Assembly: GCA_038060895.1 (NCBI GenBank)
Contig: JBBTCT010000006.1
Location: forward strand, 60,600-124,599
Length of the DNA: 64,000 nt
Origin: Planctomycetota bacterium
GTDB taxonomy: Bacteria > Planctomycetota > MHYJ01 > WSZJ01
Direction of reading: 5' to 3'
Positions 1-64,000 of the stretch are shown here, piece after piece; positions within the stretch are counted from its first letter, which is position 1, and each line of letters starts with the position of its first letter. The position numbers and the translations under genes are program-made. The notes beneath the pieces were generated by a model. That model did no database searches. It was not told the DNA's origin and saw nothing but the letters and a program-made list of their open reading frames with translations.

Positions 1-645
1 GGCGTTCTCGCAGGACTGGTGCTCGCCGGCGTCGGGTTGCACTTCGCCGGGCTGCTCAATCTCCCGAAGGAAGTGCAGGAGCCGCTGGAGAATCTCAAGC
101 GCAAGGTTGAGACGGCGGTCAACAAGCCGAAGGAGGAAGACAAGAAGCCGGTTGAGAAGCCGCCGGAAGAGCGGCCGCGGAAGCCGCCGGACGAGAAGCC
201 GCCGGAGCCGAAGGCGCCGCCGACGGAGCCGTTCCCGGATTTCTCGAAGGAGAAGCCGTACGAGGTCCTGAAGGTGGAGGACGGGGCGACGATCGTCGTG
301 AAGGGGGAGACGAAGAACATCACCGTGCGGTTGCTGGGCGTGATCGTTGCGAAGCCCGGAGACCCGCCGGTTCACGGGACGCGCGACGGGAGCGAGACGC
401 GGGACTACGTGAAGGGGCTTTTGCCGAAGGGGTCGAAGATCCATCTCTTCTACGGGATGCTCGATTCGCCCAAGTGGCGCGCGGAGCGGGACGCGTACGG
501 GAGCGACCGGGCGTGGGTGTTCCTGGAGAAGGACGGGATGTTCTTGAATCTCGACCTGGTGAAGGGCGGCTACGCGCGGGTGGACGTGAGAGACGCGCGG
601 GAGTATGCGGATCTGCTGCAGTACTGGGCGGAGAAGGCGAAGTAG
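1..645 (+). CDS. Membrane-anchored protein with Pro/Glu/Lys-rich linker and C-terminal thermonuclease (SNase)-like domain; 5' end lies upstream of the window
   Basis: Frame open from base 1 (GVLAGLVLAGVGL TM helix); VLKVEDGATI..VRLLG..DAYG..LNLDLVKGGYARV follows the SNase fold pattern, with catalytic residues altered. Confidence 0.75.
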   Translation, partial: GVLAGLVLAGVGLHFAGLLNLPKEVQEPLENLKRKVETAVNKPKEEDKKPVEKPPEERPRKPPDEKPPEPKAPPTEPFPDFSKEKPYEVLKVEDGATIVVKGETKNITVRLLGVIVAKPGDPPVHGTRDGSETRDYVKGLLPKGSKIHLFYGMLDSPKWRAERDAYGSDRAWVFLEKDGMFLNLDLVKGGYARVDVRDAREYADLLQYWAEKAK

Positions 646-652
646 GGACGGC

Positions 653-1558
653 TCAGGTCTGGCGCTGCGCCTCGAGTTCTGACTTCGTCGCTTCCGGCAC
701 CACAAGCTTCACCTGCTGCGCGCCCATCTCGACGGTGAGCGGCAACATTTCGCCCGGGTCGCCGTCCACCTGCCAGGGCAGCGGGGTGTCCGCTTCGATG
801 AGGACCTTCTTCACGAGGAGATGCGTGGCGTCGGGCATCGCGCACGGGTCGCCTGCGAAGGCCTCGGCGAAGAGGCGGACGACGTTGAGTTTTCCCCAGG
901 CGCTGAAGACGAGGAGGTCGAGCGCGCCGTCGTTGACTTTTGCGTTTCGCGTGAAGGCGAGCGGGCCTCCGTAGCAGGGGAGGTTGCTGACGAGCACGTA
1001 GGAGCCGTCGGGGAGTTTTTTGCCGTCGGCGGTGACGCGGAAGCGCGGGGGTTCGTAATTGAAGATCGCGCGGAGGGACCAGGTGAAATATTCGCGCATC
1101 CGGATCGCGCCCGTGCGCTGGGCGTGGAAGTCGTGGACGACCTGCGCGTCGAAGCCGGCGGAGGCCATGAGGAGGAACTTGCGGCCGTTGGCGAGGCCGA
1201 CGTCCACGTTGACGGCGTGGCCCGCGTGAATGGTGTCGGCTCCGGAGCGGGGAGTTCGCGGCAGGCCGAACGTCTTGGCGAGGACGTTGGCGGTGCCGAC
1301 GGGGATCTGGCCGAGAGGCGGGGCGTTGTCGGGGAGGCCGTTCAGAATCTCGTTCACGGTCCCGTCGCCGCCGACGGCCACGACGCGGTCGAAGTCCGGG
1401 GCGCGCCCGGCAAATACCTTCGCGTCGCCGCGTTTTGACGTGAAGAGCGTCTCGGTGGCGTCTCCGAGCTCGCGCAGCCGCAGTTCGGTCTTCTCGGCGA
1501 CGCGCGCGCCGCGGCCACGGCCGCTGACAGGATTGGCGATGATGAGGATCTTCGGCAC
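653..1558 (-). CDS. Diacylglycerol/lipid kinase family protein (YegS/DagK/BmrU)
   Basis: IIANPVSGRG, GGDGTVNE, IPVGTANVLA, WQVDGD motifs; GTG start at 1558 chosen from the domain start and a TAGAAT box upstream. Confidence 0.92.
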   Translation of the reverse strand: MPKILIIANPVSGRGRGARVAEKTELRLRELGDATETLFTSKRGDAKVFAGRAPDFDRVVAVGGDGTVNEILNGLPDNAPPLGQIPVGTANVLAKTFGLPRTPRSGADTIHAGHAVNVDVGLANGRKFLLMASAGFDAQVVHDFHAQRTGAIRMREYFTWSLRAIFNYEPPRFRVTADGKKLPDGSYVLVSNLPCYGGPLAFTRNAKVNDGALDLLVFSAWGKLNVVRLFAEAFAGDPCAMPDATHLLVKKVLIEADTPLPWQVDGDPGEMLPLTVEMGAQQVKLVVPEATKSELEAQRQT

Positions 1559-1620
1559 GCGTGCGGATTCTACGGGCTGGAACAGTCGAATGCGCGGAAC
1601 GGGCGGGTAAGATCGCTTCC

Positions 1621-3492
1621 ATGCAGGTCCCACGGCTCATTGACGCGCCGCGTCAATTTCTCCTCTTCCTGTGCCTCGCGGCGGCCGCTTCCGCCGAGGA
1701 CGCCTCCCGCCCGCCCGCGTTCTTCGCCGACGGCGACCTCTCCGTCGCGGCAGCACGCGAACGCGCGAAGGAGAAACCGTGGAGCGACCGGCTCCCGGAC
1801 CTGAACGAATCGACGCACGGGAAGGCGCTTCTCTGGCTCCTGACAGGAGACGAAGAAGCAGCCAAGGCCGCGCTCGCGGACATGAAGGCCGCTTCCGTCG
1901 ACGACGGCTACGGGCTGAGCGAGCAGGGACCGATTCTCTGGCTGCCGCTGGCGCACGACTGGCTGCGGGACTGGAGCGGGTACTCGGCGGCGGACCGGAA
2001 GGAGACGGCGGGCAAGATCTCGAAAACGGCCGACGCGTGCGTAGAGTTTCTCAAGGGAACGGGGGACTCGGTGTGGCACACGTCGGCGCCGCGCGCGTGG
2101 ATGGGCGTCTCGCTTGCGGCCGCGGCGCTCGACAACCCGGCGTACCTGAAGTTCGCGCGCGAATACTTTGAGAGCGTCTATTCGCCCGCCATGGCCGCGC
2201 TCGACGGCGGGGCCGTCGCGGGACTGTCGTACGGCGTCTGCGAAGGCTTCGCGCCGGCCGCGCACGCGCTCTGGGCGCTGAAGTCGCGCGGCTACGACGG
2301 ATTCGCGTACGCGAAAGCGCACGGAGACTGGCTCGCGGCGCGGCTCGCGTACATGGCGCACTCGGCAGCGCCCGACCTCACGTGGCAGCGGTGGGGCGAT
2401 TGCGTCGCGGGGAGCCGGGCGTCGCTGAAGGAAGAAGCGCGCAACGTCGTGGACATGCTCGCGCTGGGGACGGGCGCGCCCGAGGGCGCGTGGCTTTCGA
2501 ACCGGGTCGCGGCGCGCTATACGTTGAACGCGGGTTACCACTCGTGCGTTCTGCCGGACTTTTTCGTCTTCGGCCGGACGTGGCCCGGCGACGACGCGGC
2601 GCCGGGGCGGTTTCGCCTTTTCGGCCGCGAGGCCATCGGCCAGGCCTTCTTCCGAAGCGGCTGGGACGACGACTCGACCGCCGTTTTCTTCAAGGCCGGC
2701 GATTACTTCGACAACCACGGCCACTTCGACCAGGGACACTTCACGATCTTCCGAAGCGGATGGCTCGCGCAGGATTCAGGCAACTACGGCGACTTCAACG
2801 CCGCGCACCGGCTGGAGTACGCGCGCAAGTCCATCGCGCACAACACCGTCGTCTTCGGCACCGACGCCGACGGCGGGCAGCGGATCGTGAACCGCCAGGA
2901 CTTCCAGGACCTCGGGGACTGGCAAAAGAAAAAGCGAGCGCACAATCTCGAGGGCGCGGACATTACGGGGTGGCACGTCGCGGAGGGGTGGGCCTACGTT
3001 TCGGCGAACCTCGCGCCGGGATACGACCCGAAAGTCGTGGGGGCGTTCGTGCGAGAACTGGTCTGGCTCGACGAGGGCGTCCTGATTGTCCACGACCGCA
3101 CGTCCTCGAAGGCCGCGCCGCGCTGGCTCCTGCACTCCACGCCGGAGCCGGCCATTGAAGGGAGCATGTTCACGATCACGACGGATGCCTCAAGGCTCAG
3201 CGGCCGCGTGCTGCTTCCCACGAAGCAGCGCGTCGCCAAGGTCGGCCCAGGCTGCCTCGTCGACGGGAAGGACTTCCCTCCGGACAAGACAGCGGACTAC
3301 GCGGTGCCCGGCGCCTGGCGGGTCGAGGTGTCGGGAGGCGTGGAGTTCCTGGTCGTTCTGGTCGTGAGTGACGCGAAAGCGGAGGCGACGGAAGCGACGA
3401 TCGTGAAGGACGGAGATGCGGTCGGCGTCGAAGTGGGAGGAAGGCGAGTTGTGTTCAGGAAGGACGGCGCGGCGCCCGTGACGGTCCGGTGA
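1621..3492 (+). CDS. Exported heparinase II/III-like polysaccharide lyase
   Basis: Signal peptide, alpha-helical N-domain, FFRSGW, NHGHFDQGHFTIF..LAQDSG, SIAHNTVV motifs. Confidence 0.8.
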   Translation: MQVPRLIDAPRQFLLFLCLAAAASAEDASRPPAFFADGDLSVAAARERAKEKPWSDRLPDLNESTHGKALLWLLTGDEEAAKAALADMKAASVDDGYGLSEQGPILWLPLAHDWLRDWSGYSAADRKETAGKISKTADACVEFLKGTGDSVWHTSAPRAWMGVSLAAAALDNPAYLKFAREYFESVYSPAMAALDGGAVAGLSYGVCEGFAPAAHALWALKSRGYDGFAYAKAHGDWLAARLAYMAHSAAPDLTWQRWGDCVAGSRASLKEEARNVVDMLALGTGAPEGAWLSNRVAARYTLNAGYHSCVLPDFFVFGRTWPGDDAAPGRFRLFGREAIGQAFFRSGWDDDSTAVFFKAGDYFDNHGHFDQGHFTIFRSGWLAQDSGNYGDFNAAHRLEYARKSIAHNTVVFGTDADGGQRIVNRQDFQDLGDWQKKKRAHNLEGADITGWHVAEGWAYVSANLAPGYDPKVVGAFVRELVWLDEGVLIVHDRTSSKAAPRWLLHSTPEPAIEGSMFTITTDASRLSGRVLLPTKQRVAKVGPGCLVDGKDFPPDKTADYAVPGAWRVEVSGGVEFLVVLVVSDAKAEATEATIVKDGDAVGVEVGGRRVVFRKDGAAPVTVR

Positions 3493-3501
3493 GAAAATGT
3501 C

Positions 3502-4200
3502 CTACTCGAGACGCTTGCCCCTTTCCCGAAGCAAGAGCCGAAGCAATTTGAGTTCCTTCTTCCCGGCCTGCTTCCTTGTTTCTGCGACCTGCGTCTTCAT
3601 TTCCCGTTTCTTCTCCTGGCCGGGCTGCCAGGCAGGGTCTGGAATCTCCGTGATCACGGTGCGGCAGACGTACCAGATGCCGCGAATCCGGCTGAACACG
3701 TGCATCGGGCCGTCGATTTCCACTTCATCCGGGTTCGGCGCCGGTTTCGATTTCCGCCCGAAGCGGGGCCTGAGCTGGAAGCAGAGGAGTCCGGTGCGGG
3801 GATGCACGTAGTACTCGGGCGGATAGGACCCGAGCAAAGAGCCCTTCGCCCTCCAGAAGCCATCCGGCCGCTTCTCGACATGAAGCGCCACCCATCCGAT
3901 CCGCCCGCAGATGTGCTCGATGACATGGGCATGGGTCGTTCTCCGCTTGTCGAAGGTCTGGCAGAGCTCGGAGTACACCTTGCTCCAGGGCCGGCCAACC
4001 TGCTTGCGCGTCCACCTGAGAACCGGACCGAGAAGATCCGAGAACATCTTGGTGCGGAGCTTCCCCCGTCCATCCTTCGTCGGGATGTTGTATTCGGCCT
4101 CAGGGCCTTCCCAGCGCACGGACATGCCGGTCTTCGCGTTCGGGTCCCGGTGGCCCCAGCGCGGGCGTTCCGTGATGACCTTGCCCATGTCGGCTCTCAT
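3502..4200 (-). CDS. Basic conserved hypothetical protein (MRxDMxKVIxERPR type)
   Basis: Protein-like frame from ATG 4200; LRWTRKQVGRPWSKVYSELC and YYVHPRTGLLC blocks; very Arg/Lys rich. Confidence 0.7.
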   Translation of the reverse strand: MRADMGKVITERPRWGHRDPNAKTGMSVRWEGPEAEYNIPTKDGRGKLRTKMFSDLLGPVLRWTRKQVGRPWSKVYSELCQTFDKRRTTHAHVIEHICGRIGWVALHVEKRPDGFWRAKGSLLGSYPPEYYVHPRTGLLCFQLRPRFGRKSKPAPNPDEVEIDGPMHVFSRIRGIWYVCRTVITEIPDPAWQPGQEKKREMKTQVAETRKQAGKKELKLLRLLLRERGKRLE

Positions 4201-4275
4201 GGGTTTTCTAACACCCCGGGCAGGCTGCGGGTTCAGAGAGGGACTTCCGTGGCCAATCGATTTACGATGCGCCCC

Positions 4276-4995
4276 ATGATCCGCATCGCGCGAGCCTCCG
4301 AAATCCCCCACTACGCCGACATCGAGCGCCTGCAGAAGGAAGTCTGGCAGTTCGAGGACCGGGAGATCATCCCGCGCAACGAGCTCATCACGATCGCGCG
4401 TAACGGCGGCCTGGTGCTCGGTGCGTGGGACGACGAAGCGATGGTCGGGTTCGTCTTCGGGTTCCTGGGGCTGGACGGGAAGCGGCTCCAGCACGCTTCC
4501 CGGATGGTCGCGGTCCTGCCCGAGTACCGGAACACGGGAGTCGGGCGAAAGCTCAAGGAAGCCCAGAGGAGAGCCGTGCTGCGCCAGGGTGTCTCGCTCA
4601 TGACGTGGACCTTCGACCCGCTTCAGTCCCGCAACGCCTTCTTCAACATGGCGGTCCTGGGCGGGACGGCGCGCGACTACATCGTCGACGCGTACGGGCC
4701 GTCGACGTCCGTCTTCAATCGCGGGCTCCCGACGGACCGCCTCCTCCTGCGATGGGAGCTCAAGAAGCCGCGCGGGCGGAAATACTCGCTCGCCGAGGCG
4801 AAGGCGCGCAAGACCGTCGCGGTCCCCGTGGACGTGAACTCGCTGATGAAATCCGACCCGGCGCGCGTTTCCGCCGAGCGCCTGCGCGTCCGGCGCGAGC
4901 TGATGACGGCGTTCCGCGCGGGGTGGGAAATCGCGGGGTTCGCGAGCGACGGGACGACCGAGAGTCTCTACGTCCTCGGGAGAAAGCGGCGATGA
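4276..4995 (+). CDS. GNAT-family N-acetyltransferase (COG3375 type)
   Basis: VLPEYRNTGVGRKLK acetyl-CoA motif, WTFDPLQSRNAFFN, PTDRL; ATG 4276 lies 7 nt after TACGAT (alternative starts 4267, 4249). Confidence 0.85.
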   Translation: MIRIARASEIPHYADIERLQKEVWQFEDREIIPRNELITIARNGGLVLGAWDDEAMVGFVFGFLGLDGKRLQHASRMVAVLPEYRNTGVGRKLKEAQRRAVLRQGVSLMTWTFDPLQSRNAFFNMAVLGGTARDYIVDAYGPSTSVFNRGLPTDRLLLRWELKKPRGRKYSLAEAKARKTVAVPVDVNSLMKSDPARVSAERLRVRRELMTAFRAGWEIAGFASDGTTESLYVLGRKRR

Positions 4996-5795
4996 AGTGG
5001 GGCACGGTCTACGCCACCGGCAGCGCGGGTGTCGAGTTCTACGATGCCTTCCACGAGCCGTCGCATGTCCCCGCCATGAAGGGCGACATTGCGTTCTACA
5101 TCGGTTGCGCGCGCCGTTTCGGCGGGCCCGTGCTCGAACTCGCCGCGGGCACCGGCCGGGTGGCGCTTCCCATGGCCCAGGCCGGATTCGACGTGACGGG
5201 CATCGACTTTTCGCCCGGGATGGTGAAGCGGGCGAAGGAAAAGGCGGCGAAGGCGGGGCTGAAGGGACCCATCCGCTTTCTCAAGGGGGACATGACGCGG
5301 TTCAACCTGCGCCGGAAGTTCGGGTTCATCTTCATCGCGTTCCGCTCCTTCCAGTCGATTCACACTCCCGCCGGGCAGCGTGCGTGCCTTTCGTGCATCC
5401 GCCGGCACCTGGCGCCGGGTGGCCGGCTGGCGGTGAATCTTTTCGACCCGAGGCTCGAGTACTGCCTTCCGGGCCGAAGCGAAGTCATCAGCCGGTACCG
5501 AAAAGCGGTGGATCGCGCGACGGGAAAGGTGTGCCGGCTGGAGGTTGAGGAGCGGAACAACGACGCGCTGCGGCAGATCCTGACGGAGAAGTGGCATTTC
5601 CAGGTTCGGGACCGGCGCGGAAAGCTGTTGCGGGAAGACGACCGGTGGCTCTCGATCCGGTGGACGTACCGGTGGGAGATGGCCCACCTGCTGGAACTGT
5701 GCGGGTTCGAAGTGGATGCGTGTTATGGAGATTTCATGAAGGGGCCGCCGCGGTACGGGGCGGAGCAAATTTGGGTGGCGAGGCCCGCGCTATGA
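4992..5795 (+). CDS. Class I SAM-dependent methyltransferase
   Basis: VLELAAGTGRV motif I, GIDFSPGM, GDMTRF; ATGA overlap with the GNAT stop. Confidence 0.9.
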   Translation: MKWGTVYATGSAGVEFYDAFHEPSHVPAMKGDIAFYIGCARRFGGPVLELAAGTGRVALPMAQAGFDVTGIDFSPGMVKRAKEKAAKAGLKGPIRFLKGDMTRFNLRRKFGFIFIAFRSFQSIHTPAGQRACLSCIRRHLAPGGRLAVNLFDPRLEYCLPGRSEVISRYRKAVDRATGKVCRLEVEERNNDALRQILTEKWHFQVRDRRGKLLREDDRWLSIRWTYRWEMAHLLELCGFEVDACYGDFMKGPPRYGAEQIWVARPAL

Positions 5796-5962
5796 CGGGG
5801 CCCGGCACGGGTTGCCCGGCCGGGATTTCGGGCCTCTGAGAAGCGAGAAACTGTCCTCTTGAGCGTCTGAAATCAGGACGGTTGTCTCCATTCCAGGTGC
5901 CGCTCAACCCGCGTGTTTTATGCAACATATTGTCGCATAAGTACTTACAAAAAACACAAGAG

Positions 5963-5978
5963 TGGCACGAGGGTTGCT
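5963..5978 (+). promoter_or_regulatory. sigma54 (RpoN) -24/-12 promoter
   Basis: TGGCAC-GAGGG-TTGCT is a perfect consensus; AT-rich IHF-like tract at about 5915-5958 upstream. Confidence 0.85.
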
Positions 5979-6032
5979 CTAATCCTACTCCGTCAGAATC
6001 AAAACAAGACCGACCCAAACGGAGATAAGACC

Positions 6033-6341
6033 ATGAGAAGCCTCCTTTCACTCGTCACCCTGGCCGCGATCGTCCTCGGCGTCTATCACTTCTACGGCCA
6101 GTCGTTCAACCCGAAGCCGCTCGCCGACAAGCTCCAGAACGACCCGATCCTCAACCCGAATCACCCCGAGATCCAGGACAGCGCCCGCACGCTCAACTTC
6201 ATCCAGCACGAGGCGGAGATGAAGCTGGCCGAAGCGAAGCGCCTGGCTGACGAGGCGCTCGCGCAGCCGGAAGCGGCGGCCAAGCGGGTGAAGGACGCCG
6301 TGACGGCCGTTCGGTCGAAGCCCGCGAACAGCTCGAACTAG
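6033..6341 (+). CDS. Small exported/membrane-anchored hypothetical protein
   Basis: GGAG RBS, N-terminal hydrophobic helix, C-terminal coiled segment; lies directly behind the sigma54 promoter. Confidence 0.8.
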   Translation: MRSLLSLVTLAAIVLGVYHFYGQSFNPKPLADKLQNDPILNPNHPEIQDSARTLNFIQHEAEMKLAEAKRLADEALAQPEAAAKRVKDAVTAVRSKPANSSN

Positions 6342-6360
6342 GCCCGACCCGACTCGAATC

Positions 6361-6390
6361 CAGGCGCCGCGGGACAACCTGCGGCGCCTG
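6361..6390. terminator. Hairpin terminator between convergent genes
   Basis: CAGGCGCCGCGGG-ACAA-CCTGCGGCGCCTG. Confidence 0.65.
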
Positions 6391-6392
6391 TC

Positions 6393-7274
6393 TTATTGGG
6401 TGAGGAAGTGCATCAGAACGCCGCTGATCGCGCCGAGCACGCCGCCCCAGACCTCCAGCCAGCCGAGATGCTCGCTCGTCGCCCGCAGGACCAGCTCCTT
6501 GATCTGCTTATCGGTGTACCCGTCCAGGTTGCCCTTCACGATCGTCTCGACGTCGATCCGCGCCAGCGTCGCCTCGAGCATCCCTTCAGCCATCGGGCGC
6601 AACCGTTCCTCGAGCGCCTTCGCTTCCACGCTCCCCGCCGCAGGGACGCGTTCGGCGAGCTCGCGAATTCTCGCCTTGGCATCCGGGTCGCTCGGCAGAT
6701 CCGTGAGAAACGCGTGCGCCGTGTCCACGATGGCATTGCCGACCGCGTCGGGATCGACCAGCGCGCGCGCGAAAAAGCCCTTCTCCCGGATTCCGTCCGC
6801 CAGGCGCCGCCGCAACTGTTCACGGACGCGCGGACTGCGGACCATCTCGCGCCCGCGGGACGAAACTTCCTCGAGAATCTTGCCTACCATCGTGTCGTCC
6901 GATGAAGCGCGCCGCAGGCGGTCGCGCGCAACCTCCACCAGCGCGGCCACAAAGTCGCTCTTCAGCACCTGCTCCTTGAGCGCTCCCGGCTGCACCAGCT
7001 TGTTCGCGACCGAGTGCGAAATCGCGGCGATCAGCGCTTCGCGTTTGGCCGGGATGACCCCCGTGAACGGAATTGGGATGCCGAGGATCCTGAAGCGATC
7101 GAAGAGCATCCGGATGGCGACGGCGTTCGTGCCCCATCCGACGAAGGCTGCGCTGCCCACAAGGAACACCGCGCGCTTCCAGGGTTCCGGCAGGGCGAAG
7201 GAAATCCCTGCCAGCGCGGCGCTTACGATGCCCGTCACAGGTCCCTTCCAGTCCGCTTTCCGGGTGTCGCTCAA
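6393..7274 (-). CDS. DUF445 family membrane protein
   Basis: VGWGTNAVAIRMLF..TGVIPAKRE and C-terminal EHLGWLEVWGGVLG motifs. Confidence 0.85.
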   Translation of the reverse strand: MSDTRKADWKGPVTGIVSAALAGISFALPEPWKRAVFLVGSAAFVGWGTNAVAIRMLFDRFRILGIPIPFTGVIPAKREALIAAISHSVANKLVQPGALKEQVLKSDFVAALVEVARDRLRRASSDDTMVGKILEEVSSRGREMVRSPRVREQLRRRLADGIREKGFFARALVDPDAVGNAIVDTAHAFLTDLPSDPDAKARIRELAERVPAAGSVEAKALEERLRPMAEGMLEATLARIDVETIVKGNLDGYTDKQIKELVLRATSEHLGWLEVWGGVLGAISGVLMHFLTQ

Positions 7275-7357
7275 GGCCAGCCAAAAATATCAGAATTCGT
7301 CAAGAAACCGAAAATTTGTCGAATATGCCGGGGGCGCTTGAGCGTTAAAATACAGGA

Positions 7358-7555
7358 AGTACGGGAAGGCGAACGAGCCTTCCCCCCAACATTGAAAATC
7401 GGGCTGTGCAGGACCGGGAGTCTCACCCCCTCTCAATACCCCCAACGTTCCCTCCCAATTTGCCATCGCAGAGGCTTCCGGTCCGCCAGCTCCACGCCCC
7501 GTATTTGCGGGGTTCAAAAGGCGGCGGCCCCCCCGGGCTGCCGCCACTTTTGTTT
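7358..7555 (+). ncRNA. Putative structured sRNA/leader with C-rich loop and intrinsic terminator
   Basis: TAAAAT at 7346-7351; hairpin GGGAAGGC/GCCTTCCC; 14-bp stem 7411-7424/7471-7484 closing a C-rich loop; CCCCG/CGGGG hairpin; 11-bp terminator stem 7520-7545 plus T tract. Confidence 0.55.
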
Positions 7556-7646
7556 GCCGCGGCCGATTTGACCGGTGGCATCGTTCGTACAAGAGGCGGG
7601 TGACGCGCCTTCCATTTGCAGTCAAAATGGGATTCGAGGGGGAACC

Positions 7647-8597
7647 ATGGCCACGAAACGCGATTACTACGAAGTCCTCGGCGTCGCCAAAACCGCGACC
7701 GACGACGACATCAAGAAGGCGTTCCGCAAGCTGGCGCGGCGCTACCACCCGGACGTCAATCCCGGGGACAAGACCGCTGAAACCAAGTTCAAGGAGATTG
7801 CCGAGGCTTACGAGGTGCTCTCCGACAAGAAGAAGCGGGAAACCTACGACCGCTTCGGCCATGCCGCCCCGCAAGCGAGCGGCCCCGGCGGCTTCCCGGG
7901 AGGGTTTCCCGGCGGCGGACAGCCGTTTGAGTACCGCTTCGACGGCGACCCCTCCCAGTTCTCGTCCTTCGAGGACCTTTTCTCCGGCCTCTTCGGCGGC
8001 GGCGGCCGCCGGCGTCGCGGCGGCTCGCCGTTCGGGACGGCCATCGCGGAGGACGGCGAGGACATCCTGGCCGAGATGGAAATCGATTTCATGGAAGCGC
8101 TTCGCGGCGTCGTGAAAGTGCTGACGCTCGAGTCGTCGAGCGGGCGCGAGACGGTGAAAGTGAAGGTCCCGGCGGGAATTGGCGATGGCCAGAAGATCCG
8201 GCTGGCGGGGAAGGGGCATCCCGGGACTTCGGGAGGGGAGCCCGGCGACCTCTATATCAAGCTGAGCGTGAGGCCGCACCCGGTGCTCGGGCGGGACGGC
8301 GCGAATCTGACGATGGACGTGCCCGTGACCGTCGGCGAAGCGATCAACGGTGCGGCCATCGACGTTCCGACTCCGTGGGGGGACGTGAAGCTGAAAGTCC
8401 CGGCGGGCGTCAAAACCGGCCAGTCGCTGCGGCTGCGCGGCATGGGTGCGCCGATTCCCGGCCAGGACGTGAAGGGCGACATGCACGTGAAACTGAAGAT
8501 CGTGCTCCCGGAGAATGCGACACCGGAGGCGAAAGCCGCCGCGCAGGTCATCGACAAGGCGTACAGCGGATCCGTGCGCTCCGGGTTGAAGTTCTAG
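7647..8597 (+). CDS. cbpA: DnaJ class B co-chaperone (CbpA-like, no Zn finger)
   Basis: [15 protein letters not shown] domain, G/F-rich linker, DnaJ C-terminal domains without CxxCxGxG repeats. Confidence 0.88.
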
Positions 8598-8700
8598 GCC
8601 GCCCCGCGAAGCCGCGTCTCTGCAGGGCCTGCCGGCCAGAAATTGAGAGAAGCGCCGGAGCGATCGCCCCGGCGCCTCTCGCCTCTCTGACTTGACACTG

Positions 8701-8728
8701 CTCAATCCTCAACACTCAAGACTCTCAA
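8701..8728. repeat. Four CTC-initiated heptads abutting the flotillin stop
   Basis: CTCAATC CTCAACA CTCAAGA CTCTCAA. Confidence 0.6.
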
Positions 8729-10288
8729 CTAGGCCTTCTTCGCCGGATCCACCGGCTTCGCGTCAACAACCTTGGCCTGACCGCTCAGTCCGGGCACCCG
8801 CTTGATCAGTTCCTTCAGGTCCACGCCCGACAGGCTTTCGATCAGCGGCGGAAGCTGTGCGACGACGTTGATGACGTCCTGCGTCACCTTGCTCGCGCCC
8901 AGCCCGTCGCCTCCCGTCGAGATGATCGTGATCTTGTCGGTCTTGCTGAGCGGCTCGGCTACCGCGCGGACGACCTCGGGGAGCTTCTCGATCAGCATCT
9001 GCATCACGGCCGCCTCGTTGTACTTCGACCAGGCCTCGGCCTTGCGCTGCATGGCCTGCGCTTCGGCTTCGCCTTTCGCCTTGATGACCTCGGCTTCCGC
9101 AAGACCCTTGGCGCGTTCGACCTCGGCCAGGGCAAGACCCGTCGCCTTCTGGACTTCCGCCGCCGCGAGACCTTTCGCCTTCTCCGCGTCGGCCATGCCG
9201 AACCCCAGGCTCTTCTGGGCCTCGGCCTGTCCTTTTGCCTCCGTCATCAGCTTGTACTGCGTGCCTTCGGCGATCGTGCGGATCCGGTACTGCTCGGCGT
9301 CCGCGGGCTTGCGGATCGTCGCTTCCAGCTCCTTCTCCCGCCTCGCGATTTCCTTGCCTTGCAGGTCGATCATCCGCTCCTTCTCGACGAGCATGACCTG
9401 CAGCTCCTGCTCCTTCACGAGCTGCGCGGTCTTGAACTTCTGAAGGTCGTACGCCAGGTCGCTTTCGGCTTTCTTCTGGTTCACGGCCGCGGCGAAGTCG
9501 GCCTGCTTCATCTGCAGGTCGCGCTGCGCCTCGCTGATCTTCGCGTCCGCTCCCAGCTTGACCTCCGCCCCGGCCTGGTTGGCGAGCGCCGACTTCTGCG
9601 TCGCCTCGCTGTCCGCCTGCGACTGCGCGATGATCGCGTCACGACGGACCTGCGCGATCCGCGGCTTGCCCAGGGCCTCGAGGTACCCCTGGTTGTCACG
9701 GATGTCCCGCAGCGTGAAGCTGATGATCTCCAGGCCCATGAGCAGCAGGTCCGTCGCCGCCACCTGCTGCACTTCCTGCGCGAACTTGTCCCGGTTCTTG
9801 TAGATCTCTTCGACCGTCAACGTGCCGACGATCGCCCGCAAGTGCCCTTCCAGCGTCTGAAGCGCAACCTCCATCATCTCCGCCCGCGTCTTCGACAGAA
9901 ACTGCTCCGCCGCCGTCGCGATCGAGGTCTCGTCGCTCTTCACCTTCACCTGCGCCACGCCGTCCACCATCACGGGCACGCCCGTCGAGGTGTAGATTTC
10001 CGGCGTCTTCACGTCGATCGTCATCATTTCCAGCGAAATCCGCTGCGCCTCTTCGAACACAGGCCACACGAACGTCGCGCCGCCCTTCACGATCCGGAAC
10101 CCGATCGAGCGCGCTCCCTGCGCCGTCTGCATCGTCCGCTGGCGGCCCGAGATGATGAGCGCTTCGTTCGGCCCCACCTTCACGTACCGGCTCGCGAAGA
10201 TCGCGAACCCCAGGAAAAAGACGACGACAAGCACCCCGCCCGCGATGAGGGCGTTGGGTGGAAGAGCTGCCAGCAACTGGATGGTCAT
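8729..10288 (-). CDS. Flotillin (SPFH/FloT-YuaG family)
   Basis: N-terminal TM helix, SPFH domain (VDGVAQVKV..TAAEQFL..LEGHLRAIVGTLTVEEI), long AEA-rich coiled coil. Confidence 0.95.
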   Translation of the reverse strand: MTIQLLAALPPNALIAGGVLVVVFFLGFAIFASRYVKVGPNEALIISGRQRTMQTAQGARSIGFRIVKGGATFVWPVFEEAQRISLEMMTIDVKTPEIYTSTGVPVMVDGVAQVKVKSDETSIATAAEQFLSKTRAEMMEVALQTLEGHLRAIVGTLTVEEIYKNRDKFAQEVQQVAATDLLLMGLEIISFTLRDIRDNQGYLEALGKPRIAQVRRDAIIAQSQADSEATQKSALANQAGAEVKLGADAKISEAQRDLQMKQADFAAAVNQKKAESDLAYDLQKFKTAQLVKEQELQVMLVEKERMIDLQGKEIARREKELEATIRKPADAEQYRIRTIAEGTQYKLMTEAKGQAEAQKSLGFGMADAEKAKGLAAAEVQKATGLALAEVERAKGLAEAEVIKAKGEAEAQAMQRKAEAWSKYNEAAVMQMLIEKLPEVVRAVAEPLSKTDKITIISTGGDGLGASKVTQDVINVVAQLPPLIESLSGVDLKELIKRVPGLSGQAKVVDAKPVDPAKKA

Positions 10289-10348
10289 GTCATTCCCTCC
10301 GATTGTGCGCCGTAGTTTTTGAGAAGCGCGCCCTGAGCCGCGCTTCGT

Positions 10349-10918
10349 TTATTTGGCGACGACGATGAAGACCTGCCCGTCCCGTTCGCGGATGACGACG
10401 GTCGTGCCCTGCGGGATTTCGGAGCCGGACATCGCCCTGGCCGGGGCCGAGAAGCGGCTCCCGGCGACTTCGTAGGAGATCTTCCCGGTACCACCGGCAG
10501 GAATCGTGATCGCGATCTGCGCCTCGATCCCGAGGATTTCGCTTTCGCGCGCGTGGCTCGTGGCGATGGTCTTCTTGAAGATGAACGCCATGGCCGAAGC
10601 GATCAGGGCGGCGAAGACGACGCCGCTGACGGCCGCGATGGCGAGGCTGAACGCCGGGTGGCGGTCCTTGAGGACTTCCTGCCCGATCATCCCGCCGGCA
10701 CCGAACGCGGTGAGAAAGATGGCGATGGCGATGGGGGAGAAGAGCGGGAAATGGAGGGAGTGGTCGCCGGAGTCGTGGCCGCCATCGCCACCGTGGCCCG
10801 TGTCGTGGCCGCCGTCGTGTCCTCCTCCGACGTGGCCGAGGAAGAACGCGATCACGGTGTAGCCCGTGCCGACGGTGAGGCTGAAAGTGTAAGCCCAGCT
10901 CAGCCAGGACCAGTTCAT
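10349..10918 (-). CDS. NfeD-like (YuaF) flotillin partner with His/Gly-rich loop
   Basis: Three TM helices, GGHDGGHDTGHGG loop, C-terminal OB-fold; directly upstream of flotillin; AGGGGTG RBS. Confidence 0.88.
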   Translation of the reverse strand: MNWSWLSWAYTFSLTVGTGYTVIAFFLGHVGGGHDGGHDTGHGGDGGHDSGDHSLHFPLFSPIAIAIFLTAFGAGGMIGQEVLKDRHPAFSLAIAAVSGVVFAALIASAMAFIFKKTIATSHARESEILGIEAQIAITIPAGGTGKISYEVAGSRFSAPARAMSGSEIPQGTTVVIRERDGQVFIVVAK

Positions 10919-10998
10919 GATCACCCCTTTCACCCCGTCAAGGCCCCGCCGAGGCGCGAAGCGCGCTGGCGCGGGCGAAGGCAGGAGGACTTCACAAC

Positions 10999-11014
10999 CT
11001 CAATTCGCGTGCCG
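10999..11014 (-). promoter_or_regulatory. Possible variant sigma54 promoter for nfeD-flotillin
   Basis: CGGCAC-GCGAA-TTGAG (GG-N10-GA, imperfect -12). Confidence 0.4.
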
Positions 11015-11090
11015 ACGCGGGAAGCGAGGGAGAGGGGTCATTGAAGCGTGGGGCGTTTGGGGCTGCACGCATTGCGTGATGCCCTGCACG

Positions 11091-11276
11091 TCATCGGCGG
11101 AAGCGCCGGAACGGCGATCGGGAGGGAATGTTCCCGGAAGGGCTGCGCACGGCGCGGATGATCCAGACGACGAGGACGATCGCGCCCAGGATGGCGAGCT
11201 CGGCGGGGGAAGAGCGGCGATGACTGCGGAAGAGGCGGGCGGGAGGAACGGCGGCGAACGAAGTGAACGTCTCGAT
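11091..11276 (-). CDS. Small single-TM peptide (61 aa) with apparent non-canonical ATC start
   Basis: AGGAGG followed 8 nt later by ATC; LAILGAIVLVVWII helix followed by Arg-rich tail. Confidence 0.45.
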   Translation of the reverse strand: METFTSFAAVPPARLFRSHRRSSPAELAILGAIVLVVWIIRAVRSPSGNIPSRSPFRRFRR

Positions 11277-11290
11277 GAGTCGAGCCTCCT

Positions 11291-11431
11291 GAAAGGGGCG
11301 GGGCGCGCTCACGTGAAGCGCGCCCCGCGGAAAACCTCGAGGGCCGGGGGAGCGAGACTGGGGGGAGTCGCGCTCGGGTAATGGGGAGGGGTGAACCCCG
11401 GCCCCCCCAAAGATGCGGTTGTCAAACGGCG
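11291..11431 (-). ncRNA. Putative sigma54-dependent structured sRNA/leader with C-rich loops
   Basis: Stem 11341-11349/11396-11404, inner hairpin with C6 loop, UUCACCCCUCCCCAUUACCC single-stranded motif, perfect 12-bp hairpin 11298-11328 followed by CCCUUUC. Confidence 0.55.
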
Positions 11432-11442
11432 GATGGAGAAAT

Positions 11443-11458
11443 CGCAATTTTGGTGCCG
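11443..11458 (-). promoter_or_regulatory. sigma54 -24/-12 promoter
   Basis: CGGCAC-CAAAA-TTGCG on the minus strand. Confidence 0.7.
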
Positions 11459-11536
11459 CGCGCGATCGGCCCTTTGCGCGCGTCTCGCAGGGCAGGCGCG
11501 TGCACGACGGGCCGCCTGGCGTGCACGGCGGCACGC

Positions 11537-11767
11537 CTATCCGAGGGAGCTCAGGACAATGAACAGGAAGTCCGGGAGGCCGCTGGCGAGCTGGCCGAAG
11601 ACGACAAGGCAGTTCCCGACCGCCGACAGAGCGGGGTGGACCGGACCCCCGGATTTCGGCGCGCCCACCGGAAGCTCGACCAGCCCGAGTTCGTCCTCGT
11701 GCGGCTCCAGGGGGCTTCGGCGGGCTTCGCCCGCCCCCCGTACATTCCCGCCCTTGCTCCGTACCAT
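11537..11767 (-). CDS. Possible small hypothetical protein
   Basis: 76 aa, GC3-rich codons in the 3' half, hydrophobic C-terminus; divergent -10 boxes near 11797-11804. Confidence 0.35.
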   Translation of the reverse strand: MVRSKGGNVRGAGEARRSPLEPHEDELGLVELPVGAPKSGGPVHPALSAVGNCLVVFGQLASGLPDFLFIVLSSLG

Positions 11768-11840
11768 TCCGCGCGAATCTGCGGCGCCCGGGCGGTGTTA
11801 TAGTTGCGCTTCTCCCAGGGGGACCCGGAGACTCTTCAAC

Positions 11841-13322
11841 ATGACCTGCCGCACGCGGCTTCTGGCTGCGATCGCCCTTGCCGTCGCCCTCCCCGCCCCT
11901 GCGCTCGAATTCACTTCCCAGGAAGAAATCGACGCGGTGCTGGCGCAGGACCTCAATGGCGACGGGAAGAAGGAGCTGATTTGGCAGGCGGGGCGGACGC
12001 TCACGATCCTGTTCTACAAGGAGCCGCGCGGTTATTCGTTCAGGGAGGAGACCAAGGCCGAGTTCCAGCTTCCTCCCGGCGCCGCGGCGTATGCTTTTGG
12101 CGACGTGGACGGCAAGCCGGGCGCCGAACTTCTCGCGTTGACCGGCGCGGGCGTCCTCGCGTGGCGCTTCCAGGGAAACCAGGTCGTCGAGCCCTCGCTC
12201 GAACCGCTGGCGGTTGCGACCGCCTTCGAAGGCACGACCCTGGACAAGCCGCGGCCGCGCGACTTCGTGCGGGACCTGGACGGCGACGGCGACCTCGACC
12301 TGATCGTGCCGCGCAAGGGCTTCCTCGCCTTCTACGCGCAGGCCGCGCCGGGAGAATTCGAACTGTCACAGAAGGTGCCGGTGGACATGGAAGCGACGAT
12401 CGCGATGGGCGGCGGCGCGTTCGAGAATCGCCTGGTGCGCGCGGTGTCGTTCCCGCAGTTCTGGCTTTCGGACTTTGACGCGGACGGGAAGTCCGATCTC
12501 ATGTATTTCGACGGCGCCATGCTCCGTGTGCACGGCCGCAACGCGGAAGGACTGTTCTCGTCGGCACCGACGCGGGCGTTCGATTTCAACAGGTTCGTGA
12601 AACGGCGCCGGAAGCGGCGCGACCTGTTCGATTTTTACCGGGAAGTTTCCCCGGAGATTGCGGATGTGGACGGCGACAAGCGGGCGGACGTGGCGATCAT
12701 GCTTCCAGGAAAGGGAAAAGTCGGCGTGTTCCGCGCCGCGGGGGCAAAGCCTTACACCGAAGGATCGGTCGTCGTGCTGACCGGATGGACTTTCCGGCGC
12801 GAAGGGATCCCGATGATGCGCGACCTGAACCGGGACGGGCGGCCGGATCTCGTGCTGCTCAACATCCCCCAGCTCGGCTTCTGGGACATCCTCGAAATCT
12901 TTTTCTCGAGGAAGCTCGAGGTAAAGACGTACTTCTACCTCGCCCGTGCCGACGGGACCTACCCGGAGGCCGATGGCGAATTCGCCGTCACGGTCCCGCT
13001 CATCCTCTCCGTCACCCGCGAATCGCAGCGCATCGAGACTCCCTTCATGATGTCCTTCGGCGACCTCAACGGCGATGGTCTCGACGACCTGATCACGAAA
13101 GAGAAGGACGACCGCCTCGACGTGAGGCTCGGGACAGGCGGGGGCGTTTTCAGCAAGGGCGTCGATCGTTCGATCGAGGTTCGCGATACACGGGGCATGG
13201 CCGCCGAGGCGCCGCTCGTGACGGACCTCAATGGCGATGGCCTTGACGACATCGTTCTCCACCACCAGGATTTCGAGCAGAAGATCTACGTGCTCGAAGT
13301 CATTCGGACGAAAAAGGAATGA
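11841..13322 (+). CDS. Exported FG-GAP/VCBS repeat beta-propeller protein
   Basis: Signal peptide; eight DxN/DGDG-type Ca-binding repeats (DLNGDGKKEL, DLDGDGDLDL, DLNGDGLDDL, etc.); GGAG RBS; TGnTATAGT upstream. Confidence 0.88.
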   Translation: MTCRTRLLAAIALAVALPAPALEFTSQEEIDAVLAQDLNGDGKKELIWQAGRTLTILFYKEPRGYSFREETKAEFQLPPGAAAYAFGDVDGKPGAELLALTGAGVLAWRFQGNQVVEPSLEPLAVATAFEGTTLDKPRPRDFVRDLDGDGDLDLIVPRKGFLAFYAQAAPGEFELSQKVPVDMEATIAMGGGAFENRLVRAVSFPQFWLSDFDADGKSDLMYFDGAMLRVHGRNAEGLFSSAPTRAFDFNRFVKRRRKRRDLFDFYREVSPEIADVDGDKRADVAIMLPGKGKVGVFRAAGAKPYTEGSVVVLTGWTFRREGIPMMRDLNRDGRPDLVLLNIPQLGFWDILEIFFSRKLEVKTYFYLARADGTYPEADGEFAVTVPLILSVTRESQRIETPFMMSFGDLNGDGLDDLITKEKDDRLDVRLGTGGGVFSKGVDRSIEVRDTRGMAAEAPLVTDLNGDGLDDIVLHHQDFEQKIYVLEVIRTKKE

Positions 13323-14326
13323 CCCGCTTCCGCCTCTTTCATGCCGCGGCCCTGGCGGCGGGCGTCGTGGCGGTTCTCGTTTCGCGGCCCCGGGTGGCCA
13401 CGCCGGAAGGACCGCCGGTCAGTGTTCCCTCCGTGCTGAACGGCTGTCAGCTCTGCCATGCGGAGTACGTGAAGGAGTGGGCGGACTCGTACCACGGCAA
13501 GTCGTGGACGGACGAGATGTACATCGCGGCGAAAAACGCGACGCCGAAGGACAAGCAGGCCACCTGCAACCCCTGCCACGCGCCCAATCCCACGCAGGGT
13601 GCCCTCGGGAAGCCGCCGACGCTCCGCTCGAAGAACCAGCACGAGGGCGTCGCGTGCATCGCGTGCCACCAGATTCCCTCCGGCAAGCCCGACGACATCG
13701 GGACCATCGTCGGGCCCCTTCCGGCCGACCAGATGATCAAGGGCCACCTCAACAAGCAGGACAAGACGATGGGAACGGACCCGCGCATCTGCATCTCCTG
13801 CCACGGGACTGACAAGGATCACAACCAGTACGACTCGTGGAAGGGAAGCGTGTACGAGAAGGAGGGGGAGAGTTGCCAGTCGTGTCACATGCCCGAGGTT
13901 CGACGCGCGATCTACGACAAGAAGGGGGCGCTTCCCAAGGACGCGCACAAGCACACGATGCCGGGCGCGCACGATCTCGTGATGGTGAAGAAGGCGGCGC
14001 TCGTGGACGCCTCGGTCGCCGGCGGGAAAGTGAAGGTGACCATCACGAACGACGGCGCGGGGCACAACTTCCCCGGCGGAGGCGAGCGCGAGGTCGTGCT
14101 GGTCGTGACGGTGATCGGCGCCGACGGGAAAGAAGCGGCGAAGTACCGCGAGATCTTCGACCTGAGGACGAAGAACAACCGGATCAAGCCCAAGGAAGCG
14201 CGTGTGCTGGAGTTCGAAGCGAAGGCGTCGGCGGGGACGGTGAAATTGAAGCTGCTGTACAAGCTGGCGCCGGAGCAGGACGAGGCGAAGGCGGTGGTGG
14301 CTGCGGAGAAGGACGTGAAGTTCTAA
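13319..14326 (+). CDS. Periplasmic pentaheme c-type cytochrome (c554/c552-like) with C-terminal beta domain
   Basis: Five CxxCH motifs: CQLCH, CNPCH, CIACH, CISCH, CQSCH; GAGHNFPGG motif; ATGA coupling to the upstream gene. Confidence 0.92.
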   Translation: MTRFRLFHAAALAAGVVAVLVSRPRVATPEGPPVSVPSVLNGCQLCHAEYVKEWADSYHGKSWTDEMYIAAKNATPKDKQATCNPCHAPNPTQGALGKPPTLRSKNQHEGVACIACHQIPSGKPDDIGTIVGPLPADQMIKGHLNKQDKTMGTDPRICISCHGTDKDHNQYDSWKGSVYEKEGESCQSCHMPEVRRAIYDKKGALPKDAHKHTMPGAHDLVMVKKAALVDASVAGGKVKVTITNDGAGHNFPGGGEREVVLVVTVIGADGKEAAKYREIFDLRTKNNRIKPKEARVLEFEAKASAGTVKLKLLYKLAPEQDEAKAVVAAEKDVKF

Positions 14327-14344
14327 GGGCGGTGTTCAACGGCG

Positions 14345-14457
14345 TTGCCACAGAGGGCACAGAGGGCACAGAGAAAAACGAATCTACCTGCGGCACAATG
14401 TGCGGCTGATTTTGCCCGAGTCCTTTTTCTCCGTGACCTCTGTGCCCTCTGTGGCAA
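14345..14457. repeat. REP-like palindromic element (CACAGAGGG nonamer arms)
   Basis: TTGCCACAGAGGGCACAGAGGGCACAGAGAAAAA ... TTTTTCTCCGTGACCTCTGTGCCCTCTGTGGCAA. Confidence 0.85.
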
Positions 14458-14500
14458 AGCCTTTAAGCCGTCGTCGATACGCTGCCCGCAACTTTCAGGA

Positions 14501-15307
14501 ATGTCCTTGCCCGAAACCTCGCCCATTCTCGAGTTGCGCGGCGTTCCGCCTTCACCGCCTCGCCGCATCGTTTCCCTCTACCCGAGCGGGACCGAGACGC
14601 TGTACTCGCTCGGTCTCACGGAACGCGTCGTCGGACGCACTTCATGGTGCCCGCCGTCTCCCGGCGCGGTCGTCATGGGCGGCACGAAGAATCCCGACCT
14701 CGCGGCAATCCGTGCGTCAGCCCCCGACCTCGTCCTCGCCTGCCGCGACGAAAACCGCCGCGAGGACGTCGAGGCGATCTCGGAGTTCGCGCCGGTCGCG
14801 GTCGCGGACCCGCGACGCGTGGCGGACGTTCCCGCGTTCGCGAAGAGGCTCGCGGAAGTCGCTGGCGGCGAACCGGCGAAAGCCGAGGCGCTGGCTTCGC
14901 TGATCGAGGACGAGTCCGCTCGCCTCGCCGCTTCCACGGAGCCGCGCCGGCGCACCGTGGCCTTCATCTGGCGCGGGCCCTGGTGGACGCTCGGCGGGGA
15001 CTGCTACGCGACGGACCTGCTCCGGCTGTGCGGGCTCGACAACGCCTTCGCGGCGGACCGCCGGACGTACTTCACTCTCGACGGATCCGAAATCGCCGCC
15101 GCCCGCCCCGACGTCCTCCTCTTCCCCAACGAACCCTTCCCCTTCAACGAGTTCCACGTCGCCGCACTGCGCTCCGAAATCCCCGCACTCCGCGAAATCC
15201 CCGCGCGCCTCTTCGACGGCTCACTGCTCACGTGGCACGGCGCCCGCACCCTCGAAGCGCTTCGACGGCTGCCCGGGTTGCTCCGGTCCCCCGTGGAAAT
15301 CCGGTAG
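14501..15307 (+). CDS. Helical-backbone (BtuF/TroA-like) substrate-binding protein lacking an obvious signal peptide
   Basis: RRIVSLYPSGTETL, GGTKNPD, ENRREDV, EPFPF, FDGSLLTWHG motifs. Confidence 0.85.
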   Translation: MSLPETSPILELRGVPPSPPRRIVSLYPSGTETLYSLGLTERVVGRTSWCPPSPGAVVMGGTKNPDLAAIRASAPDLVLACRDENRREDVEAISEFAPVAVADPRRVADVPAFAKRLAEVAGGEPAKAEALASLIEDESARLAASTEPRRRTVAFIWRGPWWTLGGDCYATDLLRLCGLDNAFAADRRTYFTLDGSEIAAARPDVLLFPNEPFPFNEFHVAALRSEIPALREIPARLFDGSLLTWHGARTLEALRRLPGLLRSPVEIR

Positions 15308-15316
15308 CATCCGGAA

Positions 15317-16600
15317 GTGATCCGCTCCGCTTCCACCCGCCTCGTCGCCGCGTTCCTCACGCTGTTCGCCGCGACGTCCGCTCTCCTCCTGTGGGGCGCG
15401 GCCACGCAGGCGCGGCGGATGGCGGAAGAGCGGGCGCTGGGGCAGGCGCAGACGGTGGGGGGGATCATGCTGCAGGGCAATCTCTACGGGCCCGAGATGC
15501 TGGCACGCGTGAAGCCGGTCGTGGATGCGGACGTGGTGCAGGTGTTTGCGGGAAGCGTTCGCGGATCCACGCTGCCGCGCGAAGAGACCGAGGCCGTCGC
15601 GAAGGCCGCGCGCACCGGGACGCCGTTCGCGCCGGCGGGGCGGTTCCGCGTCGTCGCGGTCACGGAGAAGGACACGACGCTGGCCTTTGCGTACGACTCG
15701 GAATCGCTCGAGGCCGCGAAGTCGGAGGCGGTGCGCCCGCTCTGGTGGCTTGCGGGAGGTGCGGCGCTCAGCGTCGTCGTGCTCGGCTTCTGGCTCGGCG
15801 CGGCGCTTCTCCGGCCGGTCGGCGTGCTCGTTGCAGGCGCGCGGCGGGTCGAGAAGGGCGACTTCGGCGTCGACGTTCCGTCTTCCGGTTCGGACGAATT
15901 CGCCGCGCTGGCTTCCGCGTTCAACGCGATGCAGACGGCTCTGCGAAAACAACGCGAGGACGAGAGATGGGCGGCCGCGGGCCGCGTCGCGGCAGGCATC
16001 GCGCACGACCTGCGCAATCCGCTGGCGGGCGTGCTCATGATGGCGCAGATGCTGGAAAGGGACGAAGCGGAAGCGCGGCGCAAGGAAGTGCTGGCACGGA
16101 TCGTCACGGAGGTGAAGCGCCTCGAGGCCTCGATCGGGGAGCTGATGGCGCTCGCGGCGCCGGAACCGCCGAAAAAGGAGCGCGTCGATCTGCCCGCAGT
16201 CGTGAAGGAGTCGCTGGAGCTCTTCAGGCCCCGCGCGGAACATCGCGGCGTCGTGCTCGAGGCGCGGGGAGGCGGCGAGGTCCTGTTCACAGGCGACTCC
16301 GGGCGCGTCCGGCGGATCGTCGACAATCTTGTCGCCAACGCGCTCGAAGCGACGCCGGCGGGCGGGCGCGTGACGGTTGCCACGTCCGCGAAGGACGGGA
16401 AGGCGGAACTGCGCGTCGAGGACACGGGCGGCGGCATACCGGACGCGGTGAAGCAGAAACTTTTTGACGCGTTCAACAGCGACAAGCCGGGCGGAACGGG
16501 CCTCGGGCTGGCGACGGTGAAACGGCTCGCCGAAGAAATGGGCGGGACCATCGCCGTCGAGAGCGGGGTGGGAGGGACGGCGTTCGTGGTGAGATTCTGA
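15317..16600 (+). CDS. Membrane sensor histidine kinase (HAMP, HisKA, HATPase_c)
   Basis: Two TM helices, HAMP, AGIAHDLRNPL H-box, NLVANALEA, DTGGGI, GTGLGLA. Confidence 0.95.
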   Translation: MIRSASTRLVAAFLTLFAATSALLLWGAATQARRMAEERALGQAQTVGGIMLQGNLYGPEMLARVKPVVDADVVQVFAGSVRGSTLPREETEAVAKAARTGTPFAPAGRFRVVAVTEKDTTLAFAYDSESLEAAKSEAVRPLWWLAGGAALSVVVLGFWLGAALLRPVGVLVAGARRVEKGDFGVDVPSSGSDEFAALASAFNAMQTALRKQREDERWAAAGRVAAGIAHDLRNPLAGVLMMAQMLERDEAEARRKEVLARIVTEVKRLEASIGELMALAAPEPPKKERVDLPAVVKESLELFRPRAEHRGVVLEARGGGEVLFTGDSGRVRRIVDNLVANALEATPAGGRVTVATSAKDGKAELRVEDTGGGIPDAVKQKLFDAFNSDKPGGTGLGLATVKRLAEEMGGTIAVESGVGGTAFVVRF

Positions 16601-16606
16601 AGCGGG

Positions 16607-17377
16607 ATGCGCCTCTCCCACGACGACCTCGATGGTGAGCTTGTCCGCTCGCGCGGGCGCGTCCTCGACCTCTCCCACTTCGACAAGGTAGACCTCTCCG
16701 CTGCCGCCGTGCTTCTCGTTCACCTCTCGACGGGCGGACACTGGACCGAGCCGCGCGCCCTCGTGACGCGAAGCTGGCTCCGCCGCGTCGGATTCTCCGC
16801 CGCGCTCGCCGGCGAGCCGCCGCCTCCCGAGGGCGACTCCGACGCGCTGCTCGTGTTCACGCGCATCGAAACCGACGCCGACGTCGCCGCCCTCCTCGAC
16901 CGGGTCCACAAGCGCGCCCCACGGTTCCTCGGCGAACACCTCGGCTTCACCGCGCTCGAGTCCGCCCACTTCACGATCCTCCTCGCCGAGCTCTGCCACA
17001 ACATCCCCGAGCATGCCTGCGGCCCCGGCTGGATCGCCGCCCACCGGTACCGCTTCCAGGGACGGAACATCCTCAAGATCGCCGTCGCCGACGCGGGGCG
17101 CGGGCTGCGCGCTTCCTACGGCGACCGCTACCCCTCGGACCTCGACGCCATCCGCGCCGCCTTCGAGGAGCACCGCTCGCGCCACGACGACCCGGGCCGC
17201 GGCCACGGCGTCCGGCAGGTCGTCAAGACCGCGCGCGGATTCGGCGCGAAGATCACGGTGAGGAGCGGGGAAGCGAAGAAGGCGCACGTCCCCGAGGGGA
17301 TGCTGGGGTGGAGCAGCGTGAGCGGGCTGGAGCGCGTCGCAGGGACGCAGGTGCTGATAGCAGTGCCGGGGCGGTGA
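16607..17377 (+). CDS. STAS-like plus HATPase_c (anti-sigma kinase-like) protein
   Basis: N-terminal VLDLSHFDKVD STAS-like segment; ELCHNIPEHA N-box, IAVADAGRGL, GRGHGV G-boxes. Confidence 0.75.
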   Translation: MRLSHDDLDGELVRSRGRVLDLSHFDKVDLSAAAVLLVHLSTGGHWTEPRALVTRSWLRRVGFSAALAGEPPPPEGDSDALLVFTRIETDADVAALLDRVHKRAPRFLGEHLGFTALESAHFTILLAELCHNIPEHACGPGWIAAHRYRFQGRNILKIAVADAGRGLRASYGDRYPSDLDAIRAAFEEHRSRHDDPGRGHGVRQVVKTARGFGAKITVRSGEAKKAHVPEGMLGWSSVSGLERVAGTQVLIAVPGR

Positions 17378-17477
17378 GCGCAGAAGCGTCCGCCGTCGAT
17401 TGCCGCGAAGACCGAGGCGCGAAAGCGTAGAGTGATGGCCGGCGTGCCGGTCGTGCGGTTGTCTGGAGGGATCATCC

Positions 17478-18002
17478 ATGAGCACTCTGGGAGTTCATGT
17501 TGCCCTGAACGACGACGAGCTGAAGCGCGTGCTCGAGGCTCCCGACCCGGACTCGCTTCTCGAATTCGTCCGCGAAGTCGTGGAGGACGCCGGCGTGGAG
17601 GGCGACGAGTGGTCGCATCACACGGAGACGTCGTGGAACGCGATTCACCGCTGCCTCACGAACGGCCGGCTTGAATACGAGGCGGGCCCCTGGCCGCTGG
17701 CCTACGGGGTCCTCGGTGGCCAGCACCTCTACGGCGGAGACAGGGACGACGTCGTCATGCTGGTGCTTCCCGACCAGGTGGCGGAAGCGGCGCAGGCGCT
17801 GGGAGGCGTTTCGAAGGACTGGCTTCGCGAGAAGTATTTCGGGATGGATGCGGAGGCGTGCGGGTTCGCGCTGAAGGAAGCGCACTTTGAGGACACATGG
17901 GAGAATTTCTCCGGGCTACCCGGGTTCTTCACTCGCGCGGCGGCAGCGGGGCGGGCGGTCATTTTTGCCTCGAAAGAAGGGGACCGGGAGGAAGAGGAGT
18001 AA
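17478..18002 (+). CDS. YfbM / DUF1877 family protein
   Basis: SWNAIHRCLTNG, VLGGQHL, PDQVAEAAQAL, FFTRAAAAGRAVIF; GGAGG RBS. Confidence 0.85.
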   Translation: MSTLGVHVALNDDELKRVLEAPDPDSLLEFVREVVEDAGVEGDEWSHHTETSWNAIHRCLTNGRLEYEAGPWPLAYGVLGGQHLYGGDRDDVVMLVLPDQVAEAAQALGGVSKDWLREKYFGMDAEACGFALKEAHFEDTWENFSGLPGFFTRAAAAGRAVIFASKEGDREEEE

Positions 18003-18367
18003 GGAGAGGGGCGGACGCTCATTCCACAGGTTTTCCACATACGGGGGAAAAGGGGCAGGGTCCCTCTCGCGGCGCGTCATCCGGGACGTAACTCGTTGTA
18101 ATTGAAGCGGTTATGCAAGAGCGTAAAGCCGTGCTCCACGCAGCCTCGGCGCTTCGTCTCCAGGCTTGTTCACATTTCGGTCCGGCAGGGGGACTCTTCC
18201 GAGGGAGACCCTCCATAAACGCACCGTCGCATCGCACCCGCACCCCTTAAATGCCCTCTCCAGGGTGCCCCGGGGATGGCCCTGCGGGCCGTTTTGACGC
18301 AACGCGTCAATTCCGGCGCAACTCACCGCACTTTCCGCACGCTCTTCGCGCGGGTTAGCATCCGGGC

Positions 18368-20341
18368 GTGAAGCGCTTCCTTCCCGCCGTCCCGCTCGTG
18401 GCGTTTTTCGTCGCGGCGCTGGCGACGCTGGGGCGGCTTGAAGCCTTCGGTGCGCTGGGCGGCTGGGCGCTGACCGCGGCGCTCGAAGGCGCCACCGTCG
18501 CGCTTTTCTGGGGAGGAGCGCTCGGGCTGGGGCGGTTGGCCGGCGCCGCAGTCCTCGGCCGCGGGCCCGATCCATTCGATGCGAGCCGCGCTCCCGCAGC
18601 AGCGCGCTTCGCTCTCGAAGGCGGGCTCGGCTTCGCCGCGCTTATGACGGCCCTCCACCTTCTCGGACTTGCCGGACTCATCTTCGCTCCGGTGGTCGTG
18701 ATCCTACTCCTCGGGGGCTGTGTCGCGGCACTCGTCGGGCGCGACCTGAAATCGCTGCCGGGGCGCGCGGCTTCCATTTTTTCGCACCCCGGCGTCGCAA
18801 TCGCCGCGCCGCTCGTCGCGGTCCTCCTGGTCGCCGCGTCCTTTCCTCCCGGGATGCTTTGGCCCTCAGAAGCCAAAGGCTACGACGCCCTCGAGTACCA
18901 CCTGCAGGTGCCCCGGGAGTGGCTTGCGTCCGGTGCGATCCGCGCGCTTCCCCACAACCTGTACGGCTACCTTCCGCTCAACTTCGAAATGCTCACGCTG
19001 GGAATGTTCTCGCTTCGCGGCGGGGCGTTCGAAGGAATGCTCGGCGCACAGTGGCTGCACGCTTCATTCGCGGTCGGGACCGCGGCGCTTCTCGGTCTCT
19101 GGGCCGGCGCCCGCGCGGGCTCCCCGGTCGCAGGAGCCGCAGCGGCGGCGACGTACCTCTGCGTCCCCTGGAATCTCGTGACCGGGTCGCTCGCCTACAA
19201 CGAGCAGGCGGCGGCGTTCCTCGGCCTGGGCGCGCTCGTCCTCCTCTGGGAGGGGCCGATGACGCACCGCGTCATGGCCGCCGCAGGCCTCTGCGCCGGC
19301 GCCGCCGTCGGGACCAAGCTCACCGCGGCCGGATTCCTGTTTCTCCCGGCGCTCGCCGCCGCGGCGGCATTCCGGGATCGCGAACCCGCCGCACCGCGCA
19401 CGCCGCCGAAACGGCTCGCCCTCGCCGCGCTCGTCTTCTGCGCGGCCGGCCTCCTCGTCCACGCACCCTACCTCGTGCGCAACGCCGCCTGGACCGGCAA
19501 CCCGGTCTTTCCCTTCGCGACTCGCGTCCTCGGCCGCGCCCATTGGGGCGAGACGCAAGAGTGGCGCTTCATCAACGGACATTTTCCCCGCGCCTCCGCG
19601 GGAGATCGAGTGACCGCTCTCTGGAAGAGCGGCGTCGGCGACCCGGGATACGGCTTCGCCTGGCTGGCCGCCGTGCTCGCGGGACTTGGACTCGCGCTCT
19701 CGAAGCGGCCGACGCGGGCGCTCGCCGCCGGGGCCGGCGTGTTTGCGCTGATGCAGATCCTGTTCTGGATCAGCGCGACCCACCTCCAGCCGCGCTTCCT
19801 GCAACCGCTCACCATCCCCCTCGCTTTCGCCGCGGGGCTCGGCGCCGCCGCGATCCCCGCACGCTTCGCCTGGCCCGCCGTATCGCTTCTCGCGATCGGG
19901 CATACGGCCTGGCACGGCCAGCTCCTGTGGCGCGGGGCAGAAGCGGGTTCTCCGCCCACCGCGGCCGTCGCGCTTGCGGAACCGATGTTTCTCGCGGAGA
20001 AATTCGAGGGGCTCAAGGGCCACAAGGCTCTTCTCGTCGCCGAGGCGCGGGCCTTCTACGTCCCGGGCGCGTGCGTCTACGCCGACCCGTTCGAGACAAG
20101 CCCGTTCGCGCGCTTCTGGCGCGCCGCGGGCGGCGATCCCGCGAAGGCGCTCGCAGCGATGCGCGCTTCCGGCATCACGCTCGTCATCGCGAACTGGGAC
20201 GAGGCGGAGCGGCTGAAGCGGACCTACGGGCTGGATCCGGAGATCACGCGGGGGAATTTCGAGCGGCTCGTCGGGGCGGGGGCGAAGCGCCTTGAGTCGC
20301 CGGACCCGATCGTTGAGATTCTCGAGCTCTCGCCACGGTAA
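18368..20341 (+). CDS. Polytopic membrane GT-C-like glycosyltransferase (ArnT/PMT-like)
   Basis: More than 10 TM helices; YDALEYHLQVP loop, GTKLTA, RNAAWTGNPVFPF, PRFLQP motifs. Confidence 0.75.
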   Translation: MKRFLPAVPLVAFFVAALATLGRLEAFGALGGWALTAALEGATVALFWGGALGLGRLAGAAVLGRGPDPFDASRAPAAARFALEGGLGFAALMTALHLLGLAGLIFAPVVVILLLGGCVAALVGRDLKSLPGRAASIFSHPGVAIAAPLVAVLLVAASFPPGMLWPSEAKGYDALEYHLQVPREWLASGAIRALPHNLYGYLPLNFEMLTLGMFSLRGGAFEGMLGAQWLHASFAVGTAALLGLWAGARAGSPVAGAAAAATYLCVPWNLVTGSLAYNEQAAAFLGLGALVLLWEGPMTHRVMAAAGLCAGAAVGTKLTAAGFLFLPALAAAAAFRDREPAAPRTPPKRLALAALVFCAAGLLVHAPYLVRNAAWTGNPVFPFATRVLGRAHWGETQEWRFINGHFPRASAGDRVTALWKSGVGDPGYGFAWLAAVLAGLGLALSKRPTRALAAGAGVFALMQILFWISATHLQPRFLQPLTIPLAFAAGLGAAAIPARFAWPAVSLLAIGHTAWHGQLLWRGAEAGSPPTAAVALAEPMFLAEKFEGLKGHKALLVAEARAFYVPGACVYADPFETSPFARFWRAAGGDPAKALAAMRASGITLVIANWDEAERLKRTYGLDPEITRGNFERLVGAGAKRLESPDPIVEILELSPR

Positions 20342-20372
20342 GATCCGGCCTTCCCGAATTCCGGAGCCCACG

Positions 20373-21800
20373 ATGCGACTGCTGCCTGCCGCGTTTTTCA
20401 CTTTCTTCGCGATCTCCACCGCGCTCGCCCAGGTCGCTCCCGACCCGAAGAAGGACTTCGACCAGAAGATGAAGGCGGCGGGGGAGAAGGTGGCGCGCGA
20501 GCACGTGACGCTGGGGAAGTTCTGCACGGGGAAGAAGCTGCACGCCGAGGCGCTGATCGAGTATCGGCGCGCGCTGTCGCTGGACGCGGGGTGTACGGAC
20601 GCGAAAAAGGGGCTGATGTGGAAGTACGAGGGGGGCGCGTGGGTCGAGGACCCTTCGGCGAAGATCAAGGACCGGAACGAGGGTTCGCCGGACGTGGTCG
20701 AGAAGGCGCACGACGAGTACTACGCGAAGAGGCAGCCGGCGCGCGACCGGTGCGCGAAGGAATACGCCACCGTTGCGGAGTGGGCGGCGAAAAAGGGACT
20801 GAAGGCGGAGGCGAAGCTGGCGTGGAAGAGCGTCCTGTACTACGACGAGACGAGCGACAAGGCGCGCGAAGGATGCGGCTGGGTCAAGGACGGGAGCGCC
20901 TGGGTCTGCCCGGGGGACGCCGAGAGGCGCGCCGCGGAGACGAAACGGATCGCGGCGGCCGACGCCGGCAAGAAGGTCAGCGAGGGAAGCGATCTGGAGA
21001 TGAAGACCGGGTGGGCGCTCGCGAAGCGGCACTCGAAGTACTTCCAGTTCGAGGGCATGTTCTCCGACGGCGAACTGACGACGCTGATAAAGACGTGCGA
21101 GGCGGCGCGCCTGTCGTTCCTGGAGACATTCGAGTTGCCCGCGGACGCGCTGGAGGCGCCGGTGCACGGCGTGTTTCTCAAATCGAAGGACGACCACAAG
21201 GCCTTCCTCTCGAAATTCGTGGGTCTGACCGGGCGCGAGTTCGACCAGATCAACGCCATGTCCGGCTGGACGAAGTTCGACCCGCTGACCTTTGAAGTCC
21301 GGCAGGGCGAAAACGAGTTCTCGCTCATGGGCGACTGGGCCGTGCACTGCACGATCGAGTTCTACTGGGCGAACCAATTCGGCATCGAGAACTGCCCACC
21401 ATGGCTGGGAGAGGGGATCCCGTACTGGTTCACGTACTTCCTCACGAAGTCCGCCATGACGAACTGCATCGCGTTCGAGACGGCGGCCCAGGGAGGCGTG
21501 AGCTGGGACGATGTCCTGGACTGGAAAGTCCTCGTCAAGGACCTCGTGAAGTCCGGAAAGAATCCGCCGATCCGCGACGTGCTCGAAGCGCGACTCAACG
21601 CCCTCGACGGCCCCAAAGGCGTGAAAGGGTGGAGCCTCGTGGAGTGGATGCTCGCCGCGCGCAAGAAGGAGTTCTTCGAATTCGTGAAGGCTCTGGCGGG
21701 CGGCGCCTCGCAGGAAGACGCGATCAAGACGGCGTTCGGCGTGGCGAGCTTTGCGGAGCTGGACGCGCAGTGGGTGGCGTACGTGCTGGAGAACTACTGA
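20373..21800 (+). CDS. Exported DUF1570/peptidase-MA-like protein without intact HEXXH
   Basis: Signal peptide, helical N-domain, PPWLGEG and GWSLVEWM motifs; HCTIE in place of HExxH. Confidence 0.65.
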   Translation: MRLLPAAFFTFFAISTALAQVAPDPKKDFDQKMKAAGEKVAREHVTLGKFCTGKKLHAEALIEYRRALSLDAGCTDAKKGLMWKYEGGAWVEDPSAKIKDRNEGSPDVVEKAHDEYYAKRQPARDRCAKEYATVAEWAAKKGLKAEAKLAWKSVLYYDETSDKAREGCGWVKDGSAWVCPGDAERRAAETKRIAAADAGKKVSEGSDLEMKTGWALAKRHSKYFQFEGMFSDGELTTLIKTCEAARLSFLETFELPADALEAPVHGVFLKSKDDHKAFLSKFVGLTGREFDQINAMSGWTKFDPLTFEVRQGENEFSLMGDWAVHCTIEFYWANQFGIENCPPWLGEGIPYWFTYFLTKSAMTNCIAFETAAQGGVSWDDVLDWKVLVKDLVKSGKNPPIRDVLEARLNALDGPKGVKGWSLVEWMLAARKKEFFEFVKALAGGASQEDAIKTAFGVASFAELDAQWVAYVLENY

Positions 21801-21804
21801 CGGA

Positions 21805-22944
21805 TCAGCGTTCGTAGGTAGTAGACGCTTCCGAAAATCCCCTCACCTCGTCCGGCGATTTCCCGGGAAACGCTTCGAGCTTCAGTTTCCGGGCTTCGAC
21901 GAGTTGCACGAGCAGTACGCCCATGGAGCGCGGATCCATCCCCTCGAACGGCTTCGCGCCGTTCGGTTTCACGATCATGACGAGGTCGTACTTCACAACA
22001 CCCGCTTCTTTGCCGACGGTCGCGGGGTCCGGGCCATTGCCGCGAACGCCGAACTGCTGGCACTTGCCGCCCCAGTCGCCGAGCGAGACCACGATCTTGT
22101 CCGCGTCGATGTGGTGGTAGACGAAGGAGGCGTGGCCGGCCCAGTAGCCGCGCTTGTCGCCGCCGCCCGCGTAGCCGTTCGTGCCGGCGAGGAACCAGTT
22201 GCCCACGAGCTTTCCGTCGACGTCGAAATCGATCTTCCCGCCGCGCGGCCCCTTCGTCCGCGGGTTGATCGCAAGGAGCTGCGTCCGGACCGGTTCGGTG
22301 AAATAGTCGAAGGGGTCGACGGTGTGGATTTTCCAGGGCTCCCGTTCGTAGTGTTCTGGTATCGCGAATCCCTGGAGCGTGACCTCCGTGTTCACGGCGC
22401 CAAAATCCAGCGTGCGCGTTCCGATTTTCCCGATCCGCTGGCCCGCCTTGACCGCGACTCGTCCCGTCAGGCGCTGCCCGCCGCCCTCCGGTGTCATTCC
22501 CTTCGTGATGGCCTCTTCTACGCTCGTGAGCAGATCGTAGTAGGTGTAAAACGTCCCCGTGTGTTCGAGCACCAGCCGCCAGTCGTCGTACTCGTGCCCT
22601 GCGGAGTCCGTCCCCTCCATCCGTGTGCGATGCTCGATCAGTACGACCTTTCCGTCCGCCGGAGCGAGGACGTCGAACTGGTCCCGCTTCGTTTCACGCA
22701 TGTTCTTCGGCACGAGGTACGCATGGTCGATTGGCGTCACGTGCTCCCCGACCATCAGGCCGTAGGGGACGTAGGTCTCCAGCGCCGATGGGTCCATCGG
22801 CGAAACCGTCAGTTTCACACTCCCGCGGCCTTCCGCCTTTCCGCGGCTCCACATCTCCGCCAGGCTCGGGGGGCGCCCACCCTGCGCCCATGCCGGCAAC
22901 GCTCCGGCGGCGATCACGATGAGGGCGGCCGCGAGTGACTTCAC
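21805..22944 (-). CDS. Exported hypothetical protein with M23/LytM-like beta fold
   Basis: Signal peptide from GTG 22944 with GGAG RBS; HVTPIDHAY, VLAPADGKV, VAVKAGQRIGKIG. Confidence 0.7.
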   Translation of the reverse strand: MKSLAAALIVIAAGALPAWAQGGRPPSLAEMWSRGKAEGRGSVKLTVSPMDPSALETYVPYGLMVGEHVTPIDHAYLVPKNMRETKRDQFDVLAPADGKVVLIEHRTRMEGTDSAGHEYDDWRLVLEHTGTFYTYYDLLTSVEEAITKGMTPEGGGQRLTGRVAVKAGQRIGKIGTRTLDFGAVNTEVTLQGFAIPEHYEREPWKIHTVDPFDYFTEPVRTQLLAINPRTKGPRGGKIDFDVDGKLVGNWFLAGTNGYAGGGDKRGYWAGHASFVYHHIDADKIVVSLGDWGGKCQQFGVRGNGPDPATVGKEAGVVKYDLVMIVKPNGAKPFEGMDPRSMGVLLVQLVEARKLKLEAFPGKSPDEVRGFSEASTTYER

Positions 22945-23006
22945 AGGGTTCTCCTCCAGGGGGACGCATGCAGGAACGCGTCGCCCGGCGGAAAATTGTC
23001 CCCGAC

Positions 23007-23330
23007 TTACCCCTCGAGCTTCGCCGCCAGGATGAAGTCGTTGTCCGACAGCCCGCCGACCGAGTGCGTCCAGATCTCCAGCTTCACACGCCCCCAGCCG
23101 AGGTGGATGTCCGGGTGATGCCCCTCGCGCTCGGCGATCTCGCCCACCTTGTTCGTGAAGGCGAGCGCCTCCTTGAAATTCGGGAACTTGAACTCCTTCT
23201 CGAGCTTCGTGCCGCCGGTGATCTTCCAGTCCCCGGGGAGCTCGGCGAGAAGCGACTTCGCCGCCGCGGAGTCGAGAGCGGGCGTTCCCTTCTTGCACGG
23301 TTTGCAGCTGCGGGAATTCAGTGAGCTCAT
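23007..23330 (-). CDS. phhB: Pterin-4-alpha-carbinolamine dehydratase
   Basis: AEREGHHPDI, IWTHSVGGLSDNDFILAAK. Confidence 0.95.
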   Translation of the reverse strand: MSSLNSRSCKPCKKGTPALDSAAAKSLLAELPGDWKITGGTKLEKEFKFPNFKEALAFTNKVGEIAEREGHHPDIHLGWGRVKLEIWTHSVGGLSDNDFILAAKLEG

Positions 23331-23356
23331 GGATCGGCCTCCCATCGAAAGTAGTC

Positions 23357-24313
23357 TTACTCCGTCCCGCCCGACTCGACACGCTTCATGGCTTCGATCA
23401 GCTTGCCCTTCACGAACTCGTCCTTCTCCGACCGCATTCTCTCCCGGATCCACGCGGCGTCCGAAGGCTTCTGCATCGAAGAAAGCGCTTCGACGGCAAA
23501 TCCGCGTACGGTGGCGTCGGGGTCGTCGAGAAGCGGCCTCAGGTCGGCGCGGGTGGAGCGATCGCCGATGCGGCCGAGGGCGGAGATGGCGTGGAGACGG
23601 GCGCGGCGGTCGGGGTCGCGGAGCTTCGCGACGAGCGCGCCGGTGGAGCTGAGAGCCTCGAGGGCGTACTGGGCGGCAAAGCGGACCGTGGCCGTCTTGT
23701 CGGACAGGAACGAGAGAAGCGCTTCCTGTGCGAGCCTGCCCCCGATGGCGCCGAGGGTGGCCACGGCTGTGAATCTTCCGCGTTCTGTAACCGTGGCGTC
23801 GCGGGCCATCTCAGCGATGTCGGGGACGCAGGACTCGGCTTTGAGCGCGCCCAGGGCGGCCAGCGCGCCGCCGCGGGCCTCCTTGTCCTTGAGGAGCGGT
23901 GCGATCCGGTCGGCCGCTTCGGTTGCGCCCATCTGCCCGAGGAGGTCGGCGGCGTTTCGACGGGTCACGGCGTCCGTGGAGGTGAGGGCGTTGATGAGCC
24001 CGGCGAGGGCTTTGTTCCGGAGCTCAGGGCTCTGCGGTTTCTGGGTCGCGGTGCCGGCGATCCCGGTGATGACCATGCTCAATGCCCGCGTGATGATCGT
24101 GTCGGCGGCTGTGAGCTTGCCGGGGATGAGGAAATCGAGCGTAGGCGCCCCCGCTTCGATGAGCTTCTTCCGCGCCGCCGGCACCTTTTCAAGATTGGAT
24201 CCGACCTCCCAGAGGCAGGCGTCGCGCCACCAACCTTCAAGGTCGAGATCCTCTGCGCATGCCGTCCCCGACATGAACGCCGCCATGAACAGGCCGATCG
24301 TCGCAACTCTCAT
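23357..24313 (-). CDS. Exported HEAT-repeat protein
   Basis: Signal peptide; repeated RxxAAxxLGxxG / VRFAAxxAL units; ATGA overlap with the upstream gene. Confidence 0.85.
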   Translation of the reverse strand: MRVATIGLFMAAFMSGTACAEDLDLEGWWRDACLWEVGSNLEKVPAARKKLIEAGAPTLDFLIPGKLTAADTIITRALSMVITGIAGTATQKPQSPELRNKALAGLINALTSTDAVTRRNAADLLGQMGATEAADRIAPLLKDKEARGGALAALGALKAESCVPDIAEMARDATVTERGRFTAVATLGAIGGRLAQEALLSFLSDKTATVRFAAQYALEALSSTGALVAKLRDPDRRARLHAISALGRIGDRSTRADLRPLLDDPDATVRGFAVEALSSMQKPSDAAWIRERMRSEKDEFVKGKLIEAMKRVESGGTE

Positions 24314-26124
24314 TTCGCTTCCTCGCAATCCAGGCCGACGCCGAGCGTGGTTTTCGTCCACGCCGTGCCGTCCCTCCCGCCCTGCGAGTACTTGTCCTTC
24401 CCGCCGAGATCCAGCAGCACGCCAAGCCCGAACGTCCCGCGGCTCTGGAACGAGAATCCCTGGCACTCCGGCCGGACGCCGGAGTAAGCGTCGTCGCCCG
24501 CGCGGTCGATGAGGATCCCGAAGCCGTTCGCGTTCGCGCCGCCGTGCGTCATCCCCGCGCCCTGGTAGTAGTCGTTCCCCGCGAGGTCGAGCAGCATACC
24601 CGCCGCCCAGTCGTGGCCGCACCCTTGCGCGACGCCGTTGTTGCACGAATACGCGTCGTTGCCCGCGCGGTCGAAGAGCGCCGCGCTCGACAGGTGAATT
24701 CCCGATCCCTGACCGTACTGGTACAGGTCGTATTTGTCGTGCCCCGCCGAGTCGATGAGCAACCCGAGCGCAAACCAGTAGCTCGCCCCCTGCCCGAACA
24801 CTTCCGCCGTGTACTGGTCGTTCCCCGCGTGGTCCGCGAGGATCCCTATGCCGCCCGAAACGTTCGGCCTCAGTCCGAACCCGAATCCCTGCGAGAGCGA
24901 CTGGAAATTCTCCGGCAGAAGCGGCGCATGCGAGTACTTGCCGCCCGCGTAGTAAGTGTCGTTCCCCGCGACGTCCGACAGGACGCCCAGTCCCTTGACC
25001 CCCCCGAAGCCCTGCACGTGCCGCGCCCCGCGATACCCGTCGTCTCCCGCGAGGTCGAACAGCATCCCCACGCCGTAGAACGCCGAGCCCTGCGAGCACT
25101 GGTCCGCCTCGTAGCGGTCGTCCCCCGCGACATCGACGAGCAGCGACGCCCCGAAAGCCGCCCCGCCCTGCGCGATGTTCTTGTCGATGTAGCGATCGTT
25201 TCCCGCCAGATCCACGATCAGCCCGATCGCAACCATGCCCTTGCCGCACCCGCGATACGTGTCGTCGCCGCCGAGGTCCAGGACGAAGCGGCACCCCGTG
25301 TATTCGTCGTCTCCCCCCGCGTCGATCACGAGGTCCGCCGTGTGCCGGTCCGGCCCGGGCCCGCCGATCGCAACCGTCAGCCCCTTCAGTTCCGGGTATG
25401 CCGCCATGTTCGGCAGCCTCCACGTGTCCGACTTCCACGCCGCGCCGTCGATCTTCGCCGCCGCGCTTCGCAGCATTTTCACGGCACCGGCCAGCGCCGC
25501 TTCGGCGCGCACCAGGCCCGCGAGGTCGATCTTCTTTGCCACCGCCAGCACCGCCGTGCTGTCCCACGCTTCTTCCGATTCGTCCGCATAGAGCCGCACG
25601 CCGTCCTTCGCGAGCGATGCTTCGTCGGCATCGTCGAGCGCTTCCATTGCCGAAAGGCGCTGGGATTCAGCGAAACGCCATTCGCGGAGCGCCGCGAGCA
25701 TGATGTCGCGCGCGGCGGCCGGCTGGATGGGGAGCTCCATCCCGAACTTCTCGTCGCGCAGGACCTGGAGCTTCGCCGGCTCAAAGTCGAGCCACGCCGC
25801 GCCGTTGAGCACGGCCGCCGACGGGTCGTCGGCGAATTCCTTCTCCGCCCGCTGCGCGTAGTCCGCCAGCGCCAGCGGATGGTCGAGCGTGTCGTTCACG
25901 CACGCGAGCCGCCAGTCGTCGGAAAGCGGCCGCTTGTCCCACCCGAGGTCCTCAACCGAGAGATTCACGCAATCCAGCGCCTGCTCCAGACGCTTCAGGA
26001 CCGCCTTGTCGAGAAGGGGCCCCTCCGCCTTCGCCGTCGGCACTTCCTTCGGCGGATCCTCCGCGCGCAGCGCCACGCCGAAAGCCGCGGCCGCTGCGAA
26101 AAACAAAACGAGTCGCCGTTTCAT
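24310..26124 (-). CDS. Exported protein with about 10 D-x-x-G-x-D-x-Y repeats (Ca-binding beta-helix/roll-like)
   Basis: DAGGDDEY, DLGGDDTY, DLAGNDRY, DVAGDDRY, DHAGNDQY, etc., alternating with QG(x)G motifs; signal peptide. Confidence 0.85.
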   Translation of the reverse strand: MKRRLVLFFAAAAAFGVALRAEDPPKEVPTAKAEGPLLDKAVLKRLEQALDCVNLSVEDLGWDKRPLSDDWRLACVNDTLDHPLALADYAQRAEKEFADDPSAAVLNGAAWLDFEPAKLQVLRDEKFGMELPIQPAAARDIMLAALREWRFAESQRLSAMEALDDADEASLAKDGVRLYADESEEAWDSTAVLAVAKKIDLAGLVRAEAALAGAVKMLRSAAAKIDGAAWKSDTWRLPNMAAYPELKGLTVAIGGPGPDRHTADLVIDAGGDDEYTGCRFVLDLGGDDTYRGCGKGMVAIGLIVDLAGNDRYIDKNIAQGGAAFGASLLVDVAGDDRYEADQCSQGSAFYGVGMLFDLAGDDGYRGARHVQGFGGVKGLGVLSDVAGNDTYYAGGKYSHAPLLPENFQSLSQGFGFGLRPNVSGGIGILADHAGNDQYTAEVFGQGASYWFALGLLIDSAGHDKYDLYQYGQGSGIHLSSAALFDRAGNDAYSCNNGVAQGCGHDWAAGMLLDLAGNDYYQGAGMTHGGANANGFGILIDRAGDDAYSGVRPECQGFSFQSRGTFGLGVLLDLGGKDKYSQGGRDGTAWTKTTLGVGLDCEEAK

Positions 26125-26142
26125 GCCGTTATCCTACCCGGC

Positions 26143-26655
26143 GTGACCCTGCTGGCCGATCAATCGTCCATCTTCTACACCGGGCCGTTCTGGTTCCAGG
26201 TGGTCGGCTACGGCATGTTCTTCCTGGGGGCGCTGTACGCGGCCGCGCGGCTGCAGGCGGACGGGCTGGTGAAGCGCGCGTCGTGGCGCTACTGGCAGGT
26301 CGCGTGCCTCTGCCTGAGCCTGTGGACGCTGTCGCGGCTCGCGACGATCGCCCTCCCCGAGTCGAGCGACGTCGGCTCGATCATCGAGGCGGACGGGAAG
26401 CCGATCCGTGGAAACCCGAGCATCCAGGAGCAGCACCTGCCGGACGGGACCGTCGCGCCGGTGCGGTACTACCCGTTGACCGAGAAGGGCGACCCGCTGG
26501 CCGAAGGCGCGCGCTTCATTCCGATCGGCGGCCGCGGGGAGGTGTACTACTACCTGCAGTTCGACGTCATCCTGCTCCTGGCGGCCGGAGTGTTCGCGCT
26601 CCTCGCCCTGCACGACTCGAAGCACCCGGATGGGGAGGAGGCGGCCGATGCCTGA
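26143..26655 (+). CDS. Small membrane protein (3 TM) coupled to the GGDEF-like gene
   Basis: Hydrophobic helices, GC3-rich codons, GTG 7 nt after TATCCT; stop overlaps the next start. Confidence 0.65.
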   Translation: MTLLADQSSIFYTGPFWFQVVGYGMFFLGALYAAARLQADGLVKRASWRYWQVACLCLSLWTLSRLATIALPESSDVGSIIEADGKPIRGNPSIQEQHLPDGTVAPVRYYPLTEKGDPLAEGARFIPIGGRGEVYYYLQFDVILLLAAGVFALLALHDSKHPDGEEAADA

Positions 26656-27592
26656 TCCGGGAAGCGTCCGCTCGTTCTCGCTCGCGGTGCCGCAGACGGT
26701 TCACGCGGTGGGATGCGTTATTTTTGCCGTGATGGCCCTGTGGGCGGCGCTCCGGGCGCGCTCGCTGGCGGTGCGCGGCGGTTCCGACCCGCACGCCGTG
26801 TTCATTGCGCGCCTCACCGCGGTCCTTGTCGCGCTCGCGCTCGCCCTTGCGGTCCCGGCGCTTCTCAAACCGCCGCGTGGAGGCCCCCGCGAGCTCGCCG
26901 ATGCCGTCCGCTCTGCCGCGGCGCTCGGGTGCGGCGTCGTCGCGCTCTTCATCGCCTCGGCCCGTCGCGACGCGAGCGCCGTGGCAGCGCTGACCTCGCG
27001 CATCCGCGAGCTCGAGCGCGACCTCGGCGGCCTCGTCGCCGCCGCGGGCGATCTGCGGACCCAGGCGGCCGCCGTCCAGAGGGGGGCCGAAGCGGTCGCG
27101 ACCGTCGATGCGCTCACGGGGCTTGCTTCGCGGAAACTCTTCGACGAGATGTTCGCGCGAGAGCTCAAGCGGGCGAAACGGGCGGAGCGCCCCGTCGCGC
27201 TGGCTGTCGCGCAAGTCGACTGGCTCGACAAGTACGCGGGCTCCTTCGGAAGGCAGTCGGCCGACCAGCTCGTGCAGGGGATCGCCAGGATTTTCCAGGC
27301 CCAGGTCCGCGACACCGATCTGCTTGTGCGCTTCGGCCCCGACAAGTTCGCGATCCTGATGCCCGAGACGGACCAGGAGAAGGCGATGGAAATGGCGGAC
27401 TGGATCCGTTCGATGGTCGCGAACTCGCAGTTCGCGAACCGCGAAGAGATGCCGGGCGGGAAGATCTCGGTCAGCATCGGCATCGGGGCATTTCCGACGC
27501 CGGTCATGGATGCGGCGGGGTTCCAGGGGTTGGTGGAAGGGGCGCTGGAGAAGGCGGCGACGGAGAAGAACAGGCTTAGGGCTGTCGTGTAG
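26648..27592 (+). CDS. Membrane protein with degenerate GGDEF domain (GPDKF) and intact RxxD I-site
   Basis: Three TM helices, coiled coil, DALTGL, RDTDLLVRFGPDKFAIL, ISVSIG. Confidence 0.85.
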   Translation: MPDPGSVRSFSLAVPQTVHAVGCVIFAVMALWAALRARSLAVRGGSDPHAVFIARLTAVLVALALALAVPALLKPPRGGPRELADAVRSAAALGCGVVALFIASARRDASAVAALTSRIRELERDLGGLVAAAGDLRTQAAAVQRGAEAVATVDALTGLASRKLFDEMFARELKRAKRAERPVALAVAQVDWLDKYAGSFGRQSADQLVQGIARIFQAQVRDTDLLVRFGPDKFAILMPETDQEKAMEMADWIRSMVANSQFANREEMPGGKISVSIGIGAFPTPVMDAAGFQGLVEGALEKAATEKNRLRAVV

Positions 27593-27610
27593 ACCGCTCC
27601 CGGGCCTCGC

Positions 27611-27638
27611 TTGACACGCTTAGCCAATCCCATACACT
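27611..27638 (+). promoter_or_regulatory. sigma70-type promoter upstream of the suf operon
   Basis: TTGACA-16 nt-TACACT. Confidence 0.6.
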
Positions 27639-27728
27639 CAAGGCTCGGCGGGGGCATCATCGCCGCGTTGCTTCGATGGGGATCGGAGAGGCGCAGCGGA
27701 GGTGCCCCCGATCTTTCGCGACAGGAAT

Positions 27729-27745
27729 AGGACTAATTTAGTCCT
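27729..27745. promoter_or_regulatory. Palindromic operator (Rrf2/IscR/SufR-type) of the suf operon
   Basis: Perfect 8-1-8 palindrome AGGACTAA-T-TTAGTCCT, 25 nt before the sufB start. Confidence 0.75.
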
Positions 27746-27770
27746 GTTTTAGGTTGTCAGGAGAATCACC

Positions 27771-29204
27771 GTGGAACCCGTCGAAGAACTCGCCACAAAG
27801 GAATACAAGTGGGGGTTCGTCACCGAAATCGAGTCTGAGACCATCGCCAAGGGCCTCAGCGAGGACGTCGTCCGCATCATTTCGGCCAAGAAAAACGAGC
27901 CATCCTGGCTCACCGACTGGCGCCTCAACGCCTTCCGCCAGTGGAAGAAAATGACCGAGCCGACCTGGCCCAACGTCACCTACCCGGCCATCGACTACCA
28001 GGCCTGCAGCTACTACTCCGCCCCCAAGCAGAACCTGAAAAAGGGAAGCATGGACGAGGTCGATCCCGAGCTCGTCAAAACCTACGAGAAACTCGGCATC
28101 CCGCTCGACGAGCAGAAGCGCCTCTCCAACGTCGCCGTCGACGCCGTCTTCGACTCCGTCAGCGTCGCGACCACCTGCAAGGACTACCTGGAAAAACTAG
28201 GCATCATCTTCTGCTCGTTCAGCGAAGCGGTGCAGAAGCACCCCGAGCTCATCCGCAAGTACCTCGGCAGCGTCGTCCCCACGAACGACAACTTCTTCGC
28301 TTCGCTCAACAGCGCCGTCTTCAGCGACGGCTCCTTCTGCTGGATCCCGAAGGGCGTCAAGTGCCCGATGGAGCTGTCGACGTACTTCCGCATCAACGCC
28401 GCGGACACGGGGCAGTTCGAGCGGACGCTGATCGTGGCGGAGGAAGGCGCGACGGTGTCGTACCTCGAGGGGTGCACGGCGCCGAAGCGCGACACGAACC
28501 AGCTTCATGCGGCGGTCGTGGAACTCGTCGCGGCGGAAAACGCGAACATCAAGTACTCGACGGTGCAGAACTGGTATCCCGGCGACAAGGAAGGGAAGGG
28601 CGGGATCTACAACTTCGTGACGAAGCGCGGCAAGTGCGCCGGCGCAAACTCGAAGATCAGCTGGACGCAGGTGGAAACGGGGTCGGCAATCACGTGGAAG
28701 TACCCAAGCGTGATCCTGCAGGGGGACAACTCGGTCGGCGAGTTCTACAGCGTCGCCGTGGTGAACAACCGCCAGCAGGCCGACACCGGGACGAAGATGA
28801 TCCATATCGGGAAGAACACGCGGTCCACGATCGTGTCGAAGGGAATTTCCGCGGGGAAGGGGCAGAACACCTACCGCGGGCAGGTGAAGGTGCTGAAGAA
28901 GGCGGCCGGTGCGCGGAACTACACGCAGTGTGACTCTCTTCTGATCGGCGACCGCTGCGGCGCCCACACGTTCCCGTACATCGAGGTGCAGAACTCCACG
29001 GCGAAGGTGGAGCACGAGGCCTCGACGTCGAAGATCAGCGAGGACCAGATTTTCTACTGCAAGCAGCGCGGCGTCTCGACGGAGAACGCGATCAACATGA
29101 TCGTGAACGGGTTCTGCAAGGAAGTGTTCCGCGAGCTGCCGATGGAGTTTGCGGTTGAAGCGCAGAAGCTGCTTGGGGTGAGCCTGGACGGGAGCGTCGG
29201 GTAA
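27771..29204 (+). CDS. sufB: Fe-S cluster assembly scaffold SufB
   Basis: [49 protein letters not shown]. Confidence 0.98.
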
Positions 29205-29240
29205 CGGAGTTGCGAGTGAACACGAAAGGAACGGATCGGA

Positions 29241-30002
29241 ATGCTTGAGATCAAGGATCTGCATGCTTCGGTCGGGAAGAAGGAAATTCTCAAGGGCCTC
29301 TCGCTCAGCGTGAAGGCCGGGGAAGTCCACGCCATCATGGGCCCGAACGGCTCCGGCAAAAGCACGCTCGCGCAGGCGCTTGCCGGGCACCCGTCTTACA
29401 CGGTCACTTCCGGATCGATCACCTACCTCGGCGAGGATCTCCTCGAGAAGTCGCCCGAGGACCGGGCCAAGAACGGCATCTTCCTCGCGTTCCAGTACCC
29501 GGTGGAGATCCCGGGCGTTTCCAACTCGTACTTCCTGCGCGCGGGATATAACGAGATCCGCAAGCACAAGGGCGAGCCTGAGCTGGACGCGATGGACTTC
29601 ACCAAGCTGCTGAAAGAGAAGTCCAAGATCCTCCACATCGACGAAGCGCTCCTCAACCGTCCTGTCAACGAGGGCTTCTCCGGCGGCGAAAAGAAGCGCA
29701 ACGAGATCTTCCAGCTCGCCGTCCTCGAGCCGAAGCTCGCCATCCTCGACGAAACCGACTCCGGCCTCGACATCGACGCCCTCCGCACCGTCGCCGACGG
29801 CGTGAACAAGCTGCGCTCGAAGGACCGCGCGTTCCTCGTCGTGACGCACTACCAGCGCCTCCTCAACTACATCGTGCCGGATTTCGTGCACGTGCTGTCG
29901 GACGGGAAGATCGTCAAGTCAGGCGGCAAGGAACTCGCGCTTGAGCTCGAGAAGCGCGGCTACGACTGGGTCAAGGAGCCCGCTGCCGCGGGGGCGCGAT
30001 GA
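29241..30002 (+). CDS. sufC: Fe-S assembly ATPase SufC
   Basis: [46 protein letters not shown]. Confidence 0.98.
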
Positions 30003-31344
30003 GCACGGCCGCCATCGATAAACCCGCCGTCCTCGGCGGTTGCTGGCCCGCCCACCTCGAGGCAGGGGAGCGGAGCGAGGGCTGGAAGCGCGTTCCGTGG
30101 GCCACGGAGCTGCGGAAGCTCGGCGCCACGGCGTTCCGCGAGCGTGGGTTTCCGACGACGGCGGACGAGGAATGGCGCTACACGAGCGTCGAAACGCTCG
30201 TGAAGACCGGCTTCCGGCAGTCGCTCGAGCCGAAGAAGGACGCGCTCGTCGCGAACACGGCGAAGATGTTCACGTTCGGGCTGGAGAAGTCGCCGCGCCT
30301 GGTGATGGTAGACGGGTTCTTCTCGCGCGAACTCTCGAGCCTCGAAGGGCTTCCCTCCGGCGTCATCGCGTGCGGCCTCGCCGAAGCGCTCGAGAAGCAC
30401 CGCTCGCTTGTTGAACCGAGGCTCGGCAAGCTTGCGAAGCCCGGCGCAACCGCGTTCACGGCCCTCAACACCGCGCTCTTCCAGGACGGCGCATTCGTTT
30501 ACGTGCCCGACGGGAAGGTTTTCGAGACGCCGCTCCTCGTGCTGCATCTTTCCCACGAGTCTTACCTCGCGAGCCACCCGCGGCACCTCTTCATCCTCGG
30601 CGCCGGCGCGCAGATTTCCCTCGTCGAGGCGTACGCTTCGCCGTCCTGCGACTTGTACTTCACCAACGCCGTCACCGAGGTGGACCTCGGCCGCGGCGCG
30701 CGCCTCTCGTCGGTTCGCATCGAGGCCGAGAGCGGGAACGCCTTCCACGTCGCCAACACGCAGTCGCGGCTCGCGGAAGGCTCGTTCTTCCAGGAATGCA
30801 GCGCCGTGACCGGCGCGGAGTTCTTCCGCCACGATCTCGGCGCGTTCCTCGCGGGCGAGCGCGCGGAAGCGCAGTTCTTCGGCCTGTCGATCGCTTCCGG
30901 CCACCAGCACATCGACCACCACACGGTGATCGACCACGCGGTCCCGAACTGCCCTTCGCGCGAGTTCTACAAGGCGATCCTGAACGGCCGCTCGCACGTG
31001 GTGTTCAACGGCAAGGTGTTCGTGCGCGAAGACGCGCAGAAGACGGACGCGAAGCAGACGAACAAGAACCTCTTGTTGTCGGACGACGCGCGCGTGGACA
31101 CGAAGCCGCAGCTGGAGATTTTCGCGGACGACGTGAAATGCACGCACGGGGCGACGGTCGGGCAGCTGGACGAGGAGATGGTGTTCTACTGCCGCACGCG
31201 GGGGCTCGCACCGGAAGTCGCGCGGGGGATCCTGACGTACGCGTTCGCGCGCGACGTGCTCGTCAACTTCGCGATTCCGGAGACGCGCGAGTGGCTCGAC
31301 CGCTCGATCGTGCAGCGCCTGCTGGATGCCGGAAGGGGTGCGTG

Positions 31345-31345
<1 letters not shown>
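29999..31345 (+). CDS. sufD: Fe-S assembly protein SufD
   Basis: [41 protein letters not shown]. Confidence 0.96.
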
Positions 31346-32612
<1,267 letters not shown>

Positions 32613-32616
<4 letters not shown>

Positions 32617-33065
32617 GCGACCTCACCGAGCTGTACGGCGACGTCATCCTCGAGCACTACAAGCGTCCGCGAAACTTCAAGCTCATCCCCGACGCCACGC
32701 ACAAGGCCTCCGGCGCCAACCCCCTCTGCGGCGACCACATCCAGGTCTTCCTCAAACTGGACGGCGACAAAATCGCCGACATCGGCTTCATGGGGAACGG
32801 CTGCGCCATCTCCCGCGCCGCCGCTTCGATCATGACGCAGGAGATCCTCGGGAAATCGAAGGCCGAGGCGGAAGACCTTTTCCGCAAGTACCACGCCATG
32901 GTCACCCGCGAACCCGGCAAGCCCGCGTCGGGCGAAGACCTCGGCAAACTCGCCGTCTTCGCCGGCGTCGCCGAGTTCCCCGTGCGCGTGAAGTGCGCGA
33001 CGCTGGCGTGGCATGCGATGGAAGCGGCGCTTAAGGGCAAGGCGGAGACGGTCAGCACGGAGTAG
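32613..33065 (+). CDS. sufU: SufU (NifU-like) sulfur acceptor
   Basis: NPLCGD, GCAIS, RVKCATL; ATGA overlap with sufS. Confidence 0.95.
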
Positions 33066-33078
33066 ATTCCGGCGTCGC

Positions 33079-33474
33079 TCAGATCGCGCAGAGCCTGAGC
33101 GCAGAGTGCTTCGCGATCGCAGCGAAATCACGGTCGGGGCTGAGGATCGGGCAGTTTCGTTCCAGGCAAGTCTGCGCGATCAGGACGTCAATCGTGCCCC
33201 GAACGGTGAGCCCTGCCTTTCGGAGCCTGCGAAACAGCTTCGCGGCCTCAATGTGGCCCTGCCAGTCGAGGTCGAACATTGGGAACTTCCCCAGCGTATT
33301 CCGGACCGCATCGAACGAGCGGTCGTCCCTGATGCCCTGGAGCACCTCGGTCAGGATGAGCGGCGTCAGGGCCAGGGGCTCGTTTGACCCCATCGCGCGT
33401 TCCAGGCGCTGCACATGCGCGCTGGAGGTTCCGTTCAGCCATTCCGCCCAGACCGCCGAGTCGATGAGAATCAA
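33079..33474 (-). CDS. vapC: PIN-domain toxin VapC
   Basis: MILIDSAVW, ILTEVLQG, IDVLIAQTC, DRDF acidic PIN residues. Confidence 0.93.
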   Translation of the reverse strand: MILIDSAVWAEWLNGTSSAHVQRLERAMGSNEPLALTPLILTEVLQGIRDDRSFDAVRNTLGKFPMFDLDWQGHIEAAKLFRRLRKAGLTVRGTIDVLIAQTCLERNCPILSPDRDFAAIAKHSALRLCAI

Positions 33475-33674
33475 ACGCGGGACCTCCGCAACGCGTCGAT
33501 ATCGCCTTCCCAGCGGACCTTCCCCCGGAGCTTTCGCAGACCTTCATACGCCTCGGCCTGATCGGCAACCCGATGAAGGGCGAGATCCACCGTCTTCCGT
33601 ATCGTGGATGCTCCCAGGAGTTTCATGACCCGCCGGACGAGCCTGTCGTCGATGACGATGTTGGTCCTGCGCAC
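33471..33674 (-). CDS. vapB: Antitoxin VapB
   Basis: RTNIVIDDRL..LRGKVRWEGDIDALR; 4-nt overlap with vapC; AAGGAG RBS. Confidence 0.92.
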   Translation of the reverse strand: MRRTNIVIDDRLVRRVMKLLGASTIRKTVDLALHRVADQAEAYEGLRKLRGKVRWEGDIDALRRSRV

Positions 33675-33687
33675 TCGTTGCTCCTTC

Positions 33688-33714
33688 TACACATTCATAA
33701 CGTCCCCGTGTGTA
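33688..33714. promoter_or_regulatory. Probable vapBC autoregulatory inverted repeat
   Basis: TACACA-15 nt-TGTGTA immediately upstream of the vapB RBS. Confidence 0.5.
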
Positions 33715-33827
33715 TCCCCGATTTTAGGTTCCGCAGGAAACGGAGTCAATACAGTGCCGGCTCTTCTGTCCCACAGGCCGGGCCCTATAATGCCTCCCGG
33801 CCCGCAACGCGAGCCGGTGGAGGCTTC

Positions 33828-35483
33828 ATGAAGAATCTGCTGTGGACGTTCCTATTCTGCTCCCTGCTCGTCCTGCCGGCTGCCGCGGATCGAGAGGCCG
33901 CCCGCAAGGCGCAGCTCGAGGGGAACGAGGCGTTCTCGCGCGGTGACAACGAAGCGGCGATCAAGGCCTGCTCCCGCGCGACGTCGCCTACGGGTATCTC
34001 CTCGGTACACCCGGGGCCGGCGAGCTGTACCACGCCGACGAAGCGCTCGGCTGCCTTGAAAACGCGTGCCGCCAGACCGTGAAGACGTTTGCGTTCACGA
34101 CGCGCGCCGCCTGAACCCGTACCTGTCGGCGCACGCGAAGCGTATCGAGGGGCTGTCGGAGTTCGTGGCGTCCATCGACCGGGAGATCGCGACCGAAGCG
34201 AAGGCCGACCCTGCGCGGCTGACGTACGAGCTCGCGACGCACCTCCTGACGGTAGCCGAGATCGAGACGCTGGCGCGCCGGTACGAATTTACCCGCGCGG
34301 TGAAGGAGTACGAGAAGCTCCTCCCGACGATCGTCTCCCCCGTGCGTACGGCCGGCATCAAGGCGCGCGTCGAGGAGATCAGGGGCATGGCGGCGGCTCA
34401 CGCCAAGCTGGTGGCGGCCGTCAACAAGGGAGGCGTCTTCAAGACGACCGTCGCGCGCCTCGAGCTCTGCCCGGGGGCGGCTTCGTCCTGTTCAAAGGGC
34501 GCTGGGTGACGCCGGAGGAAAGAACCAATCTCGAGAAGGGACTCGTACGCTTCCAGCGCCAATGGGTCACTCCCGAGGACCGCGAAAAGCTCGCGCGCGG
34601 CCTGATCCTCGTGAGCGGCAAATGGGTCCCGAACGACGAGAAGGCGCTGCTCGCCGCCGGGTTTCGCCGCTACAAGGACCAGTGGATGAGCGCGGAGGAC
34701 TGTGCCGCGGTGCGGGGAAAGTGGGCGGACGCCTGGACCGAGGAGACGGCTCACTACAAGATCCGCACCAACCAGGGCGAAGCGTTCGCGAAAGAACTCG
34801 CGTCGGTCGCCGAGAAGGCGTGGTCGGAATTCCGCGACTTCTGGTTCATGAAGGAGCCTTCCCTCCCCGTGGGCTCGAAGATGGAACTCTGGGCGTTCCG
34901 CGAGTACGAGGACTACCGCCGGCATTGCGCGGAGAACAAGGCTGAGGCGCAACTGAACGCAGCCGGATTCGCCACCTCGGAAACCAACGTCGTCGTCGGC
35001 TGGAACAAGACCGGGAACGAGCAGCTCTTCCTGCAGACAATGGTCCACGAGGCCGCGCACCTCTATTACTTCCGCGTCGCCGCGCCTTCGAGTCTCCCTT
35101 CCTGGCACGCCGAGGGAATGGCCACCTATTTCGAGGGATTCGAGCACGCGGCCGACGGCTGGAAATTCGGGACCCTCGCCTCGGGACGCATCGACCTGGC
35201 TCGGGACGCGATGAAGAGCGGGACGCATCTGCCGCTCGCGGACCTGCTGGCCGGCGACGCCCTCGCCCTGATCAACTCGGACACGCGAAAGGCGCTTCTC
35301 TTCTACTCGGAATCCTGGGCGCTGAACTTCTACCTGGTCCGGACCGACAACCCGAAGTATCACGACGGCTACGAGAATTTCCGGAAAGCGGTCATGTCCG
35401 GCAAGAAAGCGTCGCTCGCGGATTTCATGGGGGATCTCAAGCAGCTGGAGAAGGACTGGGTGACGTTCGTGTGCGGGCTGTGA
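33828..35483 (+). pseudogene. Fragmented exported TPR plus DUF1570 zinc-metallopeptidase gene
   Basis: Signal peptide and TPR start, then protein-like sequence switches frame near 33975, 34105 and 34465; the final frame has WVTPE repeats, MVHEAAH (HEXXH) and PSWHAEGMATYFE. Confidence 0.7.
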
Positions 35484-35529
35484 GAAAGGGACAGGGCAGC
35501 CGCCGACGTGGGGCCGCCCTGTTTCTTTC
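35484..35529. terminator. Bidirectional hairpin terminator
   Basis: GAAAGGGACAGGGC ... GCCCTGTTTCTTTC between convergent genes. Confidence 0.6.
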
Positions 35530-35531
35530 GG

Positions 35532-35843
35532 CTACTGCGAGGAATACGCGTTGTCGACGACGATGTCTTTGTCGTTGAAGTCGACGACGAGCGCCTTGGC
35601 GGTCGTGCGCGAGCCTCCGTGGCTCGAGTAACCGTAAGAGTAGGTGTACCGCTGGACCGCGCCGTTGGTTGCACCGTTGACCCCGGCCATGCCGCCCGGC
35701 TTCCCGAACCACTGCTCGATTTCCGCCTTCGTCGTCTGGCCGTTCTTGATGTTCCCGACCTTCGATTCGTCGAAATTGCGGCCGGAACTGGCGCATGCCG
35801 ACAGCGCGAGTACGAGCGGCAGGACCGTCATGGCCTTTCGCAT
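35532..35843 (-). CDS. SmpA/OmlA (BamE-like) small lipoprotein
   Basis: Lipobox LSAC; IKNGQTTKAEIEQWFGKP; LVVDFN; GGAGG RBS. Confidence 0.85.
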   Translation of the reverse strand: MRKAMTVLPLVLALSACASSGRNFDESKVGNIKNGQTTKAEIEQWFGKPGGMAGVNGATNGAVQRYTYSYGYSSHGGSRTTAKALVVDFNDKDIVVDNAYSSQ

Positions 35844-35975
35844 TTTCCCTCCCGTTGGAGATGGGGCCTCAACCAGGAACCGTGCTCCAGATGCTCTTCA
35901 GTCTGCCAATTTCCACGCGAAACATGTGCCGCTGTTTGCGCTGCGCGCCCGCGCCAACCGATGTTTAATGGACCA

Positions 35976-37205
35976 ATGGCCTTGGATCCCCGGCTCGTCC
36001 GCGGAAATTTCCCGATCCTGCAGCGACAGGTGCGCGGAAAGCCCCTCGTGTACCTCGACAGCGCGGCGACGTCGCAGAAGCCCGAGGTCGTCATCGACAC
36101 AATGGCGCGCTTCTATCGCGAGTCGAATGCCAACGTCCACCGCGGCGCCTACAAGCTCAGCGAGGACGCGACCGCGATGTTCGAAGGGACGCGCGAGAAG
36201 GTCGCGAAGTACATCGGCGCACCGTCGGCCGAGGGGGTCATCTACGTCCGGAACACGACGGAAGCGATCAACCTGGTGGCGCACGGGTGGGGGCGGAAGT
36301 TCCTGAAGGCGGGGGACGAGATTCTGCTGACGGAGATGGAGCACCATTCGAACCTGGTGCCGTGGCATCTGCTGAAGCGCGACCGCGGGATTGTGCTGAA
36401 GCACATCCCGATCACGGACGAGGGTCGGCTCGACCTTTCGAAGCTCGACGACCTGCTGACCAAGAAGACGAAGCTGGTCGCGGTCTGCCACGCCTCAAAC
36501 GTGCTCGGGACGATCAATCCGATCGCGGAGCTCGCGGCGAAGGCGCATGCGGTCGGCGCGCTGCTCCTCGCCGACGGCGCGCAGGCCGTGCCGCACATGA
36601 AGGTCGACGTCAGCGCTCTCGGCTGCGACTTCTACGCGTTCAGCGCGCACAAGATGTGCGGGCCGACGGGGGTCGGCGTGCTGTGGGCCCGCCCCGAGAT
36701 CCTCAAGGAGATGGACCCGTTCATGGTCGGCGGCGAGACGATCCTCGAGGTCTTCCTCGACCGCTCCACCTTCCGCGACCCCCCGCACCGCTTCGAGCCC
36801 GGCACTCCGGCCGTCGCCGAAGTCGCCGGCCTCGGCGCCGCCATCGACTACCTCTCCGCGCTCGGCCTCGACGCCGTCCACGCCCACGAGGAATCCCTCG
36901 CCGAATACGCCCAGAAGAAACTCGCCGCCATCCCCGGCCTCGTCCTCTTCGGCCCCCGCTCCGGCCCGCGCGGCGGCGTCGCCTGCTTCACCCTCGAGCC
37001 CATCCACCCCCACGACCTCGCCACCTGCCTCGACCAGGACGGCCTCTGCATCCGCGCCGGCCACCATTGCGCCCAGCCCCTCATGCGCCGCCTCGGCGTC
37101 GTCGCTACGGCGCGCGCCAGTTTCTACGTGTATACTTCGCCCTCCGACATCGACCTCATGGTCGAATCCCTCAACCGAACACGGGAGTTTTTCGGATGTC
37201 GCTAG
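35976..37205 (+). CDS. sufS: Second SufS-type cysteine desulfurase
   Basis: YLDSAATSQKP, EHHSNLVPW, SAHKM, RAGHHCAQP. Confidence 0.95.
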   Translation: MALDPRLVRGNFPILQRQVRGKPLVYLDSAATSQKPEVVIDTMARFYRESNANVHRGAYKLSEDATAMFEGTREKVAKYIGAPSAEGVIYVRNTTEAINLVAHGWGRKFLKAGDEILLTEMEHHSNLVPWHLLKRDRGIVLKHIPITDEGRLDLSKLDDLLTKKTKLVAVCHASNVLGTINPIAELAAKAHAVGALLLADGAQAVPHMKVDVSALGCDFYAFSAHKMCGPTGVGVLWARPEILKEMDPFMVGGETILEVFLDRSTFRDPPHRFEPGTPAVAEVAGLGAAIDYLSALGLDAVHAHEESLAEYAQKKLAAIPGLVLFGPRSGPRGGVACFTLEPIHPHDLATCLDQDGLCIRAGHHCAQPLMRRLGVVATARASFYVYTSPSDIDLMVESLNRTREFFGCR

Positions 37206-37624
37206 AAAGCCTCTACCAGGAAATCATCATGGAGCACTTCAAGGCTCCACGGAACCGCGGCGAAATCGCCACCCCCGACGTCTCGATCTCCATGAACAAC
37301 CCCTTCTGCGGCGACGACATCACCCTCCACCTCGCCCTCAAGGACGGCAAGGTCTCCGACGTGAAGTTCCGCGGCCGCGGCTGCGCCATCTCGCAGGCGT
37401 CCGCGTCGCTCATGACCGAGATCCTGAAGGGCAAGCCGATGGCCGAAGCGATGTCGAGCGCCTCGCTCTTCAAGAAGATGATGCGCGGCGAGACGAAGAA
37501 GCACGAAGCCGACCCGCTGGGCGACATCGTCGCGCTGGAGGGCGTGCGCAAGTTTCCGGTGCGCGTGAAGTGCGCGCTCCTTGCGTGGAGTGCGTTTGAG
37601 GAAGGCGTGAAGGGGAAGAAGTAG
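37196..37624 (+). CDS. sufU: Second SufU (NifU-like) protein
   Basis: NPFCGD, GCAISQAS, RVKCALL. Confidence 0.93.
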   Translation: MSLESLYQEIIMEHFKAPRNRGEIATPDVSISMNNPFCGDDITLHLALKDGKVSDVKFRGRGCAISQASASLMTEILKGKPMAEAMSSASLFKKMMRGETKKHEADPLGDIVALEGVRKFPVRVKCALLAWSAFEEGVKGKK

Positions 37625-38184
37625 TGCTGGTTTTCCCTGGTCCCGCGCGGAGCTGGCAAGCTTCAGCGGGAGCACTCGGGTGCGCGCTCTTCCTGACTGC
37701 GCCCGTAATGGTCGCCCTGATCTACCTCTTGCGACTGCCGCGATGGCAACTCGGATTGGCCGTTCCTCTGACGATGATGCTCTTCGGCATTTTTCTGATG
37801 GTCAAGGGCTGGCGGGCCTCAGGAGAACTGCCGACGGGCCTCTCAATTGGTCCGGCGGGCGTAACCGCCCTCGCGGGAGATGACAGGGTGTGGGTCATAG
37901 ACTGGGCGGACCTCGACCAGATTGAGTCTTCCGAGGACAGATCGGTCGATGGCGGGCAGAAGTACATCCTCAAGCTAAGTGCCCGCGCTGGCGGCAAGTC
38001 ACAATTCATCGTGGGCGGCACCTCGCACGATGGATTCGAGGTTACCGTGGACGAAAGGGTTGTTCGGGACCCGATCGCTAGGCTTGCGGCGGCGCTCACT
38101 TGGTATCGCGACCACCCAGAGTCTCGAAGCGAGCTTGAGCGGACCATCTGTATCCGGCACCGGTTGGAGACTCTTGGCGCTTGA
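37624..38184 (+). CDS. Hypothetical 2-TM membrane protein (PH-like C-domain)
   Basis: Two TM helices then beta-rich region with IDWADL; atypical codon usage. Confidence 0.6.
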   Translation: MLVFPGPARSWQASAGALGCALFLTAPVMVALIYLLRLPRWQLGLAVPLTMMLFGIFLMVKGWRASGELPTGLSIGPAGVTALAGDDRVWVIDWADLDQIESSEDRSVDGGQKYILKLSARAGGKSQFIVGGTSHDGFEVTVDERVVRDPIARLAAALTWYRDHPESRSELERTICIRHRLETLGA

Positions 38185-38714
38185 AAATCCCCCACCGAAA
38201 GGTCGTGACCGCCCTGGCGTTCGCATTCTCATTTTCGCTGACCGGGTGCTTCGTGGTCATGGCCATCCACCACCTGGACCAGCCACGCGGTGGATTCGGC
38301 GTCTTCTCGGATTTGATGTATGTGGTTATCGGCCTCGGGGGCGTCGTCTTGACGGCCCCGCAGCTCCTCAAGCCTTGCATTGTCCGACTCACGCCCGAGT
38401 TCCTGGAGATTTCGCGGACCTTTACGCTCTATCGAATTCCGTGGGAGGAGCTTGAAGACGCGGAAGTGATGGCGAAAGGGCACCTGCCCTTCATGAAAAT
38501 CCGAACCAATCCGCCTCGTTCCAGTTGGATGGCGGAAATGGAACGCAAGCATGGAGACTTCGATCTTGGGCTCTTCTGGTGGGAGGTCGGCGTGCCGATG
38601 AAGTCACTCGCGAAGCTTATCTGGCTGTACGCCTCTGAGGCGTCCGAGCGCGAGGAACTCCGCGACGCAACCAGGACCGCGATGAGGTTCGACAGTCTGC
38701 GAAAGAGTTCCTGA
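38181..38714 (+). CDS. Hypothetical 2-TM membrane protein, probable distant paralog of the preceding gene
   Basis: Two TM helices, IPWEEL, C-terminal LxxYxxxxxxRxEL motif shared with the neighbour; TTGA overlap. Confidence 0.6.
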   Translation: MKIPHRKVVTALAFAFSFSLTGCFVVMAIHHLDQPRGGFGVFSDLMYVVIGLGGVVLTAPQLLKPCIVRLTPEFLEISRTFTLYRIPWEELEDAEVMAKGHLPFMKIRTNPPRSSWMAEMERKHGDFDLGLFWWEVGVPMKSLAKLIWLYASEASEREELRDATRTAMRFDSLRKSS

Positions 38715-38718
38715 CGCG

Positions 38719-39525
38719 TTGGCCAAGGTTCGCTTCGAGCGCAGCACGACCTGGGCCGCCGCGACGCGCGTCGTGTTTCTGGGCGGCAACGGGCACTGCA
38801 CTGGGCGCCTGAACCCGGCTCGGTCGGCCCTGGCGCGGATGCTGGGGGCGGGGAAGTGTGCGCCGCTGGAGATCCGGGAAGTGGAGTACCCGGGGTTCGA
38901 GGGGCGAGCGCCGGCGGCGACGCTTGAGGACTTCCTCGCGGAAGCAGGACGACAGACGGCGCAACTCGCAACTCCCTCCACCGTCCTGTACGGCACCGGC
39001 GCGGGCGGACTCATCCTCCTGGCGCTCCGGGCGCGGGACGCCGCCCCCGGCCGAATCATCCTGCAGGCCCCTGTGCTCTGGGGGCTCGAGGCCCGGCGAT
39101 TTCCGCTCTGGATGCGCGTTCCTGCCGCCGGCGCGATGGTGAGGGCGGCGATGCGCACCTCCCCTGTGAGGTGGTGGTTCTCAGGGAAGTATTTCACCGG
39201 GCGGGTGCATGGTGAAGTGAAGCGCGAATTCTTTCGCGGCTACGCCCGCTGCCGCGGATTCGCGCGGCTCTTCTCCTGGCTCGCGACGCCGTTTTTGCGC
39301 GACCTCGAGGCGCGCTTCCGCGAGAAGCCGTCCCGACTGGAAGACATCGAGATCTGGTGGGGCGGGAAGGACCGCGTGCTGACGACCGAGGAGCTGGCGC
39401 CGACGGAAGCCGCGCTGGGTGTGAAGTGGCCCCTGCGCGACTTTCCGTCCTGGGGGCACTACCCGATGATCGAGGCGCCCGAGGAGTGGATCGCGGCTGT
39501 TGCGGCGGAAGTGACGGGGACTTGA
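38719..39525 (+). CDS. Alpha/beta-hydrolase-fold protein lacking the nucleophile Ser
   Basis: EYPGFEGR, LYGTGAGG elbow, WWGGKDRVL, WGHYPMIEAP. Confidence 0.8.
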   Translation: MAKVRFERSTTWAAATRVVFLGGNGHCTGRLNPARSALARMLGAGKCAPLEIREVEYPGFEGRAPAATLEDFLAEAGRQTAQLATPSTVLYGTGAGGLILLALRARDAAPGRIILQAPVLWGLEARRFPLWMRVPAAGAMVRAAMRTSPVRWWFSGKYFTGRVHGEVKREFFRGYARCRGFARLFSWLATPFLRDLEARFREKPSRLEDIEIWWGGKDRVLTTEELAPTEAALGVKWPLRDFPSWGHYPMIEAPEEWIAAVAAEVTGT

Positions 39526-39648
39526 GCCGTACCCGCAGAACCTGCTTTGCCGTGGGGTCTGTTTCGGCGCCGGCGATCCCTTCGCCTCGACGATCCTGAC
39601 CGGGATCGTGCACTGAGGGACCAGGGACTACCGCCGCCGCCGAATCAG

Positions 39649-39686
39649 ACCCTTTCGACTCGCCCTTCGGGCTCGCTCAAGGCAGA
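39649..39686. repeat. REP-like palindromic unit (CCCTTCGACT...GCTCAxGGC type)
   Basis: ACCCTTTCGACTCGCCCTTCGGGCTCGCTCAAGGCAGA with internal GCCC-TTC-GGGC hairpin. Confidence 0.55.
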
Positions 39687-39700
39687 GCCGACAGGCACCA

Positions 39701-40387
39701 CTACTTTTTCGTCATGTCCTCGTTGAACTTGTCCTTGTTCTTCCGCCACCAGAGCTCGGCTTCGCCCGGGAGGCTGTTGAACGTTTCGCCGGTGAGCGTC
39801 TTGAGCCCGCCCGAGATCGCGGAGTAGACCGCAGCCTGGATGCCCGCGCTGCAGCCCATCCCGATGCCGACCTGTTTCTTGTAGAAGTCGAGGAGGACCT
39901 CGACGCTGGCTTTCGACTTGATCTCGGCGAGAGCGTTGACCGCGGCGACGGTCGCGTCGGAGGCTTTCTCGTCCTTCATGGGGACGTTCCTGGAAGCAAA
40001 GTCCTTGAGCATCGGGATCGCGGTGGCGTGGCCGACCTTGCCGATCGCCGCGAACACCGCCTTGAGCACCTCCGGCTTTTTCGCGTTCGGCCCGACTCCT
40101 CCTGCGAGCGCCCTCGCGGCGTCCGCGAGGCCCTTCATGGATCCCAGCGCCTCGACGGCAGCGGTGCGGATCGCGTCGTCCGCGTCGGCCAGCATCGGCG
40201 CCAGGGCCGCAGCGACGGTCGCGTGCGGGCAAGTTCCGGCGTCGGCAATTGCGGCTTTCTTCGCTTCGGCTTCCCTGGCCGCCTTCAACGCCGCGACTTT
40301 CACCTTTGCGTCCTCGGCGGACGGCGGATCACCGGCCATAGCAAACGAAGCGACGAGCGCGAGCGCGGCACAAATGCGGAACGCCAT
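39701..40387 (-). CDS. Exported HEAT-repeat protein
   Basis: Signal peptide, DDAIRTAAVEALG repeats, terminal LKTLTGETF..WW motif; GGAGG RBS. Confidence 0.82.
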   Translation of the reverse strand: MAFRICAALALVASFAMAGDPPSAEDAKVKVAALKAAREAEAKKAAIADAGTCPHATVAAALAPMLADADDAIRTAAVEALGSMKGLADAARALAGGVGPNAKKPEVLKAVFAAIGKVGHATAIPMLKDFASRNVPMKDEKASDATVAAVNALAEIKSKASVEVLLDFYKKQVGIGMGCSAGIQAAVYSAISGGLKTLTGETFNSLPGEAELWWRKNKDKFNEDMTKK

Positions 40388-40456
40388 GTCGAGACCTCCG
40401 TGCGTTTTCCCCCGCACGCAAGCTACGGAAACAGAGCGGAGGATCTTCCCGGAATC

Positions 40457-41224
40457 TCAGCGACCGACGGAAATCGCCACGACCTCGGAGGCGCCCATGA
40501 TGCGAAGTGCCGCGGCGCAGGCGCTGGCGGTTGCGCCCGTGGTAACGACGTCGTCGACCAGCAGAACGCGCTTCCCCGCGAAGTCTGGAACGCTTCCGAA
40601 CATCGGCTGCCTCGGGGCGAACAGCCCGGCTGCGTTCGCGATGCGGCCGGCGCGCGTGAGGAACGCCTGCTTTCCTGCCTTGCGCAGCCGGACCAGCGCC
40701 TTCGGGAAGAGCGGCCGGCCGAGGCGTGCGGCGACGGATTCGGCGAGCAGTTCGGCCTGATTGAAGCCGCGGGTGAGGAGTTTCCTGCGCGAGATGGGCA
40801 CTGGGACGACCGCGTCGGGGCGGGGGCACTCGCGCTCGGCGAGGTCCGCCGCCAGCGCGCCGAGCGGGCGTGCGAGATGGATTTCGCCGCCGAGCTTGAA
40901 GCGCCGCAGCAGCGCGCGCAGCAAGCCGGCGTAGCGGGCGGCGCCGCGGGCCTTGTCGAATGCGAACTTCGTCTGGCGGCAGTCCTTGCACGGGATTCCT
41001 GGGGAGCGCAGCAGGCGCCCGCAGTCGGCGCACGTCGGGGCGGGAGTGGCGAAGATCTCCATGACGCAGGCGTCGCAGAAGCCCTCGGCCCGCCTTTTCC
41101 CGCATGACATGCATAGCGGCGGGTAGAGCAACTCAAGCGCGGTCTCGCCCGCCGCGCGCGCGGCCGCAAAAAGAAAGCGGGCCGGCGCTGAGATCACGCC
41201 GGCCCGCATTGCTGTCGAAGCCAA
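40457..41224 (-). CDS. comF: ComF family double zinc-ribbon phosphoribosyltransferase
   Basis: CxxC pairs, RGFNQAELLA, VLLVDDVVTTGAT. Confidence 0.93.
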   Translation of the reverse strand: MASTAMRAGVISAPARFLFAAARAAGETALELLYPPLCMSCGKRRAEGFCDACVMEIFATPAPTCADCGRLLRSPGIPCKDCRQTKFAFDKARGAARYAGLLRALLRRFKLGGEIHLARPLGALAADLAERECPRPDAVVPVPISRRKLLTRGFNQAELLAESVAARLGRPLFPKALVRLRKAGKQAFLTRAGRIANAAGLFAPRQPMFGSVPDFAGKRVLLVDDVVTTGATASACAAALRIMGASEVVAISVGR

Positions 41225-41225
41225 A

Positions 41226-42341
41226 CTACTTCGCCGTCATCTTGTCCGCCGCTTTCTTCACGGCCGACTTCGCCGCGCCGTCCGCCTTGGAACCGTCGAC
41301 CTTCGCCGCGAGGCGGGACGGATCGAAGCTCCCCGACGCGCTCGCACCCTCCAGCTTCTTCGCGAACTCCGCCGTCTTCGCGCCCGAAAGAGCCGCCCAG
41401 CAGAGGCGCAGGAAGTTGGAAGCGTCCTTGTCCTTGCCCGGCCACTTCTCCAGCGTCGCAATCACTTCGCCCGCGTTCGCCGTCTCGTCCTTGAGCAGGT
41501 GCGCTTCCGCAAGCAGTCTCCATAGGCGCGCATCGGCGTAGTGCTTGCGGCCTTCCTTCGCCGCCATGACCGCGCGGTCGAGTTCGTTGCGCTGGATGCA
41601 CGCTTCGACAAAATCGGCGTAAAGCTCGCGCTTGTTCAGCTCGCGGACGGCCAGCCAGCCCTCGTCGAGGTCGCCACCGACGATCGCGGCGCCCGCCTGG
41701 GCCTTGAGGTTGACGCGCTTGAGGTCCTTGCTCTGCTGAAGAGCCGTCTCGTAGTGGCCCTTCGCGCCGCCGTCATCACCTGAGCGGCGGTGAATCTCGC
41801 CCATCATGTAGTGCGCCTTCGGCGAGACACCCATGTTCGCTTCGAGCGCCGCGCCCTGAGCGTCGAGCGCCATCGCCTTCAGCTCGGCGTCGGACGGGTC
41901 CATCACGAACTCGCGGAAACAGACATCGGCTTCCGCTTCGATCTGCTCGATCTTGTGGATGACGGCGTTGCAGGCGCGGACCATGCGGCGGGCGAGGTGC
42001 GGTTCCACCGGTGTTTCGGGGATTCCGTACTCCTTGTCGCCGGCGCAATTCCCCATCTCGTAGGTCTCGAGCATCAGGAAGGTCATGATCGCGTCGCGGA
42101 CTTCCTTCGTGTAATCCTTGCCGCCCTGCTTGTCGGCCTTGATGTAGCCGATGTGGCGCCAGGCGTGCTTGTGCACGGGTTCGAGGCGGACGGACTCCTC
42201 GAACTCCTGAAGCGCGAGGACGCGGTCGCCGCGATTTTCGGCGGCGATGCCCAGGTCGTAATGCGTCGGAACTGGCGTTTTGCAGCCGGCGAAGACGACG
42301 AGAAGTGAAGCGCCGGCAAGTGACAGGATCGGCGTGCGCAT
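41226..42341 (-). CDS. TPR-repeat lipoprotein
   Basis: Lipobox FAGC; TPR helices (HYDLGIA.., AHYMMGEIH..YETALQ); CAGGAG RBS. Confidence 0.82.
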   Translation of the reverse strand: MRTPILSLAGASLLVVFAGCKTPVPTHYDLGIAAENRGDRVLALQEFEESVRLEPVHKHAWRHIGYIKADKQGGKDYTKEVRDAIMTFLMLETYEMGNCAGDKEYGIPETPVEPHLARRMVRACNAVIHKIEQIEAEADVCFREFVMDPSDAELKAMALDAQGAALEANMGVSPKAHYMMGEIHRRSGDDGGAKGHYETALQQSKDLKRVNLKAQAGAAIVGGDLDEGWLAVRELNKRELYADFVEACIQRNELDRAVMAAKEGRKHYADARLWRLLAEAHLLKDETANAGEVIATLEKWPGKDKDASNFLRLCWAALSGAKTAEFAKKLEGASASGSFDPSRLAAKVDGSKADGAAKSAVKKAADKMTAK

Positions 42342-42359
42342 GCGACGACTCCTGATGTC

Positions 42360-42538
42360 CGCCCCCGGGGGCGATTGTGCGCCTTTGATGCGGTGTGAAT
42401 CAAGCGTGAAGTGACGCGGGGCGGCTTGGGCCGGCTTGGGCGGGACATTGGAAATGTTCGGCTGGACTTACCCGGCCCCGCGTCACTCCACACTTAATTC
42501 ACACCGCATCAAAGCCGCACCCTCGCCCCCGGGGGGCG
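42360..42538 (-). repeat. About 65-bp imperfect inverted repeat forming a 180-nt hairpin
   Basis: Arms about 42360-42424 and 42472-42538 are near reverse complements (CTTTGATGCGGTGTGAAT / ATTCACACCGCATCAAAG core). Confidence 0.85.
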
Positions 42539-42656
42539 CACCTAAAGACTTGCGTCGCTTGCAAGGAAGTTGACGATGTGAGGGGGAGCGTGGGGACATG
42601 GGTTACGTAAGACACTATGGGACAAGAGTTTAAGACAGAGACTGGGAATCGTATTC

Positions 42657-42672
42657 CGGCGTATCGTTTGCA
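42657..42672 (+). promoter_or_regulatory. Probable sigma54 promoter
   Basis: CGGCGT-ATCGT-TTGCA (GG-N10-GC) with AT-richer tract upstream, 35 nt before the ATG. Confidence 0.5.
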
Positions 42673-42706
42673 GCTTCTTCAAATCTTCCCACTCCGGAGT
42701 CCTTCC

Positions 42707-43693
42707 ATGATTCGCCCGACTCTTACAGGCGCCCTCCTGACCGCCCTCGCCCTGTCCGCCCGCGCCGAGGACGCGCCGATCGGCTGGGCCCTCCAGCGCG
42801 GCGAAACCCTCGTCTATCGCATCGAGAACACCTACAAGTTCTGGCCGAACGCGCGCCCCGACGGCGTCGATGCCGGCGGCAACGATCCCGACCGTAATCG
42901 AACGGGAAGCGGGAAGTTCGAGGAGAAGTTCTGGATCAAGCTGGAGGTCGAGGACATCAACGGCGACGGAGACGCCAAGGTCACCGTTTCGTTCCCGCGC
43001 GTCTCGGCTCACGCGCGACTGGACGACACGGGCGAGGAAGCGGAGTGGGACTCGAAGGACGGCAAGCCGCCCGAAGAATTCGGGTTCGGGCCGTACGAGT
43101 TCCTCACGAAGAACTCCTGGGATGCGACCATGCAGGCAAACGGGGAACTCTTTGCACTGCAGGGAAAGATCGACTACCTGCTTCCCGGAAAAACAAAGCT
43201 GCGCAAGAAGAAAGGGGACATGACGCAGGCCGAAATCGCGAGCCAGCTCATGCCGATGCCGCTTCCGATCGAAGTCTGGCTCCAGCAGATCTTCTCGACG
43301 ATCCCGAAGGATGGCCGTTCCCCGAAGTTCACGCGGCGTCTGCCGGAACTTCTCGAGATCAAGAACGACTACGAAGCCGAGTTCGACTCCTGGCGCGACC
43401 TCGACGGGCGCCGTTGCGTGCTTTATCGCTTCGAGAAGAAGGACCTGCGTCTCGAGGAAAAAAAGGCGGGGCGGGAGCCGGTCGACTTCAGCACCGGAGA
43501 CTTCAGAGATGGAGACAACGTGAAGAAGATCCTCGCATCCTCCCGCCGGGCCATAAAGTCGTGGTTCTGCGTCAAGGACGGCGTCATGGTCCGTGTTGAA
43601 GGCGAGGCGCGCGACGACCGCATGACAGTCGGCACCGTGTCGCGTTCCCAGGACTGGTCCTGTGTCCTGGAGTCGCGCAAAGCCGCAAAGTAG
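42707..43693 (+). CDS. Exported hypothetical beta-rich protein
   Basis: Signal peptide (ALSARA/ED), GGAG RBS, GC3-rich codons. Confidence 0.8.
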   Translation: MIRPTLTGALLTALALSARAEDAPIGWALQRGETLVYRIENTYKFWPNARPDGVDAGGNDPDRNRTGSGKFEEKFWIKLEVEDINGDGDAKVTVSFPRVSAHARLDDTGEEAEWDSKDGKPPEEFGFGPYEFLTKNSWDATMQANGELFALQGKIDYLLPGKTKLRKKKGDMTQAEIASQLMPMPLPIEVWLQQIFSTIPKDGRSPKFTRRLPELLEIKNDYEAEFDSWRDLDGRRCVLYRFEKKDLRLEEKKAGREPVDFSTGDFRDGDNVKKILASSRRAIKSWFCVKDGVMVRVEGEARDDRMTVGTVSRSQDWSCVLESRKAAK

Positions 43694-43718
43694 CCCGACC
43701 CCGGTTTCCGAACGCCGT

Positions 43719-43780
43719 GTCCTACTCCCTGCCAACTACCTCCTACCCCCTACTCACGACTCAACACTCCCGACTCTCAC
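43719..43780. repeat. Heptad tandem array after the prfB stop
   Basis: CTAC-type heptads followed by CTCACGA CTCAACA CTCCCGA CTCTCAC. Confidence 0.6.
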
Positions 43781-43781
43781 T

Positions 43782-44883
43782 TCAGTTCTTCGCGTTCCAC
43801 TTCAGATAAGCCTCAACGAACTCCTCCAGCCTCCCATCCAGCACCGCCTGGATGTTCCCCGTCTCGACGTCGGTGCGCGCGTCCTTCACGAGCTGGAAAG
43901 GGTTCATGGTGTAGCTGCGGATCTGGCTCGAGCTCCCGAACCCGATGCGCCCCTTCGCCCCGCGCGCCGCATCGACCTTCGCGGTGCGCTCCAGTTCGCG
44001 GGCGGTCAGAAGCTTGGCCGCCAGGTACTTCAGAGCCATTTTCTTGTTCAGCGGCTGCGAGCGCTCGTTCTGGCATGCGACGATGATCCCGGTCGGGATG
44101 TGCGTCAAGCGCACGGCCGAATCCGTGACGTTCACGTGCTGCCCGCCCGCACCGCCCGAGCGATACGTGTCGATCTTCAGATCCGTTTCGAGGATCTCGA
44201 TGTCCACTTCTTCGAACTCCGGCGTGACATCGATGGACGCGAACGCCGTCTGCCGCCGGTGGTTGGCGTCGAAAGGGGAGACGCGCACGAGCCGGTGCAC
44301 GCCGTGCTCACCTTTGAGGTAGCCGTACGCGTACGGCCCGCGAATCTCCAGCGTCGCCGACCGGATTCCCGCTTCGTCCGCCGGAAGCGCGTCGATGAGC
44401 TTGCACTCGAAGCCCATGCGCTCGCAGTACCCCTGGTACATGCGCAGAAGCATCCGCGCCCAGTCGCACGCGTCGGTGCCGCCGGTGCCGGCCTGGATGG
44501 CCATGAAGCAGTCGCGCGGGTCATTGTCGTCCCTGAACAGCGTGCGAAGTTCGAGCGCGCCGAGGTCGGATTCCGCCTTGACCAGATCAGCGACGACCTG
44601 CTTCAGCGTCGCGGCGTCATTCTCGCCCTCCGCCAGCTCGGCCAGTTCCGCGGCGTCCGCAGCGGTCCGGATCGCGGCCTCAACGGGATCGACGAGGCCC
44701 TTCAGCGCCTTCAGCTGCACGACCTTCTTCTGCGCCGTCTCCTGGTGATTCCAAAAGTCAGGCAACCCCATTTCCTTCTCGAGTTTCTCGAGCTGGACCT
44801 TTTTTCCTGCCAGGTCAAAGAGAGTCCCGAAGCGCGTGGATGCGGGTCTGGAGGTCCTGGGCTCTTCGAAGTGTTTCGGCCAT
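43782..44883 (-). CDS. prfB: Peptide chain release factor 2 with programmed +1 frameshift (join 44883-44818, 44816-43782)
   Basis: MAETL..RDSL then CTT TGA C slip site at 44820-44814; SPF (VRVSPFD) and GGQ motifs. Confidence 0.97.
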
Positions 44884-44952
44884 GTCGAGGTCTCCGGGAG
44901 TGCGTGGGGCGGACACTATAGCTTGGAAAGAGGGCCGGCGAGGAAAGGGCGG

Positions 44953-45126
44953 AACTTTCAACTTCAAGACGACAATTTCCAAGCAAACGGAGAACTTCAA
45001 GAAAGCGAACGACAGGCCCTACGGCGACATATCATGGGCCAGGTGAACCGAAGCTTTCGGGATGCCACGCCTTGCCGTTTGTAGTTAGCCGTTTGCTTGA
45101 AAGTTCGCGGTCTTGAAGTTGCGGTT
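44953..45126. repeat. Palindromic MITE/REP-like element A (AACTTCAAG core)
   Basis: Arms CAACTTCAAGAC..CAAGCAAACGG..AACTTCAA and TTGTAGTT..CCGTTTGCTTG..GTCTTGAAGTTG. Confidence 0.75.
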
Positions 45127-45146
45127 GCCGGGCGCAGCCCGGCTCC

Positions 45147-45977
45147 TCACCGCATGGCCTTCTTCACCTTCTGCCATAACCCAGGCTTCAACTTCTGCCT
45201 CAGTTCCTCAACCTTCGCCTTCATCGCGAATTCGCCCGCCACCATCGCCACCCCCGCCTTGCCCATCTCGTCCCAGCCGATCCCCTTGAGGTCCGGCGCC
45301 ACGACGACGTCCGCCGCCGCCAGATGCTTCTCGCTCGCCCGGTACGTCACGATCGAAAATGCCTGGATCAGGACTTCGTAGGCGTTATGCGGCGGCTTCG
45401 GAAGGGCCGTCTCGCTTCGGACGTCGCTGGCGAGCACGACATCCGCGCCGAGCGCGCGCGCCTGGGGTGCGGGGATGTAGGCGACCATCCCTCCGTCCGC
45501 GAGGAGGAGGCCGTCGACCTTGACGGGCTCGTACAGTCCCGGGAGGGCGCAGGAGGCCCGGACGGCCTGGAAGAGGTCGCCCTGGAGGATCTCGACGTTG
45601 TTGCCGGTGCTCAAGTCCGTGGCGCAGACCGCGAGCGGAATCTTGAGGTCGGTGAAGTGGCGCGTCGGCATGAACGATTCCAGCCAGCGCTCCATTTTCA
45701 TGTTCGAGCTGAAGCCGGTGAGCCGCCACGCGAAGGACCCGACGTCTCCCCAGCGGACCTTCCGGGCGACTTCCTCGATCTCCCGGATCGGGACTCCCGC
45801 GCAGTAGATCGCGCCAATCAGGGCGCCGACGGAGGTCCCGACGACGAGGTCGGGGCGCAGCCCTTCGCGCTCCAGGATCTTGAGGACGCCGATGTGGGCC
45901 ATGCCGCGGGCGCCGCCTCCGCCGAGGGCGACGGCGAAGAAAGGTCGGCGGGCCGGTTTCTGGATCTGGGGAGGCAC
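45147..45977 (-). CDS. Patatin-like phospholipase
   Basis: GGGGARG, GTSVG nucleophile, ADGG; GTG start 6 nt after GATAAT. Confidence 0.93.
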   Translation of the reverse strand: MPPQIQKPARRPFFAVALGGGGARGMAHIGVLKILEREGLRPDLVVGTSVGALIGAIYCAGVPIREIEEVARKVRWGDVGSFAWRLTGFSSNMKMERWLESFMPTRHFTDLKIPLAVCATDLSTGNNVEILQGDLFQAVRASCALPGLYEPVKVDGLLLADGGMVAYIPAPQARALGADVVLASDVRSETALPKPPHNAYEVLIQAFSIVTYRASEKHLAAADVVVAPDLKGIGWDEMGKAGVAMVAGEFAMKAKVEELRQKLKPGLWQKVKKAMR

Positions 45978-46061
45978 GCGTTCATTATCGCTGAAGGACG
46001 GGGAAGGTTGGTTTAACGACCGTTTCAGCCAGAGGCTCGACCGGCTGAGATCTGAGCCAGG

Positions 46062-46231
46062 AACCAACAACTTCAATTTTCAAGTTTCAAGCAATCAGCA
46101 ACTTCAAGAGGAGAACTACAGGCCTGGAGACGAGAGGTTGACGGCAAATGCGCCAACAGGAAATGGCCTTGAAGTTGTCGTCTTGGAGTTCGCCGTTTTC
46201 TTGAGAGTTCGCCGTCCTGAAGTTGATGTTT
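46062..46231. repeat. Palindromic MITE/REP-like element B (same family as A)
   Basis: AACTTCAA repeats on the left arm, TTGAAGTT/TTGGAGTT/TTGAGAGTT on the right arm. Confidence 0.75.
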
Positions 46232-46358
46232 CCGGGCAATAGAGGCGCGCGTCGGACTTGCCAATTGCCTCACAAAAGCCGCTACGAATGCGCAGCCCCG
46301 CCGAGGGCTATAATGGGGCCGTCATCCCTTTGCGGGGGGAAATCGATCGGAGCCGGAC

Positions 46359-48161
46359 GTGGACCCCGTCACGCTGAATGAACTCGCCTTTTCCGCGCTG
46401 GATGGATTCCGTCAGCCGGCGCTTTTCAAATCGCGCAGGGACGCCGCGTGGGTGGGAATGTCCGCCCGGGACGTGGAGCGGCGGGTGCGGGAGCTTTCTC
46501 TCGGGCTGGGCGAGCTCGGCGTCAAGCCCGGCGACCGGGTTGCCCTGCTCTCCGAGAACCGCCACGAGTGGGTCGAGAGCGATCTCGCGATCCTGACGGC
46601 CCGCGCCGTCGCGGTGCCGATCTACCCGTCGCTTCCCGCCGCGGCAGTCGAGAAAGTGCTTGCGCACAGCGAATCGAAGGTGCTCGTGTGCTCTTCCGCG
46701 GCGCAGGCGGCGAAGGCCGATCGGGCGAAACTGCCGAAGCTGAAGCACGTCGTCGTCTTCGACGGCACCGCCCCCGACACGAAACCGCTCGCGGACGTCC
46801 TCCACATGGGCGGCGAGCGCGCCGCCAGGGAGCCGTACCTGCACCGCGCCGAGGCGCAGCGCGCGCGCCCCGAGGACCTCGCGACCATCATCTACACGAG
46901 CGGCACGACCGGCGACTCGAAGGGCGTGATGCTCACCCACGGGAACATCGCTTCCAACGTCAACGCCTGCGTCCGCGCGATCCGCCTCCAGCCCGACGAC
47001 CTCGCGCTCTCGATTCTCCCGCTGTCGCACATCTTCGAGCGAATGATGACGTTCTCTCTCCTGCGCTCCGGCGCCGCCATCGCGTTCGGCGGGCCGCCCG
47101 ACCGCGTTCCCCAGGACCTCATCGAGGTCCACCCGACCATCGTCGCGGCCGTGCCGCGCTTCTTCGAGAAAATGCACGAGAAGATCTTCTCGGCCGTCCG
47201 CGCCGCGAAGCCGTCGAGGCGGAAGATGTTCGAGGCGGCGCTCGAGGTCGGGCGCGAGCGGTCGCGCTGCCTCATCGCCGGGCGGCCGCTTCCGCAGGCA
47301 CTCGCATGGAAGTGGCGGATCGCGCGGATGCTGGTGTTCCGGAAGGTGCGCGAGGCGCTGGGCGGGCAGGTGCGGATGTTCATCTCGGGCGGTGCGCCGC
47401 TGCCGCGCGAGCTCGGCGAGTTTTTCCACGCCGCGGGCCTCCCGATTCTAGAAGGGTACGGGCTGACGGAGACGTCGCCCGTTCTGACCCTGAACCGCAT
47501 GGATGACCTCAAGTTCGGGACGGTCGGCAAGCCGGTGCCGGAGGTCGACATCCGGATCGCCGAGGACGGCGAGATCCTGGCGCGAGGGCCGGGAATCATG
47601 GCGGGGTATCACAAGGCGCCGAAAGAAACGAAGGAGGCGCTGGCCGGCGGGTGGTTTCACACGGGGGATGTCGGGCACTTCGACCCCCAGGGATTCCTCC
47701 TCATCACCGACCGGAAGAAGGACCTGATCAAGACGTCGGGCGGGAAGTACGTCGCGCCGCAGCCGATCGAGAGCGCACTGCGCGAGTCGAAGTTTGTCCA
47801 GTCCGCCGTCGTCCTCGGTGACCGGCGCAAGTTCTGCATCGCGCTGGTCGTCCCGCGCTACGAGGCGCTGGAAGCGTGGGCCGGCGACCGTCACCTGTCG
47901 TTTCCGGCGCGCCACGACCTGCTCGCTTCCAGCCCGGTCCGCGAACTGTTCGAAAGCGAGCTCATCCGCGTGAACGCCGGCAAGGCGCCCTACGAGACGA
48001 TCAAGACGTTCGCGCTGCTCGACCGCGACTTCACCATGGCCGACGGCGAACTGACGCCGACGCTCAAGGTCAAGCGCCGCGTGATCGAGGAGCGGCACAA
48101 GGCGCTGATCGACGCGCTTTATGCGAACGGGACGGACGGCTCGCCGGACGCGAAGGCATAA
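46359..48161 (+). CDS. Long-chain fatty acid-CoA ligase
   Basis: IYTSGTTGDSKG, EGYGLTET, FHTGDVG, DRKKDLIKTSGGK, LTPTLKVKR. Confidence 0.95.
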   Translation: MDPVTLNELAFSALDGFRQPALFKSRRDAAWVGMSARDVERRVRELSLGLGELGVKPGDRVALLSENRHEWVESDLAILTARAVAVPIYPSLPAAAVEKVLAHSESKVLVCSSAAQAAKADRAKLPKLKHVVVFDGTAPDTKPLADVLHMGGERAAREPYLHRAEAQRARPEDLATIIYTSGTTGDSKGVMLTHGNIASNVNACVRAIRLQPDDLALSILPLSHIFERMMTFSLLRSGAAIAFGGPPDRVPQDLIEVHPTIVAAVPRFFEKMHEKIFSAVRAAKPSRRKMFEAALEVGRERSRCLIAGRPLPQALAWKWRIARMLVFRKVREALGGQVRMFISGGAPLPRELGEFFHAAGLPILEGYGLTETSPVLTLNRMDDLKFGTVGKPVPEVDIRIAEDGEILARGPGIMAGYHKAPKETKEALAGGWFHTGDVGHFDPQGFLLITDRKKDLIKTSGGKYVAPQPIESALRESKFVQSAVVLGDRRKFCIALVVPRYEALEAWAGDRHLSFPARHDLLASSPVRELFESELIRVNAGKAPYETIKTFALLDRDFTMADGELTPTLKVKRRVIEERHKALIDALYANGTDGSPDAKA

Positions 48162-48179
48162 CAGGCGTAGAATGAGCGC

Positions 48180-49370
48180 GTGGAAAGAGTCGCGATCATC
48201 GACGGCGTGCGCACCCCGATGGGGATGCTGGGCGGCGCGTTCCGCGACCTGACGGCGCAGCGGCTCGGGGAGCTGGTGGTGCGCGATCTCCTGAAGCGCA
48301 CGAAGCTCGACCCCGCGAAGATCGAGCACGTCGTCTTTGGCTGCTGCGGGCAGTCGTCGGACGCGCCGAACATCGCGCGCGTCCTGTCGCTCCAGGCCGG
48401 GATCCCGAAGGAGGTCCCGGCGTTCACGGTCATGCGCAACTGCGCGAGCGGGATCCAGGCGCTCTCGACCGCGGCGCAGAACATCCTGACGGGCGAAGCG
48501 GACGTGCAGATCGCCGGCGGGACGGAGTGCATGAGCGCGTTTCCCTTCGTGTCGCGCGACCTTCGCTTCGGGCACAAGCTCCAGAACAGCGCGCTGGTGG
48601 ACACGATCTGGGAAGGGCTGACTGACCCTGTCGCGAACATTCTTATGGGCCAGACGGCGGAGAATCTCGCGGCGGAGTTCGGGATCACGCGCGCCGAGCA
48701 GGACGCGTACGCGGTGGAATCGCACAAGAAGGCGTTCCGGGCGACGCGGGAAGGGAAGTTCAAGGAGGAGATCGCGCCGGTCGAGGTGCCGAAGAAGGTG
48801 CTCGGCAAGCCGGTCGCGCCCGATGTTGTCGCGACCGACGAGGGAATCAACGCGGGGATCTCGCTCAACGTGCTGGCGCTTCACCCGACGATCTTCAAGG
48901 AAGGCGGCACCGTCACGCCGGGCAATTCCTGCCCGATCAGCGACGCGGCGTGCGCGCTTCTCGTCATGTCCGAGAAAAAAGCCGCGGCGCTCGGCCTCGA
49001 GCCGCTGGGGTTCGTGAAATCGTGGGCGTACGCCGGTCTCGAACCCGAACGCATGGGCCTCGGCCCGTGCCGCGCCACGCCGCTCGCCCTTCAGCGCGCC
49101 GGCCTCGAGATGAAGGACGTGCAGCTCTTCGAGCTCAACGAAGCCTTCGCCGCGCAGGTCCTCGCCTGCCGCAAAAACGGCGGCTTCCCGTCCGACCTCA
49201 CTAACGTCAACGGCGGCGCCATCGCCCTGGGCCACCCGGTCGGGATGACCGGCGCCCGCCTGGTCCTGACTCTTCTCCGGGAACTCAAGCGCCGCGGCCA
49301 GAAAACCGGCGTCGCCACGCTCTGCGTCGGCGGCGGGCAGGGCGCGGCAATCGTCGTGGAGCGCAACTGA
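48180..49370 (+). CDS. Acetyl-CoA C-acyltransferase (thiolase)
   Basis: NCASG, ELNEAFA, GGAIALGHP, TLCVGGGQG. Confidence 0.96.
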   Translation: MERVAIIDGVRTPMGMLGGAFRDLTAQRLGELVVRDLLKRTKLDPAKIEHVVFGCCGQSSDAPNIARVLSLQAGIPKEVPAFTVMRNCASGIQALSTAAQNILTGEADVQIAGGTECMSAFPFVSRDLRFGHKLQNSALVDTIWEGLTDPVANILMGQTAENLAAEFGITRAEQDAYAVESHKKAFRATREGKFKEEIAPVEVPKKVLGKPVAPDVVATDEGINAGISLNVLALHPTIFKEGGTVTPGNSCPISDAACALLVMSEKKAAALGLEPLGFVKSWAYAGLEPERMGLGPCRATPLALQRAGLEMKDVQLFELNEAFAAQVLACRKNGGFPSDLTNVNGGAIALGHPVGMTGARLVLTLLRELKRRGQKTGVATLCVGGGQGAAIVVERN

Positions 49371-50581
49371 TGGCCATTTACAAGGCGGGCGTGCTGGGGG
49401 CGGGGCTCATGGGAAGCGGGATCGCGCAGGCGATCACGTTCGCGGGGCTGCCGGTCGTGCTGCGGGACGTGAACGACGCGCTGGTGCAGAAGGGCCTCGC
49501 GAACATCCGCAAGATCTACGAGGGGCGGGTGAAGAAGGGGAAGATGAGCCAGGAGGAGGTCGAGGCGAAGATGGGGCTCGTTACGGGGTCAACGAGCGAC
49601 GCGGACTTCGCGGACTGCGACATCGTGATCGAGGCGATTCCCGAGGAGATGGAGCTGAAGCGAAAGGGGTTCGCGGCGATGGATGCGGCGTGCCCGGAGC
49701 ACGCGATCCTTGTCTCGAACACGTCGTCGCTGTCGATCAGCGCGATTGCCGCTTCGACAAAGCGCCCTGACAAAGTTGCGGGCCTGCACTTCTTCTACCC
49801 GGCGCCGGTGATGAAGCTCGTCGAGGTGATCCCGGGTCTGCAGACGTCGCAGGAAACCGTCGACGCGCTTGTGTCCTTCACCGAGTCGATCCGCAAGCTG
49901 CCCGTGCGCGTGAAGGAATGCCCGGGCTTCCTCGTGAATCGCCTGCTGATGCCGTACCTGAACGAAGCCGCGTTCTGCCTCCAGGAAGGCGCGGCTTCCG
50001 CGAAGGAGATCGACGCCGCCGCCGTCGCGTGGGGCTGGCCGATGGGCCCGTTCACGCTCGCCGACGAGCTCGGCCTCGACATCTGCGCGCACGTCGGGAA
50101 CATCCTGCTCGAGGGCTACGGCCCGCGCATGCGCCCCGCTCCCATCATCGGGAGCCTCTTCGAGAAGAAAATGTTCGGCCGCAAGAGCGGCGCGGGGTTC
50201 TACACCTATGACGATCGCCCGGACCCGGCCGCAGGGGTGCTCGCCGGCTTCCAGCGCGAAACAAAGATCATTGGCGCGGCGTTCTCGATGGAGCGGCTCA
50301 TGTACGCGATGGTCAACGAAGCGGCGTTCGCGCTCGAGGAAAACGTCGCTTCGCCGTCCGACATCGACCTCGCAATGGTTGCGGGGACCGGGTTCCCGAT
50401 GGCGAAGGAAGGGTTGCTGCGGTGGGCGGACTCGGTCGGGCTGGACCGGATCCTGGGGTCGCTGGACGTCTGGAAGCGGACCGCCGGCGAACGGTTCTGG
50501 CCGGCGGCGCTTCTCCGGAGGATGGTGGGGGCGGGAATGACAGGCAAGTCGGCAAGAAAGGGTTTCTTCGAGTACGCGTGA
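49370..50581 (+). CDS. 3-hydroxyacyl-CoA dehydrogenase with duplicated C-terminal domain
   Basis: GAGLMGSG, SNTSSL, GLHFF, GFLVNRLL; two 3HCDH C-domains. Confidence 0.93.
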   Translation: MAIYKAGVLGAGLMGSGIAQAITFAGLPVVLRDVNDALVQKGLANIRKIYEGRVKKGKMSQEEVEAKMGLVTGSTSDADFADCDIVIEAIPEEMELKRKGFAAMDAACPEHAILVSNTSSLSISAIAASTKRPDKVAGLHFFYPAPVMKLVEVIPGLQTSQETVDALVSFTESIRKLPVRVKECPGFLVNRLLMPYLNEAAFCLQEGAASAKEIDAAAVAWGWPMGPFTLADELGLDICAHVGNILLEGYGPRMRPAPIIGSLFEKKMFGRKSGAGFYTYDDRPDPAAGVLAGFQRETKIIGAAFSMERLMYAMVNEAAFALEENVASPSDIDLAMVAGTGFPMAKEGLLRWADSVGLDRILGSLDVWKRTAGERFWPAALLRRMVGAGMTGKSARKGFFEYA

Positions 50582-50592
50582 AGGAGTTAGCC

Positions 50593-51369
50593 ATGCCCGA
50601 TCACATCAAGCAGTCGCTCGAGGACGGCGTCGCGACGCTCGTAATCTCGCACCCGCCCGTAAACCTCCTCTCGTCGAAGATATTCGGCGAGATCCGCGAG
50701 ACGCTGGAAGCCCTTCAGAAAGACCCGGCCGTCCGCGCCGCCGTCATCACCGGCGAGGGCCAGACGTTCGCCGCGGGCGCCGACATCAACGAGATCCTCA
50801 CGATCACCGGCCCCGACCAGGCGAAGGCGCTTCTCGCCAAGGGCCGCGAGTTCATGGACTTCCTCGAAAACTCGCCGCTTCCCCTCATCGCCGCCGTGAA
50901 CGGCGCGTGCATCGGCGGCGGGCTCGAGCTCGTGCTCGCCTGTCACCTGCGCCTCGCCAGCGACAAAGCGCGCTTCGGATTGCCGGAAATCGGCCTCGGC
51001 ATCATCCCCGGCCTGGGTGGCACGCAGCGGCTTGCGCGGCTCGTCGGCCTGACGCGTGCCACGGAGCTGATCCTCACCGGCGACCTCATCAGCGCGCCCG
51101 TCGCCAACCAGATGGGCCTCGTGAACGCCGTCGTGCCGGAAGCGATGCTGCTCAAGCAGGCGCGCGGCCTCGCGAAGAAAATCGGGGCGCGCTCGAAGGT
51201 TGCCGTGCAGGCGGCGTTGCGAACCCTGGTCAGAGGCAGCCGGCTTGACTTCCAGAAGGGCCTCGACCTCGAGGCGGAAGAGTTCGCGAAGCTCAGCGCG
51301 AGCGCGGACATGAAGGAAGGGCTGAAAGCGTTCATCGAGAAGAGGCCGCCGAAGTTCCAGGACAAGTAA
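50593..51369 (+). CDS. Enoyl-CoA hydratase
   Basis: FAAGADI, GGGLELVLAC, FGLPEIGLGIIPGLGGTQRL. Confidence 0.95.
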   Translation: MPDHIKQSLEDGVATLVISHPPVNLLSSKIFGEIRETLEALQKDPAVRAAVITGEGQTFAAGADINEILTITGPDQAKALLAKGREFMDFLENSPLPLIAAVNGACIGGGLELVLACHLRLASDKARFGLPEIGLGIIPGLGGTQRLARLVGLTRATELILTGDLISAPVANQMGLVNAVVPEAMLLKQARGLAKKIGARSKVAVQAALRTLVRGSRLDFQKGLDLEAEEFAKLSASADMKEGLKAFIEKRPPKFQDK

Positions 51370-51383
51370 CCGGGGGAATCGCC

Positions 51384-51959
51384 ATGGCGCTTCGCGTGCT
51401 GGTTGTGCCGGGAAGCCTTCGGGCCGATTCGTGGAACCGCAAGCTCGCCGGCGTGGCCGCCGACGCGGTGCGTGCGGCCGGCGGGGAGGCGACGCTCGTG
51501 AACCTCCGCGACTTCGACCTGCCGATGTTCGACGAGGACTGCGAGAAGGCGCAGGGGATGCCGGAGGGCGGGAAGAAACTGAAGGAGCTCTTCGCGACGC
51601 ATCCGGCCCACGTGTACTGCTCGCCGGAGTACAACAGCTCCATCTCCGGCGTCCTCAAGAACGCCATCGACTGGGCCTCGCGCGGCGCCGCCGGCGAGCC
51701 GCCGCTCGTGGCGTTCCGCGGCAAGGTCGCGGCGCTTCTGTCCACGTCTCCCGGCGCGCTCGGCGGCCTGCGCGGCCTCGTCCACCTCCGCTCGATCCTC
51801 GGCAACATCGGGGTTCTCGTGCTGCCCGACCAGGTGGCCGTGATGAAGTCGCACGAGGCCTTCGACGCGCAGGGACAGTTGAAGGACGCCCGGCAGGCCG
51901 AGTCCGTGAAGAAGCTGGCCGCCGAGCTCGTCCGCACCGCTTCCAGGCTCACTTCCTGA
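51384..51959 (+). CDS. NADPH-dependent FMN reductase
   Basis: GSLRADSWN, SPEYNSSISGVLKNAIDW, SPGALGGLR. Confidence 0.93.
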   Translation: MALRVLVVPGSLRADSWNRKLAGVAADAVRAAGGEATLVNLRDFDLPMFDEDCEKAQGMPEGGKKLKELFATHPAHVYCSPEYNSSISGVLKNAIDWASRGAAGEPPLVAFRGKVAALLSTSPGALGGLRGLVHLRSILGNIGVLVLPDQVAVMKSHEAFDAQGQLKDARQAESVKKLAAELVRTASRLTS

Positions 51960-51966
51960 GGCCCCC

Positions 51967-53121
51967 ATGGATTTCACATTCACCGAAGAACAACTGATGG
52001 TCCGCGACATGGTCCGGGAGTTCGTGGATCGTGAGGTCCGGCCTCTCGCGGCGAAGATGGACCAGGAGAAGTGGTTCCCGCGTCCGCTGATCCAGCGGGC
52101 GGCGGAGCTGGGGCTCATGGGGCTGCAGTTCCCCGAGGAATACGGCGGGGCGGGGGCTGGCGAAATCGGCTACTGCCTTATGCTCGAGGAAATCGCACGA
52201 GTTTCCGGATCGCTCGGCGTCGTGATGGGCGCGCACCAGTCGATCGGCTGCGGCCCGATCTACCTCGACGGAACGAAGGAACAGAAGGCGAAGTACCTCG
52301 TGCCGATGGCGAAGGGCGAGAAGCTCGGGGCCTTCGCGCTGACGGAGCCCGGCGCAGGATCGGACGCGGCCGCGATCGCGACGACCGCGGTGAAGAAGGG
52401 CGACCGCTGGGTCATCAACGGCTCGAAGCTCTGGGTCTCCAACGGCTCCGAGGCCGACGTCGTCATCGTCTTCGCCCTCACCGACAAGGCCCTCCGCGCC
52501 CATGGCGGCGTCACCGCGTTCATCTGCGAGAAGACGTTCAAGGGCTTCAAGGTCGGCAAGGTCGACGACAAGATGGGCATCCGCGGGTCGCACTCCTGCG
52601 AGCTCTTCTTCGAGGACATGGAAGTCCCGCACGAGAACATCCTCGGCGAGGTCGGCAAGGGCTTCGTCACCGCGATGAAGACGCTCGACCGCGGCCGCCT
52701 CTCCCTCGGCGCCGGCGCACTCGGCATGGCGAAGGAATGCGTCGACCTCTCCCTGAAGCACGCTTCCCAGCGCCACCAGTTCGGCGAGCCCATCAACACC
52801 AAGCAGGCCGTCCAGTTCATGCTCGCCGAGATGGCCGCCGACGTCTTCCAGATGGAGTCCATTGTCTACCGCACCGCGTGGATGTGCGACTCCGGCCAGA
52901 AGTTCTCGCGCGAGTCGGCGATCGTGAAGTTCGTCTGCAGCGAAGCCGGCTCCCGCGTCGTCGACAACGCCCTCCAGATCCACGGCGGCATGGGGTATAT
53001 GACCGAGTGCCCCGTCGAACGCATGTACCGCGACGCACGCATCAACCGGATCTTCGAGGGGACGAACGAGATCCAGAGGCTGGTGGTGGCCGCGGACATG
53101 ATCAAGAAGGGACGGTACTGA
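51967..53121 (+). CDS. Acyl-CoA dehydrogenase
   Basis: FALTEPGAGSD, NGSKLWVSN, KMGIRGS, QIHGGMGY, IFEGTNEIQR. Confidence 0.96.
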   Translation: MDFTFTEEQLMVRDMVREFVDREVRPLAAKMDQEKWFPRPLIQRAAELGLMGLQFPEEYGGAGAGEIGYCLMLEEIARVSGSLGVVMGAHQSIGCGPIYLDGTKEQKAKYLVPMAKGEKLGAFALTEPGAGSDAAAIATTAVKKGDRWVINGSKLWVSNGSEADVVIVFALTDKALRAHGGVTAFICEKTFKGFKVGKVDDKMGIRGSHSCELFFEDMEVPHENILGEVGKGFVTAMKTLDRGRLSLGAGALGMAKECVDLSLKHASQRHQFGEPINTKQAVQFMLAEMAADVFQMESIVYRTAWMCDSGQKFSRESAIVKFVCSEAGSRVVDNALQIHGGMGYMTECPVERMYRDARINRIFEGTNEIQRLVVAADMIKKGRY

Positions 53122-53651
53122 TCCGCCTCCTCGTCCTCTGCCACGCCGTTCCCGACCTCACCAACCTGTCGCTCTCGAGGTCGCAGGACCGAGTCTTTGA
53201 AAAGGGGAAGCGCCAGTTGTTTGGGCCGAGCGCGGTGGCCGTGGAAGCGGCGCTGCGCGCGAAGGCTTCCGGGGACGCAGTGATCGCGCTCGCATGGGGC
53301 GATGAGGCCAATCGAGAGGCGCTCCGGAAGGCCCTCGCGATGGGCGTCGACCGTGCCGCGTGGACCGCGGGCGACCCGGTGGAAGCGGCGAAGGCGCTCG
53401 GCGCGGAAAAGGTCTTCGCTTCGACGCGTTCCCCGCAGGGTGCCGACCCGCTCCCGTGGCGACTCGCGGGCGTGCTGGGGCGGGGGCCGGACTTCGTTGA
53501 CCTGTCGGCGCCGGACGCGTTCGCGCCGCGGATCCCGAATGCGCTGGCGGCGATGAAGTCGGCGAAGCGCGAGATTGAGGTGGTCGCAGCGCCGGCGGAC
53601 TCGCGGCTGGTCCTGCGCTGGGCGACGCTCATCGCCGCGGAGGAAGCATGA
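53118..53651 (+). CDS. Truncated, divergent ETF beta-like subunit with apparent CTG start
   Basis: LIRLLVLCHAVPD corresponds to the EtfB N-terminus; AVEAALR, LRKALAMGVDRA, PRIP..MKSAKREIE; CTGA overlap with the upstream stop. Confidence 0.7.
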   Translation: MIRLLVLCHAVPDLTNLSLSRSQDRVFEKGKRQLFGPSAVAVEAALRAKASGDAVIALAWGDEANREALRKALAMGVDRAAWTAGDPVEAAKALGAEKVFASTRSPQGADPLPWRLAGVLGRGPDFVDLSAPDAFAPRIPNALAAMKSAKREIEVVAAPADSRLVLRWATLIAAEEA

Positions 53652-54154
53652 CCGACTGGAGCGGCATCGCGGTGATTGCGCCGGCGTGGACGCCGGTGGC
53701 GGCTCGGCTGGTGTCGCGCGGCCGGGAGATGGCGAATTCGCTCGGGTGCTACCTGCGCGTCGTGACGGAAGCGGCGCATGTCGCGGAGGCGGGCGCGGCC
53801 GGGGCGGACGAGGTCCTGACGTCGGACGATATCTGCGCGGGCAAACTCGATCCGTGGATCCGCTCCGCGACGCCGGAAGCGCTTCTACTCGAGGACACGC
53901 CGCACTGCGCGCGCATCGCGGGCCGTCTCGCGGGGATTTTCGTCGCGCCGATCCTGGCGGGCGTGGTCAGCGTCGACTTCGACCTCAACGAACGCCTGCT
54001 GCTGATGCGGATCGAGACGTTCGGCGGGCGGCAGCTCGAGGAATGGGCGGCGATTCCCGAAGCGAAACCGGTCTTCGCACTGGTGAAGGCCGAGCGCCTG
54101 CCGGAACCGATGCCGGGGTACGGCCGCGAACCTGAGGTCAGGCCGCTGTCCTAG
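53648..54154 (+). CDS. Truncated ETF alpha-like subunit (N-terminal domain only)
   Basis: AAGADEV, IAGRLAG, RIETFGG motifs; ends before the FAD-binding domain; ATGA overlap. Confidence 0.65.
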   Translation: MTDWSGIAVIAPAWTPVAARLVSRGREMANSLGCYLRVVTEAAHVAEAGAAGADEVLTSDDICAGKLDPWIRSATPEALLLEDTPHCARIAGRLAGIFVAPILAGVVSVDFDLNERLLLMRIETFGGRQLEEWAAIPEAKPVFALVKAERLPEPMPGYGREPEVRPLS

Positions 54155-54163
54155 GAGTCGTTC

Positions 54164-54198
54164 CTGCCTCCTACCCACTACCCCCTACCTCCTCCTCC
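54164..54198. repeat. CTAC-type heptad array at a convergent junction
   Basis: CCTGCCT CCTACCC ACTACCC CCTACCT CCTCCT. Confidence 0.5.
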
Positions 54199-54230
54199 GT
54201 TTCGCCCACGGCCGCACTCCAGCGAAGGCC

Positions 54231-55355
54231 CTACTTCTTCGCCCCGACCTTCGCCTTGGTCTTCGTCTTCCGCGGTTTGTCCCCCGCCAGCACGCGCACC
54301 TCGTCTGCGACAAGGTCCCCGATCTTGTCGCACGGCATCGCGCCGGCCTGGAGGCTTGCCACGCGCTTCGTCGCCAGCAGCCCGCTGACGGCCTTCTCGA
54401 CGAGCGCCGCTTCCTCGGTCCGCCCGACGTGGTCGAGCAGCATGCCCATCGCGTTGATCGCCGCGAGCGGGTTCGCCTTGTTCTGGCCCTTGTACTTGGG
54501 GGCGCTTCCGTGAATCGGCTCGAACATCGAGACCTTGCCGGGATTGATGTTGCCGCCGGCGGCGATGCCGAGGCCGCCCTGCAGCATGGCGCCGAGGTCG
54601 GTGATGATGTCGCCGAAGAGGTTGGTGGTGACGACGGTGTCGAAGGCTTCGGGGTTCTTGACCATCCACATCGTGCAGGCGTCGACGTACATCGCGTCCT
54701 GCTGGACCTTCGGGAATTCCTTGCCGACCTCCGCGAACGTGCGCCGCCAGATGTCGTGCGCGCGGATCGCGTTGGCCTTGTCCACGAGCGAGAGCTTGAA
54801 GGCCTTCTTGCGGTCCATGCAGCGCTGGTAGGCGTAGCGGATGACGCGCTCGACGCCCTTGCGCGTGTAGATCATCTCCTGGATCGCGACCTCGTCCGGC
54901 GTCCCCTTTTTCAGGAACCCCATGATCCCCGCGTACGCATCCTCCGTGTTCTCGCGCACCACGAGCATGTCGAGGTCCTTCACGCCTTTGCCTTTCAGCG
55001 GACAAAGGTCCTCGCTGTAGAGCTTGATCGGGCGCAGGTTGACGTAGAGGTCGAGCTTGAAGCGCAGTGCGCCGACGATCCCGAATTCAAGGAAGCCGGC
55101 TTCGAAGCGCGGGTCGCCGATGGCGCCGAGGAAGATCGCGTCGAGCTCCTTGATCTCGCTCCAGATCGAGTCGGGCAGGACGACGCCCTTGCCGGGGCCG
55201 CCCGTCGCCACGCAATGGTCCGCGCCGTAAGGCCATTCGATGCGCTCGACGTCGAACCCGCGCAGCTCGCACAGCGTGTCGAGAACCTTGAGCCCCTGGT
55301 CGCAGACCTCGGGACCGATGCCGTCGCCGCCGAGCACGCCGATCTTGATCGTCAT
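54231..55355 (-). CDS. leuB: 3-isopropylmalate dehydrogenase (beta-decarboxylating dehydrogenase family)
   Basis: GDGIGPEV, LYVNLRPI, VRENTE, NLFGDIITD, FEPIHGSAP. Confidence 0.85.
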   Translation of the reverse strand: MTIKIGVLGGDGIGPEVCDQGLKVLDTLCELRGFDVERIEWPYGADHCVATGGPGKGVVLPDSIWSEIKELDAIFLGAIGDPRFEAGFLEFGIVGALRFKLDLYVNLRPIKLYSEDLCPLKGKGVKDLDMLVVRENTEDAYAGIMGFLKKGTPDEVAIQEMIYTRKGVERVIRYAYQRCMDRKKAFKLSLVDKANAIRAHDIWRRTFAEVGKEFPKVQQDAMYVDACTMWMVKNPEAFDTVVTTNLFGDIITDLGAMLQGGLGIAAGGNINPGKVSMFEPIHGSAPKYKGQNKANPLAAINAMGMLLDHVGRTEEAALVEKAVSGLLATKRVASLQAGAMPCDKIGDLVADEVRVLAGDKPRKTKTKAKVGAKK

Positions 55356-55423
55356 GAAAGTCTCCTGGGTGTTTGCGCGCCGAGATTGTAGTCGTGCTTC
55401 GGGCTTTGAGAAGGAAGCGCGTT

Positions 55424-57406
55424 CTACGGTTCGTCGTCGAACTCGACGCGGCAGGGCGGAAGGGCATCCAGGAACCGCCGCCCGTAGCTTTTCGACGCGA
55501 TCCGCGAATCGAGCACCACGACGATCCCCCTGTCCGTGCGCGTCCGGATCAGCCGTCCAAACCCCTGCCGGAACATGAGAATGGCCGCCGGCAGGTCGAG
55601 TTCCTTGAACGCGTTGCCGCCGCGTTTCTTGATCAGCTCGTGGCGCGCTTCGGTCAAGGGCTCGGACGGGTTCGGAAAGGGAAGCTTCGTCACGATCACG
55701 TTTTCCAGCGCCTCCCCCGGCACGTCCACGCCGTGCCAGAACGACTCGACGCCGAAGACGACCGTCCCCGGCGCGCGCTTCATCTCGGCGATCATCTTGT
55801 CCCGCGTCATGCCGCTTCCCTGCACCAGGATCGGCCGGTCCCACTCCGCGGAGACGCGCTCGTGGACCTTGCGCATGGTGACGAAGCTCGTGAACAGGAC
55901 CAGCGCGCGGCCGTCGGAGCGGCGGAGGTACTTGAGGATTTTCGAGGGAAGCGCGGCGGCCCACTCGGCGGACTGGAGGGGGGACGGCATCGCGCGCGCG
56001 ATGATGAGGGTGGCCTGCTGCTCGAAGTCGAAGGGACTGCCGACGGAGATCGACTCGACGTCCCTGGCGCCGAGGCGGGCGCGCATTCCGTCGAAATCGC
56101 CGTGGCCGGTGCTGAGCGTGGCGCTCGTGAGGATCGCGGGGCGGTCCTTGACGAAGAGCGCCTTTTCCAGCGTCGGGCCCGCCTCGACGGGAACGCGCCG
56201 GAGTTCCCAGCCGCCTCGGCCGGTGCGCTCGACCCAGGTGACCGTGTCGGCGTCGTGGACGAGGAGCGAACGGAGAGAGTCGGCGCGCTGGTCGAGACGT
56301 TTCGAGAGCCGCGAGAGTTCCTCGGCGATCTCCTTCGACTTCGCCTCCGGGATCAGCTCGCGCAACTCCTGCCCGAGGTCTTCGAGCGGCTTTGCCGCGG
56401 CGTCGTTCCAGTCGCCGGGCTCGCGGACGCGCAGCACGACCTCGAGCGGGTCGCCCGATTCCGTCCGGCGGCCGTGCGCGGCGGCCCAGCGGTCCAGCTC
56501 TAGGAAGAACTTCGATTCGCGTTCACGCGCTTCCCCGACCAGCCGCGCCGGCAGGTGGGGCACTTCGAACTTCTGCAGGATGCCTGTCTTCCGCCGGTCG
56601 CTCAGCACTTCGGCGAGCAGCCGCACGCCCGGCTTGCGCCGGAATTCGAGGCCCATCTGGTCCAGCGCGACCTTCTCGAAGGCGTGCGCTTCGTCGATCA
56701 CGATCGCCGCGGAATCCGGGAGGAGCTTTCCGCCGTTGGCCCGGGCTTTGAGATCGATCACGAGAAGCGCGTGGTTCGCGACGATGATCTGGGACGAGAG
56801 GAGCCGTTTGCGCGCCAGGTGGTAATGACAAGGCTGCTCTTTGCGCGACGCCGGCGTGCACGAGTCGTCGCAGCAGACCTTGGCCCAGACGTCCTCCGGG
56901 ATCGCGAACGGCGCGGCCGTACGGTCGCAGATCCCTCCTTCGCGGAACCACGCCGCGATCCGTCCCGTCACCGGACCCGGGTCGTCCTCAAACGCCAGCT
57001 CCGGCTGCTCTACCGCAAGGCGCAGGCGCGGGCCGCACAGGTACTGGCCGCGGCCTTTCGCGAGCGCTGCCGTGAATTTCACTGGCATGAATTTCTGAAG
57101 TGCCGGGATGTCCTTCCCCACAAGCTGTTCCTGAAGCACGATCGTGTTCGTGGCGACGAGAACGGGCTTCTCCGTCCGAAGCGCGTGCAGGATCGCGGGC
57201 ACCAGGTAGGCGAAGCTCTTGCCGACTCCCGTCCCGGCCTCGGCGATGAGGTGCTGTTTCCCCGCGAGCGCGCGCTCCACCGCTTCCGCCATCTCGCGCT
57301 GCTGCGGGCGCCACTCGTGACCGCGAAATGCCTTCGCGAGCAAGCCTTCCGCGCCAAAGACATCGTCGGCGCGAAGGGGCGGCACGGTGGTGTTTTCAGC
57401 GGGCAT
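55424..57406 (-). CDS. dinG: DinG/YoaA family Fe-S ATP-dependent DNA helicase
   Basis: RPQQREM Q-motif, EAGTGVGKS, Cys cluster, IDEAH, TSATL, GVDVPG, QGFGRLIR. Confidence 0.93.
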   Translation of the reverse strand: MPAENTTVPPLRADDVFGAEGLLAKAFRGHEWRPQQREMAEAVERALAGKQHLIAEAGTGVGKSFAYLVPAILHALRTEKPVLVATNTIVLQEQLVGKDIPALQKFMPVKFTAALAKGRGQYLCGPRLRLAVEQPELAFEDDPGPVTGRIAAWFREGGICDRTAAPFAIPEDVWAKVCCDDSCTPASRKEQPCHYHLARKRLLSSQIIVANHALLVIDLKARANGGKLLPDSAAIVIDEAHAFEKVALDQMGLEFRRKPGVRLLAEVLSDRRKTGILQKFEVPHLPARLVGEARERESKFFLELDRWAAAHGRRTESGDPLEVVLRVREPGDWNDAAAKPLEDLGQELRELIPEAKSKEIAEELSRLSKRLDQRADSLRSLLVHDADTVTWVERTGRGGWELRRVPVEAGPTLEKALFVKDRPAILTSATLSTGHGDFDGMRARLGARDVESISVGSPFDFEQQATLIIARAMPSPLQSAEWAAALPSKILKYLRRSDGRALVLFTSFVTMRKVHERVSAEWDRPILVQGSGMTRDKMIAEMKRAPGTVVFGVESFWHGVDVPGEALENVIVTKLPFPNPSEPLTEARHELIKKRGGNAFKELDLPAAILMFRQGFGRLIRTRTDRGIVVVLDSRIASKSYGRRFLDALPPCRVEFDDEP

Positions 57407-57502
57407 CGGACGGGGAGGCTACGCAGAGGGGCCGGGGACATCAAGCGCCCGGGCAGAAGCTCTTCCTTTATGAACCCCTGCAGCGGACATATCATCAAAC
57501 GC

Positions 57503-59476
57503 ATGCCGAAGCCGAACCCCATGACGCTTACCCAGAAGATCCTCGCGGCGCACGCAATCGGGCTGACGAAGCCATTTGTCACGACTGGCGACATCCTGCA
57601 GGTCAAGGTCGACTGGACGATCGCGAGCGAACTGGCCTGGAACGGCATGGACCGGACGTACGAAATGCTCGGCCGGCCGCCGGTGTACGACAAGGACCGC
57701 TTCTTTCTTGCCGTCGATCACACGGTCGATCCCGTCACGCTCGCCAGCGACAAGCGTGCCCAGAAACTGACGCAGCTGTCGCGCGACTTCGCAAGGGAAG
57801 CGGGCATCACGCACTTCTATGACGCGAACGTCACCATCCTCCACACGAAGTTCTACCGTGATCTCGTGCAGCCCGGGGAGATCGTGCTGGGCGCCGACTC
57901 GCACACGTCGTCGCACGGCGGGATGGGGGCCTTCTCGATCGGCCTGGGCGGCGCGGACATCACGGCGGCCATGGTGCTGGGGACGAGCTGGATCGAAGTA
58001 CCCGAGGCCATCGAGGTCGTTTACTCCGGCAAGCCCGCATTCGGGATCGGCGGCAAGGACATCATCCTGAGGACGCTCGGCGACCTCGGGCGCAACACCG
58101 TCGCGATGGAACGCTCCGTCGAGTACCGCGGCGAGGGCGTGAAGGAACTCACGACCGACGCGCGCTTCACCATCGCCAACATGACCGCCGAGTTCGGCGG
58201 CCTGAACGGCATCTTCGAAGCGGACGGGCAGGTCGCTGCGTGGCTGTCGAAGCGAAAGTCGCACAACGAGGGAGCGAAATGGTTCCGGGCGGACGACGGC
58301 GCGCCGTACGTTGCGCGCTTCCCGATCGACCTGGCGAAAATCGTCCCGCTCGTTGCGAAGCCGTTCAGCCCGGACAACGTGTTCACTGCGGAACAGCACG
58401 CGGGCATGGCGCTCGACGGCGTGTTCATCGGCGCGTGCACGACGACGGAGGAAGAGCTGGTGCTGTCCGCGCTGGTGCTCGAGCAGGTGCTCAAGGACCG
58501 GAAGCCGGTTACTTCGATGAAGCGCGTCGTCGTTCCTGGCGACCTGTCGATCCAGCGCAATCTCGCCGCGGCGGGCCTCTGGAAAATCTACGAGCAAGCC
58601 GGATTCCGCGTCTCCGTCCCCGGCTGCTCGATGTGTCTCGGCGTCGCGAGCGAAAAGGCGGGCAAAGGCGAGACCTGGCTTTCTTCGCAGAACCGCAACT
58701 TCCCGAACCGGATGGGCGAGGGTTCTCTCGCGTGGCTCGCGTCCGGCCCCACGGTCGCCGCCTCGGCGGTCTCCCTCAAGGTCGCCGACCCCAGACCGTT
58801 CCTCGCGAAGGTCGACCGCGAGCGCTTTGAAAAACTCCTCGGCCGCGATCGCAGGACTCCGCTCCCGAACGTCCTTACCACCGAACCCGAACTCGACGTC
58901 GTTCCCGCCCACGCCGCTTCCACCGACGTCGCCGTCGACCAGCCGTGGACCGTACGCGGCCGCGTCCAGAAGTTCGGCGACAACATCGACACCGACGCGA
59001 TCATCCCGGGAGAGTTCTGCCACCTGGTGAAGCTCGATGAACTGGGCGCGAAGTGCTTCCACTTCGTGAAGCCGGGATTTGCGGAGAATGTTCGCAAGGG
59101 CCAGAACATCGTCGTTGCGGGACTGGGCTGGGGGAGCGGCTCTTCGCGCGAGCAGGCCGTGTGGGCTCTGCAGGGCGCCGGCATCAAGCTCGTCATCGCG
59201 CGCAGCTACGCCTTCATCCACAAGCGCAACCTCGTCAACGAAGCGCTCCCGTTCCTGGTCGTCTCCGACGACGCGTTCTACGCCGCGGTCACCGACGAAA
59301 CCGAGCTTTCGGTCAACGTCAACTCGGGCGAGATCGTGCTGCCGGCAAGCGGGAGGAAATTCCGCGCGGAGCCGCTCACGCCCATCGTGAAATCGCTCAT
59401 GCGCGAGCAGGGGCTCGTCCCCGCCATCAAGCGCCACGGCGCGCAGGTGTTTGAGCTCCTCGCGGCGGGGGTTTGA
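57503..59476 (+). CDS. Single-chain aconitase-family isomerase (LeuC plus LeuD-like fusion)
   Basis: TLTQKIL, GADSHT, IGACTT, PGCSMCLG, NRNFPNRMG, then swivel domain DNIDTDAIIP, GSGSSREQA. Confidence 0.9.
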   Translation: MPKPNPMTLTQKILAAHAIGLTKPFVTTGDILQVKVDWTIASELAWNGMDRTYEMLGRPPVYDKDRFFLAVDHTVDPVTLASDKRAQKLTQLSRDFAREAGITHFYDANVTILHTKFYRDLVQPGEIVLGADSHTSSHGGMGAFSIGLGGADITAAMVLGTSWIEVPEAIEVVYSGKPAFGIGGKDIILRTLGDLGRNTVAMERSVEYRGEGVKELTTDARFTIANMTAEFGGLNGIFEADGQVAAWLSKRKSHNEGAKWFRADDGAPYVARFPIDLAKIVPLVAKPFSPDNVFTAEQHAGMALDGVFIGACTTTEEELVLSALVLEQVLKDRKPVTSMKRVVVPGDLSIQRNLAAAGLWKIYEQAGFRVSVPGCSMCLGVASEKAGKGETWLSSQNRNFPNRMGEGSLAWLASGPTVAASAVSLKVADPRPFLAKVDRERFEKLLGRDRRTPLPNVLTTEPELDVVPAHAASTDVAVDQPWTVRGRVQKFGDNIDTDAIIPGEFCHLVKLDELGAKCFHFVKPGFAENVRKGQNIVVAGLGWGSGSSREQAVWALQGAGIKLVIARSYAFIHKRNLVNEALPFLVVSDDAFYAAVTDETELSVNVNSGEIVLPASGRKFRAEPLTPIVKSLMREQGLVPAIKRHGAQVFELLAAGV

Positions 59477-59585
59477 GGGAGTGCGGAGCGATCGACCTGC
59501 GGCGCGCGTTCCCAACCCTTCCGGCTCACACGCGGTGTAATTGCCGGCAGGTCGAGATTCGCGCCGCCACGTATGATGGTCGCCG

Positions 59586-60785
59586 ATGCGCACGATGATC
59601 CTCCTGATGTTCTGCGGCCTGGCCGCCGCGGCGCTTCCCCCCGATTGGGACCGGAAATCCGTGTCGCCGGCCTGCCCTTACTGCGAGGCCACGCTTGGCT
59701 GGAATTCCGCGCAGTGCTACTCCTGCCAGGCAAAGGTCGAGTGGGCGCTTCCCGCCGCGCCGGAAAACGGGGAGGAAGCGTGGCGCTTCCTGGCCACCGC
59801 CGTCGCCCGCCACGACCGCGCGTTCATCAAGCTGCTGGTGGAAGGGGATGCCGACGAGAACGAGCGGACGCTGGCGATTGCGCCGCTCATGGGGTTCACG
59901 AAGTCTGCGGCGATGGAAGGGGGAGAGCGCGTGGTCGCCGTGGCGCTCGACCGGGCGACGTCGCTGGCGCTCGTGTGGTCGAAGGGAAAGTTCGCGGCGC
60001 GGTTTGAAGCCCACCGGCCGCTCAAGAACCAGGTGGAGGCGATCAGGCTGCTCAGGTCCGCGGCGGCCGCGGAGTCGAAATTGCGGGACGGTGATCTCGA
60101 CGGCAACGGGGCCGCCGATTTCTGGGCCGGCGACTGGTCCGGGCTCGCGCGGCTGGCGGATGCGGACGGAAATGCTCTCGCGCTCATCTCGCCCGAGGCA
60201 GCGGCAGCGGACTTGAAGCCGCTTCCCGCTTCCGCCGAGGGCGCTCCCCGCCCGCGCCTGCTTGCCGCCGCGCCCGCCGCGCCGTGGAACGGTTACCGGT
60301 TCGCCGCGCTGGTGCTCGACGAGGCGGGCCGGCCTCTCGCGGCCGACGGCCCGGATGCCGGCGGCGACGCGTGGGAAAACCCGAAGTCGTTCGCGTTCAT
60401 CGCCATCCCCGCCGAGCGCGGCGTGACAGGGTGGATGACGCTCGTCGTGTCGGAAGACGGGCAGGTCTGGGGCAAGGACCTCGGGGAAGCCACGGGGCGC
60501 GAAGAGATGCCCGGAGCCGCATCTGCCGAGGAATCCGCCGCAATCGCAGCCGCGATTCGCAGTCTTGACGCCGAGGCGCAGGAGACGCGGGAGGCGGCCG
60601 ACGCGACGCTGCGTTCGTTGGGGAGAAAGGCGAAGGCGGCGATGGAGGAAGCGCTGAAGTCAGCCGGACCGGAGCCGCGACGGCGGCTGCGCGACATTCT
60701 CGAAGATCTTCAGGCGATCCCCGATGCGCGCCGCTGGCCGGCGGAATCGAAGGACCTCATGGACGCTGGGTGGGAACGACTCTGA
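59586..60785 (+). CDS. Exported DUF2950/pilin-like protein with N-terminal zinc ribbon and C-terminal HEAT repeat
   Basis: CPYC..CYSC; DLDGNGAADFW, GYRF, FAFIAIPA..GWMTLVVSEDGQVWGKD; TREAADATL. Confidence 0.7.
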   Translation: MRTMILLMFCGLAAAALPPDWDRKSVSPACPYCEATLGWNSAQCYSCQAKVEWALPAAPENGEEAWRFLATAVARHDRAFIKLLVEGDADENERTLAIAPLMGFTKSAAMEGGERVVAVALDRATSLALVWSKGKFAARFEAHRPLKNQVEAIRLLRSAAAAESKLRDGDLDGNGAADFWAGDWSGLARLADADGNALALISPEAAAADLKPLPASAEGAPRPRLLAAAPAAPWNGYRFAALVLDEAGRPLAADGPDAGGDAWENPKSFAFIAIPAERGVTGWMTLVVSEDGQVWGKDLGEATGREEMPGAASAEESAAIAAAIRSLDAEAQETREAADATLRSLGRKAKAAMEEALKSAGPEPRRRLRDILEDLQAIPDARRWPAESKDLMDAGWERL

Positions 60786-60796
60786 GCGGGACGAAT

Positions 60797-61195
60797 TCAG
60801 TGCTTGTCGCCGCCGCCCATCATCTTCTCGTACCGGTCCGCGGCCTCGCCGATGTACTGAAGCGACGCCAGCAGGTGAGTGGGCGTGGATTCAGCGAGCA
60901 TGATCGTCTCCTGGATCACCAGGTCGTCGCCGTCGATCGCGAGCGAGCCGTGAGTGAGGCCCGCGTTCATCTTCAGCGCCGACGTGGGCCGCTGGCTTGA
61001 GAGCGCGGTCGCGGGGCCGATCTTGGACTTGAATCTCCCGTACTGGTGCCCGCCCTCCTCGAACGTCGACACGATCACGGTCTGCTTGCGGCCGCCCTTC
61101 AGGTCGAGCGTCACGAGCCAGGTGCCGCCCGTTTCGCGGATGTTGATCCACTTGCCCTGTTCGACCGTCTTTTTCAGCAGCTCGCGCATGTCCAT
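60797..61195 (-). CDS. YbjN/T3SS-chaperone-like small protein
   Basis: GRKQTVIV, ALKMNAGLTHGSLAI, IGEAADRYEKMMGGGD pattern; GGAG RBS. Confidence 0.7.
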   Translation of the reverse strand: MDMRELLKKTVEQGKWINIRETGGTWLVTLDLKGGRKQTVIVSTFEEGGHQYGRFKSKIGPATALSSQRPTSALKMNAGLTHGSLAIDGDDLVIQETIMLAESTPTHLLASLQYIGEAADRYEKMMGGGDKH

Positions 61196-61311
61196 GGGGC
61201 GGTCTCCGTGGGGGTCAGGCGCGAAGTATAGCGCGTGTTCAGGGTGGTGCCAGCAGCGCGAGAATGCAGCGGGCGGGCGGGCGGGGGGGGACGCCGAGGG
61301 CGAGGAACGAC

Positions 61312-63879
<2,568 letters not shown>

Positions 63880-63926
63880 GCGGGGGAGTCTGGACCACGC
63901 GGGGCGCGCGTGTCAATCCGTTGGCA

Positions 63927-64000
63927 AGAGCAGCGGGCGGGCGGGAGGCAGGCGGGCCAGCGGGCAGGCGGGCCAGCGGGCGGGCGGGCCAGCGGGCAGG
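63927..64000. repeat. GCGGGC(C)AG-type 8/16-bp tandem repeat running off the window end
   Basis: GCGGGCCAGCGGGCAG-like units repeated about 3-4 times; related tracts at 61268-61290 and 61347-61391. Confidence 0.75.

Follow-up and report, generated by a model that had tools for sequence, protein, structure and literature searches.

Single-genus RNAs flanking a stress-gene locus

The stretch of Planctomycetota DNA analysed here (the window, 64,000 nt) carries two new and separate RNAs, each restricted to one genus and present in a single copy per genome; they are not a demonstrated pair of paralogues. RNA1 (7358–7555, + strand) and RNA2 (11291–11431, – strand) were recovered on re-reading of the window at the positions proposed by a first-pass annotation made from the sequence alone. 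Gene calls confirm that they bracket two convergent units, cbpA (7647–8597, +) and nfeD-flotillin (10918–8729, –). Neither RNA matched an Rfam family at the gathering score, and only chance-level matches appeared at E ≤ 10, in agreement with the earlier view of both as undescribed; their folds are indeed unlike those of 6C and cuckoo RNAs, and both place an exposed C-rich, anti-Shine-Dalgarno (anti-SD)-like sequence beside stress genes. Judging by promoter motifs, RNA1 and RNA2 appear to answer to different stress sigma factors. We give about an even chance to a joint reading in which RNA1 is an ECF-driven, trans-acting free sRNA and RNA2 a sigma-54-driven structured 5′ leader. A point against this reading is that the available RNA runs are not usable as expression evidence: they give low-depth (2–4×) contigs without strand information, which extend over DNA upstream of the predicted start of either RNA as well.

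The gene at 7647–8597 (+) encodes a cbpA-like J-protein (DnaJ and DnaJ_C domains, Pfam E-values 5e-29 and 3e-44). On the opposite strand, an NfeD-like membrane protein gene (10349–10918, –; ATG start at 10918, with GGGGUGAAAGGGGUGA before the start) precedes a flotillin gene (8729–10288, –; Band_7 and Flot domains in Pfam). The NfeD C-terminal domain scored 21.8 bits, under the Pfam cut-off of 29.1, and nfeD orthologues share 68–83% identity. Conservation, structure, promoter boxes, terminator and gene order constitute the established part of the description of this locus.

RNA1 is a predicted covarying hairpin RNA with a nearly invariant C-rich loop

All 8 genus genomes searched carry RNA1 (88–124 bits with its covariance model), as does one metagenome contig. 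Its position is constant at every locus, with a DUF445 gene on one side and cbpA on the other; at each of the 9 loci, the most divergent ones included, cbpA follows downstream on the same strand. From fold, covariation and terminator we predict a free-standing sRNA of ~200 nt with approximate ends at 7354 and 7556 (+).

The predicted transcript is preceded by a promoter of ECF-sigma type (7320–7346, +) with a –35-like CGAATAT (7320–7326) and a –10-like CGTT (7343–7346). The pattern CGAATA[CT]-N15/16-CGTT is invariant at all nine homologous loci, while its G+C-rich spacer varies freely, and the strict motif has 5 matches in the genome versus none for a reversed control. No ECF sigma gene was found with the same motif upstream, so the assignment to an ECF-type factor is drawn only from the shape of the motif.

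The fold of RNA1 (–93.6 kcal/mol, z = –6.9) was not equalled by any of 200 shuffles. It comprises a 5′ hairpin (7363–7384), a long 22-bp stem (7401–7424 paired with 7471–7493), a second hairpin (7496–7513) and an intrinsic terminator (7520–7545, with a U-run to 7555). Across these four helices, 93.6% of the cells in an alignment of 9 sequences are paired. Covariation was observed: 13 of 44 pairs are altered on both sides, compared with 5.0 ± 1.5 in shuffles and 2–4 in slid controls, and none of 500 shuffles reached 13. The helices also keep conserved G-U pairs; read from the other strand, these would turn into A-C mismatches, so they fix the strand of RNA1.

The long stem is closed by a single-stranded, C/U-rich apical loop of 46 nt (7425–7470, +) containing the boxes CCCCCUCUC, CCCCC and GUUCCCUCCC. 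The second C-tract reported previously is the CCCUCCC within this loop. Stems covary, and the loop, with nearly invariant columns, is the best-conserved segment; its first box (CCCCCUCUC) resembles the 16S rRNA 3′ tail, located at C33. We propose the loop as a candidate seed region.

RNA2 lies between a predicted sigma-54 promoter and a small open reading frame

RNA2, a predicted structured 5′ leader at about 11295–11432 (–) with its 5′ end placed from the promoter, is present in 7 of the 8 genus genomes. The fold of 11291–11431 has an energy of –69.7 kcal/mol (z = –4.2; 0 of 200 shuffles as good). An outer stem (about 11406–11340) opens into an internal loop formed by the C-rich tract (11395–11376), followed by an inner hairpin capped by a C6 loop (11375–11350) and a 3′ hairpin (11328–11298). 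The second C-tract noticed earlier corresponds to the apical loop, C5–6 across genomes. Paired cells make up 96% of the alignment, but with 25 of 32 pairs invariant the stems give no covariation signal. In one genome (G006) the outer stem is divergent in sequence with full complementarity kept; in the window's own genome (G000, 5.4 Mb), inclusion of the 5′ and 3′ flanks breaks this stem in the minimum-energy fold. The terminator-like ending claimed for both RNAs holds for RNA1, with its 11-bp stem and T-run, and fails for RNA2, where no U-tract follows the 3′ hairpin in any of 6 genomes. Conservation within RNA2 is lowest in the anti-SD-like tract (9 nt in G003, 14 nt in G001); the stems and the C5–6 hairpin loop are conserved, pointing to these, and not the tract, as the functional parts.

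Immediately upstream lies a sigma-54 promoter, P1 (GGCAC-N5-TTGC, 11442–11457, –), which all 7 genomes carrying RNA2 share at canonical spacing. The genome encodes rpoN and ~21 full-length sigma-54 activators. Two TGCACG sites (CGTGCACG palindrome), 21 nt apart at 11499–11525 (–), are candidate activator sites for P1; both copies occur at equal distance in 6 of 7 genomes, with one copy in G006. Genome-wide, TGCACG-N14-17-TGCACG has 6 strand matches, 3 of them at the RNA2 locus.

An AGGAG and a small ORF come straight after RNA2 in 5 of 6 genomes. In the window the ORF (11091–11276, –) has 61 codons plus stop, one TM helix and an apparent AUC start 8 nt after the AGGAG. Frame, length (58–61 aa), N-terminal IET..S and C-terminal GPTPPSSF.RFRR are kept in the five genomes; AUC is the sole start codon conserved among them, with no shared ATG, GTG or TTG. 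The product belongs to no Pfam family, and its sole database relative is the small ORF itself. Variation at codon positions 1, 2 and 3 affects 42, 30 and 37 of 56 columns, which is no clean coding signature. RNA2 is not simply the leader of this ORF, since G002 lacks the ORF and retains RNA2 at 89% identity, and in G006 a different small ORF precedes RNA2 instead of following it.

A second sigma-54-like box (GGCAC-N5-TTGA, 10998–11013, –) lies ~80 nt upstream of nfeD; all 6 genomes compared retain it, along with an upstream block including GTGCAG. Its –12 element is TTGA, not TTGC, which makes its function uncertain. Upstream of this box is a GTGCAG-N15-GTGCAG pair (11063–11089, –), whose proximal copy occurs in 6 of 6 genomes and whose distal copy is confined to G000 and G002. 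Taken as a whole, RNA2 looks like an mRNA leader rather than a terminated sRNA.

Shared sequence and pairing with adjoining genes

The first-pass annotation had taken RNA1 and RNA2 for paralogous members of one riboregulator family, each masking the ribosome-binding site (RBS) of its downstream stress gene, cbpA or nfeD. We now consider this model quite improbable. The two RNAs do open alike (GGNCCGGG, then U, then CACCCC...), with more C-tracts following. The nearly identical motif is real in that the window contains TCACCCC-Y4-CAWTACCC at two sites and no others, 7423–7441 (+) and 11376–11394 (–), versus 0.08 expected, but the pattern was built from the same two copies and the count is therefore circular. 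A loose form finds both RNA sites and one unrelated site in the genome. When 79 kb were searched with the RNA1 covariance model, the best non-self matches were RNA2 of G000 (19 bits, E 0.03) and then of G002 (16.5 bits). Against a relationship, RNA2 was absent among the genome-wide matches of this model at E ≤ 10, the RNA2 model never retrieved RNA1, and with sequence-only profiles of either RNA the other was absent from the best 15 genome matches. The shared tract is, moreover, the very part of RNA2 that shrinks in G003 and G001.

Pairing of the RNA1 loop with the cbpA RBS (–21.9 kcal/mol) is equalled by 3.5% of random 30-nt windows and by 13–17% of candidate start regions (17% of 6929). In none of the 7 genomes tested does it stand out (equalled by 13–90% of start regions), and in G005 the cbpA RBS is not G-rich, with the RNA1 loop unchanged. 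Control of the neighbouring cbpA RBS by RNA1 is thus unsupported. For RNA2 and the nfeD RBS the value in G000 (–24.7 kcal/mol) ranks with the best 0.07% of random windows and the best 0.4% of the 6929 start regions. With each genome's own, slightly longer tract (–27.8 kcal/mol for G000) and a 1500-region sample, however, the pairing was equalled by 0.5, 1.3, 5, 25, 47 and 35% of start regions in six genomes. The proposed contact therefore stands out in G000 and G002 only (0.5% and 1.3%) and not in the other four (5–47%); the doubled GGGGUGA RBS of nfeD is found in G000 only. Over the 6929 start regions, pairing energy follows SD strength (r = 0.56–0.63). Both tracts resemble the 16S rRNA 3′ tail and so pair with any strong SD; control by each RNA of the RBS of its adjoining gene is not supported. 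No coherent target set emerged either, genes with a perfect complement of at least 9 nt at the RBS being heterogeneous.

Proposed mechanisms and alternatives

Transcription, RNA ends, sigma-factor assignment, targets and mechanism of both RNAs are predictions. We read RNA1 as a trans-acting small RNA of anti-SD type. An ECF-type sigma factor would start its transcription at ~7354 and the intrinsic terminator would end it at ~7555; the long covarying stem would then present the unpaired loop, whose boxes resemble the 16S rRNA 3′ tail, so that several mRNAs could be paired in trans at their G-rich ribosome-binding sites. Such pairing would alter translation or stability of the targets while the sigma factor of RNA1 is active, probably without Hfq, as with other C-rich sRNAs; no Hfq gene was found in the genome assembly (86.5% complete). 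RNA2 would be transcribed from P1, with an activator probably bound at the two upstream palindromes, and, lacking a U-tract terminator, would run on into the SD and the AUC-initiated 61-codon membrane-protein ORF, beyond which lie the second sigma-54-like box and nfeD-flotillin. As the structured 5′ leader of an envelope-stress transcript, it would influence in cis either stability or initiation at the weak start codon; its release as an sRNA may be a further option.

The constant position of RNA1 directly 5′ of cbpA, in the same orientation at all nine loci, also fits a cis-acting leader of that gene, whose terminator, ~90 nt (G000) to ~170 nt (G006) ahead of the cbpA start, would stop transcription unless a signal permits read-through. 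RNA1 would then be an attenuator or riboswitch-like element for a co-chaperone gene; temperature, a protein or an RNA bound to the C-rich loop are suggested as signals. A CCGCC in the 3′ arm of the main stem could pair with GGCGG in the 5′ arm of the terminator, but no conserved anti-terminator alternative is predicted and the consensus fold retains all four helices. In 6 of 8 genomes a separately conserved block stands between terminator and cbpA, a hint that cbpA may have a promoter of its own, and in G005 the cbpA RBS is not G-rich despite an unaltered loop. We consider a cis-acting RNA1 unlikely.

Resemblance to the 16S 3′ tail, the dependence of pairing energy on SD strength and the presence of three C-rich boxes within one RNA1 loop would suit a decoy or sponge, formed by one or both RNAs, for a protein or for bulk SD-bearing mRNAs. 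GGAGG occurs in only 1126 of 6929 candidate start regions, so SD-led genes would be a distinct subset, and a decoy would move translation off strong-SD mRNAs during stress. A stoichiometric decoy, however, requires very high RNA abundance, and no C-rich-RNA-binding protein was identified in this analysis; CsrA is present in the genome, but it is known to bind GGA motifs, not C-tracts. We see little chance for this explanation. Still less probable, in our judgement, is that the conservation reflects DNA-level sites (promoter, operator or enhancer) and no functional RNA. Both regions are intergenic and rich in promoter-like boxes, and the RNA2 stems are invariant rather than covarying; yet the RNA1 stems covary and keep strand-specific G-U pairs, its terminator carries a T-run, and RNA2 lies downstream, not upstream, of its own sigma-54 box.

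Comparison with known systems

GsrN of Caulobacter is a sigma-EcfG/sigT-dependent sRNA whose C-rich loop pairs with G-rich mRNA leaders (PMC5869019). The loop described there is short and 5′-located, in contrast to the 46-nt, three-box loop on a 22-bp stem in RNA1 (PMC5869019). Both would be ECF-sigma-dependent stress sRNAs, the dependence of RNA1 being predicted from its promoter motif, but they come from different phyla and share no sequence or model similarity, nor does RNA1 have an Rfam match. The CGAATA of the RNA1 –35 box is also unlike the GGAAC of EcfG promoters.

The cuckoo/CcsR RNAs of Alphaproteobacteria include RSs0680, ar14 and NfeR1. RNA1 and RNA2 are like them in their apparent control by stress sigma factors and in anti-SD-like C/U-rich motifs in loops predicted to be unpaired. 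In cuckoo RNAs the C-rich loops pair with G-rich mRNA leaders, and the RNAs have 2–4 adjacent hairpins of 24–50 nt, every loop with CCUCCUCCC (PMC4615179). RNA1 is instead one long hairpin with three different boxes, and the RNA2 tract lies in an internal loop. The CcsR1 model gave 15 bits where its gathering score is 65.3, and the match fell on the wrong part of RNA1. 6C RNA of Actinobacteria and RsaE/RoxS of Firmicutes likewise have C-rich loops, in settings that are high-GC or Hfq-independent. In RNA2 the conserved C5–6 apical loop is reminiscent of one 6C-type loop, but neither RNA matches these families in Rfam at E ≤ 10, and helix number, arrangement and phyla differ.

The psp operon of enterobacteria, controlled by PspF and sigma-54, combines paired upstream activator sites, small membrane proteins and membrane-stress genes, and SPFH/flotillin proteins are linked to Psp. 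A single literature search on flotillin, NfeD, sigma-54 and phage shock returned no paper joining sigma-54 with flotillin/NfeD. The RNA2 locus lacks pspA and pspF, and no sigma-54 activator gene was found on its contig. Like the psp operon, it has a sigma-54 promoter and paired upstream sites ahead of membrane-stress genes; unlike it, a 150-nt structured C-rich leader stands ahead of the first ORF.

Two structured RNAs in a compact stress locus

The window, positions 60600-124599 of contig C6 in the source genome (G000; 5.4 Mb, 66% G+C, 86.5% complete), carries a compact stress locus that opens with a DUF445 gene (6393-7274, minus strand), next to which lies RNA1 (about 7354-7556, plus strand). 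Downstream of RNA1 is a gene for a CbpA-like J-protein (cbpA; 7647-8597, plus strand), followed by a convergent flotillin gene (8729-10288, minus strand). An NfeD-like gene (nfeD; 10349-10918, minus strand) separates the flotillin gene from RNA2, a C-rich structured element at about 11295-11432 on the minus strand. The RNA1 and RNA2 sequences given by the first-pass annotation were found at the positions it had assigned to them. Both fold more stably than shuffled sequences, with z = -6.9 for RNA1 and z = -4.2 for RNA2, and none of 200 shuffles was equally good in either case. The earlier proposal that the two are undescribed agrees with Rfam, where nothing in the 64 kb of the window reached a family's gathering score; at E ≤ 10, Rfam 15 returned nine chance-level matches for positions 7200-11600, the best being mir-290 (22.7 bits against a threshold of 51). 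The observations of the first-pass annotation were thus confirmed in part, and its interpretation found partial support. We conclude that RNA1 and RNA2 each represent a new RNA family of a familiar type, confined to one genus, and that the two have clear and different predicted sigma-factor inputs.

For positions 6300-11700, a single aquifer sample provided three metatranscriptome runs in the form of unstranded contigs at 2-4x depth. Their fragments were scattered over the genes, both RNAs and the DNA upstream of both predicted transcription starts.

RNA1 has the predicted anatomy of a base-pairing sRNA

A covariance model of RNA1 (R1), built from eight genus sequences, and blastn together revealed exactly one copy in each of the 8 genus genomes, at 88-124 bits. 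Outside the genus, R1 found no RNA1 in the order (4 further genomes) or in the class (48 genomes), and blastn against 53 non-genus relatives gave short chance-level matches only. Scanning metagenomes for a two-box loop pattern produced six loci, one of them a true RNA1 at 90 bits, while a 16-mer scan of genome contigs returned at least 120 stretches, 80 of which were searched with R1 and contained nothing real (best score 16.9 bits). In all nine loci the element is flanked by cbpA and the divergent DUF445 gene.

Upstream of RNA1, the boxes CGAATA[CT] and CGTT are invariant in 9/9 loci and are separated by a G+C-rich, non-conserved spacer of 15-16 nt. From this promoter-like combination of invariant boxes and variable spacer, which has the shape expected of ECF-type sigma factors, we infer that an ECF sigma would transcribe RNA1. 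The genome contains about 46 sigma-70-family domain matches; the RNA1 promoter motif was not found in the 600 nt upstream of these 46, and no sigma or activator gene was found near the locus.

The structure was tested on a nine-sequence MAFFT alignment with a four-helix consensus, in which 93.6% of cells are paired. Both partners have changed in 13 of the 44 pairs, compared with 5.0 ± 1.5 in column shuffles (0/500 as high) and 2-4 pairs in slid controls, and conserved G-U pairs fix the strand. The last helix, an 11-bp G+C stem with three covarying pairs, is followed by a T-run and forms an intrinsic terminator. RNA1 thus combines its own predicted promoter, with conserved boxes, and its own Rho-independent terminator, as expected of an sRNA. 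The stems vary between genomes, while the seed-like apical loop of 46 nt (7425-7470) hardly changes; it displays three C/U-rich boxes, the first of which resembles the 3′ tail of the genome's own 16S rRNA. With a predicted promoter and a terminator of its own, a scaffold that covaries and an unpaired loop that stays the same, RNA1 has the parts of an sRNA that would act in trans by base pairing.

RNA2 follows a putative sigma-54 promoter

The covariance model of RNA2 (R2), built from six genus sequences, detected one copy in each of six genomes (83-120 bits). In a seventh, G006, it found a divergent copy (43 bits), and in G007, a genome that is 87% complete, it found none. The outer stem of the G006 copy differs in sequence and fully keeps its complementarity. 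Among the six close genomes 25 of 32 stem pairs never vary, and no covariation signal was seen in the stems. All seven copies keep a C5-6 loop at the apex of the inner hairpin. The C-rich tract that follows the 5′ arm varies in length from 22 nt in the source genome to 9 nt in G003; thus, no part of RNA2 is less conserved than the motif that had linked it to RNA1. Weak R2 matches outside the genus (in G010, G008 and G011) and on contig C134 of G006 were rejected as terminator-like hairpins; no nfeD/flotillin context surrounds them, apart from one located just after a flotillin gene.

In all seven genomes with RNA2, the element is preceded by a putative promoter, P1 (11442-11457, minus strand), of the form GGCAC-N5-TTGC with canonical -24/-12 spacing. 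This agrees with the sigma-54 consensus TGGCAC-N5-TTGC, in which GG at -24 and GC at -12 stand at a fixed spacing. A relaxed sigma-54 motif is weak on its own, with 110 matches in the genome against 60 for a reversed control. P1 predicts an RNA start near 11432, the point at which the first-pass annotation had RNA2 begin. About 50-80 nt upstream of P1, 6/7 genomes have two TGCACG (CGTGCACG) sites 21 nt apart, an arrangement with only six strand matches genome-wide, three of them at the RNA2 locus. The genome encodes RpoN (209 bits) and about 21 full-length Sigma54_activat proteins, none on this contig. The genomic context, comprising rpoN, activators and upstream TGCACG sites as candidate activator sites, is that of a sigma-54 promoter.

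Other boxes of this type were noticed in the source genome. Behind a near-consensus sigma-54 promoter (TGGCAC-N5-TTGC; 5962-5981, plus strand) come a CA-rich leader, about 50 nt long, and, at 6033-6341 (plus strand), a frame for a 102-aa protein with an N-terminal anchor, a helical remainder and no Pfam family. The same design of promoter and CA-rich leader recurs at C9:116286 (minus), C12:112707 (plus) and C22:199727 (minus). At C7:27197-27213 (plus strand), 13 nt before the gene of a 430-aa signal-peptide protein, there is a third GGCACCGGAATTGCAAT box, which matches the genus consensus of the RNA2 promoter exactly; another box, GGCACG-N4-TTGC, comes after the gene. The C7:27197-27213 box has no TGCACG pair upstream, so its activator likely differs from that of P1.

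RNA2 as a candidate 5′ leader

The 3′ hairpin of RNA2 was considered as an intrinsic terminator and rejected: it has no T-run in 6/6 genomes and is not reported by a terminator scan. Directly after it, 5/6 genomes carry AGGAG, and a conserved frame of 58-61 codons starts 8 nt further on. In the window this small ORF (11091-11276, minus strand), whose ends are conserved, would encode one hydrophobic/transmembrane helix, and ATC (AUC) is its only conserved start candidate. In the protein database it is represented only by a 73-aa call that begins at a GTG, a start not conserved in the other genomes, and a homologue search returned only this call from the window itself. Variable columns at codon positions 1, 2 and 3 number 42, 30 and 37 of 56; as this is not a clean coding signature, we consider the small ORF probable but not certain. 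In G002 it is missing, and RNA2 is kept at 89% identity; the role of RNA2 is not tied to the small ORF alone. We read RNA2 as a structured 5′ leader under putative sigma-54 control, which may in addition be released as an sRNA.

The locus differs among relatives. A GAGCGAGCGAAGCGAG-type repeat and long hairpins are present in some related genomes and absent from others, as seen at L049 (about 1670-1760; G002), L050 (about 1860-1960; G004) and L199 (1620-1826; G006), and in G002 they occupy the place of the small ORF. In G006, a different, very hydrophobic ORF of 38 codons (L199 1375-1490) comes after a consensus sigma-54 promoter and before the RNA2-like element, an order of ORF and element that is the reverse of that in the other genomes.

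A second sigma-54-like box, GGCAC-N5-TTGA (10998-11013, minus strand), lies about 80 nt before nfeD in a block that also has GTGCAG sites and is conserved in 6/6 genomes. Both sigma-54-type boxes (regions 10998-11089 and 11442-11525, minus strand) have GTGCA[CG]-N15-GTGCA[CG] pairs at similar upstream distances. These shared pairs suggest that one common activator may co-regulate RNA2 and nfeD-flotillin.

Proposed common origin and targets of the two RNAs

The first-pass annotation had described RNA1 and RNA2 as paralogues, each complementary to the ribosome-binding site (RBS) of a downstream gene, cbpA and nfeD, respectively. Their likeness is real in the source genome but fails unbiased tests, and the covariance models do not support a common family, since neither retrieves the other RNA above background. 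R1 matched RNA2 at 19 bits (E = 0.03) in a 79-kb search only; genome-wide, at E ≤ 10, RNA2 was not among its matches, and R2 did not match RNA1 at E ≤ 1. With nhmmer profiles of the shared 5′ segment, the other RNA fell outside the top 15 genome matches in both directions. Common descent of RNA1 and RNA2 is possible.

Predicted duplexes were compared with 60,832 random 30-nt genomic windows and with 6929 candidate start regions, the latter from a crude, SD-optimised ORF call rather than a gene prediction. The RNA1-loop/cbpA duplex (-21.9 kcal/mol) was equalled by 3.5% of random windows and 17% of start regions, and that between the RNA2 tract and nfeD (-24.7 kcal/mol) by 0.07% and 0.4%, respectively. 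Over the 6929 start regions pairing energy correlated with SD strength (r = 0.56-0.63); therefore, the C-rich tracts behave as generic anti-SD mimics. When each RNA was paired with its own genome's gene against a sample of 1500 start regions, the cbpA pairing was equalled by 13, 14, 13, 34, 90, 14 and 46% of regions in seven genomes, and the nfeD pairing by 0.5, 1.3, 5, 25, 47 and 35% in six. Judging by these shares, pairing of RNA1 with the cbpA RBS is at chance level, whereas that of RNA2 with the nfeD RBS is strong in the G000/G002 lineage but not conserved in the other genomes tested. The doubled GGGGUGA RBS of nfeD occurs in G000 only, the remaining genomes having ordinary GGAGG-type sites. 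General control of the adjoining gene's RBS by each RNA was thus not borne out.

Perfect complements of at least 9 nt to the RNA1 loop occur in 43 of the 6929 candidate start regions. The twelve that were annotated (TPR, ParA-like, XseB, REC-PilZ, hydrolase, oxidoreductase, Rce1-like, GroEL and four without a family) share no common functional theme, and specific targets were not found among them. Separately, C-rich heptamer-like arrays (CCCCATCCCAATCCC...) were seen at contig ends or N-runs of the source genome (for instance C47:24670, C22:409085, C26:55643 and C1:473940), and the G-rich strand of such arrays gives the strongest predicted RNA1-loop duplexes, e.g. at C20:48035.

Wider reading and comparison with known systems

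RNA1 and RNA2 are concrete candidates with predicted sigma inputs (ECF and sigma-54) and precise predicted boundaries. If confirmed, they would extend the design in which a stress sigma factor drives a C-rich anti-SD sRNA to another, apparently Hfq-less, phylum, and would link NfeD-flotillin to sigma-54 control. Practical value is limited by their restriction to one uncultured genus; with an anatomy that appears clean and testable and a narrow taxonomic range, we regard the system as of moderate interest. On a far broader reading, which we think improbable, the locus would supply the RNA side of a planctomycete response to envelope and proteotoxic stress. In that case the sRNA driven by an ECF sigma and the leader/sRNA driven by sigma-54 would each present mimics of the 16S rRNA 3′ tail and, on induction, would selectively damp initiation on the minority of mRNAs with a strong SD and so reprogram translation globally; the sigma-54 transcript would have a dual function, as it would also encode a 61-aa membrane protein that starts at AUC and shares activator sites, and thereby regulation, with NfeD-flotillin. 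A loose literature search found no paper devoted to Planctomycetes sRNAs among those listed, and a limited one, which is no proof of absence, found none with both sigma-54 and flotillin/NfeD.

GsrN is ECF-dependent and pairs with G-rich leaders through a conserved C-rich loop (PMC5869019). Cuckoo RNAs are controlled by stress sigma factors, and each of their hairpin loops bears the anti-SD motif CCUCCUCCC (PMC4615179). RNA1 would have its closest functional analogues in GsrN and the cuckoo/CcsR/NfeR1 RNAs. In contrast to cuckoo/CcsR RNAs, RNA1 has one long hairpin with three unlike boxes. More remote analogues are RsaE/RoxS and 6C, an RNA of Actinobacteria with two hairpins bearing C-rich loops. 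The first-pass annotation had judged the fold to be unlike cuckoo and 6C, and we concur: the CcsR1 model scored 15 bits against a threshold of 65.3, 6C gave no match at E ≤ 10 and differs in architecture, and by Rfam scores and architecture RNA1 belongs to none of the known families tested. An Hfq gene was not found in the genome (86.5% complete) and CsrA is encoded, a combination that, in a genome of this completeness, would fit an Hfq-independent, C/G-seed style of sRNA. For RNA2 the comparison is with the psp operon, in which a sigma-54 promoter and paired activator sites serve small membrane proteins and membrane-stress genes. The RNA2 locus has a similar layout, with a predicted sigma-54 promoter, paired candidate sites, a probable small membrane protein and membrane-stress genes.
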